This document shows, in pieces, positions 1-64,000 of a stretch of DNA of 64,000 bases. Under the pieces are notes generated by a model, which saw nothing but the letters and a program-made list of their open reading frames with translations, did no database searches and was not told the origin of the DNA. Within the stretch, counting starts at the first letter, position 1; each line of letters begins with the position of its first letter. The stretch is from a virus. The translations under genes were made by a program, and so were the position numbers. The stretch lies in the IMG/VR virus record IMGVR_UViG_3300042566_000510, positions 1 to 64,000 of that record; one strand, written 5' to 3'.

Positions 1-69
1 ATCATTCAGATCCTGGACGACGTCAAAGAGCTCGTCTGCGACACGATTTACCTGTTGACACTCAAGTGA
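1..69 (+). CDS. 3' end of a small helical phage protein (partial; resembles ferritin-like DUF5856-type C-termini)
   Basis: Frame 1 reads IIQILDDVKELVCDTIYLLTLK-stop; the TGA overlaps the portal GTG (GTGA coupling). Confidence 0.5.
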   Translation: MIQILDDVKELVCDTIYLLTLK

Positions 70-2474
70 GCGCAGTAGAACAAACCGAATACGCACTGGC
101 CGCTGCTGACCAGTTGCGCGACGAAGCACCCACGCAAGCTCTCGATGCTTTGGGCGTTGAGCTGCTGGCCGAGTTCTCTCGTGCCGAGCTCGAGCGCCGC
201 CTGACCGAAGAGCGCTGGCTGCAAGACATCCGTCAGTACCGTGGTCGCTATGACCCAGACGTTCTGGCCGCGATTGGTCCGAACCGCTCGAAGGCGTTCG
301 TCCGCAAGACTCGCGTCAAGGTGAAGACGATCAACAGCCGCGTGGCTGACTTGCTCTTCCCTGCTGGAGGCGAAAAGAACTGGGAGATTGACAGCACGCC
401 CGTGCCAAGCGTCTCCAAAGAACAGCGCGCCATGGCCGCGGCTGAGCTCACAAAGATGGCTCATGCGCAAGCTCAAGCACAAGCTGATGCGCAAGCTCAG
501 CAGCAAGGCCAGCCAGGAATCCAGGTTCCTCCGCCCGGTAAGGTTCCTCCGCAAGCTGTCGATCAGTTCATCTTGAACTTGGTCAAGGCTGCATCAAAGA
601 AGATGTCCAAGGTGATCGAAGACCAGTTGGTCGAGGCTCGCTACAAGGACGTCTGCCTGAAGACTATTCACTCCGGCCACCTGTACGGCACGGGGATCAT
701 GAAAGGCCCACTGGTCGAGCGCAAGATCCGCACAACCTTTGTGCAGACTGTCAAGGGCTGGGAAGCTAAGAACGAATCCTACGTGGTGCCGTTCGTGGAT
801 TACGTGCCGATCTGGCGCTTCTATCCCGACATGAACGCCACCGACTTGGACCAGTGCAAGTATGTGTACGAGCGTCACAACATGACCCGTGCCGACTTGG
901 TTGAGCTGTCCAAGCGCAAGAGCTTCAACACCCAGAAGATTGTTGACTACGTCAAGGCTCATCCAGACGGCGAGATCAAGCTGCGCTACTACGACAACGA
1001 GCTGCGCATCATCGGTGAGCGTACGGCCAACCAAGGCAACAAGCAGAACCAGTACGAGATCCTCGAGCGCTGGGGCTACATCGATGGCGCCAAGCTCAAG
1101 AGCGTCGGCGTGAACGTGCCAGAAGAGCGCATCCACGAGACCTTCTTCTCCAACGTCTGGATCCTGCCAAACGGCGAAGTGATCAAGGCGGTGTTGCAGC
1201 CGATCAACGGCGTGACCTGGCCGTATCACATGTACTACTTCGACAAGGACGAAACATCGATCTTTGGCGAAGGCGTCGCAGCCATCATGCGTGACGACCA
1301 GACCATGCTCAACGCCTCTGTGCGGATGATGCTGGACAACAGCGCGATTGCCTCTGGCCCAATGCTCGAGGTGAATCCTGGCTTGCTGGCCAACACCGAC
1401 CGCATGGATGAGATGTACCCCTGGAAGATCTGGTTCCGCAACAGCGCGCAGCCAGGTCAAAGGGCGGTCGAGAGTATCCAACTCGAGAGTAAGTTGGGCG
1501 ATCTGTCTGGCATGGCCGATCGCTTCGACAACAACATCGACGAGACCACAGCGATCCCTCGCTACATGAGTGGCGAGAATGTTGGCTCCGGCGCTGCCGG
1601 CACTGCTTCCGGCATGTCCATGCTGTTGGGCGCTGCCAATATCGCGATCAAGGACTTGATCAGCGCATGGGATGAGGGCGTGACCCGTCCTTTCCTGACG
1701 TCGCTGTATCGCTGGAACATGCAGTTCCACAAGGACAATGCCATCAAGGGCGACTTCGACGTCAAAGCTCGGGGCACATCGTCACTGGTGGCTCGTGAGG
1801 TGCGCGCTCAGCAGCTGGATATCTTCAGCCAAGCTGTCGCCAACCCCATGGATGCGCCATTCGTCAAGCGCGACGCACTGCTGCGTCAACGCGCAGAAGC
1901 TCACGAGCTCTCCGACATCGTCAAGACGCAGGAAGAGGTCGAAGCCGAACAGAACAGCCCAATGGGTCAGATGCAGCAGCAAATGGCCATGGCTCAAGCT
2001 CAGCTCACTGTGCAAGAGATGCAAGGCAAAGCAGCCAAGGCCATGGCCGAAGCAGAGCTTGCCAGTGCCCGTGCTCGAGAGACGCTGGCCAACATCGACA
2101 AGATCATCGCCGAGTCGGTCAACAAGAAGGTCGAGGCTGTGTACGCAGCGCTGCAAGCTGGCGGCGTGGCGACGTCGAATCCGACTATCGCTCCTGCCGG
2201 CGACGAGATCCTGCGCTCTGCTGGTTGGGTGGATGCAACGCCAGATCCGACCATTGCTCAGCTCAACACTCAGCCTGTGCAGCAAGAGGATGGCACGATG
2301 GTTCGCATGAACCGTGGCCAAGCATTCGCGCAAGAGCCTCGTGGCAACACCAACCCATCCGAGCCAGGATTGCCTGCCGATGCCAACCCACAGATGGCAG
2401 CTCCTGAAGCCGAGCCCCGTCCTGCCACTGGCATGAACGGCGTGCGCGGCGGCATCGAGACGCCGGAGGTCTGA
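66..2474 (+). CDS. Portal protein (P22/podovirus-like)
   Basis: 802 aa at the head of the virion module, upstream of scaffold and capsid; portal-like segments (LYGTGIMKG, IFGEGV..IMRDDQ..LN, TASGMSML) and a Gln-rich coiled-coil C-terminus. Confidence 0.85.
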   Translation: MSAVEQTEYALAAADQLRDEAPTQALDALGVELLAEFSRAELERRLTEERWLQDIRQYRGRYDPDVLAAIGPNRSKAFVRKTRVKVKTINSRVADLLFPAGGEKNWEIDSTPVPSVSKEQRAMAAAELTKMAHAQAQAQADAQAQQQGQPGIQVPPPGKVPPQAVDQFILNLVKAASKKMSKVIEDQLVEARYKDVCLKTIHSGHLYGTGIMKGPLVERKIRTTFVQTVKGWEAKNESYVVPFVDYVPIWRFYPDMNATDLDQCKYVYERHNMTRADLVELSKRKSFNTQKIVDYVKAHPDGEIKLRYYDNELRIIGERTANQGNKQNQYEILERWGYIDGAKLKSVGVNVPEERIHETFFSNVWILPNGEVIKAVLQPINGVTWPYHMYYFDKDETSIFGEGVAAIMRDDQTMLNASVRMMLDNSAIASGPMLEVNPGLLANTDRMDEMYPWKIWFRNSAQPGQRAVESIQLESKLGDLSGMADRFDNNIDETTAIPRYMSGENVGSGAAGTASGMSMLLGAANIAIKDLISAWDEGVTRPFLTSLYRWNMQFHKDNAIKGDFDVKARGTSSLVAREVRAQQLDIFSQAVANPMDAPFVKRDALLRQRAEAHELSDIVKTQEEVEAEQNSPMGQMQQQMAMAQAQLTVQEMQGKAAKAMAEAELASARARETLANIDKIIAESVNKKVEAVYAALQAGGVATSNPTIAPAGDEILRSAGWVDATPDPTIAQLNTQPVQQEDGTMVRMNRGQAFAQEPRGNTNPSEPGLPADANPQMAAPEAEPRPATGMNGVRGGIETPEV

Positions 2475-2716
2475 TGGAAGACGACGGCCTGCGCGCAATG
2501 CGCCAACTGCAGGACTCGGCCCGCGCTGTGGGCGAGTTCCGCGGTACAGATCCTTTAAAGCACGTCGACCAGATGCTCACGCACTTGGCTGATGTGTACA
2601 AGACACAGCTCGCTGACATCAAGGTTGAAGACCTGGTCCGCGTGCAAGCAAACCTCAAGCAGACCCTGACGATCAGGGCTGTGATCCGCGGCAGCCAACC
2701 TCTGCCGCTGGTATAG
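2474..2716 (+). CDS. Hypothetical protein between portal and scaffold
   Basis: 80 aa ORF coupled to the portal stop (TGATG), GGAGG upstream. Confidence 0.75.
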   Translation: MEDDGLRAMRQLQDSARAVGEFRGTDPLKHVDQMLTHLADVYKTQLADIKVEDLVRVQANLKQTLTIRAVIRGSQPLPLV

Positions 2717-2811
2717 ATCTTTGTCCCCCAGCTATCAAGTAATCCTTGACAGCTGGGACAGCCAAAGCCGGGCGACCGGCTCTCAACCGGAAGCCTAACG
2801 AAAGGAAACTT

Positions 2812-3906
2812 ATGGCAACCCAAGACCAAATGAAGGATGACCAGGACGCATACAGCGCCGCCTTCAACGAAGAAGAACAGACCAAACAAGAGCCCACCGA
2901 AGACGAAGCGTTCGGCCTTGCTGGACCTACGACTGCGGACAATGCGGCCGAAGACGGTTCTGATGGCCAAGCCAGCGAACCCGTCGACATCGCCATCGTG
3001 ATTGACGGCGGCGACATGGAGAAGCAAGCCGAAGACATGCGCGCCAGAGAGACGGCCGAAGAAGCCGCCGAAATGCCAGGTCAAGACGGCGCCTCCGAAG
3101 AGGCTGGTGAAGGTGACGCCTCTCAGGTCGAAGCGCCAAACGTCGACATGGAGAAAGAAGTCCAGCGCCTCAAGTCATGGGAAGGTCGCCTCAAGGCGAT
3201 GGAAGCCAAGCTCAAGGCTGCCGGTACTGACACCCCAGAAGAAGAGCAAGAGGTCGTGAGCGAGGCCATTGAACAGGCTGCAGACGCAACCGACACTCCA
3301 GCCGACGAAGAGAAGGTTGAGCAGATTGCTGACCAAGTCGAGTCCGGCGCCATCACTCCTGAGCAAGCCATGAAGCAGTTGGCCGAAGACTTCGGCGACG
3401 ACTTCGTGAAGATGATCGAAGCCATCGCTGTGGCCAAAGCCAAGGAAGCCGGCGGCGCTGCTGCCAGCGAGAAGTTTGGCGAGTTGAAGGGTACCGTGGA
3501 TGAGGTGATCGCCGACATCGTCGACACCAAGGCCAAGGCTCACTTCGAGCAAATCGCGGCTGTCCATCCTGACTTCCAGGAAATCGGCGCCAGCGAAGAG
3601 TTCAAGCAGTTCGTTGATGGCATGCCTGACGCCGACAAAGAAGCCACCATGCAAGTGATTGCTGGCGGCACGGCCAAGGAGATCAACAAGCTGTTGACCG
3701 CGTTCAAGAACAGCGGCGCCGCGGCTGAAGCCCCAGGCGAAGACAACGGCGGCTTGACTGAAGCTCAAGGCGAATCCGTGGTCGACGAAGCTGTCGCTGA
3801 AGACCCAGCACTCGACGCTGCTGAAGGCGTGCGCTCCTCTGGCATGAAGTTGCCCGAAGAGCCCAAGGCCGGCGGCAACTACGAAGACGCTTGGAACGAC
3901 TACTGA
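2812..3906 (+). CDS. Capsid scaffolding protein
   Basis: Very acidic helical protein between portal and MCP; RBS AAAGGAAAC before ATG 2812; IAAVHPDF motif typical of podovirus scaffolds. Confidence 0.75.
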   Translation: MATQDQMKDDQDAYSAAFNEEEQTKQEPTEDEAFGLAGPTTADNAAEDGSDGQASEPVDIAIVIDGGDMEKQAEDMRARETAEEAAEMPGQDGASEEAGEGDASQVEAPNVDMEKEVQRLKSWEGRLKAMEAKLKAAGTDTPEEEQEVVSEAIEQAADATDTPADEEKVEQIADQVESGAITPEQAMKQLAEDFGDDFVKMIEAIAVAKAKEAGGAAASEKFGELKGTVDEVIADIVDTKAKAHFEQIAAVHPDFQEIGASEEFKQFVDGMPDADKEATMQVIAGGTAKEINKLLTAFKNSGAAAEAPGEDNGGLTEAQGESVVDEAVAEDPALDAAEGVRSSGMKLPEEPKAGGNYEDAWNDY

Positions 3907-3908
3907 TC

Positions 3909-4121
3909 ATGCCTTTGATCAAATCTGCAGCCGACGAAGCAGTCGGCAAGAACATCGCCAAAGAGCAAGCGGACGGCAAGCCTCACAAGCAAGCCGTCGC
4001 CATCGCTCTGGCGGTGCAGGAACGAGCCAAGAAGCAGGAAGCTGCTGACACCGGCAAGTCCGTTCGCAATCCAGCCAAGGAAGACGCGACAGAGTACGCG
4101 AAAGCCTGGAAGGACGAGTAA
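3909..4121 (+). CDS. Small conserved phage protein (MPL..NI..E..GKP.KQAVAIAL family)
   Basis: Recognisable motif GKPHKQAVAIAL; ATG 2 nt after the scaffold stop. Confidence 0.75.
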   Translation: MPLIKSAADEAVGKNIAKEQADGKPHKQAVAIALAVQERAKKQEAADTGKSVRNPAKEDATEYAKAWKDE

Positions 4122-4440
4122 TAGCTGATCCACCATGTGTGGAAACAGTATCGAGGTCGCTTTCACAGCCGGCGACCTTGTCAAGAATGTGGCAGGCAGT
4201 CCACTCGATCTGCCTCACAGCCGGTGTAGCGGGATGCACCGGATACCAAACATCCTGCACTTTGGAGCACGACGAACCAGTCGCGCATGAGAAAAGAATT
4301 CTCGGGATACGCCGCAAGGTGCCCCGCATGAGAGTTCTCGCGTATCTGCACACGGCACACGGGATAAGTCCACACGCTCCTTTTTGAAATGACTGTGAAA
4401 ACAGCAAACTGAAAACGTCATTAACGAAAGGAAACTCACA

Positions 4441-5424
4441 ATGACTACTACCGCTTACGGCGATATTTCGCCCCGTACCGCTGCTTACGCTGAAAAAGAA
4501 CTGCTGAAGCGCGGCCTCCCTTACCTCGTGTTGGAAAAGTTCGGTCAAGCCAAGGCTTTGCCCGAGCACGCCACCAAGGTGATCAAGTTCCGTCGCTACA
4601 ACGCACTGCCAAACACCCCTACGGCTTTGACCGAAGGCGTGACTCCAGCAGGTCAAGCGTTGACCGTGACTGACGTGACTGCCACCCTCGCCCAGTACGG
4701 CGACAAGGTGACCATCACTGACGTGATCTTGGACACTCACGAAGATCCAACTCTGAACGAGTCTGTTGCCCTCTTGGGTGAACAAGCCGCTCAGATGATC
4801 GAGAAGATGCGTTTCGGCGTGTTGAAGGCTGGCACTAACGTGTTGTACGCCAACGGCGCTGCTCGCACTGACGTGAACACAGCGATCTCCTTGACCATCC
4901 AGCGTCGCGCAGTGCGTGCCCTGAAGCGTCAAAACGCTCGCTTCATCACGACCGTGGTTCGTTCGACACCTTCGTTCGGCACCGAGAACGTGGCTCCTGG
5001 CTTCGTCGCCTTGATCCACCCTGACCTCGAGGCTGACGTCCGTTCGTTGACCGGCTTCGTTCCTGCTGAAAAGTACGGCACGATGACCCCATGGGAAAAC
5101 GAAATCGGCAAGTGCGAAGACGTGCGCTACTTGAGCTCTACCATCTTCAGCCCCTTCGCTGATGGCGGTGGCGACAAGGGCACCATGTTGTCCACTACCG
5201 GCACCAAGGCCGACGTGTACCCCGTGTTGTTCGTTGCTCGCGACGCCTACGGCATCGTGGCATTGAAGGGCATGTTCGCGTTGACCCCAATGGTCGTGAA
5301 CCCCAAGCCAAGCGATTCCGATCCTTTGGCCCAACGTGGTCACGTCGGCTGGAAGGCAATGCAGACTTGCACGATCTTGAACGACGCATGGCTCGTTCGC
5401 GTGGAAGTTGCGGCTACGGCCTAA
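4441..5424 (+). CDS. Major capsid protein, N4-gp56 family
   Basis: 327 aa; motifs LEKFGQ, IKFRRY, LTEGVTP, QYGD, DPLAQRGHVGWK; strong RBS and strongly biased codons. Confidence 0.93.
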   Translation: MTTTAYGDISPRTAAYAEKELLKRGLPYLVLEKFGQAKALPEHATKVIKFRRYNALPNTPTALTEGVTPAGQALTVTDVTATLAQYGDKVTITDVILDTHEDPTLNESVALLGEQAAQMIEKMRFGVLKAGTNVLYANGAARTDVNTAISLTIQRRAVRALKRQNARFITTVVRSTPSFGTENVAPGFVALIHPDLEADVRSLTGFVPAEKYGTMTPWENEIGKCEDVRYLSSTIFSPFADGGGDKGTMLSTTGTKADVYPVLFVARDAYGIVALKGMFALTPMVVNPKPSDSDPLAQRGHVGWKAMQTCTILNDAWLVRVEVAATA

Positions 5425-5522
5425 GCAACCTGACGGCTCAGCAATGGGCCGTTAATCAACACAATGGCCTAGCGCTGGGCCATTCCAATTTGGTGCGCAG
5501 TAGTTAATGCGACCAACCCGGC

Positions 5523-5554
5523 GCCGGGGCGGGAAATCCCCGGCACATCTTTTT
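5523..5554 (+). terminator. Probable intrinsic terminator after the MCP
   Basis: GCCGGGG/CCCCGGC stem followed by ACATCTTTTT. Confidence 0.55.
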
Positions 5555-5568
5555 CTGTGAGGAACCAT

Positions 5569-5934
5569 ATGACATCCAAAACCACTCAAGTCTCGGACAT
5601 CGACGACACCAAGCCAACCACTGCTGCTGAGGCTCCCTCAAAGAGCTCTGGCGGCGGCGCTAAGCGCGCAGTGCGAGTTGACGGCCATGACATCGCTTTG
5701 TCTGGCGACAAGAAGACCATCACCATCCACACCTCTGAAGCCGACGGCGGCCAGGATGCGGTGCCAATCGGTCTGAACGGCTACATGTACCAGGTGCCAC
5801 GCGGCGTGCCTGTCGAAGTGCCCACCGAGATCGTCAAGATTCTCGAGAACGCCCGAACCTCAACCTTCCATCCCACCAAGGATGGCGAGCTGGTCGAGCG
5901 CGTCCACAACCGCTTCGCTTTCAGCGTTCACTAA
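5569..5934 (+). CDS. Conserved virion-associated protein after the MCP
   Basis: GAGG RBS; motif GLNG..YQVPRGVPVEVP..IV.ILENA common downstream of N4-gp56-type MCP genes. Confidence 0.75.
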   Translation: MTSKTTQVSDIDDTKPTTAAEAPSKSSGGGAKRAVRVDGHDIALSGDKKTITIHTSEADGGQDAVPIGLNGYMYQVPRGVPVEVPTEIVKILENARTSTFHPTKDGELVERVHNRFAFSVH

Positions 5935-5954
5935 TCATCGCCACGAGGTAGCAC

Positions 5955-6728
5955 ATGGCGGCAAACACGTACGTAAAGGATCTCCTGTTTCGGGTCTCGA
6001 ACCAGTTACATGACATCTCCCCGCAATTCAATCGCTGGACCCAGCGCGAGCTCGTGTCGTGGCTCAATGATGGACAGCGTGCAATCGCGAAGTACGTGCC
6101 CAGCTCATGCTCCCGTGTCGACGCTATCAAGCTGAAGCCAGGCACCAAGCAGTCGATTAGCACCATTCCGTCCGCCAGCGTTATCCCTGGCGACGGATCA
6201 ACCCCTGTCGCCATAAGCGGCGTGGCGCTCATGTCCCTCGTTCGGAACATGGGCTCCAATGGCTCCACAATCGGCCGAGCTATCCGCTTGGTCGATCGTG
6301 AGACCCTTGATGCAAACTCGCCTGACTGGCACAGCGAAACGGACACAAAGGTCAGCGCCTACGTGTTCGACCCTCGCGTCCCTGACATGTTCTACGTGAG
6401 TCCTGGCGCGTCATCCACCACCAACGTGTGGGTGGAAGCCAGCTACATCGCCGACCCAACTGACGTCCCCTATTCCGGTACGTATACATGGGACGGTAGC
6501 GACACGACAAAGATCTCCATCGACGACACCTTCGTTGATGATCTGACCGACTACATCCTGTCCCGCGCCTACGGCAAGGACGCCGAGAACGCTGCCAACC
6601 TGGCGCTCGCTGGCGCCTATGCTCAGCAGTTCAAGGACAGCATCAGGTCTCACGCCACGGCTATCGCAAACATCAACCCAAACATTCAGGGCTTGGAAGG
6701 CAACCCGTTGCCATCGACGCCGAGGTAA
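5955..6728 (+). CDS. Head-tail adaptor / tail tubular A-like protein
   Basis: RWT..EL..WLNDGQ and DYILSRAY.KD motifs; position in the virion module. Confidence 0.7.
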   Translation: MAANTYVKDLLFRVSNQLHDISPQFNRWTQRELVSWLNDGQRAIAKYVPSSCSRVDAIKLKPGTKQSISTIPSASVIPGDGSTPVAISGVALMSLVRNMGSNGSTIGRAIRLVDRETLDANSPDWHSETDTKVSAYVFDPRVPDMFYVSPGASSTTNVWVEASYIADPTDVPYSGTYTWDGSDTTKISIDDTFVDDLTDYILSRAYGKDAENAANLALAGAYAQQFKDSIRSHATAIANINPNIQGLEGNPLPSTPR

Positions 6729-6731
6729 TGC

Positions 6732-7376
6732 ATGACACCGTCTGATCTCCTTCCCTACCTGTTGCCCGAAGTGCCAGGGGCTCCTGAAGCCCTAGCAAAG
6801 CAGGCAATCATGCGCGCTGCCAATGACTTCTGCTGGGAGACCGGCGTCTGGAATGAAATCCAAGACCCGATCTCAGTGGTCGATGGCGTCAACGAGTATG
6901 ACCTTGACGCGCCAAGCGGTGCGCAAATCGTCACCATCAAATCCATCTGGATGGTCAACCGCGAGCTCGTGCCCGTCACCATGGAGCGCCTGCAAGAGGT
7001 GATCCCTAACTGGCAAGAAGCTCAAGGCTCCGACCCCGCCTACTACAACTGTGCAACCGACTACAGCACGGTTCGTATCTACCCAATCCCCATGGGTGCC
7101 AACAGCGCAAAGATGACCATCCGCGCCATCTACACGCCCAACCAGTTCGGCAGCACATTGCCACAATTCTTGGTTGATAAATTCCTCGACGAAATCCTCG
7201 CCGGCGCCAAGTCACGACTTATGATAATGCCCGGCAAATCCTGGACAAATCCACAGCTTGCAATGGGTAACGCTATTGCATTCGCTGAAGGTGTTGTGCG
7301 CGCCAAGGTGTTCCAGGCTCACGACAAGGTTGCCGGCAGCGTTCGCGTTCGCCCTGTGCGATACGGCTACCGCTAA
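6732..7376 (+). CDS. Second adaptor / tail tubular A-like virion protein
   Basis: LPEVPGAP..A..DFC..T..W and GA..RLMIMPGK.WTNP motifs of podovirus adaptor-like proteins. Confidence 0.65.
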   Translation: MTPSDLLPYLLPEVPGAPEALAKQAIMRAANDFCWETGVWNEIQDPISVVDGVNEYDLDAPSGAQIVTIKSIWMVNRELVPVTMERLQEVIPNWQEAQGSDPAYYNCATDYSTVRIYPIPMGANSAKMTIRAIYTPNQFGSTLPQFLVDKFLDEILAGAKSRLMIMPGKSWTNPQLAMGNAIAFAEGVVRAKVFQAHDKVAGSVRVRPVRYGYR

Positions 7377-7402
7377 TCTCTTCACATCCACGCAGGTAAT
7401 TC

Positions 7403-7753
7403 ATGGCAGCAGCAACCTACGACTTCGAGATAGAACAGGGCGCAACCCTGCTCAAGCCCATTGTCTGGAAAGACAGCAGCGGCACGCCCGTCAATCTCAC
7501 GGGCTACAGCGCGAAGATGCAGGTACGCCAAAGCGCCGCATCGCCAGACGCGCTGCTCGAGCTGTCGACCGTCAACGGCAAGATTCAGATCACGCCATCC
7601 ACTGGCACGGTCACGCTCATCTTTAGCGCGACAACAACCGCTGCCATCACCTGGAAGCGCGGCAAGTACGACCTCGAGCTCACCTCTGGAAACGGAACCG
7701 TCACACGCCTCATTGAGGGTCAGATTACCGTTTCTCAGGAGATCACACGATGA
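7403..7753 (+). CDS. Small beta-rich tail/fibre-attachment protein
   Basis: IEQGAT..PVNLTGYSAKMQVR..YDLEL..RLIEG family commonly preceding tail fibres. Confidence 0.7.
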   Translation: MAAATYDFEIEQGATLLKPIVWKDSSGTPVNLTGYSAKMQVRQSAASPDALLELSTVNGKIQITPSTGTVTLIFSATTTAAITWKRGKYDLELTSGNGTVTRLIEGQITVSQEITR

Positions 7754-10700
7754 GCGACCTCGTAGTTGTTGAAGAGGTTGGCTCGACCGTAGTCATCCAA
7801 GAAATCGCAGCGGCCGACACCATTGAGGTTGTTGGCCCTGGTCCGCAAGGTCCATCGGGCACCATCGCTGTTGGCACGGTCACAACTGGAGCTCCAGGCA
7901 GTCAGGCGACGGTCACCAATAGTGGCACGTCTACCAGTGCAGTGTTCGACTTCACCATCCCAAAGGGCGAGGCAGGTGACGTTGCTGCCGGCTCGCTTCG
8001 CTACGACATAACGCAGAGCCTAAACAGCACCCAGAAGGCTCAGGCTCAGTCCAACATCGGCCTTGACGATATTCAGGTTGACGTCGTATTTGGCTCAGGT
8101 CGCCGCATCTTTGGTGACTTCAGCAATGCCTCACTGCTCAGCCGAGTCTTTGTGCAGACCAGCACGCCAAACGCGTCTACCGTATTTGGTTTGCTGCCAA
8201 GTGGTACGGCCGTTAATTCGCAGTTTCACGTCTGGGGCAATTCTGACCCTACCAATTCCCCCCTCGGCGCACTGATCATCAACTCGACGTCCGTGCGCTT
8301 GCAGTCTACCGCTGCAGGCACAGGCACTGTGTTGCCGCTCGAGTTCTTTGTTGGCTCATCAGAGGCCGCTCGGTTTGACGCCGCAACGCGCAACCTGTTG
8401 ATTGGCAGCACCGTCGACGACGGAGTTCATAAGCTCCAGGTCAATGGCTCGGTCAGCGCCACGCAGTTCAGCGGCAGCGCTGCCGGTTTGACCGGTCTTA
8501 AAACCATCAACGGCAATAGCATTCTCGGCACTGGTGACATCACCATTTCCGCTTCCGCGGGCGTGAGCAGCTTCAACACTCGTACTGGCGCAATCACGCT
8601 TGGCTCAAGCGACGTCACGACGGCACTGGGTTTCACCCCGTACAGCGCCGCCAACCCTAGCGGCTACATCAGCGGCATCACGGGGTCGATGGTGACCACG
8701 GCGCTCGGATTTACGCCATACAGCGCAGCAAACCCAAGCAACTTCATTAGCGGCATCACCGGCTCAATGGTGACTACCGCTCTCGGCTTCACCCCTGCTA
8801 CAGCAGCGGCTGGGCAGCCAACAGGCGGCACCGCTGGGCAGGTGCTGTCCAAGATCGACGGCACCGACTACAACAGCACTTGGATCGACAACTTCGCCAC
8901 AGACATCCGCGTCCTGGTGAAGAACAGCACCGGCGCCACATTGGCCAAGGGTACGGTTGTTTACATCTCCGGCGCCAACGGCGCCAACATCATCGTCAGC
9001 AAAGCTCAGGCAAACGCTGAATTTAGCTCAAGTAAAACCTTTGGCATCTTGTTGCAAGACCTTGCCAACAACGCGATTGGCTACGCGGTGTGCGAAGGCG
9101 CGCTGTCAGGCGTCGATACCTCGGCTGCGGTTGAGGGCGACCCAGTTTGGCTGTCTCCAACGACTGCTGGCGGACTCATCTTTGGCCTATCCAACAAGCC
9201 TGTCGCACCCAATCACATGGTGTACCTGGGCGTGGTCTCACGCTCGAACAGCAACAACGGCGTCATCCAGGTCAAGATTCAGAACGGCTACGAGCTCGAT
9301 GAACTGCACGACGTACTTATCACATCGGCCGCGACCAATCACTTCTTGGTGCGCGCATCCGACGGGTTGTGGAAGAACCGCGCACTGGGTAGCAGCGACA
9401 TCACTACTGCGCTGGGTTTCACGCCCTACAACGCGACCAACCCAAGCAACTACATCGACACAGCCGGAGCACGCGCAGCAATCAGCGTCACAGGCTACGC
9501 CACGTATGACTCATCCACTGGCGTGATCAACGTCATCGGAGGTGGCGGGGAAGGCGGTGGCGTCCTGTCTGTAAATGGTTACACCGGCATTGTCACTCTC
9601 ACCAAGAGCGACATCGGCCTGAGCAACGTCGATAACAAGTCCTCGGCCACCATCCGTGGCGAGATCACCAGCGGCAACGTGACCACAGCTCTGGGCTTCA
9701 CGCCTGCCAACGCGGCCTCTCTGGCGACCGTTGCAACCACTGGCGCGTACTCGGATCTCACTGGCAAGCCAACTCTGTTCTCTGGTGCCTACGCAGACCT
9801 GACCGGCAAGCCAACCGCGCTGTCGGCTTTCACCAACGACACCAACTTCATCACCACGGCTGGCGCTCGCTCGGCTGTAAGCGCATCGGGCTCCCTGTCA
9901 TACGACAGCGGTACAGGCGTTTTCAGCTACACAGCTCCGACGACTGTCTCCTCGTTCACGAACGACTCTGGCTACATCACGAGCTCGGCTCTGTCGCCTT
10001 ACCTGACCAGCGCGTCAGCGGCATCGACGTACCAGACTCAAGCCGGCATGTCGTCCTACCTGACCACGGCTGACGCGTCTACGACCTACCAGACCCAGTC
10101 TGGCATGAGCTCGTATCTAACAACGGCAGCAGCGGCCGCGGCCTACCTGGCGCTCTCCGGTGGCGCGCTTACGGGCAACCTCACCTTTGCCACTGGCACG
10201 CGCATCACGGGCGACTTCACCAACGCAACGCCATCCAGCCGCGTCATGGTGCAGACCAGCACTGCAAACAGCGCAACGTATTTCGGCCTGCTGCCAAACG
10301 GAACCGCGATCAACACGCAGTTCCACATCTTTGGCTCATCCGATCCGGCTAATGCCCCTTACGGCGCATTCACAATCAACGCCACTGCCGTGCAGGTTGC
10401 GTCAACCGCATCTGGCACTGGCACTGTGTTGCCATACCGTGTGATTGTCGGCTCGACGGAAGTCTTCCGCGCAACCACCGGAGCCAACTTCCTAATCGGC
10501 ACAACGACCGACAACGGCACAGACAAGCTGCAAGTCAACGGTAGCGTGTCGGCAACCTCGTTCAGCGGCGCAGGCACCGGCCTCACCGGCACGGCTGCAA
10601 GCCTGAGCATCGGCGGATCTGCTGGCTCGGTCGCTTGGGCTAATGTCACAGATCGCCCAACGGCGCTCTCCAGCTTCACCAACGACAGCGGCTACATCAC

Positions 10701-11241
10701 TTCGTCAGCTCTGTCCGGCTACCTGACATCGGCGACAGCGGCCAGCACGTACCAAACCATCAGCGGGATGTCGTCGTACCTGACGACGTCCAGCGCGGCG
10801 TCTACGTACCAAACTCAGTCAGGCATGTCGTCGTACCTCACGACGTCGTCCGCCTCGAGTACGTACGCGCCGCTTGCGAGCCCATCGCTGACAACTCCAA
10901 CAATGTCCGGCGCCACCTTCAACGGCGGCTACACAGAGACACCATACGCAATTATTGATGCACCTGGTGTGCAGATTTCTCCAACCAACGGAAGTGTTCA
11001 GACATGGACCTTGGGCGCATCTCGTGTGCCGACCCTTGGTACATGGGCGGCGGGGCAATCCATGACGTTACACGTCAACGATACGGCCTCTGCTTACACC
11101 GTCGATTGGGCGACTTCCATGGGTGTGGTTTGGGTTGGCGGCTCTGCTCCAGCGCTGACACCCGGCGGCGGCTACACAGTCATCGGGCTTTGGAAGCTCG
11201 GCACGACCATCTATGGCGTGTGTCCCGGACAGGTAGCGTAA
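7750..11241 (+). CDS. Long tail fibre protein
   Basis: 1163 aa, Ser/Thr/Gly/Ala-rich, collagen-like GPQGP start, shaft repeats TTALGFTP and YQTQSGMSSYLTT, duplicated ~130 aa domain. Confidence 0.85.
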   Translation: MSDLVVVEEVGSTVVIQEIAAADTIEVVGPGPQGPSGTIAVGTVTTGAPGSQATVTNSGTSTSAVFDFTIPKGEAGDVAAGSLRYDITQSLNSTQKAQAQSNIGLDDIQVDVVFGSGRRIFGDFSNASLLSRVFVQTSTPNASTVFGLLPSGTAVNSQFHVWGNSDPTNSPLGALIINSTSVRLQSTAAGTGTVLPLEFFVGSSEAARFDAATRNLLIGSTVDDGVHKLQVNGSVSATQFSGSAAGLTGLKTINGNSILGTGDITISASAGVSSFNTRTGAITLGSSDVTTALGFTPYSAANPSGYISGITGSMVTTALGFTPYSAANPSNFISGITGSMVTTALGFTPATAAAGQPTGGTAGQVLSKIDGTDYNSTWIDNFATDIRVLVKNSTGATLAKGTVVYISGANGANIIVSKAQANAEFSSSKTFGILLQDLANNAIGYAVCEGALSGVDTSAAVEGDPVWLSPTTAGGLIFGLSNKPVAPNHMVYLGVVSRSNSNNGVIQVKIQNGYELDELHDVLITSAATNHFLVRASDGLWKNRALGSSDITTALGFTPYNATNPSNYIDTAGARAAISVTGYATYDSSTGVINVIGGGGEGGGVLSVNGYTGIVTLTKSDIGLSNVDNKSSATIRGEITSGNVTTALGFTPANAASLATVATTGAYSDLTGKPTLFSGAYADLTGKPTALSAFTNDTNFITTAGARSAVSASGSLSYDSGTGVFSYTAPTTVSSFTNDSGYITSSALSPYLTSASAASTYQTQAGMSSYLTTADASTTYQTQSGMSSYLTTAAAAAAYLALSGGALTGNLTFATGTRITGDFTNATPSSRVMVQTSTANSATYFGLLPNGTAINTQFHIFGSSDPANAPYGAFTINATAVQVASTASGTGTVLPYRVIVGSTEVFRATTGANFLIGTTTDNGTDKLQVNGSVSATSFSGAGTGLTGTAASLSIGGSAGSVAWANVTDRPTALSSFTNDSGYITSSALSGYLTSATAASTYQTISGMSSYLTTSSAASTYQTQSGMSSYLTTSSASSTYAPLASPSLTTPTMSGATFNGGYTETPYAIIDAPGVQISPTNGSVQTWTLGASRVPTLGTWAAGQSMTLHVNDTASAYTVDWATSMGVVWVGGSAPALTPGGGYTVIGLWKLGTTIYGVCPGQVA

Positions 11242-12515
11242 TGCTGTTTCATAAACTATTCAAGCCCGCAGACGCAGCCCCAGCGGGGATTCAACTTGTC
11301 GGCGCTAAAACTGCATCTGGGTTCACTAGCGCGGCAAGTAGTGTTTCTCTGACTGACTTAACTGGTGGAATAGCTTCTGCTCCCGCAGTCGGGGATTTAG
11401 TGGCTGTTTATTTAGGCACAGGTGGATCAAGTAACCCAACCCCTGCTGTTACTACAGGATATACAACTATTGCGGACTTGTATGCTTCTGATACATACGA
11501 TGACAACTTGTTTGTTGCATATAAGATTTTGACAGCTGCGGACACAACGGTGACGCTTGACGGAAACACTGCTAGAGCAAGCGGGTCTTGGACTGCATAT
11601 ATTTCAGTATGGCGTAATGTTGATGCAACATACCCCTTTGATGTTGCCCCTCAAACAAATACTATTATTAATACTATTTATGCTAATCCGCCAGCTATTA
11701 CGCCCATCACTACAGGCAGTTATATTATTGCAGGAGGATCAGGGGCGCACGCTGAAAGCCAACGAACTTACAGTTCTTCTAACTTAACAGGTTTTAGATC
11801 TGTTGGCATTAACGCATCAACAACCGATTCAACAATTGGCGGTGGGTACGAAGCTTGGGTAAGTGGGGCATTTGACCCTGCGGCATTTACGTTTAGTGGT
11901 GGAACAAGTACAAGTTATTCCACAGCCTCTGCAACATTGGCATTAAGACCGACAGGTAAAACACTTCCAAGTTTTATAACATCAAGCGGTGTTTATTTTG
12001 TAGGTAATTCTGGTACTATTACTGTCCCTGCGCATCAAGCTGGGGATTTAATAGTTTTTGTAAACAGCATTACAGGCTCTACAACAGCACCATCCCTTAC
12101 TAGCGGATTTACAAATATTACAACATTTAACAACATTGGGTCAGGTTGGTCAAGAGCAGCAAGAGCGCAGTATATATTTAGTGATGGAACAATCACTAGC
12201 TTATCTTGTGCAACAAACGGAAGCATTGCAATTTTTAGAAATGCAACAACTGTTACCAATGCTAAAACTGTAAGCACCGCCGCTGCCTCTGGTGTTACAT
12301 CGGTGTCAGTTTCATCTAATGCGCCAACAGTTGCAGGGGCAATTTATATTCTTGCTGGCTATGCTGGTACGCTTCTTTCTAGTACCACGGGGCTAACGGA
12401 AGCGGTTGAATTTGGCGGTTACTCTAGAGTTGGCGCAACTTACTCTGTAGTGAGTGGAACTTTATCTATGAGTGGAAACGTAGCGCCTTGTTACTTTGGC
12501 GTTGAAATTTACTAA
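11241..12515 (+). CDS. Receptor-binding/fibre-tip-like beta protein on a low-GC segment
   Basis: ATG overlaps the fibre stop (TAATG); beta-rich Ser/Thr/Gly protein; codons mostly A/T-ending, unlike flanks. Confidence 0.7.
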   Translation: MLFHKLFKPADAAPAGIQLVGAKTASGFTSAASSVSLTDLTGGIASAPAVGDLVAVYLGTGGSSNPTPAVTTGYTTIADLYASDTYDDNLFVAYKILTAADTTVTLDGNTARASGSWTAYISVWRNVDATYPFDVAPQTNTIINTIYANPPAITPITTGSYIIAGGSGAHAESQRTYSSSNLTGFRSVGINASTTDSTIGGGYEAWVSGAFDPAAFTFSGGTSTSYSTASATLALRPTGKTLPSFITSSGVYFVGNSGTITVPAHQAGDLIVFVNSITGSTTAPSLTSGFTNITTFNNIGSGWSRAARAQYIFSDGTITSLSCATNGSIAIFRNATTVTNAKTVSTAAASGVTSVSVSSNAPTVAGAIYILAGYAGTLLSSTTGLTEAVEFGGYSRVGATYSVVSGTLSMSGNVAPCYFGVEIY

Positions 12516-12524
12516 AGGACATTC

Positions 12525-12944
12525 ATGTATATCAAAATCAACGAAGACGGAACGCAAACGTACCCATACTCGTTTTTGCAACTCAGGGAAGCCAACCGTG
12601 GGGTGTCTTACCCAGCAGCTCCAACCGAGGCGGCTCTCGCCTCGTATGGCTTGTACCCTGTGACGGAAACGCAGCCTCAATACGATCAAGCAACTCACCG
12701 CGTTGAAGAAGCGCATCCGGTGCTGGTCGATGGTGTGTGGACGCAGGCTTGGGATGTCATTCCGTTGACCGAAGAAGAGCTCGCTCAGCGTGAAGCCAAG
12801 CGTATTCTTCAAGCCGAGGGTGAGCGTGCATACGCCTACCGCACCGAATCTGACCCGCTGTTCTTCAAGTGGCAGCGCGGCGAAGCAACCCAACAAGAGT
12901 GGCTCGACAAGGTAGCCGAGATCAAAGCCCGTCACCCCGCATAA
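12525..12944 (+). CDS. Tail-fibre-associated/chaperone-like protein
   Basis: AAGGA RBS; YPYS..QLR..N..VS.P N-terminus and R..AY..ESDPLFFKWQRGE..W..I..RHP C-terminus typical after fibres. Confidence 0.7.
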   Translation: MYIKINEDGTQTYPYSFLQLREANRGVSYPAAPTEAALASYGLYPVTETQPQYDQATHRVEEAHPVLVDGVWTQAWDVIPLTEEELAQREAKRILQAEGERAYAYRTESDPLFFKWQRGEATQQEWLDKVAEIKARHPA

Positions 12945-12959
12945 GCCAACGAGGACACC

Positions 12960-13286
12960 GTGCCGACCGCCTACACCTGGCAGTTCACTGCACTTGATGT
13001 TTACCCCACCTTTGAGACCGTCACCAACGCCGTGGAAAGCATGCACTGGCAGCTCACGGCTGACGATGGCCTTGGCCACCAGGCAAGCGCCTACGGCGAG
13101 ACGAAGGCTGGGCCTGTTGATCTTGGCAGCTTCATCCCGTTCGATGAGCTCACCCTCGAGGTGGTGCAAGGCTGGTGCGAAGCGCAGATGGGCAGCGAGG
13201 CTGACGAGGTCAAGGCTTCGCTTGTTGGTCAGATTGACGAGCAGATCACCCCGGTGGCTCAGACCATGGTCGCGCCCTGGCTTTAG
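12960..13286 (+). CDS. Conserved tail-associated hypothetical protein
   Basis: GAGG RBS, GTG start; YTW..HW..FIPFD.LT..V.GW..PW family. Confidence 0.7.
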   Translation: MPTAYTWQFTALDVYPTFETVTNAVESMHWQLTADDGLGHQASAYGETKAGPVDLGSFIPFDELTLEVVQGWCEAQMGSEADEVKASLVGQIDEQITPVAQTMVAPWL

Positions 13287-13300
13287 GCTTGAACAGCATG

Positions 13301-13338
13301 CAACAAACTGTTGCGCTCCAACAGAAAATGGTTACAAT
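13301..13338 (+). promoter_or_regulatory. Sigma70-like promoter with overlapping operator
   Basis: CAACAAACTGTTG (13301-13313) overlaps TTGCGC; TACAAT lies 16 nt further on. Confidence 0.55.
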
Positions 13339-13384
13339 CAATGGCCTTTTTCTGTGAGGTCCATCAACTTTTCCGGAGCACATC

Positions 13385-13576
13385 ATGTCCCTTCAAATCA
13401 CCCTCGAACCCCAAGAAGTCAACCTCGTTCTCGGAGCTCTCAGCGAAGTGCCGCTGAAGACCTCGCTTGACACCTGGTTCAAAATCAAGTCTCAAGCCGA
13501 GCAGCAGTTCGCAGCTCAGCAAAACGCCGCAGCCTCAGAAGCAGCGGGCGAAGCTCCTGCAACGCAAGGCGAGTAA
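13385..13576 (+). CDS. Small hypothetical protein
   Basis: GGAG RBS; E.N.VL.AL..P..I..QA family; flanked by its own promoter and terminator. Confidence 0.75.
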   Translation: MSLQITLEPQEVNLVLGALSEVPLKTSLDTWFKIKSQAEQQFAAQQNAAASEAAGEAPATQGE

Positions 13577-13596
13577 CACCCAGCAAGATCACAAAT

Positions 13597-13630
13597 CGCC
13601 CTCCCACTGTGGAGGGCGTTTTGTTTGTTT
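13597..13630 (+). terminator. Intrinsic terminator
   Basis: CGCCCTCC/GGAGGGCG stem followed by TTTTGTTTGTTT. Confidence 0.7.
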
Positions 13631-13645
13631 GACAGAAGTAGCAGC

Positions 13646-14812
13646 ATGAAAATTGACGAGAACCTGAAGCAATTTGCCACCGAGATTCAGGCCGAATACA
13701 TCGACGCAGCCATCAAGTACGGTAGTTTCCGCAAGGCAGCTCGTCAGCTAAACGTCAACCACAAGACCATTCACCGAGCAGTCATCGCCGTCACCAAGAA
13801 GGCGCAGATCCAGGGCTACTCACCCGACCACGACTTCACCCGCCCTGTGCCAGACATGTTCATGGCCAAGGGCGTGTCGACCTACTACAACAAGGATGGC
13901 AAGCCAACAGCCCAGTGGGTCAAGGCAAGTATCAACGACGAGAAGCGCTTCGAGGCCATGAAGGCCGCTGTCGAGGCGTTGTGCGATGAGGTGCCGCGTG
14001 TCGAGCCCATCAAGGCGCCAAAGATCAATGACAGCGCTCTGGCCACCGTCTACACCCTGACCGACTCGCACGTCGGCATGCTGGCCTGGCACCGAGAGGC
14101 TGGCGAGGACTGGGATCTCGAGATTGCCGAACGCGTGCTCACCGGATGCTTCCAGGCCATGGTGGACGCATCGCCTGCCGCGGCTACCGGCGTTGTCAAC
14201 CAGCTCGGCGACTTCCTGCACAGCGATGGCCTGTCGCCAGTGACGCCAACATCTGGGCACATCCTCGATCAGGATGGCCGCTTCAGCAAGGTCGTCGAGG
14301 TCGCTGTGCGCATTCTGCGCTCGGTGGTCTCCATGGCCTTGGCCAAGCACAACAAGGTCATCGTGATCATGGCTGAGGGCAACCACGACATGGCCTCAAG
14401 CGTCTGGCTGCGCGTGCTGTTCAAGACGCTGTTTGAGAACGAGCCTCGCGTGACGGTGATCGACACGCCTCTGCCCTACTACTGCATCCAGCATGGCAAG
14501 ACCATGCTCGGGTTCCACCATGGGCACCTCAAGAAGAACGACCAGCTCCCAATCCTTTTCGCCTCGCAGTTCCCCAAGGTCTGGGGCGAGACGGTCAAGC
14601 GCTACTGCCACACCGGGCACCGCCACCACACCGAAGAAAAAGAGCATTCCGGCATCACCGTGATTCAACACCCGACGCTCGCCGCTCGCGATGCCTATGC
14701 AGCGCGTGGAGGCTGGGTTGCTGAGCGCCAAGTCACCAGCATCACGTACCACATGGACTATGGCCAAGTGGCGCGTCACACCGTTACACCCGAAATGCTC
14801 GGCAGCATCTAA
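13646..14812 (+). CDS. N-terminal HTH plus calcineurin-like metallophosphoesterase
   Basis: Motifs DSH, GDFLH, GNHD, HHGH, GHRH in order; N-terminal YGSFRKAARQLNV HTH. Confidence 0.8.
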   Translation: MKIDENLKQFATEIQAEYIDAAIKYGSFRKAARQLNVNHKTIHRAVIAVTKKAQIQGYSPDHDFTRPVPDMFMAKGVSTYYNKDGKPTAQWVKASINDEKRFEAMKAAVEALCDEVPRVEPIKAPKINDSALATVYTLTDSHVGMLAWHREAGEDWDLEIAERVLTGCFQAMVDASPAAATGVVNQLGDFLHSDGLSPVTPTSGHILDQDGRFSKVVEVAVRILRSVVSMALAKHNKVIVIMAEGNHDMASSVWLRVLFKTLFENEPRVTVIDTPLPYYCIQHGKTMLGFHHGHLKKNDQLPILFASQFPKVWGETVKRYCHTGHRHHTEEKEHSGITVIQHPTLAARDAYAARGGWVAERQVTSITYHMDYGQVARHTVTPEMLGSI

Positions 14813-14824
14813 ACAGGTACATCG

Positions 14825-17539
14825 ATGACTCTTCTCTCCGTCAAAGCATTCAACGGCCTCAAGCCCATCGTCAAGCCTCGCCTGCTTGGGCCTGGTGACG
14901 CGCAGGTTGCGCAGAACGCGCGGCTGATCTCCGGCTCACTTGAGGCCATGCGCGCGTCGACTACGCTCAAGGCAGCCGCAACTGGCACGCCCAAAACCAT
15001 CTTCAAGTACGGCGACGCTTCGAGCGAGACCAACTACTGGCTCGAGTTCACCAATGACACTGACGTCATGCGCTCGCCGATCCCCAACGATCAGTGGGAT
15101 CGCCTGTACTGGACCGACGGCATCGGACTGCCCCGCTACGCTCCGAACTCCATGATCTTGAGCTCGCAGCCATACCCCGGAGCCTCATACCAGCTCGGCT
15201 TACCTGCGCCCAACAAGCCAACAATCGGCTCCTTCTCCGCTGTTCCGGTCTACACGCCTGTCACCCGCGAGTACGTGCTGACCTTCTACAACCCAACCTC
15301 GACCAAAGAGTCTGCACCAAGCTCCGTGTTCACGGTTCAGGCTGTCGACGGGCAGAAGACTGCCGTATCCAACCTCACCACGAACAACCAAGGCGACGCC
15401 GGCATCACCAAGAAGCGCCTGTACCGAAAGGTCAGTGGCACCTACCGTCGCGTGACTGAGCTTGACCTTTCCGTGACGACCTACGACGACACGGCAACCG
15501 ACGCATCGCTGGCATCGGCAGCGACTCTTTCATTGGCAGTTGGCTCTGCGCCAGCCGCACCAGGCAGGGCTCCGACCGTTACGACCTCGACCGTGACGCC
15601 AACGGCTGCCGGCATTTCGCGCAGCTACATCTACACCATCAAGAACGTCGCTGTTGGCATGACCGGTGGTGATGGTGGTCAGTACACCGAGTACTTTGCC
15701 GAATCCGCAGCGAGTGCGGTTTACACGGTCACAGCGGACACCACTCAGACCGTGACCATCAGCGGCATGAGTAACACCCTGGGAGGCAGTCACTTCCGCG
15801 TGTATCGCAAAGACGCGGGTAGCTCGTCGTACCAGTTTGTCGCAGAAGTTCCGGTTGCTCAGACGTCCGTGGCCGACGTGATCGCAGCAACAACGCTTGG
15901 TGGCGTCTACAGCCCAGACGGCGCGTGGAACTTCTCCCCAAGCGTTGCTCCAACTGGAAGCGTGAACTCTTCGACCGCCAAGTCCACCGTGTCCCGCGTG
16001 TACATGGCGACATACCTAGACGCGTCAGGCAATGAAAGTACGAGGAGCCCAGTGAGCTCCGTGATCAGCGCCGTTGACGGTCAGACCTCGGTGACCATCA
16101 CCCAGAGCGAGACAGTGCCAGCCGGTGTCGCCAAGAAGCGCATCTACCGCCAGACTGTGACCGTAACTAACGGCGTGATTAGCGTGAGCGATGCAAACTG
16201 GAAGCTCGTCATTGAAGTGCCGGCAACCACAACATCCGGCGTCGAGGCTTTGGCTGACGTGTCTCTTGGTGCCGCATACCCAACCGCGCTGCGCGATTTG
16301 CCTGTAGCACCCAATGCAACCCCGACGCTCAACGCCACCATCCCAACGGCGCCAGTTCCAGAGACGCGCACGTACGTCATTACATACGTCTCGGCATACG
16401 GCGAAGAAGGCCCGCCATCGGATGCATCTGACCTAGCGACCATTGATCCCACGAAGAGCGTTACCGTCGACCTCGCTGGATCTCCCACGGGCAGCTACAA
16501 CGTCACCCTCAAGCGCATCTACCGCTCATCCACTGTCGGCAACCAGGCTCAGTTCCAGTTCGTCGCTGAAGTTCCTCTGGCTACGAGCTCGTACGTGGAT
16601 GAGGTTGACCAGGCCGATCTCGGTGAAGTGCTGCCAAGCGAAGGCTGGGTTGCTCCTCCCGCGGATCTCAAGGGCTTGCGCATGCTGGCCAACGGAGCCG
16701 CTGTCGGCTTCTCTGGTCGCACCGTGTACCTGTCAGAGCCCAACATGCCGCACGCTTGGCCGCACAAGTACACGATCGACTTTGACATCGTCGGCATCGC
16801 CGTCTTTGGCCAGACCGTCGCTGTGCTGACCAATGCGTACCCGTTCCTGCTGCAAGGCGCTGACCCTGCTGCAATGACGCCGACCAAGCTCGAGTTCCCG
16901 CAGGCGTGCGTATCAAAGCGCTCGATTGTTGAGACCGGAGACGGCGTGCTGTACGCATCCCCTGATGGCTACGTATCAATCGGCTCAGGCGTCGGGTTGA
17001 TAACCGCAACCCTGCTATCTCGCGACGGCTGGCAGGCATACGTGCCATCCTCGATGGAATGCTACCTGTACAACGGCCGCATTCATGTCATGTACAACAC
17101 CGGCTCCGTGCGCGGCTGCCTCGTCATTGACCCAACCGGTCAAGGCGCGGTCATGACCACGATGGACATCAACGCCGCCACCGCTGTGAATGCTGGCTAC
17201 TACGATCCAGCGCGAGACATCCTGTACCTCGCTCAAGGCGGAAACATCGTGCGCGTTGACCAAGGCTCGGCGCTCACCGCAACCTGGCGCAGCAGGCTCT
17301 ACCGCCTGCCATGGCAGCAGAACATGTCCGTCGCGCAGGTTCGCGCTGCAAGCTACCCAGTGACACTTCGCATCTACGCTGACGGCGTGCTCAAGACGAC
17401 AAAGACTGTCACCAGCGCAGAGCACTTCCCACTGGCTGGCGGCTTCCGCGCGCTTGACTGGGAGTTTGAAATCGACACCACCACCGAAGTTTCGGAGGTG
17501 AATATCGCCACCAGCGTTGCCGAGTTGAAAGCCGTATGA
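14825..17539 (+). CDS. Tail tubular protein B / nozzle-like virion protein with repeated Ig-like modules
   Basis: F.G..P..PRLL..AQ.AQN start; SEP..PHAWP, CVSKRS and YASPDG motifs. Confidence 0.75.
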   Translation: MTLLSVKAFNGLKPIVKPRLLGPGDAQVAQNARLISGSLEAMRASTTLKAAATGTPKTIFKYGDASSETNYWLEFTNDTDVMRSPIPNDQWDRLYWTDGIGLPRYAPNSMILSSQPYPGASYQLGLPAPNKPTIGSFSAVPVYTPVTREYVLTFYNPTSTKESAPSSVFTVQAVDGQKTAVSNLTTNNQGDAGITKKRLYRKVSGTYRRVTELDLSVTTYDDTATDASLASAATLSLAVGSAPAAPGRAPTVTTSTVTPTAAGISRSYIYTIKNVAVGMTGGDGGQYTEYFAESAASAVYTVTADTTQTVTISGMSNTLGGSHFRVYRKDAGSSSYQFVAEVPVAQTSVADVIAATTLGGVYSPDGAWNFSPSVAPTGSVNSSTAKSTVSRVYMATYLDASGNESTRSPVSSVISAVDGQTSVTITQSETVPAGVAKKRIYRQTVTVTNGVISVSDANWKLVIEVPATTTSGVEALADVSLGAAYPTALRDLPVAPNATPTLNATIPTAPVPETRTYVITYVSAYGEEGPPSDASDLATIDPTKSVTVDLAGSPTGSYNVTLKRIYRSSTVGNQAQFQFVAEVPLATSSYVDEVDQADLGEVLPSEGWVAPPADLKGLRMLANGAAVGFSGRTVYLSEPNMPHAWPHKYTIDFDIVGIAVFGQTVAVLTNAYPFLLQGADPAAMTPTKLEFPQACVSKRSIVETGDGVLYASPDGYVSIGSGVGLITATLLSRDGWQAYVPSSMECYLYNGRIHVMYNTGSVRGCLVIDPTGQGAVMTTMDINAATAVNAGYYDPARDILYLAQGGNIVRVDQGSALTATWRSRLYRLPWQQNMSVAQVRAASYPVTLRIYADGVLKTTKTVTSAEHFPLAGGFRALDWEFEIDTTTEVSEVNIATSVAELKAV

Positions 17540-19626
17540 TCCGCGAAACCCTTGTCCCATCCATCCCAGACATCCGCGACGACAACGTCAAGGATGTGCT
17601 GCGCGCCATCAAGAGCACGCTCGACGTGCGCGAGGGCAACATCGGTGACCCGCTTGACCAAGTTGTCACCATGCGAGAGCTCAGCGCTCTCAACCTGGTA
17701 GACAAGTCCAGCACCAGCACCACTTCGTACGGCGCGACCCTTCCTGTTGGCCCCGTCATTCCAGCGCCAACCGGCGGGTACAACCCGGCCACCGACTACA
17801 CGATTCCACCAGCTCCGACAAACCTGCGCGCAAGGGGTGGCTTCACCAACGTCTACCTCGAATGGGACGGGGCGCCAATCAAGAACCTCGCGTACACCGA
17901 GATCTGGCGCTCGGCAGCCGACAGCCTTGGCACGGCAGTCATGGTTGGAACCACGGCGGCCAACGTCTACGCCGACGCGGCCGCGCCAGATACGGAGTAC
18001 TTCTACTGGGTTCGCTTTGTATCTGAGGCCAACGTCACCGGCCCGTACAACGGCACCTCTGGCACACGCGCCCGTACGGCCATGGACGTCTCGGCGGCCA
18101 TCTCCGCGATTTCAGATGAGATCATAAACAGTCAGCTCTACGCCGATCTTGGTTCACGCATCTCGGCCACCGAGACCGGTATCAAGACCCTGACCGACAT
18201 CACTGCCACGAGCGCAAAGAGCGTCAGCACCCTAGCCAGCGTGGTCAACGGTCACTCGGCGGCCATTGAGGTGGCGCAGTCGTCGGTCGACGGCTTGCGT
18301 GCTCAGTACTCAGTCAAGATCGACAACAACGGGCACGTTTCAGGCTTCGGCTTGTCATCGACCATCACCAACGGCAAGCCCATGTCCGCGTTCATTGTGC
18401 GCGCAGACCGGTTCGCCATTGTGGGCGCAAACAGCACGACAGATCCGCTGGGCACACTTACACCAAGCAAGGTGCCTTTCATAGTACTGACAACACCGAC
18501 AGTCATTGGCGGCAAAACTTACCCTGCTGGCACCTGGATCGACACAGCATTCATTGCCAACGCCACGATTGCCAACGCGCAGATCTCCGACCTGACTGCC
18601 GACAAGATCACCACCGGCAGCTTGACGGCCTCAATTGGCATTACCACCGGTAAGATCACCGGCGGCGTCAATACAGCCTACGCTTTCGGCTCGAGCAACT
18701 TCGGCACGGGCTTCTACCTCGGCTCGGACAGCGGCGTCTACAAGTTTCGCGTTGGCTCGTACGCAAAGAACATGACGTGGGATGGGACTAACCTGTCTGT
18801 CACTGGTACTGTCTCAGCCACCGGAGCCACGTTCCAAGGCTTAACCATCACGGACGCCAGCGGTAACGTGCTGCTCTCGTCGGGCGGTGGAGTGAACGGT
18901 GCATACGTGTCTGGTCTCGGTGCGTTTGCTGGTCTTGATGAGATCACCTCTACAAACATCAGCACGTACATTGCCGACGGCGCAATCGGAAACGCCCACA
19001 TCGGTAACTTCATCTCGTCGACGAACTTCAACGGCGTCATCAATAGCAGCGGGCTCATCACCAGTAACGGCACCACAGGCTGGGCGATTGGTAAGGCTGG
19101 AAATGCCGTGTTCCAATCCATCTATGCTCGCGGAGATATCCAGGCCAGCAGCTTAAACGCAGCAACCGGAACCTTTAGTGGCACGCTCACCTCGTCTGCA
19201 ATTAACGCGGTGAACACAATCAACGTGGCCGGCAACGCAGTTACTGCCATGTACTACGCCGCAGGCGGTTCTGGAACATTGGCTGCGAACGAGCAACTCA
19301 AGCTTATTACCTCAGTAAGCATCAGCATGCCGACTGGATCGAGTGGCGTTGTGATCAATGCGTTCGTGAACATGAGCGGTTACTACTCTGGCACAACGGT
19401 CTACATTGAAATCAAGCGCAACGACGGGACTCAACTCAGAGGCGTTGGCGTTTCCTTGGTGTCTGGCTTCTATTCGTCATTTGCTATCACGGCATTTGAC
19501 CCGTACCCAACATCCACATACCCAACGTACGCCATGTATATCAGTAATCCGACCACCGGCCCTGGATCCAACTCTCCAGCGGACTACAGCGATCCATCCA
19601 TCCAAGCAACAGGCGGTAAGCGATGA
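17536..19626 (+). CDS. Tail fibre/spike protein with FN3-like and DUF1983 (TipJ-like) regions
   Basis: YTEIWRS..YYW-type FN3 segment; QYSVKIDNNGHVSGFGL..F.VRADRFAI; I.NA.I repeats. Confidence 0.75.
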   Translation: MIRETLVPSIPDIRDDNVKDVLRAIKSTLDVREGNIGDPLDQVVTMRELSALNLVDKSSTSTTSYGATLPVGPVIPAPTGGYNPATDYTIPPAPTNLRARGGFTNVYLEWDGAPIKNLAYTEIWRSAADSLGTAVMVGTTAANVYADAAAPDTEYFYWVRFVSEANVTGPYNGTSGTRARTAMDVSAAISAISDEIINSQLYADLGSRISATETGIKTLTDITATSAKSVSTLASVVNGHSAAIEVAQSSVDGLRAQYSVKIDNNGHVSGFGLSSTITNGKPMSAFIVRADRFAIVGANSTTDPLGTLTPSKVPFIVLTTPTVIGGKTYPAGTWIDTAFIANATIANAQISDLTADKITTGSLTASIGITTGKITGGVNTAYAFGSSNFGTGFYLGSDSGVYKFRVGSYAKNMTWDGTNLSVTGTVSATGATFQGLTITDASGNVLLSSGGGVNGAYVSGLGAFAGLDEITSTNISTYIADGAIGNAHIGNFISSTNFNGVINSSGLITSNGTTGWAIGKAGNAVFQSIYARGDIQASSLNAATGTFSGTLTSSAINAVNTINVAGNAVTAMYYAAGGSGTLAANEQLKLITSVSISMPTGSSGVVINAFVNMSGYYSGTTVYIEIKRNDGTQLRGVGVSLVSGFYSSFAITAFDPYPTSTYPTYAMYISNPTTGPGSNSPADYSDPSIQATGGKR

Positions 19627-19931
19627 TTCATTACATCCTAAAAAACCCAGACGGCAGCGTGTTTCAACGCGGCGTATGCGGCGGCGAGAATGAGATCCCT
19701 CAGATTAATGGGCTAACCCCGGAAGTGATCGAGATGAGCGATCTGCGTCATCCATCAACGCAAGTGCGCGAGCCGACCTACGTCGACTACCGAGCGCTCG
19801 CTTACCCATCCATCGGTTCTCAAATCGACGCCCTTTGGCACGCCATGGACGACGGCTTACTACCCAAAATTGAGCCAATGTACAGCGACATCAAGGCAGT
19901 CAAAGAGAAGTACCCCAAGCCAACGGCATAA
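19623..19931 (+). CDS. Tail-fibre-associated small protein
   Basis: R..AYPSIG.Q.DALWH..IKAVKEKYPKP motif; coupled start. Confidence 0.7.
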   Translation: MIHYILKNPDGSVFQRGVCGGENEIPQINGLTPEVIEMSDLRHPSTQVREPTYVDYRALAYPSIGSQIDALWHAMDDGLLPKIEPMYSDIKAVKEKYPKPTA

Positions 19932-20036
19932 CATTTAGTTGACGAGTCAGCGATAAGGCACGCACTCGTGTGCGCGTATATCACGACATCAAAAAAATGT
20001 CAACAAAATGTTGGTTTTCGGGTAAAATCGCACGCT

Positions 20037-20528
20037 ATGACCGTTTCCAAAGACCACTCAGCTCCACCCTGGCAACCTGCCGGTGAGGACGAGTGGTTGT
20101 CGCTAATGGCTGGAAACGAGAATGCCGTTCGGTTCCTGCGTGATATTTCATTCTTGTCGCACGTCTACGACGACCTGATCGACAAAGACAAATCAGTGCC
20201 ACAAGACCACGTCCACGCATTGATGTGGAAGGCGCTGATCGCCATCCCGACTAATCCGTTTTACCAGGCGCATCAAGACATGCTGCGCCCGCTGCTGATT
20301 ACCGGGATCATCAACTGGCATGGGGCGAACCAGATTGAGGCGCGCGGCGACGTTGAGGAGCTGCACATCTCTCACGCCACGCGGTACTCCATTGGCGATA
20401 TTGCCTTGATGGCAATGGCCCTCACGGGCGGCCAGGAGCACGCGATTAAGAACGCAAGTCGGTGTCGTCTACTGTTTCAAAACGACACCTGGGAACATTA
20501 TTTGAAGGAGCATTCTCGTGCTAATTAA
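20037..20528 (+). CDS. DDxxD-motif helical protein (isoprenoid-synthase-like fold suspected)
   Basis: HVYDDLIDKD, IPTNPFY and W..AN..E motifs; immediately upstream of the ejection proteins. Confidence 0.6.
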   Translation: MTVSKDHSAPPWQPAGEDEWLSLMAGNENAVRFLRDISFLSHVYDDLIDKDKSVPQDHVHALMWKALIAIPTNPFYQAHQDMLRPLLITGIINWHGANQIEARGDVEELHISHATRYSIGDIALMAMALTGGQEHAIKNASRCRLLFQNDTWEHYLKEHSRAN

Positions 20529-21396
20529 AGACATATTCAGGCTGATCGTGCCGCAGTTCATGTTTGGATTGCGCCTTGACGTGGGCGGCGGCGATGCTCC
20601 AGCTCCAGATCCTGCGATTGGCGAGGCCGCCAAAGCGAATGCCGCGCTCGGGAAAGAGGCGTTCGACTGGTACAGCAACTACTACACCAACACAGTCGCT
20701 CCGATGCAGCAGCGTCAGACTGAGTTGGCCCAGACGCTGACCAATGATTACTTGGACACCTCGGCCCAACAGAAGCAGTTTGCGCAAGACCAGAATGCGT
20801 ACTACAAGTCTACGTTCCAGCCTGCCGAGCAGCAGATGGTGCGCGACGCCATGGACTACGACTCCGCGGCCAACATCAAGCGCGCATCTGGCGAGGCTGC
20901 AGCCAACGTCAACCAGCAGTTCAGCAACGCCCGTGGCCAAAGCGCTCGCTTGGCTGGTCGCTACGGCTTGGCATCCACCGCCTTTTCTGGCCCTGCTGGC
21001 GCCTCTGAGCGCGCTCAAGCGCTTGGCGCGGCTGGCGCTGCTACTGGTGCTGCCACCGCCACTAAAGACAAAGCCATCGCGCTGCGCTCTGGCGTGTCTA
21101 ACTTCGGTCGCAACATGCCTAACACGTCGGCTCAATACTTTGCAGGCTCCAACGCCTCCAACGCAGGCGCTGGCGCTGCCGCTGGGCAAGGCTTCAACAG
21201 CACCATGGCTGCTGGCGGCTTCATGAACGGAGGCTTCGGTCTTGGCATGCAGGGCAACAGCTCCGCAGGCAGCCTCTTGCTCGGCGACTTCCAAGGTCGC
21301 ATGCAAGGCTACGCCGCTGACCAGGCCGCGATTGGCGGACTGATGCAGGGTATCGGCAGCGTTGGTGCTGCCTACGGACTTAAGAAGTGGGGATAA
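20518..21396 (+). CDS. Internal virion/DNA-ejection protein (Gly/Ala/Gln-rich)
   Basis: GAAGGAG RBS, GTG start; GGG-APAPDP motif after a ~22 aa leader; hydrophobic Gly-rich C-terminus. Confidence 0.7.
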   Translation: MLIKDIFRLIVPQFMFGLRLDVGGGDAPAPDPAIGEAAKANAALGKEAFDWYSNYYTNTVAPMQQRQTELAQTLTNDYLDTSAQQKQFAQDQNAYYKSTFQPAEQQMVRDAMDYDSAANIKRASGEAAANVNQQFSNARGQSARLAGRYGLASTAFSGPAGASERAQALGAAGAATGAATATKDKAIALRSGVSNFGRNMPNTSAQYFAGSNASNAGAGAAAGQGFNSTMAAGGFMNGGFGLGMQGNSSAGSLLLGDFQGRMQGYAADQAAIGGLMQGIGSVGAAYGLKKWG

Positions 21397-21399
21397 CAC

Positions 21400-23361
21400 A
21401 TGGGACTCGGACTCGGAGCATTAGGCGGTTTAGCCAAGGGCATTGCCCAAGGTACGCAGATGGCGTGGGATCAGCAAGAGCGCGAGCGCCAAGCCGCACG
21501 CCAAGAGAAGATCGACGCCATGACGGAGGAGAAGTTTGGCCGCGAGAAAAAAGAGTGGGCTGACAAAGACGCCATCGAAAGGGCTACCACCGACATCATG
21601 AGCGCCGGCACGCAGACTCCAGGGTTTGCGTCAGAGTCCTCTTCTGGCAAGTACTTCAATAGAGATCAAAATGAAGCGCAGCAGCTCGCTGACCTCAACG
21701 CCGCAGCGGACGAAATGGCCGCGGGACCAGCCGGCGACCAAGGCGCATCGCAGCCGCTACAGGCATCTGTCAAGCAGGCAGCATCCGTTGCTGGCCTTGA
21801 CGGTAAGTCAAAGCTATTCACCGGGCTGAATGCCGCAACAGAAGCCAAGCAGTATGTCGACAACGGCGACTTCGGAAGCTACGCAAAATACACGACTCTG
21901 CGCGACAAGCTGGCCACCATGCCGGGTGGTCAGGAGTATGCCGACAAGTTCTTCCAGCGCATGAAGCTAATGAAGGAGGAAGGCCTTGACAAGGCTCTCT
22001 CATATCTTGACGCCGATCGACCAGAGGACGCCATGCGCGCCGCTCAGTCCGTTGGTCAGTACCGCCCTCCCGAAGGATCAAAGCTGGTATCAAGGCAAGG
22101 CAAGCATTGGCTCACAGGAGCAGATGACAAAGTCTGGAGCCTTGTTGACAAGGATGGGAAAGTCATCCAAGACGACGTTCGCCGGTCAATTGAAGGTGGC
22201 CTGCTCGGGTTCAAGGATCGCGCGACTATCGCTGCCACACTAAAGAAGTCCGAAGACTCCGCAGAGGCTCGCCGCTACGCAGCAGAAATGGCATTCCAGC
22301 GCGGGCTCATGCTTGGCGGAGGGGGCGGAAGGTCTGGAGGGTCTGGCGGATCCGGCGGATCTGGAAAGCAACCATCCGACCCGGCAATGAGCCTGCTTGA
22401 AGATGCGTACAAAGCTGACGCACCAGGCGGCGGGAAGCACACCGGAGCTCAGCTTATTGAGGGTACAGCGATGCTGGACGTCATCCCTAAGACCTTGCCG
22501 AATGGTACGACATTGTCTGACAAGATGCGCGCCCAGATTGCCTACGACGCATCTGTAAACCCAAACTCCACCACTACGCAAATCAATCCAACAACAGGAC
22601 AGATTGAGCGCGTGTATAAGATGGCGCCACGCCCTAATGCCGCTGGCAACATGATCCCAGCATCCATTCCTGTTGGGGTTTGGAGCGTAGATCAGGCGGT
22701 ATCAGCGGCCTCTACGGATGATGATGCAAGCAAAAAGGTGCGAGCCACGCTAGGCGCGGAGGTTCAAAAGATCACATCCGGATTGCCGCGGAATGAGCAG
22801 CAAAACGTCATTGACTCTGCATTCAGTGAGCGCGCCCGCAGGGAATACATGGGACGCTACCAAGGCGAGATTGCGCGTAGCGTTCAGGATCTCGACAAGC
22901 CGCAAGAGTGGAAGGATGCGTACGTCAAGCAAAACGTCCAAGCTCGTGAGCGATTGATTGACTTGCAGCGCGAGTTTGGCAAGAAGCCAGAATGGGTCGA
23001 AAAACAAGAGAGCCAAGCGCGCGTGAAGGCTGGCCTCGCCGCCACCGCCAATAGCAACTACACAGAAAGCCAAGCCGCATCTGTCAAGAAGTGGTTCGGC
23101 GATGAAAAGCCAATCATTCCGAGCATCACAAATGCAGCGAAAGGTTTGTACAACAGTGCGGCCGAATCTTTCAAGCAAAGCAATGTGCGGAGTGAAGACT
23201 ACATACGGAAAACCGTCGCAGACATCAATAAGACAGGAAGAATTTGGCCGGCTGACGCGTCAGCAATAGCAGCTACATTGAAGAGCAAGCCGGAGCTGAA
23301 GTCCCTCTTTACGCCTGACCAGCTAGAAGCAATTCAAGCCCGCACTGGCGCCCAGTTCTAA
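21400..23361 (+). CDS. Internal virion/DNA-ejection protein
   Basis: Gly-rich amphipathic N-terminus (GLGALGGLAKGIAQG) followed by coiled coil; lies between the pilot-like gene and the giant proteins. Confidence 0.65.
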   Translation: MGLGLGALGGLAKGIAQGTQMAWDQQERERQAARQEKIDAMTEEKFGREKKEWADKDAIERATTDIMSAGTQTPGFASESSSGKYFNRDQNEAQQLADLNAAADEMAAGPAGDQGASQPLQASVKQAASVAGLDGKSKLFTGLNAATEAKQYVDNGDFGSYAKYTTLRDKLATMPGGQEYADKFFQRMKLMKEEGLDKALSYLDADRPEDAMRAAQSVGQYRPPEGSKLVSRQGKHWLTGADDKVWSLVDKDGKVIQDDVRRSIEGGLLGFKDRATIAATLKKSEDSAEARRYAAEMAFQRGLMLGGGGGRSGGSGGSGGSGKQPSDPAMSLLEDAYKADAPGGGKHTGAQLIEGTAMLDVIPKTLPNGTTLSDKMRAQIAYDASVNPNSTTTQINPTTGQIERVYKMAPRPNAAGNMIPASIPVGVWSVDQAVSAASTDDDASKKVRATLGAEVQKITSGLPRNEQQNVIDSAFSERARREYMGRYQGEIARSVQDLDKPQEWKDAYVKQNVQARERLIDLQREFGKKPEWVEKQESQARVKAGLAATANSNYTESQAASVKKWFGDEKPIIPSITNAAKGLYNSAAESFKQSNVRSEDYIRKTVADINKTGRIWPADASAIAATLKSKPELKSLFTPDQLEAIQARTGAQF

Positions 23362-23394
23362 TCGAGTCAACACAAAGAAATAAGTAGAACCAGC

Positions 23395-26300
23395 ATGGAA
23401 TTCAAACCATCAATCTCACCAGAGCAGTTTGACATGATGCAGGGCGGTGGCCAGCCCACCTCGTCCGCCTCTCCGTCTCAGAAGTATGCCGGAGGATTTG
23501 ACGCTGCTGCGTCATTCACCCTTGGTGAGGAAGGTGGCTACGTCAAAGATGACGCCGGAGCCGGGGAAACAAACTTTGGCATCAACAAGCGGGCAAACCC
23601 AGACGTTGATATCAAGAGCTTGACCGAGTCTGGTGCGCGCGATTTATACAAGACGCGCTACTGGAATCCGATTGGCGGAGATGAGCTTGCAAAGCGCAAT
23701 CCCATTCTTGCAACCATCGCTTTCGACACGGCCATCAACATGGGCCCGACGACCGCCAAGAATTTTTTACGCGCCGCGAATGGAGATCCGGCAAAGGTTC
23801 TCGAGATGCGCGCTGAGCGCTATCGCGATCTGCTTGCAGCCGATCCCAAGAAGTTCGGCAAATACGCAGATGGCTGGCAATCTCGGATGGACAAGCTGTA
23901 TGAGCTTGCAGGGACTCAGCAGCCCGCAGCGCAGCCAACGAATGACTTCAGCGGGGAAGGCTCAACTGCTGGCGGCATCGATTGGAACGCCAAAGAAAAG
24001 GGCTTCGTTGATCGCGCGTCCGAGGGGTTTAAGCGCGGCTTTGATCAGTCCATTGGCTTAGGCCAAGCGGCTGCAGCATTGGTGAACCGCACAGTCACTG
24101 GTGAAAAGTACAACGAGTTTCAGGATGAAATGTTGCAGGCGGCAGGCAAGCGCATGCAGCCAGAGGGCAGCGCACCTACGCCTCAATTCAGCGACGTCGT
24201 TTCCGGCGGCGCGAACTTTAAAGATTGGCTTGCCGACTCGGTAGGCTACCTTGGATACCAGGCCGTTGAGATGGCGGCCTCGTTCGGTATCGGTGGACTC
24301 ATCGGTAAAAACATTGCCAAAGGCGCCGTCAAAGAGGTCGCCGAGGGCATGATTGAGAAAGAGGTCGCTCGACTCGCCGCCACCGACGCAGCCAAAACTC
24401 TCAGCAAGGATGAGATCGGAGCGCTCGCGGTCAAGAACGTCGCCGGCGAGATTGCTGGCAGCATGGCCACATTTGCAAACAATCTGCGCCAAACGTCTGG
24501 CGGCGTCTACATGGAGGCGCTGGACAATGAGGCGAAGACCGGCAAGCCAGCCGACTTAACCAATGCATGGGTCGGATCAATTGGATCAGCACTGGTTGAC
24601 ACCGCTGCTGACATTGCTGGCGCTCGAGGCATCTTAGGTAAAGCTGGTAGCGGAAACGCCACGTTTTTGGGCCGCGCTGCAACGCAAGTTCCGCGTCAGA
24701 TGGGGATTCAAGGCGGTACGGAGTACCTGCAAAGCAACATCGAAAACGCGGCAGCAGGCACAGACCCGTTCACCGAGAAGGCTCAGATTCAGGCGTTGAA
24801 CGAGGGCGCTGTAGGCGCACTTGGTGGCGTCTTTCCAGGTCTTGGGGAGGCTCGCGTTCAACGCGCTACAAACCCTTTGCAGTCAGTCATCGACCATGCC
24901 GAAAAGCCTGGCAGCGTGCTCTCGCGTGCTGTGGTTTCTACCGGCGTTACCGATCAGGCTGCAGCAGCGGCCGCATCAGAAGCCCTGCCTCCCGCGGCTG
25001 ACGACCTCGTGCAACGCGTGCGCGACGTCGAAGCCGGCATGCGCAATGGCCCCGTGCTCGACAACTTGCGTGACGACGGCGTTGACACCCGTGAGCTCCT
25101 CAATGACATGCAGCTTGCCCGTCGCACGGACGCGCCACGCGTTGCCCGTGAGGCTGCCCTCGAGCGCATCGAGACGGCGATCCACTTTGCAAACCAGGAC
25201 GCGCAACCGCGTGCGCCGCTGGACTCGATCCAGAGCAACCCCGCTTTCGACTTCACTCAACAAGAGCAGGTTGAGCCGCAACAAATCCCTGACTTGTCAG
25301 CAGTATCGACCGCGCTGCGTGACCCGAATCTGCGCAACACCATTTCTGACGAAGATCGCGACCAACTGCTGTATTTGTACAACATCGCCGGAAATAGCAA
25401 GGGTGATACCGTCGTGCGCACAAATGCCGCACGTCAAGCGCTCGAGATCGTCGGCCGCTATCAAACCCCTGTCGGCACGCCAGGCAGCACAACGCCCGCA
25501 TTGGAGCAGGCTGCGCAAGCGGGTGCTGCTATTGCTACGCCTGCTGAGCAACAAACTGTTGCCGCAGAACCCAAAGAGTTGGACTTCCTGCAGGCCGTGC
25601 CCGAGCCAAAGGTCGGCATCCCTGCCGGCGAAGGTCCGGCCTTTCTGCGTAAGCGCGCTGCTGTAGTCAAGCAACTGGTCGACAACGGCTTTGAGACCGT
25701 CCAGCGCGACAGCAAAGACTTCTACCTCACCAACACCAAGACCGGCCAAAAGTTCAAGCTCGACGGCTCAGCCGATGCTCAGCTCGCTCGCAAGGCGATC
25801 AAGGATCGAGTCGACGCGCTCGCTGCAACCAACGAGAAGAATCCGTCTCAAGCCAAGATCAACGCCAACAACTACAAGAAGTCCGACGTCATCGACTTGA
25901 ACGGCATGAAGATCAAGATCGAGAACGAGCGTGGCGACATCCGCCGCGGCGTCGGTCCTGATGGAACGCCGTGGGAAACAAAGATGGCTCACCACTACGG
26001 TGAGTTCCAGGGAACGATCGGCGCAGACGGCGACAAGCTCGACGTCTTTATTGGCCAACGCCCTGACAGCAACAAGGTGTACGTGGTCGACCAGGTCAAT
26101 CAGGACGGCTCATTCGACGAGCACAAGGTCATGATGGGCTTCACCTCGAAAGAGGATGCCAGCTCCGGCTATCTGGCCAACTACGAAAAGGGCTGGACCG
26201 GCCTTGGCGCCATCACCGAAATGAGCGTCGACGAGTTCAAGACCTGGGCCAAGTCACGCGCTGCCAAGAAGCCCGCCTCCAGCGTGCTCGAGAACGCCGC

Positions 26301-29300
26301 GGCCGCAGGCCAAGATCAATTCACCGAAGAAGAGAAGGCCGAGGAGAAGAGCGGCAAGTTCTTCTACGTCAATGACGGCGAGAAGCAGCACAAGCTCAAG
26401 ATCATCAAGCCCGGCGAGCTTTCCAAGAAGCCAAGCGCCGAGCGCCCCGGCAATCGTCGCCCTCTGACGCAGGCTGATGCCGCACTCATCGAGAAGGTCG
26501 CTGCACTTCTGGGCAAGAACGTCGTGTTCTTTGAGGCTCAAGAGGGCCGCCTCTCTGACGGCTTCGTACGCCCCGGCCAACCCGACACTATCTACGTTGC
26601 CACCGAGACCACGGTCAATCCGCTGGCAATCTTTGGTCACGAGTTCTTTCACACCCTGCGCGAGACCAATCCCAAAGCCTGGGACGCCGTCGCTGCCGTG
26701 GTGGGCACCAAGGTCACCGCCGCCAAGCGCTTCCGCAAGGACCGCTACGGCAAGAAGGTTGCCGACGCAAAGGGCGACGCCGCACTCAGCACTGAGGTTG
26801 GTGGCGAGCTCGAGGAGCTGGTGTCTGACCTGGGCGGCAACCTCCTAAAGGACTCCAAGTTCTGGAAAGAAGTCTTTGCCAAGATCGAAGCTGACAACGG
26901 CGCCGAAGCCAAAGGCATCATCGCCAAGCTGTCGGCCGCCATCCAGAGCGCGATCACTCGCATCGTCAAGGCGATCAACCAGCCAGGCTACCGCGCTGAC
27001 AGCTTCGTCAAGGATCTCGATCAAGTACGCGCTGCGTTCGTGGACGCAATGGCTGCGCACCTCAAGAATGGCGACGTCGAAAAGATGGCCGCCACCGCGA
27101 ACCAGAAGATCAAGAAGTCCGAAGATCGCGACGGCCTCACTGTCGAGGGCTATCACTTCAGCAAGGCGCCTCGCACCGTCTTGACCACCGCCATGTTTGG
27201 CACCGGCCTCAAGGGCAGCGCTCGCGAAGACATCAAGAACAACCCAGACCAGCGCCTGCGCCAGCGCCTGTCTTTCTACTTCGACAAAGGCACCGGCATC
27301 AATCCGGAAGCTGGCGTTGGCAGCATTGCCCACAAGGCAACTCTCACCAACATCTACGACGCCGATGCAGATCCGTTGCGCCTGCGTACGGGCGATGCAC
27401 GCGCGTTCGAGTCCAAGGTTCTGGATAACGGCTACAGCGGCTACCTCCAGCGCATGCAAGGCACGCAGTCCGGCCAGGTCATCTTGCTGGGCAAGCAGAC
27501 CGTCAAGCCCGAGATTCTCGGCGCTGTTGGCAAGATCACCAACGCCGAAGTGGTGCCAGCTCCCAAGCAGCGCGCCGCTGATGTTGGCGACCAGATCATG
27601 GCCAACAAAGATCTGCCAGCGGGCGCACTGACGCCGACGCAATGGTCAGAAGCGCTGATGCAGAAGATGCCCGAAGTGGCAGCACAGCTGATGGACATCG
27701 GCGCCTTCGAGGGCAACGACTCCATGTACAAGGATGAGCTTGTCGCCAAGGCGCGCCAGCTCTCCAGCCAGATCAAGAAGTCTGCCGATCGCGCACGCGA
27801 CGAGTACGCCGAAGTCGAAGCCAAATACAAAGGCACCGACGAATGGCTGAAGGCGCCCAACGGCGAGAGCACCAACCTCAGCGAGCGCCAGTGGATCCAA
27901 GTCCGCACGCCTTCATTCAAGAAGTGGTTCGGCGACTGGGAGAAGTTTGCCGGCATGCAAGGCGGCGTTTGGAATGACGCCAAGAACGAAGTCTCCAAGG
28001 CTGTCGACAAGAACGGTGAGCCGCTGGTCGTCTACCACGGCACCAACAAAGGCGGCTTCTCTGAGTTCAACACGCCCGGCGGAGAGAAGCGCGGAGATCT
28101 TGGGATTTTTACCACGCCTAACCTGGAGATGGCGCAGACCTACTACAGCCGTCGAGGCGGAGAAATCGATCTCTCCGACAAGGACCAAGGCGATCTCGAG
28201 GATATCGGCTACCAATTCAAGCCAGGCTTTATCGTCAAAGGAAGCGATGTTGGCTTCTTTGATAGCAAAGAACAATTGCTCGAAGAGGTTGAACTCGATC
28301 CCGGCGAAGAGATTGTCGAGGCATGGGATGTCACCGATCCAAACGGCTACAACGTAGACGGGCCGCGTGATCACTCGTACTACTTTGAATCGCTTGCCGA
28401 CGCCGTTGGCACAGTAAACCTAAATATGGCGCAAGAGTCGACGAAAGAGTCTGGCTATTACGCCCTGTTCGCCAACATCCGCAATCCATCCGAGAGCGAC
28501 TTTGAGGGCGCCAACTGGGAAGGTTCACGCGAAGGTCAGTACAACGTCATCAATCAAGACGGCGAGCAGGTCTACGACAAAGACGGTAAAGGTGTCTTCA
28601 ACTCCTATGACGAAGCCCAGGAGGTGCAGTTCGCCAACCCCGGAACTACGGTCGAAGGCGCGGCCGATCACTACGAAACCACCGATGACGTGGTTTTGAA
28701 TGCAAAGCGCTACGGCAACGACGGCGCTTACATGCAGAACGTCGTGGACGCAGGCCCAGGTGGCGGCGCGTACATCGACGAGCCATCCGATATCTTCGTT
28801 GCGCTCGATCCATCTCAACTCAAGTCTGCCAACTACAACAGCGGCGAGTTCAGCGTTGACAGCAGCGATTTGCGCTTCTCGAAAGACCGCCTCACGCGCG
28901 AAGATCCGTTCGAGATGTCGACGCGCATCCCAACAGCCAAAGGCAAAGTGGTCGAGGACCATGCCGGAGATCTCCTGATCTCCGACTTTGCCGCCGGTCA
29001 GAAGCAGGAGAAGTGGGTCAACTCGGTGGCCAACCTGGTCGCGCAGTACCCCAACTATCGCGAAGCAGACAGCGCCAAGACGCCAGCCAAGAAGCTCGAG
29101 CGCCTTGTCCGCCATATGGTTGAGAACCTCGTCTGGTTGCACAACCAAGTGCCGGCCGAGACTCGCCAACGCAGCAAGCTGTGGTACGACGGCGCCAACC
29201 GAATTGCCGAGCGCATGTCTCGCAAGTACGAGCTGACGCCAGCGCAATCGTCCGGCATCCTCGCCGTGCTAAGCCCGCAAAAAGACTGGTTCATGAACGT

Positions 29301-31140
29301 GAGCCTGGGCGAGCGCGTTGCCTCGATCATGGCTGAGCGCCAGAACTTCCAATGGTCCAAGGACATGGATGCCACGGCCAACCGCATCTATGGTGCGGCC
29401 AAGTACCAGGAAGACGTTGACGCCATCCGCGGCAAGTCCCTATCCGACCTGGACGGCAAAGCATACCTGCAAGCCATGTGGGTGCGCACGTACGACCAAG
29501 CTCACAACTCGAGCTCGTTCAACATCGTGTCACCCGAAGGTGATTCGCTGGCGATCGCCAAGGCCAAGACCGGCAACCCGGTCAAGGTGGCATGGGGCGG
29601 CAACAGCACCATTGCCAAGGCCATCTCGATCTTCAACGACGGCTCTGCAAGCAACATCAGCGAGCAGTTGGGCACCAAGCACAAGGTGCGCAACTTCTTC
29701 AACAACATCCTGGTGCCAAAGAGCAAGAACGGCCACGTCACGATCGACACGCACGCCGTCGCTGCTGCGCTGCTGCGACCTCTGTCCGGCAACTCGCTCG
29801 AGGTGATGCAAAACTTTGGCGGCACCTCGAACGCCATCAGTGGTCTACAGGGCACCTATGCTCTGTACGAAGAGGCCTACCGCCGCGCGGCCGAAGAGCT
29901 TGGCCTTCTGCCTCGCGAGCTGCAATCAATCACCTGGGAGGCTGTCCGCGGCCTGTATACCCCGGGCTTTAAGTCACAGTCGAAAAATGTTGACGCTGTT
30001 GATAAAATATGGAATCAGTACAAGAAAGGACGACTGAGCTATGACGGAGCAAAAGAATGGGCACTCGAAACTGCGGGAGGAATTGAGCCTCCTAGCTGGC
30101 TCGGACGCGACCCTGGCGCATATGTTGAAGACGAATCGTCCATTGAGCCTGGAGACGTATCTGGAGATGGAGTATCCGGAAGGGATTCCGAAGACGCTTT
30201 CATCCGAGCAGTGGGCGATGATTCCGGAGCCGCTGAAGAGAGCATCCGACAATCAGGAGACCGAGAAGGACGGGATGAAAGCGGAGGCATTGCGCCGCTT
30301 GCAGGTGCGCCAACTGTTCAAGGCGCGTCCGGGCCAGACCCGCGGCTCGTCCAAGTAGCAAACAAGTACGCCAGCGACAACGGCATCACACTCCGCCGCC
30401 AGGCAGAGTACGTTGAGGTTGACCCCGAGCGCGCAGCTCGGATCGCGGCCGCCTACGAGGCTATGCCGCACGCCCCGCAAGACCGCAAGGTCAAAGCAGC
30501 ATTTGCCAACCTGATCCGCCAGACGCGCGCTCAGTACGACGCGCTGGTTGATGCAGGCTACAAGTTCACGTTCTTCGACTCGAAGAGCGACCCCTACGGC
30601 GGCAACCCATGGAACGCCATGCGTGACCTGCGCGAGAACCAGCGCATGGCCGTGTACGGCACCTATGACGGCTACGGCACCGAAGGTGTGACCAAGAGCA
30701 AGGTCGACGACAACCCAATGCTGGCCGACACCGGCCTTGAGTGGGAAGACCAGAACGGCAAGCTTCATCCAGTGCTGGCCAACGACCTGTTCCGTGCCGT
30801 GCATGATGCTTTCGGTCACGGCCTTGAGGGCACCGGCTTCCGCGCTCGCGGAGAAGAGAATGCGTGGCAGGCTCATATCCGTATGTTCACCGGCTCTGCC
30901 AAAGCTGCGATCACCACAGAAACGCGTGGCCAAAACAGCTGGCTGAACTACGGCCCGTACGGTGAAAAGAACCGCGTCGCCAAAGTTGAAGACACAGTCT
31001 TCGCCGAACAGAAGACTGGCCTGATGCCTGAGTGGACTTGGTCTGAAGGGTTGGCTGAAGACATGCCGACCAAAGACGAGCCCACTTACAATCAGCGCGT
31101 CAACGCCCTCAAAGATTTGATCTCCTGCCTGAAGAAATAA
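23395..31140 (+). CDS. Large polyvalent (ejection) protein 1: GH108-type muramidase, inorganic pyrophosphatase, HExxH peptidase, ART-like domains, HhH DNA-glycosylase-like domain, C-terminal HDxxGH domain
   Basis: 2581 aa; EEGGY..GETNFGI; YG..GT.GADGDKLDVF..DEHKVM; GHEFFH..EE; YHFS; PLVVYHGT; HKVRNF..VTIDTH; FRAVHDAFGH..GEENAW. Confidence 0.85.
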   Translation: MEFKPSISPEQFDMMQGGGQPTSSASPSQKYAGGFDAAASFTLGEEGGYVKDDAGAGETNFGINKRANPDVDIKSLTESGARDLYKTRYWNPIGGDELAKRNPILATIAFDTAINMGPTTAKNFLRAANGDPAKVLEMRAERYRDLLAADPKKFGKYADGWQSRMDKLYELAGTQQPAAQPTNDFSGEGSTAGGIDWNAKEKGFVDRASEGFKRGFDQSIGLGQAAAALVNRTVTGEKYNEFQDEMLQAAGKRMQPEGSAPTPQFSDVVSGGANFKDWLADSVGYLGYQAVEMAASFGIGGLIGKNIAKGAVKEVAEGMIEKEVARLAATDAAKTLSKDEIGALAVKNVAGEIAGSMATFANNLRQTSGGVYMEALDNEAKTGKPADLTNAWVGSIGSALVDTAADIAGARGILGKAGSGNATFLGRAATQVPRQMGIQGGTEYLQSNIENAAAGTDPFTEKAQIQALNEGAVGALGGVFPGLGEARVQRATNPLQSVIDHAEKPGSVLSRAVVSTGVTDQAAAAAASEALPPAADDLVQRVRDVEAGMRNGPVLDNLRDDGVDTRELLNDMQLARRTDAPRVAREAALERIETAIHFANQDAQPRAPLDSIQSNPAFDFTQQEQVEPQQIPDLSAVSTALRDPNLRNTISDEDRDQLLYLYNIAGNSKGDTVVRTNAARQALEIVGRYQTPVGTPGSTTPALEQAAQAGAAIATPAEQQTVAAEPKELDFLQAVPEPKVGIPAGEGPAFLRKRAAVVKQLVDNGFETVQRDSKDFYLTNTKTGQKFKLDGSADAQLARKAIKDRVDALAATNEKNPSQAKINANNYKKSDVIDLNGMKIKIENERGDIRRGVGPDGTPWETKMAHHYGEFQGTIGADGDKLDVFIGQRPDSNKVYVVDQVNQDGSFDEHKVMMGFTSKEDASSGYLANYEKGWTGLGAITEMSVDEFKTWAKSRAAKKPASSVLENAAAAGQDQFTEEEKAEEKSGKFFYVNDGEKQHKLKIIKPGELSKKPSAERPGNRRPLTQADAALIEKVAALLGKNVVFFEAQEGRLSDGFVRPGQPDTIYVATETTVNPLAIFGHEFFHTLRETNPKAWDAVAAVVGTKVTAAKRFRKDRYGKKVADAKGDAALSTEVGGELEELVSDLGGNLLKDSKFWKEVFAKIEADNGAEAKGIIAKLSAAIQSAITRIVKAINQPGYRADSFVKDLDQVRAAFVDAMAAHLKNGDVEKMAATANQKIKKSEDRDGLTVEGYHFSKAPRTVLTTAMFGTGLKGSAREDIKNNPDQRLRQRLSFYFDKGTGINPEAGVGSIAHKATLTNIYDADADPLRLRTGDARAFESKVLDNGYSGYLQRMQGTQSGQVILLGKQTVKPEILGAVGKITNAEVVPAPKQRAADVGDQIMANKDLPAGALTPTQWSEALMQKMPEVAAQLMDIGAFEGNDSMYKDELVAKARQLSSQIKKSADRARDEYAEVEAKYKGTDEWLKAPNGESTNLSERQWIQVRTPSFKKWFGDWEKFAGMQGGVWNDAKNEVSKAVDKNGEPLVVYHGTNKGGFSEFNTPGGEKRGDLGIFTTPNLEMAQTYYSRRGGEIDLSDKDQGDLEDIGYQFKPGFIVKGSDVGFFDSKEQLLEEVELDPGEEIVEAWDVTDPNGYNVDGPRDHSYYFESLADAVGTVNLNMAQESTKESGYYALFANIRNPSESDFEGANWEGSREGQYNVINQDGEQVYDKDGKGVFNSYDEAQEVQFANPGTTVEGAADHYETTDDVVLNAKRYGNDGAYMQNVVDAGPGGGAYIDEPSDIFVALDPSQLKSANYNSGEFSVDSSDLRFSKDRLTREDPFEMSTRIPTAKGKVVEDHAGDLLISDFAAGQKQEKWVNSVANLVAQYPNYREADSAKTPAKKLERLVRHMVENLVWLHNQVPAETRQRSKLWYDGANRIAERMSRKYELTPAQSSGILAVLSPQKDWFMNVSLGERVASIMAERQNFQWSKDMDATANRIYGAAKYQEDVDAIRGKSLSDLDGKAYLQAMWVRTYDQAHNSSSFNIVSPEGDSLAIAKAKTGNPVKVAWGGNSTIAKAISIFNDGSASNISEQLGTKHKVRNFFNNILVPKSKNGHVTIDTHAVAAALLRPLSGNSLEVMQNFGGTSNAISGLQGTYALYEEAYRRAAEELGLLPRELQSITWEAVRGLYTPGFKSQSKNVDAVDKIWNQYKKGRLSYDGAKEWALETAGGIEPPSWLGRDPGAYVEDESSIEPGDVSGDGVSGRDSEDAFIRAVGDDSGAAEESIRQSGDREGRDESGGIAPLAGAPTVQGASGPDPRLVQVANKYASDNGITLRRQAEYVEVDPERAARIAAAYEAMPHAPQDRKVKAAFANLIRQTRAQYDALVDAGYKFTFFDSKSDPYGGNPWNAMRDLRENQRMAVYGTYDGYGTEGVTKSKVDDNPMLADTGLEWEDQNGKLHPVLANDLFRAVHDAFGHGLEGTGFRARGEENAWQAHIRMFTGSAKAAITTETRGQNSWLNYGPYGEKNRVAKVEDTVFAEQKTGLMPEWTWSEGLAEDMPTKDEPTYNQRVNALKDLISCLKK
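30041..30358 (+). CDS. Overprinted small ORF nested in polyvalent protein 1 (putative inhibitor/immunity protein)
   Basis: AAAGGA RBS 10 nt before ATG; G/C third positions move into this frame; host frame is a low-complexity linker; globular-looking core PLSLETYLEMEYPEGIP. Confidence 0.6.
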   Translation: MTEQKNGHSKLREELSLLAGSDATLAHMLKTNRPLSLETYLEMEYPEGIPKTLSSEQWAMIPEPLKRASDNQETEKDGMKAEALRRLQVRQLFKARPGQTRGSSK

Positions 31141-31146
31141 AGAACC

Positions 31147-34100
31147 ATGGCCCAATTCTCAAACTGCCTCCAGATCGTCAACAACATGCCTGAGCGCGAC
31201 CAGGAGGCTCTGCTGAGTCGACTGGATCAGCTCCAAGCTCAAGGCCTGTCAGCCAAGGAGGCGCAGCTTCAGGCGGCCATTGACGTGCTGGCGCAGGTTG
31301 AGCGCGAGGGTCAAGTTCGCAAAAGCGCAGACCGCACCTGGAGCGGGGACGGGTATCGAGCCCTGAACTACAACCCGCCAAAGAATGCAACGGTTGCCGA
31401 TGTAGTCCGATACGAAAGCGAAGAGCTTGGCAATGCAGACATTGGAGAGATGGCCGATGAGTCCGCCAATCAGCTCGGCATTGACCTTTCTGCGATCCCA
31501 GCGTCCGATGCGATCTGGGTGACGCACACCGTAGAGCAGGCAATGCAGTACGGCGAGCGCTCAGACATTGATAAATACCCCGTCAACGGCTGGCTGATCC
31601 TGGCCGACCTTGGCGACGAGGGCGCGCTACTCCTAAATCCCAAGCATGCTCAAGGCATCCTCAAGTCCGTCGACCGCCCTCAGTTCTACAGCCAGCTTCA
31701 GCGCTCAATTGAGCAAGTGCCCGAGCGCCTGGCAACCATGGCTGCGCCAGCATGGAAGCAGTGGCTCACGGCCAACGCCTCTAAGCTCGGCATCAAGGCC
31801 GACGAGCTCGAGTGGTCCGGCATCAAGGACTACCTGGACCTGCAGGGCAAGGCCAAGCTCAATAAGGCTGATCTCTCCTCCTACCTCGACGACAGTGGCG
31901 TCAAGATCTCCGAGGTACAGCTTGACGATGCTGATGCCAAGCGTTCGCGAGCAGACAAGGAGGCTGCAGCAAACAAACTTACGCGAGCCACCTTGGAGCT
32001 CCGCGAAGCTACGCCAAACATTCGTCAGCTGGATGGCGCCAACCTCACCGGATGGGCCGAAGATGCCTATGCCGGCGATGAATTTGCACAGCGGAAGATC
32101 CAAGCACTTAGCCTGGATGACAACGCCATGGCTGCAGTGCGTGAATATGGCCGCGTCGCAGCCGAATTTAACGAGGTTCATAACACTCGCAATTCACCGG
32201 CAACCAAGTACGGCCAGTACACCCTGCCAGGTGGTGAGAACTACCGCGAGGTGCTGATCACGCTGCCGGTAACGCCAAAAGATGGCGCCACCATTCAGCA
32301 GGCGTCATCTGGTTTCTGGCGTGTCACATTCAAAAATGGCGACACGGCAATGTTCAAGACGGAGTCGGAGGCTCGCGCAGCGGCTGGCGGAAGCGATGCG
32401 TACACATCAAGTCACTGGGACCAGAAGAACATCCTTGCCCACATCCGCGTCAACGACCGAGTCGCACAAGAGCCTGGCTTCATTGTGCGCAACACCCGCT
32501 CCGGCAACCGCAGCGAAGTGTTTGCAACCCGCGAGCAAGCTGAGGACTACCAAGCCAAGATGCCTGCGTCCTTGAAGACGGAAATCGTTGAGCAGCCTCG
32601 CGAAGTAAAAGTTCTCTTCGTGGAAGAAGTTCAATCGGACTGGGGCCAAGAAGGTAAGAAGAAAGGGTTCGCCGGCCAGAATGGCGCGCCTTTGTCTGAG
32701 CAGGAATACAAGCGCGCTGCCGAGCTGCAAAAGCGTGACCGCCTTGGCGGCGAGCCCTTGAGCGCCACTGAGCGCGCAGAGTTTGACGCGCTGATGGCCC
32801 GTCACACGCGAGCTCATGAGGGACTGATGGTTCCCAACGCCCCCTTCGTCACCAAGACCGAAGGCTGGCTCAACCTCGCGCTCAAGCGCATCGCCATGAT
32901 GGCCGTCGAGGGTGGCTACGACAAGGTGGCTTTCGTCAACGGCGAGCAGTCGGCTGACCGCTACAGCCTGGAAAAGCAAGTCGATGAGCTTTCCTACGAG
33001 CCAACAGCCAAGGGCTACTACATCAACGTGATGGCCAGCGGTCGCAACATCAAGAGTGGCGACTTCACGAAGAGCGAGCTCGAGGACATTGTCGGCAAAG
33101 AGATTGTCCAAAAGATGGACGCTCGCGAAGGCAAGGTCGAGGGCACGCCAGGGGCTCCGGACTACGAAGATTTGAAGGATATTCGCACTCTGAGTGGCGA
33201 CGGTCTCAAAGTCGGCGGTGAAGGCATGAAGACCTTCTACGACAAGCTCGTGCCACAGGCTCTCAACAAGCTGCTGCCTAAGCTGGGCGGTGAGAAGCTG
33301 GGCGCCGTCGAGATCGACGTGCAAGGAACCGGCCTGCAGACTCGGTACGAGTACCAAGGCCCAGAGCTCAAGCGATCCGAGATCGATGCAATTGCAAGGT
33401 CAGGCGATTTCTCTGTATCGATTGAGCGTCAGTTGCGCGAAATCGGTAGCTTTGTGGAAGTCGGAGTGCCCATGGCGGAGGCGGTGCAAAAGTATGGCTC
33501 CATCTCTGCGGCTGAAGCGCTCGGCGGCAAGCTGGTGCCAATGAAGAATGCGATGTCCGCGCAACCAGGCTTCGACGTCACAGACAAGATGCGCGAGACC
33601 GTGTCTGCCGGTGTGCCGCTTTTCAGCCGTGATCGCCAGACAGAGACGCCTGAGTTTAAGAAGTGGTTTGGCGACAGTAAGGTGGTGGATGCTGAGGGTA
33701 AGCCGCTGGTGGTTTATCACGGGACTGGCGGCGACTTCGATTCATTCGATGCCGCTCGCTCGGGCCAGAACTACGCTCGACGTGGCGGAGAAAAAGGCTT
33801 CTTCTTCACGAACAGGCCAATTCCCGCTGGCGTGTACGCCGAACAGGCGAGCGGAGCCTTCTTTGGTGACGAAGAGAACCCTCGCTTCGGCGACGGTACG
33901 GCCAACATCATGCCGGTGTACCTGTCGCTGCAGAATCCCTACGTCCGCAAAGCGACCGGCTCTCCTGACAAATGGTTCGATTCAAACCACAGCGCCTTGC
34001 TGGCTGCCGCCGAAAAAGCTGGCGCTGACGGCATCATTGTTAATGGCGGCAAAGGATTTGAGATCCGCAGCGTTTACATCGCATTCAGCCCCACCCAAAT

Positions 34101-36909
34101 TAAATCCGCCACAGGCAACAACGGCCAGTTCGACGCGACCAACCCAGACATCCGCAAGTCTGCCGACCGCCCTTGGTTCGACGACCTGAGTAAGCTTAAG
34201 GTCACAACCAACTACCAGCTCGGCGACTTGCTGAAGACCAGCAAGAAGCTGTCTTGGTGGGATCGCACCATCGGCACACAGTACAACCTGGCGCAGAAGC
34301 ACCCGCAGTTCAAGCGCGTGTTCGACGCTGTGCAGCGCTTCATCAACGACGTGTCGCTCTACGCCACCCGTGCTGCCGACCTGGCGCCAACCTGGCTGCC
34401 AAAACTGGATGGCATTTCGGACATCAACCCGTTCAGCAAGAATTTCAAGCGCCCAGTTTCCGCGGAGGACGTCAAGGCTTTGCGTGACCCCATCTTTGGC
34501 GGCACGCTCAAGTACACCCGCGACGAAAACGGAGAGCTGATCGAGTCGGATGATGTGTCCACTGCAGGCGTGGTGTTCACCAACGAAGAGCTGCGCACAA
34601 ACTTCGGCTTGAACGATCGCCAGATCGGCCTGTACCGCGAGTTCCGCAAGTCGGTCAACAAGAGCATTTCAGACTTGGCCGTATCGGATTCGCTGCGCTA
34701 CCTCGGTAAAGATGGCGAAGGCGTGCGCCAGCGAGCGCTTGACGCCGCCAATCTGGATGACGCACTAAATGCCATGGTTGCTCACCTTGATCAGTTGATC
34801 GCTCAGCAGCCGGAGCGCGCAGAGGTACTTGAAGATAGTAAGCGCGTCATCAAAGAGAAGGCGGGCCAGGCCATCGGCGCAATGTCACGCGGTTACGCAC
34901 CTTTGTCTCGCTTTGGTGAGTACACGGTCTACGCTACCGGCGAAGGGCTCGAGGAACCCATCTTCTTCATGTTCGAGAATGAGCGCGATGCAAACGTGCG
35001 TGCTCGCGAATTACAACGCGAATTCCCAGACGCCAACATTGAGCAAGGAACGATGAGCCAAGAGAGCTACAAGCTCTTTAGCGGCGTGACGCCAGAATCG
35101 CTTGCCCTGTTTGGCGAGGCTCTTGGGCTCGAGGAGTCCGGCGCCGACACCAAGTCGCAGGCATTCCAGATGATGCTGAAGATGGCCAAGGGAAACCGGT
35201 CCGCCATGAAGCGCATGATTGAGCGTAAGGGTATTGAGGGCTTCAGCGAAGATGCTGGTCGCGTGCTGGCTGGCTTCGTGTACAGCAATGCGCGTCAGAT
35301 CTCGACCAACCTGCATGCCGGAGAAATCGCACGCAGTGTCCAAGAAATCGATCAGCGAAATGGCGACGTTAAGGACCAAGCTGTCCGTTTGATGGAATAC
35401 GTGCAGAACCCACGCGAAGAGGCTCAAGCCTTACGCGGCCTGATGTTTACGCAGTTCATCGGTGGCTCTATCGCTTCGGCCATAGTCAACATGACTCAGC
35501 CGTTCACCATGACCCTGCCTTACCTGAGTCAGTTCGACGGCGCCACCGGTGCCGCCTCTCGCATGGCCGACGCAGTGAAGCTGGCCTCTCGCGGCATTCG
35601 CAATGACGACGACCTCAAGGCTGCACTCAAGCGCGGAGAGGATCTCGGGATTGTTAGTCCGCAGGAAGTGCATCAGCTCATGGCTCAGGCTCAAGGCAAG
35701 GGCAAGCTGCAAACCGGCGACGGCACCAAGATGGGCGACGCTGCGGCCAAGGTGAACAACGGCCTAGCCAAGCTTGGTCTGGCGTGGGGCAAGGTGTTCT
35801 CGGCTGCCGAACAGTTCAACCGTCGCGTGACCTTCATCGCTGCCTACAAGCTGGCTCGCGACCAAGGCATGGCCGATCCAATGGCTTTCGCTGAGAAGGC
35901 CATCGCTGAGACGCAAGGCGTGTACAACAAAGGCAACAAGCCAAACTGGGCTCGCGGCGCAGTGGGCGGCACCTTGTTCACGTTCAAGCAGTATTCAATC
36001 GGCTACCTCGAGTTCTTGCGCCGCATGTGGGGTAACGGACCAGAGGGCAAGAAGGCCGTCGGCCTCGCGCTTGGCGTGTTGTTCCTCATGTCTGGCTTGG
36101 GCGGCATGCCTGGCTCCGACGATCTGGATGACGTCATCGACGGCTTCATGCAGCGCGTGCTCGGCCGTAGCTTTGACAGCAAGCAAGCGAAGAAAGAGTT
36201 CTTCGCCAGCATCCTGGGTCAATCCGGCGCTGAGTTTGTGATGAGCGGACTGTCTGGCTTGCCAGGCATGCCAATCGACTTCTCCGGTCGCACGGGTCTA
36301 GGCAACATAGCTCCAGGCACTGGCATCTTCACCAAGAAGCGCGACTACGCCCAGGACTACAAAGAGGTGCTTGGCCCTGTCGGCACGCTGGCAACAAATG
36401 CAGGATCTTTCCTGGCAAACTTTGCGGCCGGCGAGTTCGGCAAGGCTGCGGAATCGGTTGCGCCGGTTGCTGCGCAGAACGTCATCAAGGCAATCGACAT
36501 GGCGCAGATGGGCTTCTATCGCGATGCTAAGGGCCGCAAGGTCATTGACACAACGCTGAGCGAAGCCATCCTCAAGGGTGCAGGCTTCCAGCCACGTTCG
36601 GTCAGTCAGATCCAGCAAGCCACCGGCGAGCAGCAGGGTCTCATCGCGCAGAACCGTTTGGCATGGCAGGAGATCCGTGATCTCGCTGTTGCCGGTCGCG
36701 TCGAGAAGGATGAGGCCAAGCTTGCAGAGGCGCGCCGTCGCTTTGGCCAGTGGAATCGCAACAACCCTGACAGCCCAATCCGCTGGAATCAAGAGTCCAT
36801 CAACAGCGGCGTCAAAGAAGCCAACAAGCCAAAGGCTGAGCGCATCGCTGATGCTGCGCCCAAGCAGATCCGCGGCACAGTCAAGCGAGAACTTGAGAAG
36901 GCCGACTGA
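31147..36909 (+). CDS. Large polyvalent protein 2: EExQSDW domain, ART-PolyVal-like domain, PLxRFG domain, C-terminal helical (LPD38-like) region
   Basis: 1920 aa; LFVEEVQSDWGQ; PLVVYHGT..GFFFT..PVYL..NP..DGII..F.PTQIKS; YAPLSRFGEY. Confidence 0.85.
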   Translation: MAQFSNCLQIVNNMPERDQEALLSRLDQLQAQGLSAKEAQLQAAIDVLAQVEREGQVRKSADRTWSGDGYRALNYNPPKNATVADVVRYESEELGNADIGEMADESANQLGIDLSAIPASDAIWVTHTVEQAMQYGERSDIDKYPVNGWLILADLGDEGALLLNPKHAQGILKSVDRPQFYSQLQRSIEQVPERLATMAAPAWKQWLTANASKLGIKADELEWSGIKDYLDLQGKAKLNKADLSSYLDDSGVKISEVQLDDADAKRSRADKEAAANKLTRATLELREATPNIRQLDGANLTGWAEDAYAGDEFAQRKIQALSLDDNAMAAVREYGRVAAEFNEVHNTRNSPATKYGQYTLPGGENYREVLITLPVTPKDGATIQQASSGFWRVTFKNGDTAMFKTESEARAAAGGSDAYTSSHWDQKNILAHIRVNDRVAQEPGFIVRNTRSGNRSEVFATREQAEDYQAKMPASLKTEIVEQPREVKVLFVEEVQSDWGQEGKKKGFAGQNGAPLSEQEYKRAAELQKRDRLGGEPLSATERAEFDALMARHTRAHEGLMVPNAPFVTKTEGWLNLALKRIAMMAVEGGYDKVAFVNGEQSADRYSLEKQVDELSYEPTAKGYYINVMASGRNIKSGDFTKSELEDIVGKEIVQKMDAREGKVEGTPGAPDYEDLKDIRTLSGDGLKVGGEGMKTFYDKLVPQALNKLLPKLGGEKLGAVEIDVQGTGLQTRYEYQGPELKRSEIDAIARSGDFSVSIERQLREIGSFVEVGVPMAEAVQKYGSISAAEALGGKLVPMKNAMSAQPGFDVTDKMRETVSAGVPLFSRDRQTETPEFKKWFGDSKVVDAEGKPLVVYHGTGGDFDSFDAARSGQNYARRGGEKGFFFTNRPIPAGVYAEQASGAFFGDEENPRFGDGTANIMPVYLSLQNPYVRKATGSPDKWFDSNHSALLAAAEKAGADGIIVNGGKGFEIRSVYIAFSPTQIKSATGNNGQFDATNPDIRKSADRPWFDDLSKLKVTTNYQLGDLLKTSKKLSWWDRTIGTQYNLAQKHPQFKRVFDAVQRFINDVSLYATRAADLAPTWLPKLDGISDINPFSKNFKRPVSAEDVKALRDPIFGGTLKYTRDENGELIESDDVSTAGVVFTNEELRTNFGLNDRQIGLYREFRKSVNKSISDLAVSDSLRYLGKDGEGVRQRALDAANLDDALNAMVAHLDQLIAQQPERAEVLEDSKRVIKEKAGQAIGAMSRGYAPLSRFGEYTVYATGEGLEEPIFFMFENERDANVRARELQREFPDANIEQGTMSQESYKLFSGVTPESLALFGEALGLEESGADTKSQAFQMMLKMAKGNRSAMKRMIERKGIEGFSEDAGRVLAGFVYSNARQISTNLHAGEIARSVQEIDQRNGDVKDQAVRLMEYVQNPREEAQALRGLMFTQFIGGSIASAIVNMTQPFTMTLPYLSQFDGATGAASRMADAVKLASRGIRNDDDLKAALKRGEDLGIVSPQEVHQLMAQAQGKGKLQTGDGTKMGDAAAKVNNGLAKLGLAWGKVFSAAEQFNRRVTFIAAYKLARDQGMADPMAFAEKAIAETQGVYNKGNKPNWARGAVGGTLFTFKQYSIGYLEFLRRMWGNGPEGKKAVGLALGVLFLMSGLGGMPGSDDLDDVIDGFMQRVLGRSFDSKQAKKEFFASILGQSGAEFVMSGLSGLPGMPIDFSGRTGLGNIAPGTGIFTKKRDYAQDYKEVLGPVGTLATNAGSFLANFAAGEFGKAAESVAPVAAQNVIKAIDMAQMGFYRDAKGRKVIDTTLSEAILKGAGFQPRSVSQIQQATGEQQGLIAQNRLAWQEIRDLAVAGRVEKDEAKLAEARRRFGQWNRNNPDSPIRWNQESINSGVKEANKPKAERIADAAPKQIRGTVKRELEKAD

Positions 36910-36940
36910 CCGACTCTCCTCTGCGTCGCATTGCCACAGG

Positions 36941-36967
36941 CCCACCCTTCGGGGTGGGTCTTTTTTC
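36941..36967 (+). terminator. Intrinsic terminator ending the virion operon
   Basis: CCCACCC-TTCG-GGGTGGG followed by TCTTTTTT. Confidence 0.85.
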
Positions 36968-37040
36968 ATTGGCGTGGCGAAAAAACAACGGTTCCGCAAA
37001 TCACCTCCGCACGCCGGTTCGGTTCTCATTAGCATCGGTG

Positions 37041-37157
37041 ATGCATATTCTTTCCGGCATTGCCATTCTTATCGGCCTACTCGCCATCGCGGCCACTCAC
37101 ACTCTTGCGGCGATCATTGTGTTCGGCCTGCTGTACCTACTCTGGCGGTCGTGCTAA
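37041..37157 (+). CDS. 38-aa hydrophobic membrane peptide
   Basis: MHILSGIAILIGLLAIAATHTLAAIIVFGLLYLLWRSC; no clear RBS. Confidence 0.4.
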   Translation: MHILSGIAILIGLLAIAATHTLAAIIVFGLLYLLWRSC

Positions 37158-37170
37158 GCTATTGGACTGT

Positions 37171-37242
37171 GGTGCGGTGGCCGAATGGTAAGGCACCAGT
37201 CTGCAAAACTGCGTCTCGTGGGTTCGATTCCCTCCCGCACCT
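37171..37242 (+). tRNA. tRNA-Cys (GCA), CCA not encoded
   Basis: Acceptor GGTGCGG/CCGCACC, D arm GCC-GAATGGTAA-GGC, anticodon loop CTGCAAA, T loop TTCGATT, discriminator U; one mismatch each in the anticodon and T stems. Confidence 0.88.
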
Positions 37243-37246
37243 ATCC

Positions 37247-37777
37247 TCACACCGTGCATCCCTCGTGCAGCTCGCGCTTGGCCTTGATGTATGCCAGGTG
37301 CGCAAGCTCGGGCGTGTCATGCATGCCAAGGAAGCGCCGCTTCCCCTTCACAAAAATCCTCGCCATGTAGCGACCGGATGGGTCTGGCGTCACGCCCATC
37401 AGTCCTGAAGTGTTGTTGCGATATGCTGAGCGTTTATTCTCCGAGTTCACGCGCGGCGTTACGTCTCGCAAGTTCGACATTCGATTGTCGGTCTTCACCC
37501 CATTGATGTGGTCAATCTGCCCGGCCGGAAATTCTCCGTACACGTACAGCCATGCAACGCGATGAGCGGTCAGTTGATGTCCCCTCGCCCAGATCTTAAG
37601 GTAGCCGGCACTAGCCTTTTTCTCCGCCCTGGCTCCCGCCTTGTGCGGCCGCTCTCCCCACCCATCGGTGCGCCAGCGAAACTCGCCGGTCTCTGGGTCG
37701 TAGATGAGGATTGACCGAACCCACTCTGCTGTGACGGGCGGTTTTGTGAGGTGAGTGTGTAAGTTCTTGGTTTTCAT
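37247..37777 (-). CDS. HNH homing endonuclease with AP2-like C-terminus
   Basis: YDPETGEF; AHRVAW; IDHING..DNR..NLR; NTSG..GV..Y.ARI..LG. Confidence 0.9.
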   Translation of the reverse strand: MKTKNLHTHLTKPPVTAEWVRSILIYDPETGEFRWRTDGWGERPHKAGARAEKKASAGYLKIWARGHQLTAHRVAWLYVYGEFPAGQIDHINGVKTDNRMSNLRDVTPRVNSENKRSAYRNNTSGLMGVTPDPSGRYMARIFVKGKRRFLGMHDTPELAHLAYIKAKRELHEGCTV

Positions 37778-37785
37778 AGCGTAGT

Positions 37786-37990
37786 ACGGCCTGCAAAGCC
37801 GTTGAAGTTTTCAGCCAGTATAACTCAATCCCTGCAAATTCAAAGACTTATTTACGCGAGTCCGACCTCGCACGCCTCGCTCAGCCCTCATTCCGGCTTA
37901 AAAACCACACGTTTTTGTGGTTGAACCACACGTAAACTTCCTTTCTTTCCGCTGACGGCGTAAGCTAAACCACACCTCACCACAACCACA
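37786..37990. other. Putative attP region
   Basis: Isolated tRNA-Cys anticodon arm ACGGC-CTGCAAA-GCCGT (37786-37802) and repeated AACCACA(C) boxes directly upstream of the integrase. Confidence 0.6.
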
Positions 37991-38000
37991 GAGGGTGGCC

Positions 38001-39140
38001 ATGGGCGTCCGTCAGACCCCGAGCGGGAAGTTCGAGCTGCGCATCACGCACCGTCTGTTGCCGAAGGCGGTGTACCTCACCTTCAACAACGAAGACGCTG
38101 CCAACGCGTACGGCGCGCAAGCACGCGAGCTCCTCGACTCTGGTGTTGTGCCGGCCGGACTGGTCGATGAGAAGAAGGTGCCAACGCAAACGCTGCACTC
38201 AGTGATCCGCGCATGGCAGGCGCACGGTCAACTCTCCACGGCTGATGACGAGATCCTCGACGTGCTGACGGGAGAGATCGGCAAGACCAAGCTGTCCGAG
38301 TTCACGTACGCCTGGTGCGAGCAATGGGTGCGCGATATGAAGCTCAAGGCCAACCTGGCGCCCGGCACCATCCGTAAGCGCATCGGCGCCCTCGCCCGCT
38401 GCGTTGACTGGGAACTCAGGAAGACGCCGGACCTGCTGGTCGGCAACCCCTTGCGCTCACTTCCGCGCGGATCAGCCACCTACAGCGCCAAGGATGCAGC
38501 GGAAGCGAAGAAGCTGGGCAAGAAGGTGCGGCAGGACGCAGTGCGTGATCGGCGCCTGCACAGTGGCGAGCATGAGCGAATCATGAAAGCGCTGGCCGGC
38601 GAAAAGCGAGAGGACCGTCAGCGGCCGCTCGAGCCCGATGAAGACCTGCGCGACCTGTACCTACTGATCTTGCATACAGGTATTCGACTGCGCGAGGCGT
38701 ACACCATTAAGCGTGAACAGGCCGGCGAACGCGTGCTGCGCATCAGCAGCTCGAAACAGTGGCACGGGCGGGAAGCCTGGCGCGATGTGCCCATGGTCAA
38801 AGAGATCCGTCAGATGATGGCCCGTCGTGCCGCTAAATCAAAGCCAGGAGCGCTTGTTTTCCCTTGGTGGGACGGAGACCCCCAAGAGCTCGACAAGGTC
38901 ACCACGCGGCTCTCTCGTCGCTTTGGCTTGCTGTTCAACTACGCAGGTTGCGTAGACTTGACTGAGCACGACTTGCGTCACGAGGCGACGTGCCGTTGGT
39001 TTGAGATGCGCGACAAGAGGGGTGGCTGGCTTTTCCGCGAAGCTGAGATCGAGAAGATCATGGGCTGGGCGCCGGACAGCTCAATGGCCAAGCGCTACGC
39101 ATCATTCCGAGCTGAAGACCTAGCCGAGCGTCTTGACTGA
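38001..39140 (+). CDS. int: Tyrosine integrase
   Basis: Catalytic set TGIRLRE, HDLRH, MGW, KRYA; LAPGTI core-binding motif. Confidence 0.92.
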   Translation: MGVRQTPSGKFELRITHRLLPKAVYLTFNNEDAANAYGAQARELLDSGVVPAGLVDEKKVPTQTLHSVIRAWQAHGQLSTADDEILDVLTGEIGKTKLSEFTYAWCEQWVRDMKLKANLAPGTIRKRIGALARCVDWELRKTPDLLVGNPLRSLPRGSATYSAKDAAEAKKLGKKVRQDAVRDRRLHSGEHERIMKALAGEKREDRQRPLEPDEDLRDLYLLILHTGIRLREAYTIKREQAGERVLRISSSKQWHGREAWRDVPMVKEIRQMMARRAAKSKPGALVFPWWDGDPQELDKVTTRLSRRFGLLFNYAGCVDLTEHDLRHEATCRWFEMRDKRGGWLFREAEIEKIMGWAPDSSMAKRYASFRAEDLAERLD

Positions 39141-39368
39141 CGGGAGGGCTGGAGGTGTGCGCCGCTTGCTCATGATCCGCTTGGGCTCGCGTCGGTCACG
39201 CGCCTCCTCGAGCGCCTTCTGATTCAGGCGATCACGCAGCGCATCGGCCGGAATGATCCAACTCCGGCCAAATTTCACACCCGGCAGGTCGCCATTGTTC
39301 AGGCGCTCTGCCACGATCTCTTCCGTGCAGCCGAGCATCTCGGCCACCTGGGTGACGTTGTAGATCAT
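39120..39368 (-). CDS. xis: Excisionase (HTH_17-like)
   Basis: VTQVAEMLG..GDLPGVKFGRSWII; convergent with and overlapping int. Confidence 0.8.
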   Translation of the reverse strand: MIYNVTQVAEMLGCTEEIVAERLNNGDLPGVKFGRSWIIPADALRDRLNQKALEEARDRREPKRIMSKRRTPPALPSVKTLG

Positions 39369-40018
39369 ATCCATTCGCTGCCAGTCCACCGCTCATCAAA
39401 TTTGTTTCTTTTGCGGCAGTTGAATACCGCCGGAATGACTGAAAGGTTGCTCCAAATGTGAAGGCCGCACACCTCTTTTCCTGCAAGCGGAGCAATGTGG
39501 TCGACATCCCACTGAAATCCGAACATCAGAGATCTGGCCTTAGCAAGGCGAGATGCCTCCGCTTCCACAAGCCGAGTGAACTCATCGCGCCATGGCTTTG
39601 CCGCGGAACGCCGTTGCGCCCTATCTCTTCTTCTTGCGGCGGCAATAATGTCTCCATTTGACCGTTTGTACTCGCGATTTCTTTGTCGCGCAAAATCCCG
39701 GTTTTTGTAGTACCACTTGAGTGCGTTCTCTTGCCTCCTTGCGAGTCTTTCTTCCTTTGGTGCAGGTATCCGCGGCTGACGTGGGTTGATTGGTTTTCCA
39801 GCGGCCACCAATACTGCCTCGTATCTCAATCTGCGGCGCGCCGACTCCTCTGCTTTTTGCCCCTGCGTGGCCGACTGCCTAGCAACTGCATCGCAGCTTT
39901 TGCAGCGGCGGCTTTGGCGGCCATGTCCTTTTGACGCAAATTGGAAAAGAGGTTTCTGCTTGTGACACACTGAGCAGGCTTTTGTGTCGCATCCGTCGAT
40001 ATTGGATTCAAAATTCAT
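39365..40018 (-). CDS. HNH endonuclease with N-terminal zinc finger
   Basis: CSVC..CKSC; WDVDHIAPL..VCGLHIWSNL..N..K.N. Confidence 0.85.
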   Translation of the reverse strand: MNFESNIDGCDTKACSVCHKQKPLFQFASKGHGRQSRRCKSCDAVARQSATQGQKAEESARRRLRYEAVLVAAGKPINPRQPRIPAPKEERLARRQENALKWYYKNRDFARQRNREYKRSNGDIIAAARRRDRAQRRSAAKPWRDEFTRLVEAEASRLAKARSLMFGFQWDVDHIAPLAGKEVCGLHIWSNLSVIPAVFNCRKRNKFDERWTGSEWI

Positions 40019-40251
40019 TTTGGCTCTTCAATGCGTAGGATCAGGCTGCGGTCCTCCTCGCGCACTCCATAGCCGGGGAATGTTTCCTGGTGCCGCGTCC
40101 AGCCTCCGGCGCAGTCGTAGAAGGCGCCAACCTTGATGCTGACGGCTAGGCTCTTCTTCTGAAAGCTCGCAAGCGCATTCTTCTCGAAGTCACACTCCGG
40201 CGTCAGCACGAGCTGCACAACGCCGTCCTCAATGTAGATAGCCGTCTTCAT
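40015..40251 (-). CDS. Hypothetical protein
   Basis: Coupled ORF with GGAGG RBS. Confidence 0.7.
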   Translation of the reverse strand: MKTAIYIEDGVVQLVLTPECDFEKNALASFQKKSLAVSIKVGAFYDCAGGWTRHQETFPGYGVREEDRSLILRIEEPK

Positions 40252-40616
40252 TTGCCTCCCAAATCTGTCTTCATCGCCGCCATAACTGCGTTCCGGCGGC
40301 GTGCGTGCATGGAGTCGCTCATCTTTAGCGCCTCATCAAGCTCAGGCTCTGGAAGTTCACCGGTCACCTTTGCTGTCATGCTAGAGATGATCATAATTAC
40401 GGTCTCCGTCATTGATCGATATTTATCCGTGTTCTTGGGATCGAGATGGATCAGCGACGAGAGCATTACGCCGACTAAGTCGCTCAGCTCCAACGCTTCA
40501 AACTGATGTGCCACAACATTGGCAAACGCCTTGCCTTTGACGGCAGACGTCGACTTCATCATCTCGTTGAGATCTTGGGTTAGATCCCTTGCCATTTTTT
40601 TGATTTCATCATTCAT
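40248..40616 (-). CDS. Hypothetical protein
   Basis: Coupled ORF in the early operon. Confidence 0.65.
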   Translation of the reverse strand: MNDEIKKMARDLTQDLNEMMKSTSAVKGKAFANVVAHQFEALELSDLVGVMLSSLIHLDPKNTDKYRSMTETVIMIISSMTAKVTGELPEPELDEALKMSDSMHARRRNAVMAAMKTDLGGK

Positions 40617-40827
40617 TACCGGACTCGCTTTCCTTCAAGATCCCGCTCAGCATCAGCCACCCGAGTAGCAGCGCCACGAGCGTGTTGATCACAGGGCTGA
40701 TCACAAACGCAGCGCACACGGCAACATCGCCATACCCAATGTATCGCTCGCGGCGCAAGCCCTCGTAGAGGACGTGCGCAACGAAGATCATTGACACCAA
40801 GTAAATTGCAACAGCTACCCAGAACAT
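40609..40827 (-). CDS. Small membrane protein
   Basis: Two hydrophobic segments; coupled start. Confidence 0.65.
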   Translation of the reverse strand: MFWVAVAIYLVSMIFVAHVLYEGLRRERYIGYGDVAVCAAFVISPVINTLVALLLGWLMLSGILKESESGNE

Positions 40828-41066
40828 CAGTACGCCTTCACCATCTTGAACTTAGGGATGATGCTCTTGGACATGTGCGACCCGAATGACGGCGCGCTCA
40901 GGAGCTCCGTTAGATGGCTCGGCTGCACGCCGGCGTACTCGTAGGTCTTGCCGGTCTTGAAGCGAATGTGCAGCGACTTGGTGTTGGTGTCGTAGTGATA
41001 GCTCTCGACGTTGCTTGACTTGACCGGCTTAAACGCCGGAGCCTTTGTTGTGTGTTTTGTTGTCAT
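40827..41066 (-). CDS. KTSC domain protein
   Basis: VKSSNV..YD..L.I.FKTG..YEY.GV..LL.APS.G. Confidence 0.85.
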   Translation of the reverse strand: MTTKHTTKAPAFKPVKSSNVESYHYDTNTKSLHIRFKTGKTYEYAGVQPSHLTELLSAPSFGSHMSKSIIPKFKMVKAY

Positions 41067-41069
41067 GAT

Positions 41070-41234
41070 TTACTTCTTTCCCATTTGAAATCCACGCCAG
41101 CATGTAAAGCATCGCCATTTGCCGGGACTCATCTCAACCCCGTTTGATGGCTCCTTCTTGTCGCCGCACCGCGAGCACTCCTTGAGCGCTCGCGTGTTCT
41201 TGGCAGTGCCTGGCAGAACGATCGGTGTATTCAT
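41070..41234 (-). CDS. 54-aa zinc-finger protein (not in ORF track)
   Basis: CSRC..CFTC; fills the gap in the operon with a coupled start. Confidence 0.6.
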   Translation of the reverse strand: MNTPIVLPGTAKNTRALKECSRCGDKKEPSNGVEMSPGKWRCFTCWRGFQMGKK

Positions 41235-41695
41235 CAGACGCAGTCGCCCAGGTATGGGGCAACCCAGCCTGGTGGCTTTCCAATCTTCTTGCCGTCAATC
41301 AGCACAGGCTTTCCGTCCACCAGCTTGGCATCGTTTGAGAACAGAACACGTCGGTCTGCTTCGTCCTTGTCAAACCTGGCCATGTAGGCGACGCCGTTGC
41401 CGGTGACTTCGCCATCGCACAGCGCGTCCAAGAGCTTCACGCGGTCCTTGATGCGGATGCCAGTGGAGCCTTGCTTGAGGCGATGGGCCAGTCCCTTGAG
41501 GCGCGTGGAGCACAGCTCGAGCTGGTCGTTGTCTGATGGAGATCCTGCGATGATGATCTCGTCGAGCTGCTCGCACAACTCCTCAAGGTGGCAGCCGAAC
41601 TGCACGGACAGGTTGGTTTCATTCTGCACCTTGCCGCAGGCTTCGAGCCAGCCGGCAGTGCGTTGGTAATTTGTCTTGTCGGATTTCAGGGTCAT
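41234..41695 (-). CDS. MazG-like / all-alpha NTP pyrophosphohydrolase
   Basis: EE..E, LLDALCD..V..G, V..SN..K and GKK..KPPGW..P motifs. Confidence 0.75.
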   Translation of the reverse strand: MTLKSDKTNYQRTAGWLEACGKVQNETNLSVQFGCHLEELCEQLDEIIIAGSPSDNDQLELCSTRLKGLAHRLKQGSTGIRIKDRVKLLDALCDGEVTGNGVAYMARFDKDEADRRVLFSNDAKLVDGKPVLIDGKKIGKPPGWVAPYLGDCV

Positions 41696-42027
41696 TTTTG
41701 TGTAGCGAGCGCCAAGCGCTCGGCGATGTTGTGAATGGTGGAATTGAAGTACCTGCGCACGGCGTACTGACGAATCATTGAAGCGGCCGTGTAAACCCAG
41801 CCTCCCCAGAAATTCGCCTCGGCCGTAACCGTGGCGCCATTGGTCATCAAGGGGAACATCACCACGTTTATCAGCATGTTGATGCTGAACCCGATAACGA
41901 TGTTCACCCACGCCTCGATGATTGCGCCGCGTGGAGTTTGCCCTGACCCTGTATTGTCCGCGTAAGTCATGGCCGTAAAGCCAACGACGAACGCAAACGA
42001 GACAAAGCCAAGGGCGGTAAGCGTCAT
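41692..42027 (-). CDS. Small conserved phage membrane protein
   Basis: Q..EA.VN..IGF.I..S.IRQY.VRRYFN family. Confidence 0.7.
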   Translation of the reverse strand: MTLTALGFVSFAFVVGFTAMTYADNTGSGQTPRGAIIEAWVNIVIGFSINMLINVVMFPLMTNGATVTAEANFWGGWVYTAASMIRQYAVRRYFNSTIHNIAERLALATQK

Positions 42028-42665
42028 TGCGCAGGCCCGGTTGCGAGCGCGTTTGACTCGGCGATCAAGCGGGCGTCATTCTCGCGAGCTGCATGCTCTC
42101 GCATGCCGATGTCAACCCCGTACTCGAGCGCCATATCAACCGCATACTTCAGGTCTGCAATTGACCCGCGGTTGTCAATGACGTAGTCGTACGGCAGCGT
42201 GTCGACGAGAGACTCGCTGGCATGCGCACGCACAGCCTCGATGCCTGGGCGCAGGATCTTCCACACGACGCCGCCTTGAGCCTTAACCCAAGCAGCTTCG
42301 TTTGGAAAGCGCACGTCACTGATGACAACGCCGGGACTGCCGAACTTGCGGAACAGTGCAATGCGTGACTCGGCGATCTTCAGCCAGAAGTCGGGGTGAA
42401 GCGTGCGGCCCCACTCTGTGCCCAAAAGCTGGGCCATCTGGCGATAGCTTGCGCCGAGCTCGGGGATCTCACGCTCCTTGAGTTCGCGCTCGGTCATCCA
42501 CTTCTCGTCAACGCCTACGCTGTCCAACAGCTCGCGCAGCATGTCCCGGATAGGGTCAGCAAACGCGATGCCGTCGTACCCGTGGCGGGCGTCGAGGATC
42601 TCGCGAACTGTATCCTTGCCGCTTCCGGCCACGCCTGTCAGGCCGATCAGGAGGGGCTTGGTCAT
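42024..42665 (-). CDS. Deoxynucleoside monophosphate kinase
   Basis: GLTG.AGSGKDT P-loop, FADP, R..Q.LGTEWGR, SDVRF.NE, H.SE. Confidence 0.9.
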   Translation of the reverse strand: MTKPLLIGLTGVAGSGKDTVREILDARHGYDGIAFADPIRDMLRELLDSVGVDEKWMTERELKEREIPELGASYRQMAQLLGTEWGRTLHPDFWLKIAESRIALFRKFGSPGVVISDVRFPNEAAWVKAQGGVVWKILRPGIEAVRAHASESLVDTLPYDYVIDNRGSIADLKYAVDMALEYGVDIGMREHAARENDARLIAESNALATGPAQ

Positions 42666-42862
42666 AGCTCCTCCCATTTTTCATAGTAGTAGCTGCCGCG
42701 GACGCGGCCATCATCCTGCAGCACAATGATTCCACCGTGGTTCTCAACAATACGGCGACCATTGATCGTCTTGCTAGTGCCAAGCTGAAGATTCCCATTG
42801 CTATCAATCAGCAACACGTCTGGTTGCTTAATGCCAAGGAGGCGCAAGATAAACTTCTTCAT
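42662..42862 (-). CDS. Hypothetical protein
   Basis: GGAGG RBS, coupled at both ends. Confidence 0.6.
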   Translation of the reverse strand: MKKFILRLLGIKQPDVLLIDSNGNLQLGTSKTINGRRIVENHGGIIVLQDDGRVRGSYYYEKWEEL

Positions 42863-43332
42863 GCATCCTCCCGCATAACGGTTTCTGACTCGGTGCCTTG
42901 CGATACCCAACCCGCTGTCGGGCTCATTCCGTTGCCGCCGGGATGGCCGGCAACCGGGACCGCGACCAGACGCTGCACGGTCTCGCGCACAGCGTTCGGC
43001 TTGAACACGGTGTACAGCGCATCCTTGTAGGCGGCAGCGCTGGCCTCGGAGACTTTCTTCTCCCAGATCGCTTCAGCACCTTTGTTTGCCAAGTCAGCCA
43101 TGCCAGCGATATGCTTTTCCTGCTCATTAACTCGTGCAGTCAGGCGCAGGATCTCAGCGCTCTTATCGCTGTTGGCAGCGAGAGCAGCGTCGTAACGCTT
43201 CTGTAGCGCATCGCGCTCATCAAGCGTTTTCTTCAGGTCATCCTTCAGCTGCTTGATGCCATCGAGCGCATCCAGATTGAAGGTCTTTGACTCGACCAGG
43301 TTGTCGATTTGTTTCAGTAGATCCTGGCTCAT
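42859..43332 (-). CDS. Coiled-coil hypothetical protein
   Basis: GAGGAGG RBS, coupled ORF. Confidence 0.7.
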   Translation of the reverse strand: MSQDLLKQIDNLVESKTFNLDALDGIKQLKDDLKKTLDERDALQKRYDAALAANSDKSAEILRLTARVNEQEKHIAGMADLANKGAEAIWEKKVSEASAAAYKDALYTVFKPNAVRETVQRLVAVPVAGHPGGNGMSPTAGWVSQGTESETVMREDA

Positions 43333-44222
43333 GCTTCCTCCTCGATCTGAATTTCACCATCCATGGCCAGGACCAGGTCGTCAATGAGCTCACCAATGAG
43401 CTTGGTCGCCAAGAAGACATCCGAGTCGAATGCGTCGTCATGCTCAGCGCTCATGTCGTCTTGGGCGTCGAGGCAGATCTTCTTCAAAACCATACCTTCA
43501 TTTATGACGAATGAGGCGTGCTTGGAGCGAACGCCCAGCTTGGTCACGCTCTTGCCTTGCTTCAGGTGATCACGCACTGCATCGATGTCCAGCGAGTGAT
43601 TCTTGAAGGACGCCTTCGCCTTCGACTCGTCATGCGCCTCGAGCTCACACTCGCGACCGGCCTCGAAGTCGGCGATGTCGCCATCCTCATCCAGCAGCAA
43701 GTTGTGCATGAATGTGTTGGGGTGCTTTACCGTGCTGAGCATGGACAGTGTGAAGCCGGAGCGCACAAGCATGGTCACCACCTCGTCAGCCGATGCTCTT
43801 GATGCGGTGTTGAGCACAACGCGCATGGCCAGTGGATCGATCCAGACCATCACGTCCTTGCGCTTTGGAAAGGCCTTTGGCAACAGGTCAAACTTTGCAG
43901 CCTCCTTGATTTCGCGGCGCTCCTTCTTTCCTGGCTTGCGACCTGTAGTAGCTTCGATGCGAGCAGCTTGCGCGTCGACAGCCTTGATCAACTCGCTGGC
44001 CGGCACAGACTTCGTCTCAATGGCGAGGCGAGCGATGTGGTGACCGCCGATTGCCTCGATGAACGCGCCATGCTCGATGCCGCGTGAAGGCACCCACCCC
44101 ACAGACTTCTCTTGGGATGCGCCACACGGAGCGAACTCCTCGCTTTCCATGGCTTGTTCAGCCGCTGCGATGCCGCCGTCAGGCAGCTTCGTCAGCTTGT
44201 AGATGATTGCGTTGCTAAACAT
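43329..44222 (-). CDS. rdgC: Recombination-associated protein RdgC
   Basis: MF.N..IY; F.PC..Q..S.GWVP; K.VPA; LLPKAF; GK.VTKL; F..D..L. Confidence 0.92.
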   Translation of the reverse strand: MFSNAIIYKLTKLPDGGIAAAEQAMESEEFAPCGASQEKSVGWVPSRGIEHGAFIEAIGGHHIARLAIETKSVPASELIKAVDAQAARIEATTGRKPGKKERREIKEAAKFDLLPKAFPKRKDVMVWIDPLAMRVVLNTASRASADEVVTMLVRSGFTLSMLSTVKHPNTFMHNLLLDEDGDIADFEAGRECELEAHDESKAKASFKNHSLDIDAVRDHLKQGKSVTKLGVRSKHASFVINEGMVLKKICLDAQDDMSAEHDDAFDSDVFLATKLIGELIDDLVLAMDGEIQIEEEA

Positions 44223-44242
44223 ATTTAGATCTCGTTTTACTC

Positions 44243-44584
44243 TCAGGAAATACGCAGGATCTGAACCTTCTGGTCGCGGATCGTTGTGGTGTAGTTGCCT
44301 TTGCCAAAAAATCCGTTAGCAGATCCTCCGATCGCAGCGCGAAATGCAACGACCGATGTGCCGTCTGGCGCTGCGAACTCTCTAGCATCTCCAATCTTCA
44401 TATCCTTAAGGCTGTTGATGTAGCCAGTTGACTTGGCAAAATTGTTTTTGCGCGTGAACTTCTTAGGTGCAACTACCGCCAGATCGCCGTACTCTCTACC
44501 GTCGGGCGCAATGATTTTGTACCTGCAACCCGCAGCGTCGATCATTGCAATTCCGCGGATCATTGTCTTTTCTTTGATTTCCAT
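44243..44584 (-). CDS. Hypothetical protein
   Basis: AAAGGA RBS before MEIKEK. Confidence 0.65.
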   Translation of the reverse strand: MEIKEKTMIRGIAMIDAAGCRYKIIAPDGREYGDLAVVAPKKFTRKNNFAKSTGYINSLKDMKIGDAREFAAPDGTSVVAFRAAIGGSANGFFGKGNYTTTIRDQKVQILRIS

Positions 44585-44609
44585 GATGTACTTCCTTTGA
44601 TACTTAGTC

Positions 44610-44680
44610 GGCCTACTCGCTGCGTCTGGTGCAATTGCTTGGCGCTTGTTACGGCGCACCACCAGCATCCGCTTTTGGCC
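44610..44680 (-). ncRNA. Candidate intergenic structured RNA with a loop-E-like internal loop
   Basis: GGCC-AAAA-GC..CTGGTG/CACCAG..GC-GAGTA-GGCC nested stems. Confidence 0.4.
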
Positions 44681-44699
44681 TATTTGTTACGCCACTGGC

Positions 44700-45143
44700 T
44701 TACGCCTGTGGTTCTTTCGCGCCTTCGCTGGCGTTTGTGTCGTCGTCGGTAGCTTCGATAGCGCCGGTGGTATCACCTTCGTTGCTGGCGCCGACCAGAC
44801 CAGTCTCCGAGGCGGAGGCGCCGTCGGTCTCAGCGAATGGCCCGTTGCCGCCTTGCAGCTGCTGCTCGAGTTGCTCGGTTTTTGCCGCCTGGCCGATCTG
44901 GTATTCCATCCATGTCGCATGCGCATGGTCTGGCTTGTTGTCGCCAGGCTGCACAAACACGACACTGCTGCGCGGTTGCCAGTTCCCGTAGGCGTCACAC
45001 ACGCTCAGGTTAACCAGGCGGTCGTTGTGAATGCCAGCAATCATGGCCGGCAGAGGCTGCCCGTTCAGGCGCGCAATGCCGTCGTGCTCGGAAGCGTGGA
45101 AGTGGATGATGCGTCCTGGGGTTAGGGGGATGACTTTAGTCAC
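44700..45143 (-). CDS. Hypothetical protein (P.GRI.HF..PA.I..VNL.V family)
   Basis: GAAAGGAAA RBS, GTG start; acidic tail. Confidence 0.7.
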   Translation of the reverse strand: MTKVIPLTPGRIIHFHASEHDGIARLNGQPLPAMIAGIHNDRLVNLSVCDAYGNWQPRSSVVFVQPGDNKPDHAHATWMEYQIGQAAKTEQLEQQLQGGNGPFAETDGASASETGLVGASNEGDTTGAIEATDDDTNASEGAKEPQA

Positions 45144-45280
45144 TGGGTTTCCTTTCGGTGGTTGGTTATTTTTTTTTGCACTGAGAGCCAGAGGCAGAGC
45201 ACCAGCCCAGACAAGAAGCCCAGGACAAACGCTCCGAACAGCCACTCAGCGATAGAGCCAAAGCTGATGGTGGCGATCAT
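45140..45280 (-). CDS. 46-aa single-pass membrane peptide (not in ORF track)
   Basis: MIATISFGSIAEWLFGAFVLGFLSGLVLCLWLSVQKK..; coupled on both sides. Confidence 0.6.
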   Translation of the reverse strand: MIATISFGSIAEWLFGAFVLGFLSGLVLCLWLSVQKKITNHRKETQ

Positions 45281-45780
45281 TTCGCGCCAACAGCCTTTGG
45301 CAGAGGGAATGGCACTTCAAGCGTGGAGGCGCAGGAGCCGTCTTGAGCCTTGCCTGGATGCTTGGACCAGTTGTCCACGGGGGCAACCATCACGCAGCCT
45401 TGTGTCGCACTGACGGTGCTGCACATCACAGTTGCCTTCTCGACCTGCAGGTTCTTGGTCTTACCCTCTTCGCGATCAGTGCGCATGAAGACAACCTCGG
45501 CCCAGCCGTCGCCTTGTGGGCAGGTGGATGAGTGCGTGGTGTCCGCCTTCACGACAGATTCCCAGCCTTGAATGCGTGGGTTCTGGCGCTGATACTCGGC
45601 AGCTGCAGCGCCGGCATTGGAGCGGCCCTGTGCGCGCTGCTCTTCAACGGTTTGGAAGGAGAAGGCTTTGTCTTTGGTGACGCTGCCTGACTCTTTCATA
45701 GCCTGCTCAACAGGCTTCTCACCGCAAGCGGCGAGCAGTGCGATTGCCAAGGCAATCAGGGGGTACATGAGTTTTTTCAT
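45277..45780 (-). CDS. Lipoprotein
   Basis: MKK, hydrophobic stretch, LAAC lipobox; four further Cys. Confidence 0.8.
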   Translation of the reverse strand: MKKLMYPLIALAIALLAACGEKPVEQAMKESGSVTKDKAFSFQTVEEQRAQGRSNAGAAAAEYQRQNPRIQGWESVVKADTTHSSTCPQGDGWAEVVFMRTDREEGKTKNLQVEKATVMCSTVSATQGCVMVAPVDNWSKHPGKAQDGSCASTLEVPFPLPKAVGAK

Positions 45781-45821
45781 GGTTGGGTTTTCCTATGGTT
45801 GGTTGAGAGAAATCGTTGACT

Positions 45822-46334
45822 TCAGAAGGGAATGTCGTCGTCCATGTCCTCGAACCCACCGCGGCTTTGCGCTTGGGGTTGCTGACGTGGAGCCGCGTTT
45901 TGTTGCTGGCGAGGCGCGTTGTTGTAGCCGCCGTTGCCTTGTTGGCGTGGAGCCTGCTGCTGACGAGGAGCCGCTTGCTGCTGTCCGCCGTCACCCTGCT
46001 CGCGCCCACCAAGGAGCTGGAGCTGCTCGACGACGATGTCGCAAGTGGGCTTTTCGACGCCATCTTTGTCGGTGTACTTGCCGTACTTCAAGCGGCCTTC
46101 GACGTAGATGGTCTTGCCTTTGGTGATGTACTCGCCGGCGATCTCAGCCAGGCGCTCATAGAACGTGAGGCGGTGCCACTGAGTGTCCTCAATGACTTCG
46201 CCGGACTGCTTGTCTTTGCGCTTGGATGATGTGGCGATGCTGACGTTGGCAACGGCTGCGCCGCTGGGTAGGTATCGAACTTCTGCATCGCGGCCGGCAT
46301 TGCCGATCAGGATGACTTTGTTGACTGATGACAT
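45822..46334 (-). CDS. ssb: Single-stranded DNA-binding protein
   Basis: SVNKVILIGN..T.WHR..KG..IYVEGRL..DDDIPF. Confidence 0.97.
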   Translation of the reverse strand: MSSVNKVILIGNAGRDAEVRYLPSGAAVANVSIATSSKRKDKQSGEVIEDTQWHRLTFYERLAEIAGEYITKGKTIYVEGRLKYGKYTDKDGVEKPTCDIVVEQLQLLGGREQGDGGQQQAAPRQQQAPRQQGNGGYNNAPRQQQNAAPRQQPQAQSRGGFEDMDDDIPF

Positions 46335-46351
46335 TTCGTAGGGGTCTTTCT

Positions 46352-46558
46352 TTAGTAGTACGAGGAGAGCTGGTTGTGCATCGACATGACATCACCCAGT
46401 TTTGGATTGCTTGCGTTCGCGACCTTGCAGGCTTTGACCACGAGCTTCTTGAATGCGACGGCGTTGTCGTATGACCCGCCGTTCACACTTGGTGGTACAC
46501 GCTTGAGCATTTCCTTGATGCGCGAGCGGTAGTAATCGAGTTGTTCCTTGGTGTCCAT
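46352..46558 (-). CDS. Hypothetical protein (possibly leaderless)
   Basis: ATG directly downstream of a -10-like box and an operator. Confidence 0.6.
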   Translation of the reverse strand: MDTKEQLDYYRSRIKEMLKRVPPSVNGGSYDNAVAFKKLVVKACKVANASNPKLGDVMSMHNQLSSYY

Positions 46559-46603
46559 GGTGTTTATTATCGCAACATTTTGTTGGCTGTCGAGCAAAAA
46601 TCT

Positions 46604-46825
46604 TCAATCGACAGCCGTTTGTTGTTTTTTCACGACGCTGCGAGTTGCTTCGTTGTACGCGTCCTTCAGCTTGAGGTAGAACCCGCGCACAGACATCGGC
46701 TCATTGATCACGCGGTCCGCGTTCTTGATACGCGCCAGCACGAGCTCGCGGTCGATGGTTTCCGCGTTGGCTGACATTTCAAACTTGGCCAGCTTTCTGA
46801 GCTGTTTGGCCTTCTTGGCATTCAT
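46604..46825 (-). CDS. Hypothetical protein
   Basis: MNAKKAK.LRK..R..Y..LK family. Confidence 0.7.
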   Translation of the reverse strand: MNAKKAKQLRKLAKFEMSANAETIDRELVLARIKNADRVINEPMSVRGFYLKLKDAYNEATRSVVKKQQTAVD

Positions 46826-46935
46826 GTGTTACTCACTTTCTTTAATGTGGCGCTTACGACATACGCCGACGGTGCCGCCCGGTGACCCCCGGGCCTTCAT
46901 CCCCGCTACGCAGAGATGCCGTCCGATTCAAGCAT

Positions 46936-47211
46936 TCATCGCACGAGCTCAACCTTGTTGGGCAGCACTCGATACTTGTACAGACCGTTGCCGTGATACT
47001 CCTTCTCCACGGTGTGCGCGCCGAAGCGCGGCTTGCGGAGGTGGCGAAGCTGGGCGCTCACGCTTGCCGCTGGATCCCCCGTCTTCTGAGAGATCTCATC
47101 CAGCGTGCGCCATTGCCGGTCGTTCACTGCATTCCACACGCGCAGCAGTTGCCCGGTCAGACGCACGTCATCGCGCATGGGCTGGTAGTCAGATCCGTTG
47201 AAGCGATCCAT
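46936..47211 (-). CDS. Winged-helix small protein
   Basis: W.TL.EI..TGDP.ASVSAQLRHLRKPRFG..V.K..LY.YR. Confidence 0.75.
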   Translation of the reverse strand: MDRFNGSDYQPMRDDVRLTGQLLRVWNAVNDRQWRTLDEISQKTGDPAASVSAQLRHLRKPRFGAHTVEKEYHGNGLYKYRVLPNKVELVR

Positions 47212-47214
47212 GGC

Positions 47215-48180
47215 TTAGTCCTTGTACGAAAGTGAAATTGATTTGAATGACCAATTTGAATTAATACTGCGCACCACCACACCTTCGCCCTGCTTGCCGT
47301 TCTCATACACGACGGCATCGGCAAGCATGCGCAGCTGATCGGCGTCGACGTACCCATGGCCAGACGCAGAGATCTCGGCCATAGGAATGCCCAGCGAATC
47401 GCAGAAGTGAACCAGCGCACCGAAGTGGCAGCGCTCGCGGCGATTGATGTCATACAGCGTGAAGGCGCGAATCTCGAGGTCGTCGTAGCCGCATGGGTTG
47501 CCTTGGATACCCGGGCCGCAAACCTCAAACTGAAGGGCAAATCCCGACGTCATCAGGTCTAGGTCGAACTTGCGAGCGGCCTGCCAGTACACGTTGCTTG
47601 CGCCGCTGTCTGAGAACTCCTTGAGCTCAAGGTTGCGGCTGCACACATGCAGCTCACCCTCGTCGTCGACCCATGCCGTGCAGCTCGTGCCGTCGTACTT
47701 GACGGTGGCGACCCAATCCCAGCCGAGCATGAGCTCGCGCAGGTCGCGAACGCGCTGGAAGTTGGGCTCGTCAGTCTTGGGGATGAAGCTGGGGAAGTTG
47801 CCGCGGACCTCTCCGGCAATCTGTGCTGACACAGGCTTCTCGTACTTGGTGACACCTAGCACGTCGCCGACTTCAAAGCCCGGCTCCAGGTTGGCCTCAA
47901 TGCCAACAGCAGGAATGATCAAGCACTCGCTCGGCACGCCCTTGAAACGGGCCATGCGCACGCGCCACTTGCTCTTCTCCATGAATGCCCAGCGCGGATT
48001 ATCCGTGGGCAGTAGAGCGTCCTGCAGGAAGACGACAACCGCATCGCCTTCGTTGATCTCCTTGCTGACAACGCCGGACCATGAGCCCTCGTCGCCACAG
48101 TCGACCTGCGCCTGCTGAATACGGTCTGCACCGTCGATTGGTTTGATGGCCGATACGCGGCCTGCTACTGCGAGTTTCAT
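47215..48180 (-). CDS. ATP-dependent RNA ligase (DRB0094/Rnl5-like)
   Basis: N-terminal OB-like segment (I.GADRI), FPSFIPKTDE, motif I KYDGTS, CSRN, QFEVCGPGIQGN, EGVV, FKSI. Confidence 0.88.
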   Translation of the reverse strand: MKLAVAGRVSAIKPIDGADRIQQAQVDCGDEGSWSGVVSKEINEGDAVVVFLQDALLPTDNPRWAFMEKSKWRVRMARFKGVPSECLIIPAVGIEANLEPGFEVGDVLGVTKYEKPVSAQIAGEVRGNFPSFIPKTDEPNFQRVRDLRELMLGWDWVATVKYDGTSCTAWVDDEGELHVCSRNLELKEFSDSGASNVYWQAARKFDLDLMTSGFALQFEVCGPGIQGNPCGYDDLEIRAFTLYDINRRERCHFGALVHFCDSLGIPMAEISASGHGYVDADQLRMLADAVVYENGKQGEGVVVRSINSNWSFKSISLSYKD

Positions 48181-48190
48181 GGTGTCGCCC

Positions 48191-48490
48191 TTAAACGAAT
48201 TGCTTTACGATCCAGCCAAGGCCGACAGCGACCAACGGCCCAACCACCGGGGCGATCAGCTTTTCGTGCCACCCGAGGTTATCGTCCTCTTTCTTGGTCT
48301 TGCTGAAGCGCAATGCTCCGAGTGTCAGACCAATACCGATCGCAAGCGGGATGCTGATCTCTCGACCCCCAAGCGGGACGATGAACCATCCCCACAGCGT
48401 GGATACCGCCCACCCGTATTCGATGAGTAATCCCGCGAGGGCTGCCAATACCGCGAGGGTGATGATGGTGTAAAGAAATGCTTTTTTCAT
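48191..48490 (-). CDS. Membrane protein
   Basis: Several hydrophobic segments; LW.WFIVP motif. Confidence 0.7.
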   Translation of the reverse strand: MKKAFLYTIITLAVLAALAGLLIEYGWAVSTLWGWFIVPLGGREISIPLAIGIGLTLGALRFSKTKKEDDNLGWHEKLIAPVVGPLVAVGLGWIVKQFV

Positions 48491-49155
48491 GCTGTTGCTC
48501 TTTCTGCTTCTGCTGCTTTTTTTGCTGCTAGTTTCTGAATCTCCTTGACGGTGACATTCACCTCTGCAAGGAACTTACTCACGCCGGCGTCGAGCTCGGC
48601 AATGATCTTGTCGTCCCAGTGGACGCGGCTGATGTGTAGCTGGAGCGACTCTGGCATGTCTTCGCAGTACGACACAAAGTCATTCCAGCGGCGACCTGAG
48701 ACCCACATCTCGCCGTACACCTGCCATTTGTATTCGGTTGGTGGCATACCGTCCGGCAGGTTTAGGTACTCCCAGTGAATCGCTGGGATTGGGCACTTGA
48801 ACTCAACCATTCCATCGCTGCCAACGAGACCATCTGGAGACACGCCGGCAGCTAGGAACTTGTGCTTGATGAAGTCAATCTCTTCAACGATGGCGCCGGT
48901 GATGGATTCGTACCGCATGCGTGCAATGGGTTCAAGCTCCTTGCCGCGCTCAGTGTGCTTGTTGCCGGTGAAGCCGTCGGAGATCACCTTGCCGTTGTAA
49001 ATCTCCAGCGCTATGCGCATGCGGTAATTGCGACGCATCGTGGACTCTGCGTTGCCTTTACCCTGGGCCATGACGTCAGCGAAGTGACTGCCGGTGGCTC
49101 GTCCGCGGCGCAGCTCAAACCACTCTGGTGAGCCTTGGGTGATGATGTCGGTCAT
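48487..49155 (-). CDS. YqaJ/lambda-exonuclease-family exonuclease
   Basis: QGSPEW..R.G..T.S; G.ELEP.AR; SPDGL; EFKCP; Y.WQV. Confidence 0.92.
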   Translation of the reverse strand: MTDIITQGSPEWFELRRGRATGSHFADVMAQGKGNAESTMRRNYRMRIALEIYNGKVISDGFTGNKHTERGKELEPIARMRYESITGAIVEEIDFIKHKFLAAGVSPDGLVGSDGMVEFKCPIPAIHWEYLNLPDGMPPTEYKWQVYGEMWVSGRRWNDFVSYCEDMPESLQLHISRVHWDDKIIAELDAGVSKFLAEVNVTVKEIQKLAAKKAAEAERATA

Positions 49156-49529
49156 GCGACCTCCTTGTCGGTGATGAATGACAGATCGAAGCCGCGAGCG
49201 AAGAACCCGTACTTCTTTTCGATAGCAGCCTCGATCTCTTTCTTGATCGTGGCGGCGCGCTTAGTCCTCTCGGTGTAGAGCCTGTACGTGACACGGGTGC
49301 CGTACACGCTGTCGTTCGCGTTGAGGCGGATGCTGGGCTTTTCAAGGCATACGTCCCAGTCGCACTTCTCCTTGCGGATCGATGTGAATGCGTAGTCGTC
49401 AATTGCGATGTACCTCTCGTTCTCGCCAATGACGTTGAACTCCCGGGCTTCAAACTTCTTGTCGGAGCCAAAGACCCCTGGACTGGAAGGATCGGCGACC
49501 TCGACGCAGTAGTAGTTGATCTTCTTCAT
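49152..49529 (-). CDS. Hypothetical protein between recT and the exonuclease
   Basis: Coupled on both sides. Confidence 0.65.
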   Translation of the reverse strand: MKKINYYCVEVADPSSPGVFGSDKKFEAREFNVIGENERYIAIDDYAFTSIRKEKCDWDVCLEKPSIRLNANDSVYGTRVTYRLYTERTKRAATIKKEIEAAIEKKYGFFARGFDLSFITDKEVA

Positions 49530-50485
49530 CCCGCGCTGCCTTCCTTGACTTCAGCGTCGACAGCGCTGGCCTTGCTCTCCAAGAACGCCTTGCGTGCGTT
49601 GACCACATCCTTGAAAGCTGCGTAGCCATCGCGGTCCTTGGCCTTTGAGGCGGCGTCTGTACCAGTGCGCCATACGCCGCTCAGCTCTTCCAGCGTCTGC
49701 GCCTTGTTGGCCTTCTCGATCCATGCCGTACGGTCGAAGATCGGCTTGTCTGAACCGGCTGCCGGTGCAGCGTTGCGCTGGTTGATCTCGTGCAGACCTT
49801 CCTCGCCATCCGTGTTGAGGTGGTGGATGGCCTCGTCCAAGCGATCGGTCTTTGGCCAGGTTTTGTAGGCGCGTTTGATGACCGTCTTCTTGGCCATCTC
49901 AGCCCAGTCCGTCACCCATGGGCAGGACTTCTGCTTGTTGATCCATGCCTTCCAAGCGCTCGAGCGGTCACGAATGTCGTTGACATCGCCGACACTCATG
50001 GCCTCAGTCAGGTAGTCGCCGTCCGCGGTCTTGACCACCACGTACACACCGACCGGCTCGCCGCGGTCTTTGCTGAAGGGGTTGAACTGGTGCTCTGGCG
50101 GTTTATCAAAACCATTCAATGCGAAGCCGTCATTCGCGTAAACCACTGCAGCCTTGGCCCATTTGATTGAGCCTGTGGCGGTTGCCAGGTCGATCAACCC
50201 CATGTACGAGATGTCGAGGCAAATCTTGCCGTCGCGTGGCACCAGGTACGCCTGCTTCTTCGCCGGGTTCAGCGAGATGCCAATCGCGGCCACGTTGGTC
50301 ACGGCGTTGATGACGGACTGGCGATTGCCCGTGGCGAGCTTCAGCGCGTAATCGTTCTGCTGGAGAACCTGGATCGCGAACTCAGCCTCACGGTCGAAGT
50401 TGATGTTGCGATCAGATAGGACGGCATCGAACGCATCGCGTGCGCCGTAGATGTCGCCGGTGATCAGTGCGAGTGCGTTGCTCAT
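49526..50485 (-). CDS. recT: RecT-family single-strand annealing protein
   Basis: GISLNP..AYLVP; ISYMGL; PW.TD..EMAKKTVIKR. Confidence 0.92.
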   Translation of the reverse strand: MSNALALITGDIYGARDAFDAVLSDRNINFDREAEFAIQVLQQNDYALKLATGNRQSVINAVTNVAAIGISLNPAKKQAYLVPRDGKICLDISYMGLIDLATATGSIKWAKAAVVYANDGFALNGFDKPPEHQFNPFSKDRGEPVGVYVVVKTADGDYLTEAMSVGDVNDIRDRSSAWKAWINKQKSCPWVTDWAEMAKKTVIKRAYKTWPKTDRLDEAIHHLNTDGEEGLHEINQRNAAPAAGSDKPIFDRTAWIEKANKAQTLEELSGVWRTGTDAASKAKDRDGYAAFKDVVNARKAFLESKASAVDAEVKEGSAG

Positions 50486-51666
50486 GCGGCCACCTTTTGA
50501 TTTTCGGACAGGGTTGCGGCGGCGCGCAGGATGTACTGCTCGGCCTCCTCGGGGCCGATGTCGAAGGCTTCAGCCACGATTGCAACAACGGACGAGGCGT
50601 GAGCCAGCTCAGCGTCTTCGCAAGCGCGGGCCTCGGCAGCTTCACGCTCAGCGCGCTCTGCGGCGGCCTTGGCTTCTTGCTCGCGGCGGGCGGCCTCTTC
50701 GGCTTCGCGCTGCGCCTTGATCTGAGCGTCAATAGCTGCCTGCTTCTCAGCCAGCTCCTTGGCTTGCTCATGCAGCAGAGCCTGGGCTGCATTCTTCTCA
50801 GCCTCAAAGGCGTCTTGCTGTTGCTTCTGGAAAGCTTCACGCTCGGCAGCCTCGCGGCGCGCCTTGGCGTTGGCTTCGTCGATTGCAGCTTGAGCCTTGA
50901 GCGCAGCCTCTGCTGCTGTGCGTGCGACAGCGGCTTCCTGCTCCTGGCGTTGACGCTCAAGCTCGGCGGCTTGTGCGGCTTGCTCGGCGCGGATACGGTC
51001 CAGCTCGGCACGCTCAGCGGCCAGGCGTGCGGCTTCTTCTTCGCGAGCAACGGCCGCGGCCAGCAACTCATTCAGCTTGGCCAGCGATGTGGTGTATGCG
51101 TTCTCGGCGTGAGGGCGGTATTCCTCAAATGACTCATCAATCTTGGTCACCTCGAGCCCAAATATAGCGCTCTTGATTTCGGCCGGCTTCATCGTGGCGC
51201 ACTGCAATGGCAGGTTGGCAATAGCGTCAATGCGAGCACGCAGCGCGTCCACGCGCTTTTGCTCAGCAGCAACCTTCTCCGCTTTAATGCGCTCTTGCTC
51301 AGCGTCCCATGCGTCGCGAACTTTGAAGAGACGGTCTTCTTCCTTCTCAATGATTCCGATCAGGCGGTTCTCTTCGGCGATCACAGCCTTGGCAAACTTG
51401 GTGGCGTCGTCGCGCGCAGTCTTCGATACCTTCTGAATCGTGGTGCGCGCTTTCTGCAGCTCCATTGCTGCGCCGTGCGCCTGCTCGCGGCCAGCCTTGT
51501 CCTTCACGAGGACGATGTCCTTGTGCTTGGTAGCAAGCTCCTTGAGGTGCTCTTCGGTCTTGGTGCTGTTCAGTGCAAGCGCGGCGCGCTCCTCGACCGG
51601 CACGAGGGCGGTTGACTGCTGAACGTCTGAATCCGCGGCGGCCGCGGTGGTTGATGTGTCTGTCAT
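50482..51666 (-). CDS. Long coiled-coil protein
   Basis: Ala/Glu-rich heptads; first gene after a promoter; AGGAG RBS. Confidence 0.75.
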   Translation of the reverse strand: MTDTSTTAAAADSDVQQSTALVPVEERAALALNSTKTEEHLKELATKHKDIVLVKDKAGREQAHGAAMELQKARTTIQKVSKTARDDATKFAKAVIAEENRLIGIIEKEEDRLFKVRDAWDAEQERIKAEKVAAEQKRVDALRARIDAIANLPLQCATMKPAEIKSAIFGLEVTKIDESFEEYRPHAENAYTTSLAKLNELLAAAVAREEEAARLAAERAELDRIRAEQAAQAAELERQRQEQEAAVARTAAEAALKAQAAIDEANAKARREAAEREAFQKQQQDAFEAEKNAAQALLHEQAKELAEKQAAIDAQIKAQREAEEAARREQEAKAAAERAEREAAEARACEDAELAHASSVVAIVAEAFDIGPEEAEQYILRAAATLSENQKVAA

Positions 51667-51699
51667 AAATGCTCCTAGAGGTTTGAAAAAATATCTGCA

Positions 51700-51741
51700 G
51701 AACAGATGGTTGGATTATGCAACATTTTGTTGGCGCGTCAA
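51700..51741 (-). promoter_or_regulatory. Leftward promoter with two operators
   Basis: TTGACG-16-CATAAT on the - strand; boxes at 51700-51712 and 51720-51732. Confidence 0.65.
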
Positions 51742-51742
51742 C

Positions 51743-51778
51743 AAAAAAATAAAGCCCGAGCGATTCGCTGGGTTATTT
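51743..51778 (-). terminator. Probable intrinsic terminator
   Basis: - strand CCCAGCGAATCGCTCGGG hairpin followed by CTTTATTTTTTT. Confidence 0.5.
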
Positions 51779-51973
51779 GATTCGCAGAGGGATGACGCGC
51801 GACTTGACTGCATCAAGCTCAGCTTGCAGGCGGTTGATCTCGTCGACGGCGTCTTGCAGATTGAAGGCGACCTTGTACATCACCTCGCGCATCTCCTGCT
51901 CATAGGTAGCGCGTGCCGCGTTCATCGTCGCGTCGGCGCGCACTTGTAGCTTGGCTGCAACAGGGTTCGTCAT
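51773..51973 (-). CDS. Hypothetical protein
   Basis: GGAGG RBS, coupled start. Confidence 0.65.
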   Translation of the reverse strand: MTNPVAAKLQVRADATMNAARATYEQEMREVMYKVAFNLQDAVDEINRLQAELDAVKSRVIPLRIK

Positions 51974-52194
51974 GACATGGCCTCCCCATCGGTGGCGAAG
52001 TCAATTGCCTCGATCATCATCCAGAACCCACGTATCTCGCTGGCCACCAGCGTCCATGCCGGGCTGTACATCAGCACCGCCGGCACGTAGCCCATTGAGG
52101 TGGGTGGCGCCGCGTGTGAGACGCGCCTGTCTGGGTCAATGCCGCGGAGCTCACAGAGTTTGCGCGCGGCTTTTTCGATTTGTTCTTCGGTCAT
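51970..52194 (-). CDS. Hypothetical protein
   Basis: Coupled ORF; IE.AAR.LC..G.DPD motif. Confidence 0.65.
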   Translation of the reverse strand: MTEEQIEKAARKLCELRGIDPDRRVSHAAPPTSMGYVPAVLMYSPAWTLVASEIRGFWMMIEAIDFATDGEAMS

Positions 52195-52625
52195 AGATCA
52201 TCCTTTAATTCATGTTGCTTGAAAATGTAATGACCGCCGCGGCGCGACTGCACCCAGGTCAAACCCCAGGCCATCGAGTTGCTTTTCAATGCGTGGATGA
52301 TTGACTCGTTGCCAGACCATCCTGCAGTCGAGATGAAGTACAGCTTGCCGCCATCCTTGTCGTAATCGTCGTCCTTCTCGTCGAGATCATTGGCGTCTAC
52401 CTCGGCCCAGCCCCAGCTACGCAGGTGCCAGATGTCCTTGATGAACTCGAGCAGGCCCGTGGTATCGAGCCAGTGCCATTTCTCAATGAGCTCGAGGGCA
52501 GCGTCGGTTGGATAGCCGTCGTCGTCAGTCAGCTCCTCCTGCATTAGGCGAGCCTTGAGCTCGGCCCATGCAGCCTTGTCAGCCTCGAGCTTACGACTCA
52601 TTTCTTCATGGTCGAATCGCTTCAT
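52191..52625 (-). CDS. Conserved phage hypothetical protein
   Basis: DGYPT..W..STAGWSGNESII.AL..W..SRRGGHY family. Confidence 0.75.
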   Translation of the reverse strand: MKRFDHEEMSRKLEADKAAWAELKARLMQEELTDDDGYPTDAALELIEKWHWLDTTGLLEFIKDIWHLRSWGWAEVDANDLDEKDDDYDKDGGKLYFISTAGWSGNESIIHALKSNSMAWGLTWVQSRRGGHYIFKQHELKDDL

Positions 52626-52903
52626 TGATCAACACCCTCTGGGTCCGGCTTGTAGATCGTGTTGAGTGTCTCAAAGCTGCCGTCGTCATTGCGCTTTTGC
52701 ACAGCGCTTGTGCGCACCGGTAGCGTGCCCAGGTAAGGGTGATCAATCGCGCTCACGTACGCGACGGTGTACTTACTCCCGACGTCGAAGTGAGCCTCTC
52801 CCGAAAAATACACAACAGGCTTGTTATGTTGATTTTTGTCCGAAATGTGTACACGTTCTTCGGACGTGTCGCCGGCATCGACATGTTGGTTTTCCATGAT
52901 CAA
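52622..52903 (-). CDS. Hypothetical protein
   Basis: DHP.LG..VRTS.V..FETLNTIY motif. Confidence 0.7.
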   Translation of the reverse strand: MIMENQHVDAGDTSEERVHISDKNQHNKPVVYFSGEAHFDVGSKYTVAYVSAIDHPYLGTLPVRTSAVQKRNDDGSFETLNTIYKPDPEGVDQ

Positions 52904-53334
52904 ATCTTTCTCCTCCAGTAGAGGGAGGTCTCCAACCCATACGGGCTGCTTGGCTCATACATCTTGAAGCCGCAGGCGATGAGCGAGTTCGCCGAGGCTG
53001 GATTTTCTGAGGTGTCCGACAAGAGCCACTTGTAGCCAAGCTGCTTGGCCTTTGTGATTCGCACACGGATGAGCCGTTTCTGCAGCCCTTGCCCCTGGTG
53101 CTGCTCAAGCACTCCGGCGCGGGATAGGTAGCCCGTCTCCTGCCAGCGTCTGCTGGGCACCATGCCGGCGTATCCGATCGGAATGCCTGCGTCGGTATAG
53201 CAAAGCCACCACCACCCCTCGCTGGGCTTTTGCGGCACGTCGTACGGCAGCGTCTGCAACTGCAGGCGGGCGATGATTGCCCAGATCTCTGGGTCTTTGG
53301 GGTTGACTTGGCGCACTACATATTTCACGGCCAA
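52900..53334 (-). CDS. GNAT-family acetyltransferase
   Basis: YLSRAGV..QGQGLQKRLI; N.AS.N.L..CGF. Confidence 0.88.
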   Translation of the reverse strand: MAVKYVVRQVNPKDPEIWAIIARLQLQTLPYDVPQKPSEGWWWLCYTDAGIPIGYAGMVPSRRWQETGYLSRAGVLEQHQGQGLQKRLIRVRITKAKQLGYKWLLSDTSENPASANSLIACGFKMYEPSSPYGLETSLYWRRKI

Positions 53335-53337
53335 GCC

Positions 53338-53748
53338 TTACATCAATCCGCTCCACGGGTTGGCCAGCTTTGATGTTGGTCGCTTCCCTGTTTTGCTGAA
53401 CCCAAACTTCTCCATCATCTTCGGGGCGGTGTAGTAGTACGTCATGTGAACGCTCTGCCCGAACTTGATCGCAATGTCATTGCAGGTCACGCCCTTCGCC
53501 CTGAGCTCGCACATTTGCTTGGCAATCTTCTGGCGCCCGGCAACAAGCGTCTTCCACTCGCCCGTCTGGCGCTGCTCCCATTTGGCAATGTCGCTCTTGG
53601 CGTAGCTGAATGCTCCTGGCGGGAGCTCTCGCGTGGTGAATCGGTGACCGCAATCGCCGCACGCGCGGCGCCTCGAGATGATGCCCGTGTCAGCTGTTCG
53701 GGTTGATAGCACGCTACTGTCAGGCGCGTGGCACTTCGGGCACTTCAC
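53338..53748 (-). CDS. NrdR-like N-terminal zinc ribbon plus HTH protein
   Basis: MKCPKC..S.V..TR..RRR.C..CGHRFTT.E; no ATP cone, HTH-like C-terminus. Confidence 0.75.
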   Translation of the reverse strand: MKCPKCHAPDSSVLSTRTADTGIISRRRACGDCGHRFTTRELPPGAFSYAKSDIAKWEQRQTGEWKTLVAGRQKIAKQMCELRAKGVTCNDIAIKFGQSVHMTYYYTAPKMMEKFGFSKTGKRPTSKLANPWSGLM

Positions 53749-53891
53749 TGCCCATCAAACTGCTGCTTGCAGTTCGCCTCGCACTCACACACGCAGCCGT
53801 TGCGGCCACTCATCACACATAGCGAGAGCACGAAAACTCCCGCGGTAGCCCCTACGATTAGGGCAAATACAAGCCATAGCCAATGAACCAT
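53745..53891 (-). CDS. 48-aa membrane peptide with Cys-rich tail (not in ORF track)
   Basis: AGGAGG RBS; MVHWLWLVFALIVGATAGVFVLSLC..; first gene after a promoter. Confidence 0.6.
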   Translation of the reverse strand: MVHWLWLVFALIVGATAGVFVLSLCVMSGRNGCVCECEANCKQQFDGQ

Positions 53892-53915
53892 TTGAACCTC
53901 CTAAGTTGTGCGCTT

Positions 53916-53954
53916 ATTATGCCAACAGTTTGTTGACTGCACAACGTATTGTTG
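53916..53954 (-). promoter_or_regulatory. Leftward promoter with tandem operators
   Basis: TTGTGC-17-CATAAT on the - strand; CAAC-N5-GTTG at 53923-53935 and 53942-53954. Confidence 0.65.
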
Positions 53955-53966
53955 CTGTCGTGCGAC

Positions 53967-53997
53967 AAAAAAAAGAGCCCGCCGAAGCGAGCTCTTT
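53967..53997 (-). terminator. Intrinsic terminator closing the non-coding RNA unit
   Basis: - strand GAGCTCGC-TTCG-GCGGGCTC followed by T8. Confidence 0.85.
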
Positions 53998-54176
53998 GCG
54001 CGTTCCCTGCATTCGTCCCTGGATGAAGACCGGAGGCCCAAGTTTCGATGGCATGCGGGGCTGGTCCCTAGTGCGCTATCTAGGGTCAAGGTCGCCTCTT
54101 GTGTCGTCTGTTGGTGGCTCCGTTAATTTTTGAGCGCGGGCTCCGACGGAACAGCGGAGGTAGAACAATATTCACA

Positions 54177-54283
54177 CCAACACGACTGAGGACTGCCGCG
54201 AATTCCCTCCGCAAGGCGGATTAACTGCCTCGCCAGACAGTGTTTCGCAATCCTCATGCGTGTTGGCCCGGGAGCTACCCGGG
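54177..54283 (-). ncRNA. Structured RNA module (long closing stem plus upstream hairpin)
   Basis: CCAACACG..TGAGGATTG pairs with CAGTCCTCAG..CGTGTTGG; preceded by a CCCGGG/CCCGGG hairpin. Confidence 0.6.
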
Positions 54284-54427
54284 TACTACGCCACGTCTCT
54301 CCGTGATGTCTCTGCCTTTTCCGACCAAGCGCAGCAGTTTGGCTTTCGTTTCGTTCGAGTTTCGACTATCGGCCTCTACTCCAGCCTCTCGTAGCGGCAG
54401 GTGACGTGATGACACTTGTACTTCGCG

Positions 54428-54564
54428 CCATCAAGTCTTTGCACGCTGTCTGCAGTTACTGCTAGACACCATCCCTCGCATGAAAAATTACCCATGCCAA
54501 TTGCGTTTGCAACCGCAGTTCAGGCGACATGCAAAGACTTGATAGTCCCCGTCTTCCCGGGGTG
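54428..54564 (-). ncRNA. Structured RNA module with a 14-bp closing stem
   Basis: ATCAAGTCTTTGCA/TGCAAAGACTTGAT perfect stem; preceded by a CCCCG/CGGGG hairpin. Confidence 0.6.
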
Positions 54565-54713
54565 CCAGAGACCTGTTGGCCGGTGCTCCTCGCGCTCTAG
54601 TGATATGGCCCAATTGCAAAGCCCGCCCCAGGACAGGTCGCCTGGCGAGTGACACCCTTCATGGACATTTAGAGGCCGTCTTGAAGGATGAAGTCATCCA
54701 GCCTTTTTTTTGT

Positions 54714-54802
54714 TGATGGTGGCCTGTACTGATCTCAGGCTTTTCGTTAGGCGGCAATGCGGCCTGTTCGCTTGGGCGCATCAGCCTGCGCATTCACCAT
54801 CA
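54714..54802 (-). ncRNA. C4-type antisense RNA
   Basis: TGATGGTG-AAT-GCGCAGGCTGATGCGC-variable-GCCTGAGATCAGTACAGGC-CACCATCA; matches the C4 antisense RNA motif consensus as I recall it. Confidence 0.75.
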
Positions 54803-54915
54803 CATCAGCGGGCCGGGCTTGATTCCGGCTATCGACTTGTCAAAATCCCAAAGTGCAGAGTCGTACGTACTCGGGGATCTCTCTGTGCGTGCCCTTCCAC
54901 GCCGCCGCTGATGTG
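54801..54915 (-). ncRNA. tRNA-like RNA module with an enlarged central region
   Basis: 11-bp closing stem CACATCAGCGG/CCGCTGATGTG, D-like arm GCGTG-GAAGGG-CACGC, T-like arm GCCGG-AATCAAGC-CCGGC. Confidence 0.6.
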
Positions 54916-62959: not shown

Positions 62960-63129
62960 GCGCCCTCCTGCAGGCGTTGCTTCGCCTTCACAATGCATTT
63001 GTCACAGATGTGGCGCATACCATCTGTGGTGCTGACCATCTTCTTTGCCTTGCTCTTAGGGGTGCCGCAGAACGAGCACTTTGGCTCCAGCTCCTTCGGC
63101 TTGTCGAACGGTATTACTACTCCTGTCAT
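62956..63129 (-). CDS. Stand-alone ClpX-type C4 zinc-finger protein (57 aa, not in ORF track)
   Basis: KCSFCG..ICDKCI..A; ATGA coupling on both sides. Confidence 0.7.
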   Translation of the reverse strand: MTGVVIPFDKPKELEPKCSFCGTPKSKAKKMVSTTDGMRHICDKCIVKAKQRLQEGA

Positions 63130-63806
63130 GCTGCGATTTCTTTCTGCTCTGCGGCCTTAGTCTCGTCGTACAGTTGAATGCCCCAAGCAATCGCGTAGCA
63201 GCACCAGAGGAATTGGAAGGTGAACTCTTTACAACCCCACTCCCACGCGTCCTCAAAGTTGAAGTCGGCATTTCCACCGTCGAACGCTAGGGCGCTGTCA
63301 ATAGCGCGAATTTCGCCGTCGCCCGCGTTGCACAGTACCTCGCCTTCAATTTCAGCCCAGAGCGCGTTCTTCAGAGCGGTGAACTCTGCAATCTCGTCTG
63401 GCTCGGCCTCGCCGTCTTCTGGAGCTTCGCACTCGACCCAATTGTCGAAAGCTCGCTTGACGTTTTCGCGAAAGCGCTCTTCGCTGAATTCTTGGAATCC
63501 GTCGTGCGCACGCAGCTTCTCGGCCCAGTACTGCGGGTTGATACCGAGCTTTCTGCCCTTGCGGAGCGCATACTCGCGATCCGTGCGGAAGAACTCGAAC
63601 ATGTCCTCGAGGCGACGGAACACGTAGGTGCCGCAGTCTCCGTCAATACACAGCGTGCCAGGCCATGTGATGAGGTCGAACCAGTAGACCCCCTCGCCTG
63701 GGCGCTTGAACCGAATATGGCGGTGGACGCCGTCATCACGGATGATGTGCATCTCGTGGCCGGCAAGGTCTTTGAGCACGCGCTCTTCAGTGCAGGCGTA
63801 CGTCAT
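63126..63806 (-). CDS. Conserved phage hypothetical protein
   Basis: DDG..RHI.F; YWFDLITWPG.L.I.GD; DMF.FF; IN..YWAEK; FLWCCYAIAWGI..YD. Confidence 0.8.
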   Translation of the reverse strand: MTYACTEERVLKDLAGHEMHIIRDDGVHRHIRFKRPGEGVYWFDLITWPGTLCIDGDCGTYVFRRLEDMFEFFRTDREYALRKGRKLGINPQYWAEKLRAHDGFQEFSEERFRENVKRAFDNWVECEAPEDGEAEPDEIAEFTALKNALWAEIEGEVLCNAGDGEIRAIDSALAFDGGNADFNFEDAWEWGCKEFTFQFLWCCYAIAWGIQLYDETKAAEQKEIAA

Positions 63807-64000
63807 GCCGATGGCTCCTCATCCAATCCGCACCACTCCTTGGTCTGCGCGGCGAACTCAAAGTCGGGAGACTTGAAGGCTTCCTCTGGCGTGGTCGATG
63901 TGCAACCCCAGATGCGGTCGGTCAAATCGAAGTAGCTGTAGCCATGCTCACCGATTGGCTCTCCGGTTTCCGGGTCGAGCGTGCGAGTCTTGTACACGCC
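63803..64000 (-). CDS. Hypothetical protein (partial, runs off the window)
   Basis: Open frame coupled to the next gene, GAGGAG RBS at its end. Confidence 0.55.
   Translation of the reverse strand, partial: GVYKTRTLDPETGEPIGEHGYSYFDLTDRIWGCTSTTPEEAFKSPDFEFAAQTKEWCGLDEEPSA

Follow-up and report, generated by a model that had tools for sequence, protein, structure and literature searches.

A conserved Ser/Arg heptad at the domain junctions of two giant phage polyvalent proteins, a candidate processing signal for an embedded zincin-like peptidase

Two giant polyvalent proteins of an uncultured phage carry the same short heptad at eight junctions between their domains. The heptad travels with one family of embedded HExxH...E peptidase across hundreds of related phages, which makes it a concrete candidate cleavage signal. 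Judging from sequence comparisons and predicted structures, we consider it slightly better than an even bet that these junction motifs are processing sites for the built-in peptidase. Processing of polyvalent proteins is an idea already in print, and the defined junction motif is the sole new element here.

The phage and its two giant proteins

The window is the whole 64,000-nucleotide stretch of DNA that was analyzed, positions 1 to 64,000 of IMG/VR record IMGVR_UViG_3300042566_000510; the complete phage genome is 77,491 bp. Both giant genes lie on the same strand, downstream of the portal, capsid, tail, and internal-virion-protein genes. As far as can be read from sequence, their products would be packaged in the virion and are probably injected. 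[quoted passage not shown] The two ORFs described here hold GH108, InPase, two ART-PolyVal domains, DUF7178, an ADP-ribosyltransferase (ART)-fold cassette called d2, and PLxRFG. The features are as follows, with junction motifs scored by a position-specific scoring matrix (PSSM) where a score is given.

23395..31140, + strand: giant polyvalent protein 1 (P0001, 2581 aa), putative virion protein, single ORF
26392..27075, + strand: candidate zincin-like peptidase domain, residues ~1000-1227 of P0001, HExxH...E signature
27109..27129, + strand: junction motif 1, IKKSEDR, at the peptidase/ART-fold cassette border (PSSM 18.3; kept there in relatives)
27130..27780, + strand: cassette d2, residues 1246-1462, ADP-ribosyltransferase-like fold from predicted-structure matches
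27772..27792, + strand: junction motif 2, IKKSADR (PSSM 21.1)
27793..28869, + strand: ART-PolyVal cassette of P0001 (Pfam PF18760, E 2.3e-15)
28870..28890, + strand: junction motif 3, LRFSKDR (PSSM 18.9)
28891..30243, + strand: DUF7178 cassette (Pfam PF23802, E 3.2e-28)
30244..30264, + strand: junction motif 4, IRQSGDR, within an acidic Gly-rich linker (PSSM 14.4)
30265..31137, + strand: C-terminal cassette of P0001 (phrog_3170 match at 2462-2522)
31147..36909, + strand: giant polyvalent protein 2 (P0002, 1920 aa), putative virion protein, translated ORF, without the peptidase domain
31315..31335, + strand: junction motif 5, VRKSADR, behind the 56-aa helical leader of P0002
31657..31677, + strand: junction motif 6, ILKSVDR, immediately 5' of the conserved central domain
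31678..33615, + strand: conserved central domain, ~650 aa, no family name, containing the non-linker GEQSADR
32941..32961, + strand: GEQSADR, ninth SADR and not a linker, residues 599-605, inside the central domain
33616..33636, + strand: junction motif 7, PLFSRDR, residues 824-830 of P0002
33637..34149, + strand: ART-PolyVal cassette of P0002 (Pfam PF18760, E 7.8e-26)
34150..34170, + strand: junction motif 8, IRKSADR (PSSM 25.2)
34171..36906, + strand: C-terminal PLxRFG region, ejection-protein-like (NCBIfam NF032893, E 3.6e-175)

In P0001, Pfam matches GH108 at residues 41-117, InPase at 820-953, ART-PolyVal from 1538 on, and DUF7178 at 2071-2185, and PHROG matches are to DarB-like and minor head proteins. 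The d2 model aligns with MbcT (6fkg_B, Z 7.0, 125 residues aligned) and NatT (8qnl_C, Z 6.8) in VIA-align, and the C-terminal tail of the protein, ending LISCLKK, is conserved in alignments A1 and A2. In P0002, ART-PolyVal is matched at 848-995 by Pfam and PLxRFG at 1249-1908 by NCBIfam, and a peptidase hidden Markov model finds no match in this protein. The central domain has no Pfam match, and its relatives are encoded on at least 569 IMG/VR stretches.

A related architecture is found in Pseudomonas phages F116 (gp59/gp60), 8P, and USP25 and in Pseudoalteromonas phage Y7, which share the C-terminal half made of ART-PolyVal and PLxRFG at 38-44% identity; the PLxRFG region of P0002 is 44% identical to F116 gp60. 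The gene position is also shared: the ejection-protein genes come first, and lysis genes follow in F116, 8P, and USP25. The alignment of F116 gp60 with P0002 begins at motif 7, and most phage homologs of P0002 align only from residue 1014 on. Corresponding junctions in this group read ILFSRS, IRFSRS, or IRYSQS. F116, 8P, and USP25 have HExxH domains of other kinds (HELQH, HEM[IT]H), and the Y7 protein yielded no HExxH. Multiple copies of the motif were seen in none of the four; single matches occur in isolation.

Enrichment and conservation of the heptad

Translation of both ORFs places the eight S-x-D-R heptads, together with GEQSADR, exactly where the sequence-only reading had put them. They far exceed chance, with nine S.DR observed against 1.05 expected, and a chance origin is ruled out because none of 5000 shuffles reached nine. 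Only one other S.DR occurs in the window among six-frame ORFs of at least 150 aa. When all 77.5 kb of the genome are scanned, motif scores reach 14 or higher in the P0001 and P0002 ORFs alone, and the portal, capsid, and scaffold-position ORFs have no PSSM score of 7 or more and no S.DR.

The motif as first defined is real and also too narrow, as its Asp is merely preferred. The generalized consensus is D-[IVL]-[RKT]-[KRF]-S-x-[DE]-R, in which Ser and Arg hardly vary, and the conserved core of the heptad is hydrophobic-[RKT]-[KRF]-S-x-x-R. In a 28-sequence alignment the Arg of motif 2 is invariant and its Ser is kept in at least 90%. Relatives read DLRKSxDR or DIRFSAER at motif 3 and IR[RAK]S..R at motif 4, and dozens of partner proteins have the motif 5 Ser at residue 60. 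S174 and R177 of motif 6 are kept in at least 90% of aligned sequences, as are S827 and R830 of motif 7, where F826 is invariant.

The same signal is found well beyond this phage. Proteins with the same HExxH...E peptidase carry 3.83 copies on average (82 proteins) and their partner proteins 2.91 (112 proteins, none used for training), compared with 0.06-0.08 matches per protein in shuffled controls. A further 125 representatives at 50% identity gave 204 matches against ~9 expected, and copy number reaches 9 per protein. The motif is not a mere C-terminal tail of ART-PolyVal; this candidate fails on five of the eight copies, which come after something else (the peptidase, DUF7178, the leader, a 114-aa cassette, or the central domain).

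Selection on the motif acts at the protein level, as read from the sequences. Copies differ in their codons, as had been claimed, with Ser encoded by TCC, TCT, TCG, TCA, and AGC (both Ser codon families, TCN and AGC), and identical residues share a codon in 62.6% of pairs against the 51.8% that codon usage predicts; this codon use rules out a DNA-level repeat. Copies at different junctions of one protein resemble each other at the variable positions +1 and +2 (identity 0.28 and 0.36; after permutation, 0.17 and 0.15), while control position +4 gives 0.105 against 0.090. This concerted change within proteins suggests a shared reader of the motif copies.

One reading dispenses with a reader. Polymorphic toxins have demarcation motifs, VENN in CdiA and PxxxxDPxGL in Rhs, which form a single border before the C-terminal toxin and are conserved together with flanking DNA. 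The heptad likewise is a short conserved mark at the border of exchangeable modules, and it could be a cassette-shuffling joint that favors recombination with no biochemical role. The architectures are highly mosaic, and inserts in the related proteins P0025, P0029, and P0031 have a motif copy on both sides, in line with the earlier suggestion of exchangeable cassettes bracketed by the motif. The use of the same codon is also slightly more frequent than predicted (ratio 1.21). However, the wide codon divergence makes 21 nucleotides of imperfect identity a poor recombination substrate, Ser and Arg stay near invariant while their neighbors drift together within a protein, and equally mosaic lineages lack the motif. 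Unlike the toxin borders, the heptad occurs in up to nine copies per protein, its codons are not conserved, and it tracks a peptidase. A shuffling joint is thus a very improbable account.

Position of the heptad and the embedded peptidase

AlphaFold2 (AF2) models were built over residues 1000-1480 of the 2581-aa protein and for the 1920-aa protein, covering two of four and four of four motifs, from shallow alignments of 28 and 35 sequences. All six modeled motifs fall in low-confidence stretches between folded domains, as the sequence-only reading had proposed. In the first protein (model residues counted from 1000), motif 1 at 240-246 overlaps a stretch with pLDDT below 50 at 228-245, and the second linker, at 461-470, has a pLDDT of ~53. 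Stretches below 50 in the second protein (52-114, 116-181, 827-830, and 990-1049) together hold its four linkers. Motif 5 lies at the beginning of the first of these; at motif 6, pLDDT stays below 50 through residue 181 and the fold begins at 182; motif 7 has only its R830 end within 827-830; and motif 8 is inside 990-1049. For motifs 3 and 4, which lie beyond the AF2 models, placement between domains is supported by Pfam domain limits and alignment. The extra SADR, flagged earlier as lying inside a domain, is indeed within a fold. GEQSADR is helical at 599-605, within blocks whose pLDDT is 91 and 80, and G599 and Q601 are invariant.

The motifs are also arranged asymmetrically around the peptidase. 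The first linker comes right behind the zincin domain, no motif precedes HEFFH in the 2581-aa protein, in agreement with what had been noticed from the letters, and the three domains 5' of the peptidase carry no motif between them. Per 1000 aa there are 1.45 motifs on the downstream side of the peptidase and 0.18 on the upstream side, an 8-fold difference.

HEFFH itself occupies 26638-26652 (residues 1082-1086) inside a predicted helix at 79-92, numbered from residue 1000, and alignments A1, A2, and A5 all keep its H, E, and H without exception. Glu1141 (26815-26817), also invariant and within a predicted helix at 139-145, would be the third zinc ligand. In the diverse alignment A5 the invariant residues are G57, H83, E84, H87, and E142, and A1 and A2 add D56, D146, G149, F157, and W158 (all from residue 1000). 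The AF2 topology runs helix, strands, HExxH helix, Glu helix. With the HExxH...E signature, this predicted topology suggests a candidate zincin peptidase of the gluzincin type. The peptidase looks active by its sequence, with the H-E-H-E set retained in 195 of 196 domains of the family and this HExxH being the only one in a credible long ORF of the genome. No natural dead-peptidase variants, sought as a way to see motif decay, were found in the family.

Searches by family and fold give the domain no firm relative. Residues 1001-1245 match no Pfam family even at E up to 1, and the peptidase domain matches none in NCBIfam. Foldseek with the model returns weak rows only (anthrax lethal factor, E 0.5-0.7; PprI, E 0.7), VIA fold searches are dominated by a helical hairpin and the second domain with nothing significant, and a profile search of PDB finds only HExxH stretches of matrix metalloproteinases (MMPs; E 0.2-1.7). 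In 50,697 GenBank phage records, tblastn with the peptidase found no match, hence no cultured phage carrier, and megablast with the region found nothing. Two bacterial genome scans yielded a single Burkholderiaceae MAG contig, which leaves no tractable host. A related prophage, encoding the protein P0062, is present in Polynucleobacter sp. UK-Kesae-W10.

Presence of the motif follows presence of this peptidase. Among 45 proteins that share cassette d2 at 54-60% identity and lack this peptidase, the mean is 0.04 motif matches, and the linkers on either side of d2 are unrelated. Against this pattern, remote members of the peptidase family itself (E 1e-12 to 1e-21) come without the motif. The linker consensus had been expected to covary with the peptidase clade, and across 80 loci it does so in the predicted direction with few independent contrasts. 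The SxxR junction is found in 8 of 12 loci with a peptidase of the window type and in 3 of 48 others. A Gln-type junction accompanies the HFF/HLR-type HExxH in all 15 loci, against 5 of 45, and an SLR-type junction the LRHE type in 6 of 7, against 0 of 53. For these other classes junction peptides were read at only two flanks of one domain, so a multicopy code is shown for the SxxR class alone; peptidase and partner were paired from IMG/VR loci with 10-kb flanks, some of them incomplete. Of ~9 independent pairs on supported branches, ~6.5 go as predicted and ~0.1 the opposite way, and none of the sign tests on the trees reaches 0.05. The co-occurrence is confounded by descent, with just 4 switches of peptidase state on the d2 tree and about 6 on the tree of the central domain.

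A motif that is exposed, conserved, and concerted within proteins would look the same with any common reader, and the heptad could be an uncleaved junction element recognized by another shared partner. It might serve as a capsid docking or packaging signal, as a pause or hinge while the chain threads through the tail, or as a modification site, the ART cassettes ADP-ribosylating its Ser or Arg, or its basic-basic-Ser core being phosphorylated. ART-PolyVal is present in every motif-bearing protein, and N4 vRNAP and the plasmid polyvalent proteins ArdC and TraC1, which have related domains, are delivered full length and remain so (PMC5512222; PMC13492108). Against this, the 45 motif-free proteins have ART-PolyVal too, so the presence of an ART does not predict the motif and the peptidase does; a packaging signal leaves the 8-fold downstream bias unexplained; and the junction class follows the HExxH class across loci. 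We regard an uncleaved element as unlikely, if the least so of the alternatives.

Proposed processing and its relation to known systems

If the junction motifs are sites for the built-in peptidase, each would be an exposed recognition and cleavage site for the HExxH...E domain of protein 1. That domain, if active, would read the heptad and cut a bond there, in the capsid or after injection. Its targets would be the part of its own chain that follows it, cleaved in cis or by another copy, and protein 2, cleaved in trans. Protein 1 would give a large N-terminal piece (lysozyme, pyrophosphatase, and peptidase) and four cassettes, and protein 2 the 56-aa leader, three cassettes, and the PLxRFG ejection domain. 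This reading is favored by the enrichment of the heptad, its placement between domains, its concerted variation, its co-occurrence with the peptidase, and the copies on both sides of inserts in relatives. Counting against it are the three motif-free domains 5' of the peptidase, the lack of the motif in remote members of the peptidase family, and the full-length delivery of N4 vRNAP, ArdC, and TraC1 (PMC5512222; PMC13492108).

The cutting could also be done by a different protease, either a host enzyme of the periplasm or cytoplasm or an unrecognized phage enzyme such as a head-maturation protease. T4 gp21 cuts at L/I-x-E, and the phiKZ gp175 and SPN3US prohead proteases cut at S/A/G-x-E. Such enzymes are established to cut injected proteins at a short consensus, several genes of this phage have no known function, and the zincin assignment comes without a fold-level match. 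The resemblance extends to short sites in virion proteins and to the 56-aa leader with its motif, which recalls removal of an N-terminal targeting peptide. It differs from head maturation in that the candidate enzyme, a zincin, is part of its own substrate and the consensus is another one. PHROG and Pfam searches of the complete genome, in which several ORFs have no assigned function, turned up no prohead protease, and the portal, capsid, scaffold-position, and other virion proteins lack the motif. Related phages without the peptidase clade also lack it despite common cassettes and probably similar hosts, and concerted lineage-specific variants suit a coinherited phage reader over a conserved host enzyme. 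A different protease therefore seems improbable, more so than an uncleaved element.

By analogy only, processing by the built-in peptidase would resemble that of the polyproteins of eukaryotic RNA viruses, where a single chain contains its own protease, the junctions repeat a consensus, and cleavage takes place in cis and in trans. Picornavirus 3C cuts Q-G, and flavivirus NS3 cuts after dibasic residues before a small residue, a form that the basic-basic-Ser core of the heptad recalls. The enzyme differs (metallo rather than Ser or Cys), as do the type of virus and the purpose, which here would be effector delivery and not the supply of replication proteins.

A close precedent is the polyvalent proteins themselves, which also carry many effector domains per virion-delivered chain and an embedded HExxH...E domain (PMC5512222). 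That polyvalent proteins with such peptidases were known, as the sequence-only reading stated, is confirmed by Iyer, Burroughs, Anand, de Souza, and Aravind in 2017, who proposed autoprocessing by a zincin-like MPTase (PMC5512222). The domain described here may belong to the MPTase-PolyVal family, having an HExxH and a later Glu as in its description, and Pfam models miss it. Neither a cleavage site nor a junction motif is named in the 2017 work (PMC5512222), and none published for polyvalent proteins was found in a literature search of incomplete coverage. Zincin autoprocessing has stayed a proposal from 2017 onward for lack of a known substrate site. Unlike the proteins as described there, those studied here have a defined heptad at their junctions, one that goes with a single peptidase clade.

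A broader and more tentative reading, which we hold possible but doubtful, is that polyvalent proteins are true polyproteins with peptidase-specific junction codes, each HExxH clade reading its own linker. The clade codes would then be hydrophobic-R-K-S-x-x-R, hydrophobic-F/Y-(x)-Q-small, and F/K-S-L-R-D-K-L-G. Cassettes carrying the resident code would be freely swappable, injection would be followed by a programmed release of effectors, and proteins that are mosaic yet functional would be explained. Polyvalent proteins are among the largest and commonest anti-defense cargo of phages and plasmids.

The heptad would allow mature products to be predicted from sequence (five per protein here), which gives working boundaries for unnamed domains, and it offers a handle on where cutting would happen, in the capsid or in the host. 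It also defines exactly which peptides and point mutants a direct assay would use. Two candidate substrate peptides that contain the junction motif are GQVRKSADRTW and NPDIRKSADRPW.

The phage genome and its candidate peptidase

The window covers the first 64 kb of the genome of an uncultured phage with a complete 77,491-bp record and direct terminal repeats in IMG/VR. Its + strand encodes the portal, a 386-aa protein at the scaffold position, the major capsid protein, tail and internal-virion proteins and a tail fibre, and then two giant ORFs; the terminase genes lie outside the window, further along the 77,491-bp genome. The phage is probably temperate because a tyrosine integrase gene directly follows the giant genes.

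23395-31140, + strand: P0001 ORF (2581 aa), with Pfam matches to GH108 lysozyme, InPase, ART-PolyVal and DUF7178
P0001 residues ~1000-1227: candidate zincin-like peptidase, HEFFH present
31147-36909, + strand: P0002 ORF (1920 aa), with ART-PolyVal and a C-terminal NCBIfam "PLxRFG" domain
37995-39140: tyrosine integrase (Pfam Phage_integrase), directly after the giant genes

P0001 and P0002 are polyvalent proteins as defined by Iyer et al. 2017 (PMC5512222). Their nearest cultured relatives are in F116-like Pseudomonas phages, where only the ART and PLxRFG half is in common, at 38-44% identity.

The candidate peptidase has no match in Pfam or NCBIfam. Numbered from residue 1000, G57, H83, E84, H87 and E142 are invariant in diverse alignments, as are D56, D146, G149, F157 and W158 among closer sequences. 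H-E-H-E is kept in 195 of 196 family members, and no dead-peptidase lineage for testing motif decay was found among the 196. The AF2-predicted topology (helix, strands, HExxH helix, Glu-bearing helix) follows the order that Iyer et al. give for the zincin-like MPTase (PMC5512222). Foldseek returned only weak rows for the model, anthrax lethal factor and PprI among them; VIA fold searches mostly matched other parts of the model, and the only matches from a PDB profile search were weak ones to HExxH stretches of MMPs. This is the sole HExxH of the genome within a credible long ORF, and no head-maturation protease was detected in the genome. A tblastn search of 50,697 GenBank phage records found this peptidase (the window type) in no cultured phage, and the bacterial genomes scanned for relatives yielded one MAG contig; a protein database lists a relative, P0062, under a Polynucleobacter genome.

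A repeated motif at domain junctions

Eight heptads of S-x-D-R type, four in each giant protein, mark domain junctions. On balance, we favour reading them as processing sites for the built-in zincin, which would cleave P0001 at sites downstream of its own position and P0002 in trans. The eight and a ninth S-A-D-R were all found where the sequence-only reading had placed them. S.DR occurs nine times in the two proteins against 1.05 expected, a count reached in 0 of 5000 shuffles, with a single further case elsewhere in the window (six-frame ORFs of at least 150 aa). Across the whole 77,491-bp genome, motif scores of at least 14 are restricted to the two giant ORFs. The earlier claim that conservation acts at the protein level is borne out, since the serine codons are mixed (TCC, TCT, TCG, TCA and AGC) and where two copies have the same residue, its codon matches in 62.6% of pairs, versus 51.8% predicted by codon usage (window and related loci). 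Codon use also speaks against the heptad being a recombination joint, which we consider very improbable.

AF2 models of P0002 1-1100 and P0001 1000-1480 cover all linkers except the third and fourth of P0001, and all six modelled linkers are predicted to lie in low-confidence regions between domains, as the sequence-only reading had proposed. The P0002 linkers (residues 57-63, 171-177, 824-830 and 1002-1008) have fold edges within a few residues, and pLDDT falls below 50 at 52-114, 116-181, 827-830 and 990-1049. The first P0001 linker lies within the sole long low-confidence stretch of its model (model residues 228-245), and the second (pLDDT ~53) in a helix that is long but weakly supported. 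The ninth copy, GEQSADR (P0002 599-605), had been set apart as internal to a domain and is modelled as helix within a confidently predicted domain (block pLDDT 91 and 80). Phage homologues of P0002 start aligning at residue 826-831 or 1014, just past two motifs. The suggestion that motifs bracket exchangeable cassettes also holds: in the relatives P0025, P0029 and P0031, an extra domain at a junction has a motif copy on both sides. As five of the eight follow a non-ART module, the motif is more than the tail of an ART domain. As first read, P0001 has no motif upstream of the zincin, among lysozyme, Ala/Gly-rich region, InPase and peptidase (23395-26391). A copy, [GD]AKFSTxR, does occur ~35 residues ahead of the peptidase in more distant relatives.

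The proposed S-x-D-R code stands for Ser and Arg, but Asp is often Glu, Gly, Ala or Pro in homologues, and the motif is wider. The same junctions in an alignment of 34 close homologues read [IVL]-[RK]-[KRFAQ]-S-x-x-R. A nine-column scoring matrix trained on P0001-P0064 has the consensus D-[IVL]-[RKT]-[KRF]-S-x-[DE]-R, in which Ser and Arg each contribute ~4 bits. At a fixed threshold, the mean number of copies it finds per protein is 3.83 for the 82 proteins bearing the same peptidase and 2.91 for 112 P0002-like partners, none of them in the training set and some reaching nine, against 0.06-0.08 in shuffled sequences. A further 125 peptidase-family representatives (50% identity clusters) hold 204 matches against ~9 expected; the count falls as the peptidase diverges, and the distant members searched are without the motif. 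The family has lineage-typical variants (DITRSxxR, DIRFSxxR and DIRYSxxR). This variation by lineage argues against cutting by a protease other than the zincin, as does the lack of the motif in the capsid, portal and scaffold-position proteins, and we judge such a protease improbable.

Near the P0002 C-terminus, QIRGTVKRE (36862-36888) has Gly-Thr in place of x-Ser. Many PLxRFG proteins have a motif-fitting EIR[QDE]SVKRE ~10 residues before the C-terminus; this may be either a true site or a look-alike.

Motif and peptidase type

The cassette d2 (27130-27780, P0001 1246-1462), which opens with GLTVEGYH, shows a fold of the ADP-ribosyltransferase type, with matches to the toxins MbcT and NatT (Z ~7, ~125 residues aligned) and to ParT and diphtheria toxin (Z ~5); no Pfam family was found for it. 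Forty-five proteins share d2 at 54-60% identity without the window-type peptidase and average 0.04 motif matches; their d2 has unrelated flanking linkers, and the proteins bear a different HExxH domain, TFLHE[ST]GHFF. Alternatively, the heptad could go uncut and serve a different partner as a recognition element, or could be a site of modification, which we think rather unlikely; ART domains occur in motif-free proteins as well, which speaks against ART-linked modification. The HExxH domains of F116, 8P and USP25 are of other kinds, none was found in the Y7 protein, and the multi-copy motif is absent from all four; in the first three, the corresponding junctions have sequences such as ILFSRS and IRFSRS.

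Beyond the peptidase, in the downstream direction, there are 1.45 motifs per 1000 aa, versus 0.18 upstream. Within one protein, copies from different junctions match each other at +1 (0.28) and +2 (0.36) well beyond permuted values (0.17 and 0.15), with no such excess at a flanking control position. This concerted variation fits a single co-evolving reader.

To examine covariation, 80 IMG/VR loci were collected around the P0002 central domain (31678-33615, 650 aa), which has no family name, is encoded by at least 569 IMG/VR stretches and has strongly conserved blocks that include GGENYRE, SSHW..PNVLAHIRVNDR, VEE.QSDWGQEGKKKGF and KVGGEGMKTFYD. Peptidases were classed by HExxH context and junctions by the peptide flanking the domain; some loci are incomplete at their ends, where "no peptidase seen" does not mean absence. 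SxxR junctions accompany the window-type peptidase in 8/12 loci (3/48 others), Gln-type junctions (ILFQG, MFEQAP) the HFF/HLR type in 15/15 (5/45 others) and SLR-type junctions (FSLRDKLG) the LRHE type in 6/7 (0/53 others). These classes are interleaved on the central-domain tree (FastTree; many long branches). The anticipated covariation of linker consensus with peptidase clade thus runs in the predicted direction, on few independent contrasts: ~6.5 of ~9 independent pairs on supported branches are as predicted and ~0.1 opposite, the d2 tree has 4 changes of peptidase state and the central-domain tree ~6, and no single sign test reaches 0.05. Because Gln-type and SLR-type peptides are found only on the two sides of a single domain, a multi-copy code is demonstrated only for the SxxR class.

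At central-domain junctions, [KF]SLRDKLG accompanies an LRHE[AS][IV]HAL peptidase, and MFEQAP, ILFQG and MLYQS a TFLHE[ST]GHFF-like or HE[LM]IHLR one. Plain [LM]FSR is also seen. The loci from other lineages with such short peptides at both junctions are L013, L017, L034, L037, L040, L042, L044, L054, L058, L060, L065, L072-L074 and L080.

Precedents and predicted products

Head-maturation proteases of T4, phiKZ and SPN3US and RNA-virus polyproteins use short consensus cleavage sites, and these are the closest working analogues of the heptads. P1 DdrB is processed, a precedent for cutting, whereas N4 vRNAP, ArdC and TraC1 are delivered intact, a precedent against it (PMC5512222; PMC13492108). 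Iyer et al. proposed MPTase-mediated processing without defining a site (PMC5512222). In the literature searched, with incomplete coverage, no defined cleavage code for polyvalent proteins turned up, in agreement with the earlier remark. The heptad motif turns this standing processing hypothesis into specific, cheap experiments.

Cleavage of P0001 would release a lysozyme-InPase-peptidase piece and four cassettes (the domain with the ART fold, ART-PolyVal, DUF7178 and a module at the C-terminus). Five products would come from P0002: its leader of 56 aa, a cassette of 114 aa, the central domain (650 aa), ART-PolyVal and the PLxRFG region. That the zincin is catalytically active, when it cuts and at which bond are matters that we infer.

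P0002 opens with a conserved, helical leader of 56 residues (31147-31335 including the motif), after which comes the motif, whose Ser is at residue 60 in dozens of partner proteins. In layout, leader and motif are like a removable capsid-targeting peptide such as that of T4 internal proteins. The P0001 tail ...LISCLKK (31117-31137) and the P0002 start MAQFSNCLQIV (31147-31185) are conserved in the consensus of relatives (alignments A1/A2 and A3), and each holds the sole Cys of its protein. In the relative P0059, a motif, ARFSRDR, precedes the tail peptide.

Follow-up and report, generated by a model that had tools for sequence, protein, structure and literature searches.

The stretch analysed here (the window; 64,000 nucleotides of viral DNA) carries on its plus strand a giant polyvalent virion gene (23395-31140), and the locus raises the question of whether a small gene is embedded in it in another frame and, if so, what its product would do. 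The giant gene was defined from the ORF list, its translation and Pfam matches. Its product of 2581 residues joins many unrelated conflict-type domains within one ORF, namely a GH108 muramidase, InPase, ART-PolyVal, DUF7178 and an unnamed C-terminal domain (Pfam), and ART-PolyVal is also contained in the neighbouring ORF of 1920 residues. A single giant virion protein that unites GH108, InPase, ART-PolyVal and related domains makes the gene typical of the polyvalent proteins described for phages and conjugative elements (Iyer et al. 2017, PMC5512222). That survey describes no immunity or overlapping genes for these proteins; the words 'overlapping', 'frameshift' and 'glycosylase' occur 0 times each in it, and a nested partner gene and the pairing of DUF7178 with a small module, as reported below, are absent from it.

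The candidate gene is a complete ORF at 30041-30358 (plus strand) which lies in the +1 frame relative to the giant gene and encodes 105 residues followed by a TAG stop (30356-30358). Its ATG at 30041 is formed from the rare tyrosine codon TAT and a following GA(C/A). A Shine-Dalgarno-like AAAGGA (30025-30030, plus strand) is separated from the start by 10 nt (AAAGGA-N10-ATG), and a TGA at 30035-30037 shuts the +1 frame just 5' of the ATG. The ORF, its frame and its start signals were thus located where the original prediction had placed them. In the main frame AAAGGA is read as two rare codons, AAA (6-25% of lysine codons in these genes) and GGA (9-23% of glycine codons), and it is identical in the window and L004-L007 (five relatives). 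TAT at the start site is invariant, though it makes up 7-21% of tyrosine codons. Strong Shine-Dalgarno sequences were observed in two other nested copies, GAGGAGG-N6-ATG in L031 (50% GC) and GCAGGAGG-N6-ATG in L030. An own promoter for the nested gene was considered and rejected, as the promoter-like site at 29980-30008 is kept only in the window and L004.

Base composition changes over the same region. The giant gene as a whole has GC1/2/3 of 0.63/0.43/0.70, whereas the main frame over 29970-30330 has about 0.75/0.55/0.41, so that it is the +1 frame which shows the genome-typical pattern here. The main frame encodes an acidic linker rich in Gly, Asp and Ser (30100-30309, plus strand; residues 2236-2305) with a GC3 of about 0.40. 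Both parts of the predicted contrast, genome-typical codon positions in the nested frame and an acidic, low-GC3 linker in the main frame, were therefore recovered by measurement. The nested region is the longest and strongest shifted-GC stretch of both giant genes, with nine consecutive 150-nt windows. Four other alternative-frame ORFs within the two giant genes (24821-25666, 27692-27847, 31217-31363 and 32273-32572) were rejected as further nested genes; they are junk-like and conserved less than the main frame. Judged from the sequence, the two giant genes hold only one predicted nested gene. When the main-frame protein and codon usage were kept in synonymous shuffles, the +1 frame was found to be open with P = 0.50 in the window and 0.05-0.93 in relatives. 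Such openness is not improbable and is no evidence by itself, and the case for a nested gene therefore rests on homology and constraint.

With regard to homology, a profile made only from nested copies (A1) and one made only from free-standing copies (A4) were aligned by hhalign with a probability of 98.7% and an E-value of 2e-16. With regard to constraint, the nested frame was more conserved than the main frame in all 28 lineage pairs (mean z 13.0 vs 3.3). Main-frame divergence at third positions falls from 0.44 to 0.27 (p=0.003) and that at positions 1 and 2 rises, which was counted toward the nested gene. Wild variants in the flanks comprise 32 synonymous and 5 non-synonymous changes, and within the nested stretch each of the three variants alters the main-frame protein, whereas two of them are silent in the nested frame. 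The lineage pairs, the homology to free genes and the variant pattern together point to purifying selection on the embedded frame. We consider 30041-30358 to be very probably a real, translated gene, and the proposal of a genuine nested gene that has a ribosome-binding site of its own is upheld by the homology, the 28 pairs and the invariant start codons.

The protein it encodes belongs to a family of small modules. The conserved part is an acidic helical core (30092-30244, plus strand; residues 18-68) defined by alignments A1, A2, A4 and A5, and an AF2 model of the module has a pLDDT of about 80-85 over residues 11-70. Of 203 members, 95% have an acidic core; the mean net charge is -4.9 and the median pI 4.6. 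Distant nested copies stop directly after the core, and the basic tail of the nested protein is probably dispensable. We collected 1801 cluster representatives at E<=1e-3 (454 at E<=1e-10), most of them 55-130 residues long, and the commonest forms have 60-70 residues and carry no cargo. Searches of Pfam, PHROGs and PADLOC gave no match to this family of about 1800 sequence clusters. ESM Atlas gave no usable match, tblastn against GenBank phages nothing below E=1, Foldseek with the model against the PDB no match and VIA a maximum Z of 4.3. In BFVD the model matched only one unnamed protein of 77 residues, a likely family member, and conservation along A1 was too low throughout for loci to be scanned with it. 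By its sequence relationships the module is an old and widespread family which also occurs free and fused. Since gene callers pass over ORFs that lie inside longer genes, the family would be left unannotated wherever it is nested.

Upstream of the nested gene lies the DUF7178 unit (28912-30126, plus strand; residues 1840-2244), a conserved block of about 400 residues defined by tblastn, AF2 and VIA; tblastn located it as a whole in 38 of 41 loci compared. Its AF2 model has a pLDDT of 90.3. In VIA, HhH-GPD glycosylases or QNG1 fill all of the first 20 places, with Z 9.4-5.6 over 163-228 aligned residues; among them are 3n0u (Z 9.4), 7ugk (8.6), 1xqp (7.2) and 2abk (6.5). For helical models, a VIA Z under 13 does not settle the fold; the modelled unit resembles an HhH-GPD glycosylase with a match of intermediate strength for such a protein (Z 9.4), in keeping with the glycosylase-like domain originally proposed at this position. 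Foldseek with the same model returned nothing at E<=0.001, and the DUF7178 profile and its motif segment gave only chance matches against PDB chains, with no sequence link to solved glycosylases. In the alignment of 22 sequences (A6), the invariant columns are K258, R260, F262, N264, N265, T277, D279, T280 and H281. K258 and D279, which are 21 residues apart, form a candidate catalytic Lys/Asp pair and correspond in the window to the motif K2097...D2118-T-H (K-x-R-N-F-F-N-N...T-I-D-T-H; 29683-29754, plus strand), which may be comparable to K120/D138 of endonuclease III. No mention of 'DUF7178' was found in the literature searched. This domain of unknown function gains a tentative fold-level assignment and a putative dedicated partner, which makes a testable enzyme-regulator pair.

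Gene layouts taken from IMG/VR and GTDB loci connect the two proteins. The module adjoins the DUF7178 unit in all viral loci examined except L028, and at every nested locus it lies directly behind this unit. Elsewhere it is a downstream gene, coupled by 1-4 nt (L025, L035, L040 and L041) or overlapping by 20-122 nt (L029, L042, L039 and L019); in L026 it is convergent with the DUF7178 gene, tail to tail, and at some loci it forms the N-terminus of the next protein. The pairing is kept while the next domain varies between ART-PolyVal, LPD39, Zeta toxin and an unnamed domain. Orphan copies without the enzyme body were found in bacterial chromosomes (L044 and L046). The carriers include a prophage of a cultured bacterium, Jannaschia seohaensis DSM 25227 (L045). 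The expectation that the small gene travels with the glycosylase-like domain, also as a free downstream gene, is borne out by these layouts, and we regard the module as a likely physical partner of DUF7178.

We propose that the small acidic helical module is a dedicated partner of the upstream enzyme which would bind it non-covalently and cap its nucleic-acid-binding face. As an immunity-like safety cap it would keep the enzyme inactive both inside the producing cell and next to packaged phage DNA, and unfolding at ejection would strip it off. The HhH-GPD-like model of the enzyme, the acidic core, the cargo-less forms and the orphan copies are counted for this reading; the N-terminal fusions, which are uncommon among immunity proteins and characteristic of docking domains, count against it, as do the intermediate strength of the fold match and the DUF7178 lineages in which no module was recognised. 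That the module is specifically an inhibitor or immunity protein, as first suggested, has in our view slightly less than an even chance. The wider scheme, a virion safety system in which an acidic, DNA-mimicking partner, encoded out of frame in the linker of the giant gene, keeps a packaged glycosylase-like enzyme inert until ejection arms it and bacterial orphans provide anti-phage immunity, is unlikely as a whole. Ugi of phage PBS2 is a small acidic protein inhibitor of a DNA glycosylase and is comparable, since here too a phage protein that is small and strongly acidic goes together with a DNA-glycosylase-like enzyme. However, the enzyme here is the phage's own and not a host UDG, inhibition is putative, and neither fold nor sequence similarity to Ugi-type inhibitors was detected for the module.

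The arrangement is also similar to the effector-immunity pairs of polymorphic toxin systems, including MuF-type phage toxins (Zhang et al. 2012, PMC3482391). In both, a C-terminal enzymatic domain has a small gene right behind it, often coupled, which is kept with this domain regardless of the other domains, and orphan copies occur in bacteria. Adjacency and co-occurrence were observed in all viral loci, whether nested, adjacent, overlapping or convergent, save for L028, and the chromosomal loci L044 and L046 have no enzyme body. Unlike in such pairs, the module often forms the N-terminal part of the large protein that follows, and toxicity of the enzyme and its neutralisation are putative here.

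These fusions fit a docking or adaptor role equally well, in which the module would tether the next polypeptide of a split polyvalent protein to the C-terminal face of DUF7178 for co-packaging and co-ejection without inhibition. Copies that are nested or free of cargo would then be remnants or serve as structural caps. The module was observed at residues 3-60 of many proteins of 340-1000 residues with varied cargo, including Zeta toxin, and is N-terminal in 25 of the 41 members longer than 130 residues, and in all split forms DUF7178 lies at the C-terminal end of its own polypeptide. The C-terminal domain of the giant protein (30280-31137, plus strand; residues 2296-2581) is itself module cargo in two proteins of other phages: P0064 (375 residues) consists of the module, a linker and the same domain and matches it with 42% identity (blastp, E 2e-57), and P0058 also combines module and domain in one in-frame protein. 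The majority of members, however, are the cargo-free ones of 55-130 residues, and the window has its cargo domain covalently joined to DUF7178 already, yet the module and its start signals are still conserved, which argues for a role beyond tethering. A purely docking function is rather improbable, although it fares better than the remaining alternatives.

Less probable still, and quite unlikely in our estimate, is that the module is an obligate subunit, chaperone or activator required for the folding, stability or activity of DUF7178 in a two-component enzyme. Tight adjacency with ATGA coupling is typical of stoichiometric complexes, and the association is kept over deep divergence. Against this, the DUF7178 lineages L008 and L014-18 retain all invariant residues of the motif with no recognisable module, and the orphan modules exist without the enzyme.

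The +1 ORF could also be an untranslated remnant of a swallowed downstream gene, with the main-frame linker as the only product, and an open +1 frame is indeed expected from the composition of that linker. This is very unlikely: a dead frame would have decayed, whereas the nested amino acids stay conserved across lineages whose DUF7178 units are merely 42-50% identical, the rare codons at the start site are invariant and wild variants spare the nested frame. Programmed ribosomal frameshifting, by which ribosomes would either finish the giant protein in the module or run on from the module into the C-terminal domain, as P0064 and P0058 have it in a single frame, is extremely improbable, since a conserved +1 stop directly precedes the conserved Shine-Dalgarno sequence and ATG that open the nested frame, no slippery heptamer X-XXY-YYZ occurs in either frame over 29990-30360 and the distant nested copies end directly after the core.

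The nested gene can be compared with the Rz/Rz1 spanin genes of phage lambda, one of which lies entirely within the other in its +1 frame. Here too a complete small gene with its own initiation signals lies within a larger gene on the same strand in another frame, and both products are predicted to act together. The two cases differ in that the host here is a polyvalent virion gene of 2581 codons, the main frame encodes no more than a disordered linker across the overlap, the embedded gene is older than that reading and has free and fused relatives, and the products are unrelated to spanins.

The direction of overprinting is the reverse of that first assumed: an old small gene has been overlaid by a younger main-frame reading, the acidic linker, opposite to the usual assumption. 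The ancestral layout was likely an enzyme gene followed by an ATGA-overlapping, translationally coupled small partner gene. In the lineage of the window the enzyme gene would have lost its stop and come to read through the partner gene in the other frame, with the out-of-frame product forming a disordered connection to the domain that follows; the nested gene would probably be expressed by internal initiation at AAAGGA-N10-ATG on the shared late mRNA. A single origin may account for the nested state. This suggests a route of growth for a giant polyvalent gene, which swallows a small downstream gene and reuses its DNA out of frame as a flexible linker, and the series of coupled, partly overlapping and fully nested layouts provides a model for the rise and persistence of long same-strand overlaps. 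The main-frame motif IRQSGDR starts near 30244, where the conserved nested core stops. Among the closest relatives the third codon position is free in neither frame, and therefore the main-frame linker is not unconstrained.

The nested ORF of 105 aa extends from an ATG at 30041 to a TAG at 30356-30358 in the +1 frame of a giant polyvalent gene (23395-31140; 2581 aa with GH108, InPase, ART-PolyVal and DUF7178 domains). AAAGGA is found upstream of this ATG at 30025-30030 and a TGA at 30035-30037 shuts the +1 frame just before it. GC content by codon position is 0.63/0.43/0.70 over the whole giant gene but about 0.75/0.55/0.41 in the main frame at ~29970-30330, so the normal signature sits in the +1 frame, and this +1-frame stretch is the longest of its type in this gene and a second giant gene (31147-36909; ART-PolyVal). 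The original prediction had described the ORF, its AAAGGA and the GC signature correctly. The open +1 frame, taken alone, proves nothing about a gene: when synonymous codons were reshuffled with the main-frame protein held constant, the frame was still open in 50% of trials in the window and in 5-93% in relatives, because the Gly/Asp/Glu/Ser/Arg linker seldom yields +1 stops.

Homology and constraint are more informative. Searches with the upstream domain retrieved loci in which the same +1 ORF was observed: four close relatives (L004-L007, 72-76% identity in the queried DUF7178 segment) and three distant ones (L009, L012 and L019, 42-50% identity). All of them retain a conserved peptide core while the main-frame linker has diverged. 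A profile of the nested peptide matched 49 database proteins, and an HMM scan of 1.84 billion representatives with this small module gave 1801 matches at E<=1e-3 and 454 at E<=1e-10, mostly of 55-130 aa; no match was found in Pfam, PHROGs or PADLOC. An alignment of nested copies only (A1) matched an alignment of free or fused copies only (A4) with 98.7% probability and an E-value of 2e-16, which rules out a chance match of an out-of-frame reading to a protein family.

Over the 51 codons that follow the P-x-W motif at the end of the upstream domain, the nested frame scored above the main frame in all 28 pairs drawn from eight lineages (mean z of 13.0 versus 3.3). Among five close sequences, divergence at codon positions 1/2/3 is 0.20/0.15/0.44 in the flanking codons versus 0.30/0.27/0.27 in the core (30100-30240), and the drop at the third position is significant (p=0.003). 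Of the 37 flanking variants listed from contigs of other freshwater metagenomes, 32 are synonymous. Just three lie in the nested stretch; all three are non-synonymous in the main frame whereas two leave the nested protein unchanged, and the third replaces Glu with Gln, a residue that relatives also carry. There is essentially no variation in the start region AAAGGACGNCTGAGYTATGA, where AAA (6-25%), GGA (9-23%) and TAT (7-21%) are kept even though they are minority codons in these genes. Textbook start signals precede the nested copies of L031, a locus of 50% GC (GAGGAGG-N6-ATG), and of L030 (GCAGGAGG-N6-ATG). On homology and constraint at the sequence level, the nested ORF is considered to be a genuine gene. 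Its basic tail (aa 69-105) is modelled with low pLDDT and overlaps the conserved beginning of the C-terminal domain; it is taken to be incidental, and distant nested copies end directly after the core.

The DUF7178 unit directly upstream is a block of ~400 aa (28912-30126) flanked by two linkers and containing Pfam DUF7178. Its model has a pLDDT of 90.3. Foldseek returned nothing significant with this model, but in an exhaustive VIA search the top 20 chains all came from HhH-GPD DNA glycosylases or from the queuine-salvage nucleoside hydrolase related to them, including Tm1821 (Z 9.4, 186 aa aligned), DUF2419/QNG1 (8.6), Pa-AGOG (7.2) and EndoIII (6.5-7.0), together with OGG1, Mag1, MutY and AlkA. 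The argument for a glycosylase-like fold is the uniformity of the list, the Z-scores being middling for a helical protein. Residues K2097 and D2118 (in T-I-D-T-H) are invariant and may be counterparts of the Lys/Asp pair in endonuclease III; sequence searches against solved glycosylases did not confirm this equivalence. A text search of a literature library for "DUF7178" found no paper containing the term, and a survey of polyvalent proteins mentions neither overlapping genes nor glycosylases in its text (PMC5512222). At 29706-29756, which encodes the invariant H-V-T-I-D-T-H motif, read depth in two metagenome runs leaps to some 90-100x across roughly 50 nt, of which 31 nt are matched by an abundant but unrelated contig of 2.6 kb. 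The DNA of the putative catalytic motif is common, at the nucleotide level, to other more abundant phages.

The DUF7178 unit was recognisable in nearly all of the loci retrieved. Those obtained via the small module differ in layout. The module is fully nested in the window, L004-7, L023, L012/24, L009, L030, L031-33, L034 and L045 (a Jannaschia seohaensis prophage). It is a separate downstream gene overlapping the enzyme-gene stop by 1-4 nt (TGATG or ATGA) in L025, L035, L040 and L041, and overlaps by 20-122 nt in the +1 frame in L029, L042, L039 and L019. Co-occurrence, free downstream gene included, was one of the checks proposed with the original prediction, and it is borne out. In L026 (983-1549) and L027 (database protein P0052, 14 member sequences), DUF192 is fused in frame to the module, and this gene and a DUF7178 gene of 1041 aa lie tail to tail. 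In L039 (1259-5008), a 1249-aa protein joins a Zeta-toxin kinase domain to a C-terminal DUF7178 unit, and the free module gene after it probably starts with TTG.

Three loci are exceptions. L028, the sole viral one, has neither DUF7178 nor an ATG for the module; a module-like +1 reading (W-T-P-E-H-E-A-E-L-P-E, 4902-5225) lies inside a 1413-aa ORF which gave no match to DUF7178 or any other Pfam family. L044, a contig of Parvibaculum indicum DSM 25305, carries an orphan copy of the module gene (4842-5177) fused in frame to just the last ~30 residues of a DUF7178 unit. A tyrosine integrase and a serine resolvase flank this copy, which could represent either the decayed edge of a prophage or an orphan partner gene that has been retained. 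In L046, a Bradyrhizobium MAG, an orphan module is located near rpoD. No module was recognisable behind the unit in DUF7178 lineages L008 and L014-18, and L010 is doubtful. A 58-aa +1 ORF behind DUF7178 in the low-GC lineage of L010, L011 and L013 (e.g. L010:2372-2548) shows a faint likeness to the first half of the module and may be a copy that has degenerated or diverged very far.

The direction of overprinting is the reverse of that originally proposed. The module family is large, with free, fused and nested forms, and the nested frame bears the native codon signature while the main-frame reading gives a poorly conserved linker of low complexity. P0064 (375 aa) consists of the module, a linker and a domain homologous to the C-terminal domain of the window's own giant protein (aa 2296-2581; 42% identity, E 2e-57), and P0058 is similar. 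The linker is therefore the young reading. In the simplest account, an enzyme gene would have adjoined a coupled small gene, the latter sometimes fused to a downstream domain; the enzyme gene would then have lost its stop and read through the small gene in another frame, and this out-of-frame reading would have connected the enzyme to the downstream domain. In a tree of DUF7178 units, rooted at the midpoint only, the nine nested rows fall within one 12-row group (support 94/93) that also includes L019 (partial overlap), L008 and L010, with adjacent forms branching outside; nesting may have arisen once. The nested state was kept while the units diverged to 42-50% identity, and over the same divergence the downstream domain was swapped (an unnamed C-terminal domain, ART-PolyVal, LPD39, or methyltransferase-like/Zeta toxin).

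The data show a conserved small protein encoded beside the glycosylase-like domain, or within the linker after it, with coupling signals, and we infer that the two bind each other. The nested-protein model has short helices (pLDDT about 80-85 over residues 11-70) and structure searches with it gave no informative neighbour. The module core is acidic in 95% of 203 family members (mean charge -4.9, median pI 4.6). We favour an inhibitory cap, which would prevent the enzyme from doing harm in the producing cell and the DNA-filled capsid and be shed upon ejection. The main rival is a docking domain that would connect one polypeptide of a split polyvalent protein to the next, a role suggested by the many N-terminal fusions; in numerous database proteins of 340-1000 aa the module occupies residues 3-60 and cargo of various kinds follows. 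The inhibitory cap is favoured because the module is acidic, cargo-less forms predominate, the module is kept where cargo is already covalently attached, and orphan bacterial copies exist. An obligate subunit and a fossil frame are less likely, as is a frameshift product, for which no slippery heptamer was found in either frame at 29990-30360 and against which the stop-SD-ATG arrangement is conserved.

A scan of the window's giant genes for further nested genes found none. Three short stretches at 24535-24985 and 25405-25585 have a +1-frame GC3 pattern, probably due to Ala/Gly-rich main-frame linkers; a +1 ORF covering two of them (24821-25666, 281 aa) was rejected since it translates to Ser/Arg/Cys/Thr-rich junk. 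The viral contig to which the window belongs is 77.5 kb long with direct terminal repeats, and lake and freshwater metagenomes of several studies contain near-identical DNA. A tyrosine integrase gene (37995-39140) follows the giant genes, and the phage, which has a large virion-protein arsenal, is therefore probably temperate.

What the first reader, a model, noticed from the sequence alone, without database searches (positions are those of the whole stretch)
37171..37880. attP holds only the tRNA-Cys anticodon arm; a complete divergent tRNA-Cys nearby may replace the disrupted host gene
ACGGC-CTGCAAA-GCCGT (37786-37802) is a Cys anticodon stem-loop with a different stem from the phage tRNA (CCAGT/ACTGC), about 200 nt before the integrase. 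Integrases often cross over in the 7-nt anticodon loop, and attP normally supplies the rest of the tRNA. Here no intact half follows, only a displaced T-arm-like hairpin (GCGAG-TCCGAC-CTCGC, 37856-37871). Inference: integration destroys the often single-copy host tRNA-Cys, and the phage copy, whose altered stem should not be a recombination target, complements it. This would make the host dependent on the prophage unless excision is precise.
Basis: partly seen in the sequence, partly recalled or inferred. Interest (0 to 1): 0.7.

Follow-up and report, generated by a model that had tools for sequence, protein, structure and literature searches.

The report
Phage breaks host tRNA-Cys, carries spare
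This freshwater temperate phage very probably inserts into the anticodon loop of its host's cysteine-tRNA gene without rebuilding it and brings its own tRNA-Cys as a replacement, a trick ("tRNA-dependent lysogeny") published in 2024 for mycobacterial phages, so this is a clear new example rather than a new principle.

Summary
The window is a complete 77.5-kb phage genome. Its only tRNA gene is tRNA-Cys(GCA) at 37171-37242. The 17-mer at 37786-37802 lies 215 nt before the tyrosine integrase.

Comparison supports the reading:
- 46 distinct free-phage relatives of this integrase carry the Cys anticodon loop plus a full tRNA 3' half to CCA at that position. None has a separate tRNA-Cys in the flanks held.
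- About 33 integrated relatives sit beside a rebuilt host tRNA-Cys.
- Only three loci (window, L002, L077) keep just the anticodon arm, and all three carry a complete tRNA-Cys just upstream.
- The exact 17-mer is the anticodon arm of apparently single-copy tRNA-Cys genes in 5 of 401 sampled bacterial genomes.

This matches tRNA-dependent lysogeny (Guerrero-Bustamante & Hatfull 2024, PMC10865867), also reported by sequence analysis in Sinorhizobium. This scan has noted the same kind many times on other DNA.

New here are the Cys isotype, a probably proteobacterial freshwater host, and an HNH homing endonuclease gene between the tRNA and the core. That block is shared (78% nt) with a phage whose integrase is only 55% identical.

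No lysogen was found, so complementation is inferred. The "T-arm-like hairpin" is not supported.

The parts
36938..36961 (+). Terminator-like hairpin with T run, ending the late (structural/ejection protein) operon
36954..37157 (+). Small 67-aa ORF with no family match. It is conserved in L003 and marks the left edge of the variable attP block.
37152..37160 (+). Candidate extended -10 (TGcTAAGCT) 10 nt before the tRNA. L077 has TGcTAACCT at the same place. This is an inference only.
   Evidence: read; the consensus scan found no sigma-70-type promoter
37171..37242 (+). Complete phage tRNA-Cys(GCA) with discriminator U73. No CCA is encoded, and two pairs are non-canonical (27:43 C.C and 50:64 U.U). 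It is the only tRNA gene in the 77.5-kb genome.
37247..37777 (-). HNH_3 + AP2 free-standing homing endonuclease (176 aa). Its first ~12 codons overlap the P-arm side of attP.
   Evidence: 79% aa identity to the L077 copy, N-terminus included
37760..37776 (+). Left arm of an inverted repeat (TAAGTTCTTGGTTTTCA) that flanks the core region in the relatives I inspected (L155, L003, PCA1). A protein-binding role is an inference.
37786..37802 (+). attP common core: the tRNA-Cys anticodon arm ACGGC-CTGCAAA-GCCGT. The predicted crossover is in the 7-nt loop.
37803..37835 (+). 33-nt spacer where relatives carry the variable loop, T arm, acceptor strand and CCA. Its length is conserved but nothing tRNA-like remains. 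The minus strand reads TTTGAA-N17-TATACT, a possible HNH promoter (inference).
37836..37850 (+). Right arm of the inverted repeat (AAATTCAAAGACTTA), matching the left arm at 11 of 15 positions
37856..37871 (+). Hairpin GCGAG-TCCGAC-CTCGC. L077 has GCGAG-TTTG-CTCGC. It is not T-arm-like; in canonical relatives a terminator hairpin follows the tRNA 3' half at about this position.
37903..37991 (.). P' arm: a cluster of AACCACA/TGTGGTT repeats (5 of the window's 18 ACCACA copies lie within 90 bp), conserved in L002-L004. These are candidate arm-type integrase sites.
38001..39140 (+). Tyrosine integrase, with the catalytic R231, K254, H325, R328, W358 and Y368 invariant among 14 homologues (numbering from the GTG at 37995)
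39120..39389 (-). Excisionase-like HTH protein (89 aa)

Best explanation
This is a tRNA-dependent lysogeny module. The tyrosine integrase recombines the 17-bp attP core (37786-37802) with the identical anticodon arm of the host tRNA-Cys(GCA) gene. The attP sequence after the core has no T arm, acceptor strand or CCA. So attL becomes a dead hybrid (host 5' half plus phage spacer), and the host 3' half is stranded at attR. The phage's own complete tRNA-Cys ends up at the attR end of the prophage, about 550 nt inside it. It shares the loop but has different stems, so it should not be an integrase target, and it supplies tRNA-Cys to the lysogen. Shown here: the anatomy, the family's target, the lack of a 3' half, and the strict co-occurrence with a cognate tRNA. 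Inferred: the actual attB of this phage, expression and charging of the phage tRNA, and its necessity for lysogen survival. The HNH homing endonuclease between tRNA and core is most likely a selfish passenger that now travels with the block.
For: The genome is a complete virus record with terminal repeats, so the site is attP and not a prophage end. Integrase, excisionase and a CI-like repressor are all present.

Family survey:
- About 33 distinct integrated loci have a complete tRNA-Cys next to int, usually after 1-4 tRNA-Gly genes.
- 46 distinct free attP loci have the loop plus a full 3' half to CCA at -170 to -270 from int, and none has another tRNA-Cys in the flanks held.
- The three loci that lack the 3' half (window, L002, L077) all have a complete tRNA-Cys upstream.

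L002 still shows a T-loop remnant (TTCGATT) at the right offset, which looks like decay after the tRNA was acquired. The sister pair L076/L077 is 96-98% identical in the flanks but differs in mode. The core is invariant or nearly so in five phages.

The exact 17-mer is the anticodon arm of complete tRNA-Cys genes in 5 of 401 sampled genomes, once per genome, with 0 hits to the reversed control. A generic tRNA-Cys pattern also hits each of those genomes only once.

tRNA-Cys is the only tRNA in the phage, and Cys makes up only 0.60% of 15,756 residues in the long ORFs. The three phage tRNAs have different but paired acceptor stems, U73 and GCA. The mechanism has been demonstrated experimentally in mycobacteriophages with cores of 8-17 bp (PMC10865867).
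Against: - No lysogen or attL/attR junction of a short-core phage was found.
- The host is unknown, so single-copy status rests on five look-alike genomes and one sequence pattern.
- The window's tRNA has two non-canonical stem pairs, encodes no CCA, and scores lower than the L077 and L002 copies (59 against 63-66 bits). It could be impaired.
- The consensus scan found no promoter before the tRNA.
- The three supporting loci represent at most two independent events, because the window and L077 share the block.
Confidence: 0.75

Rival explanations
1. The phage tRNA-Cys mainly serves lytic growth, either as a translation supplement or as a decoy/replacement against host anticodon nucleases. Its position next to a shortened attP would then be incidental or secondary.
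For: Phage tRNAs are commonly explained this way, and the 2024 paper raises the anti-defence idea itself. The phage also encodes an RNA ligase (47215-48180), an enzyme type used in tRNA repair.
Against: It is the only tRNA in 77.5 kb and is of exactly the attB isotype. Cys is rare in the phage proteins at 0.60%. None of the 46 canonical-attP relatives carries it in the flanks held, while all 3 short-core loci do, directly beside the core. The two roles are not mutually exclusive.
Confidence: 0.08
2. The lysogeny module is decaying. The attP has lost its tRNA half, the tRNA is accumulating mismatches, and the phage no longer forms viable lysogens. It would behave as a lytic phage in practice, like Gordonia phage Daredevil, which fails to rebuild the tRNA, lacks a cognate tRNA and forms clear plaques.
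For: The window's tRNA has two non-canonical pairs and no CCA. An HNH gene intrudes into the P-arm side. No lysogen was found in the collections searched.
Against: The integrase is intact with all catalytic residues, and the excisionase and repressor are present. The 17-mer, both inverted-repeat arms, the 33-nt spacing and the P' repeats are all conserved. The tRNA still scores 30 bits above the Rfam cut-off. L077 carries the same block with a flawless tRNA that includes CCA.
Confidence: 0.1
3. Integration happens, but the host does not depend on the phage tRNA. Either the host has further tRNA-Cys copies, or the crossover lies elsewhere (for example within the phage's complete tRNA gene) so that a working gene is rebuilt.
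For: The host is unknown. The phage tRNA loop CTGCAAA is identical to the core loop.
Against: The phage tRNA stems differ between window, L077 and L002, while the 17-mer stays constant. The core sits at the family's conserved distance from int, next to the P' repeats. The candidate host-type genomes show one tRNA-Cys each.
Confidence: 0.07

Closest known systems
tRNA-dependent lysogeny of actinobacteriophages (Fionnbharth K4, LeBron and Cluster L, Cain K6, Gaia X, Gordonia OneUp/BrutonGaster/Mollymur; Guerrero-Bustamante & Hatfull, mBio 2024, PMC10865867)
   Same: A tyrosine integrase with arm-type repeats. The attP core is only an anticodon-arm-sized match to a host tRNA (8-17 bp in the paper, 17 bp here, the same as LeBron). 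The tRNA is not rebuilt at attL, and a cognate tRNA is encoded by the phage. Close sister phages use the canonical tRNA-restoring mode (Cain/Ximenita and Gaia/Omega there; L077/L076 and window/L003 here).
   Different: The isotype is Cys, which is not among the Lys, Ile2 and Leu cases in the paper. The host is probably proteobacterial and from fresh water, not Actinobacteria. The tRNA lies directly beside the core. An HNH homing endonuclease gene lies between them. Nothing has been tested experimentally here.
Canonical tRNA-restoring attP of the same integrase family, e.g. Curvibacter phage PCA1 (OP588919.1), and K. P. Williams's 2002 classification of tRNA integration sites by sublocation (recalled from memory; the paper was seen only as a citation)
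   Same: An integrase 47% identical. The core lies about 200 nt before int, the same flanking inverted repeat is present, and the target is the tRNA-Cys anticodon arm.
   Different: PCA1 and the 46 other distinct loci carry the full 3' half to CCA followed by a terminator hairpin. The window does not.
Lo5R7ANS-like prophages of Sinorhizobium meliloti (PMC11476347, PMC12429752) and Lactobacillus johnsonii prophage Lj965 (cited in PMC10865867)
   Same: Sequence-based reports that a prophage splits a tRNA gene and carries a same-isotype tRNA outside the Actinobacteria.
   Different: Different phage types, hosts and isotypes. Those cases were seen as integrated prophages, whereas this one is seen only as free attP.
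Free-standing homing endonucleases in phage tRNA regions (T4 SegB, T5 tRNA-region HNH nickases; recalled from my own knowledge, not checked here)
   Same: A selfish endonuclease gene sits next to tRNA sequence and is present or absent among close relatives.
   Different: The target site is unknown. Only 2 of 80 loci with homologues of this HNH lie near any tRNA-like sequence.

Membership tests
tRNA-dependent lysogeny | Phage-encoded tyrosine integrase adjacent to attP | tested here: met
   PF00589 and phrog_1 match. Catalytic R, K, HxxR, W and Y are invariant in 14 homologues. A P' repeat cluster lies between core and int.
tRNA-dependent lysogeny | attP core matches a host tRNA gene (attB overlaps a tRNA) | tested here: met
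   The 17-mer equals the anticodon arm of complete bacterial tRNA-Cys genes. About 33 distinct integrated relatives lie at tRNA-Cys.
tRNA-dependent lysogeny | This phage actually integrates at that attB | tested here: inconclusive
tRNA-dependent lysogeny | Short common core, so no functional tRNA is rebuilt at attL or attR | tested here: met
   Identity to tRNA-Cys ends at 37802. The next 33 nt have no T arm, acceptor strand or CCA, and Rfam finds no second tRNA-like match.
tRNA-dependent lysogeny | [quoted passage not shown] | tested here: met
   tRNA-Cys(GCA) at 37171-37242 scores 59.1 bits and is the only tRNA in the genome.
tRNA-dependent lysogeny | Disrupted host tRNA is essential and not redundant | tested here: inconclusive
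   Five bacterial genomes carrying the exact 17-mer each give one hit to a generic tRNA-Cys pattern. The true host is unknown.
tRNA-dependent lysogeny | Phage tRNA is required for survival of lysogens (clear plaques when deleted) | not testable with these tools
   Needs the phage, its host and genetics.
Canonical tRNA-restoring attP | attP carries the tRNA segment from the crossover to the 3' end | tested here: not met
   Absent in window, L002 and L077. Present in 46 distinct related attP loci.
HNH free-standing homing endonuclease | HNH nuclease domain with a DNA-binding module | tested here: met
   PF13392 at 57.3 bits (cut-off 24.8), plus AP2 at 26 bits, below its 33.3-bit cut-off. phrog_99 matches at 6e-58.
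HNH free-standing homing endonuclease | Presence/absence polymorphism among close relatives, and mobility | tested here: inconclusive
   Present in window and L077; absent from their sisters L003/L002 and L076. Ordinary mosaic recombination explains this equally well.

The most novel reading that the evidence does not exclude
The block tRNA-Cys + HNH + short core may be a mobile 'lysogeny-mode conversion' cassette. In this reading the homing endonuclease cuts the tRNA-like 3' half in the canonical attP of related co-infecting phages. Repair from the cassette donor would then convert them to tRNA-dependent lysogeny. Because the apparent HNH promoter (TTTGAA-N17-TATACT on the minus strand, 37845-37817) lies on the far side of the crossover, integration would disconnect the endonuclease gene from it. 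The enzyme would then be made only from the free phage genome.
Probability: 0.1. Interest if true: 0.7.

Novelty: new member of a known kind. Interest (0 to 1): 0.35.

Why it matters
The authors of the 2024 paper asked how common tRNA-dependent lysogeny is outside actinobacteriophages. This locus helps with that question in three ways:
- It adds a well-controlled environmental example in a large freshwater phage of a probably proteobacterial host, with a new isotype (Cys).
- It comes with natural sister genomes that use the canonical mode. One integrase family here gives 46 canonical, about 33 integrated and 3 short-core loci.
- L002 (a decaying 3' half) and window/L077 (the half replaced, HNH inserted) look like successive stages of the transition.

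In practice, such phages can only be used for integration vectors if the tRNA is kept. A prophage of this type cannot be lost by imprecise deletion without killing the cell.

Tried and rejected
- The single genome-contig scan gave only a decayed integrase remnant beside tRNA-Cys in a Gammaproteobacteria MAG.
- Sequencing runs: the stretch is held by lake, freshwater and one marine metagenome. Laying their contigs gave no joints or junctions at the core. This is no evidence either way.
- A search for a lysogen via the phage-type tRNA in 401 genomes found none. Searches in the family of G394 and the order of G076 covered only 4 genomes and 1 genome.
- The host could not be named, because handles reached through loci carry no taxonomy. 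Burkholderiales is suggested only by the named integrase homologues and by Curvibacter phage PCA1.
- L198/L295 first looked like a fourth tRNA + HNH + int case. Its 'tRNA' is in fact a canonical attP 3' half, with the HNH inserted on the int side, so I rejected it as a short-core example.
- Single-sequence folding of the tRNA and the attP was uninformative.
- fold_alignment of the three phage tRNAs misaligned L002 by one base, so I relied on the Rfam alignments instead.
- The HNH family is not generally associated with tRNAs (2 of 80 loci).
- The consensus promoter scan found nothing. The promoters I name are hand readings.

Full report
**What is in the sequence**

The window is the first 64 kb of a 77,491-bp IMG/VR virus record with direct terminal repeats, estimated 100% complete. 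The site is therefore a phage attP, not a prophage end. Features from left to right:
- The late operon ends with a 1920-aa protein and a terminator-like hairpin at 36938-36961.
- A small 67-aa ORF follows at 36954-37157.
- tRNA-Cys(GCA) lies at 37171-37242.
- A minus-strand ORF at 37247-37777 is an HNH_3 + AP2 homing endonuclease (Pfam 57 bits; phrog_99 6e-58).
- The 17-mer ACGGC-CTGCAAA-GCCGT lies at 37786-37802.
- A 33-nt spacer follows, then the hairpin at 37856-37871.
- A cluster of AACCACA repeats lies at 37903-37991. It holds 5 of the window's 18 ACCACA copies within 90 bp.
- The tyrosine integrase runs from the likely ATG at 38001 to 39140.
- An excisionase-like gene lies at 39120-39389 on the minus strand, and a CI-like repressor candidate at 55248-55730.

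**What the relatives show**

Integrase homologues were collected from IMG/VR and JGI metagenomes and classified by script.
- 41 loci (about 33 distinct once L002 is removed) are integrated. A complete tRNA-Cys, usually preceded by one to four tRNA-Gly genes, ends about 160-310 nt (mostly about 180) before int.
- 54 loci (46 distinct) are free attP sites. They carry the Cys anticodon loop, the 3' stem and the whole 3' half through CCA at -170 to -270 from int. Phage DNA lies upstream, and there is no other tRNA-Cys in the 0.3-4 kb held upstream (at least 1 kb in all but two loci).
- In many of these attPs the 5' anticodon stem is not conserved, so tRNA identity begins at the loop. This places the crossover there.
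- The closest cultured relative is Curvibacter phage PCA1 (integrase 47% identical). It has this canonical layout, and the 'tRNA-Cys' annotated in its record is really the attP half-gene.

**The exceptions**

Only three loci lack the 3' half: the window, L002 (integrase 88% identical) and L077 (55%). All three carry a complete tRNA-Cys just upstream, starting at -824, -336 and -817 from int.
- A naive Fisher test of 3 of 3 against 0 of 46 gives about 5e-5. However, the window and L077 share the block, so there are at most two independent events.
- L003 and L004 (integrases 87% and 82% identical) have the identical 17-mer followed by a full 3' half. They have no tRNA-Cys in the fragments held, which are 25% and 52% of their genomes.
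- The distance from the core to the next conserved motif is 33 nt in window, L002 and L003 alike. L002 still shows TTCGATT at the T-loop offset. The window shows nothing tRNA-like there.

**The core is a real tRNA-Cys anticodon arm**

The exact 17-mer occurs in 5 of 401 genomes sampled from the class of the one related bacterial hit. It occurs once per genome, with no hits to the reversed control. Every hit is the anticodon arm of a complete tRNA-Cys(GCA), next to tRNA-Gly where flank is held and, in three of the five, followed by tRNA-Leu. Two of these genes (L313, L314) have 3' halves nearly identical to the L003 attP half. A generic tRNA-Cys pattern hits each of the five genomes exactly once, which is consistent with a single-copy gene.

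**The phage tRNA**

- It is the only tRNA gene in the whole genome. Cys is only 0.60% of residues in the long ORFs, so a codon-supply role is unlikely.
- The three phage tRNAs have GCA and U73. These are the main CysRS identity elements (established knowledge, not tested here).
- Their acceptor and T stems differ in sequence but remain paired.
- Their anticodon stems (CCAGT/ACTGC, GCAGT/ACTGC, CAGGT/ACCTG) differ from the core's ACGGC/GCCGT. The loop is the same.
- The window's copy is the weakest: 59 bits, two non-canonical pairs and no encoded CCA. The L077 copy is flawless and encodes CCA.

**The block and the HNH gene**

- Window 37151-37879 matches L077 3152-3879 at 77.6% nt, and the HNH proteins are 79% identical. 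The two integrases are only 55% identical.
- L077 and its sister L076 are 96-98% identical in the flanks but differ across this region. L076 has the canonical half-gene.
- Against L003, homology to the window breaks at about 37174 and resumes at about 37873.
- The central attP region, tRNA and HNH therefore travel as a unit, while the P' repeats stay with each integrase.
- Ordinary phage mosaicism explains this pattern. Homing is possible but not shown.
- The HNH start codon lies 9 nt from the core, and its first codons overlap the left inverted-repeat arm.

**Comparison with what is known**

The arrangement fits tRNA-dependent lysogeny as defined and demonstrated experimentally by Guerrero-Bustamante & Hatfull (mBio 2024, PMC10865867). 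That system has these features:
- A tyrosine integrase.
- An attB within a tRNA gene.
- An 8-17 bp common core.
- No rebuilt tRNA after integration.
- A cognate phage tRNA that is needed for lysogen survival.
- Sister phages that use the canonical mode.

Sequence-based reports exist for Sinorhizobium prophages and Lactobacillus Lj965. This scan has noted the same kind on other DNA many times.

**Verdict**

This is a new member of a known kind. What is new is the isotype, the habitat and probable host group, and the HNH insertion. Still unproven are the actual attB of this phage, expression and charging of the tRNA, and its necessity for lysogens. Confidence in the reading is about 0.75.

Noticed in passing
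window 37817-37845, minus strand: TTTGAA-N17-TATACT (or TTGAAT-N15-TATACT) sits inside the 33-nt spacer and right repeat arm. It is conserved in L077 and aimed at the HNH gene. If it is the HNH promoter, crossover in the core would separate the gene from it in the prophage.
   Followed up: partly
L198 / L295 (IMGVR_UViG_3300023242_000001, 76 kb): A more distant phage (integrase 44% identical) has a canonical tRNA-Cys attP half, then an HNH gene (47% identical to the window's), then int. This would be a second, independent HNH insertion beside a tRNA-Cys-type attP.
   Followed up: partly
L311 1248-1319 = OP588919.1 23382-23453: The 'tRNA-Cys' annotated in Curvibacter phage PCA1 is the attP half-gene (anticodon arm plus 3' half). 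What stands in for the 5' half is a non-tRNA sequence.
   Followed up: yes
window 47215-48180, minus strand: An RNA ligase gene (phrog_968, 2e-42) lies among the early genes, near a dNMP kinase and a MazG-like pyrophosphatase. It may be part of a tRNA-repair counter-defence.
   Followed up: no
window 31147-36909: The 1920-aa protein just upstream carries an ART-PolyVal ADP-ribosyltransferase domain (PF18760, 4e-25).
   Followed up: no
L005 9665-10615 (CAVQCA010000033.1): A Gammaproteobacteria MAG has a truncated integrase homologue (248-aa frame, matching residues 20-231) directly after an intact tRNA-Cys, with AAAACCGCC/AAAACCACC repeats between them. This looks like a decayed island of the same family.
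   Followed up: partly
L149, about 204 nt before int: A canonical attP half-gene has one base missing from the 3' anticodon stem (TGCAAA-CCGT). This may be a sequencing error or early decay.
   Followed up: no
G055 (record of L002) 18726-18798, minus strand: The L002 phage carries a second tRNA gene (53 bits), of undetermined isotype, far from attP.
   Followed up: no
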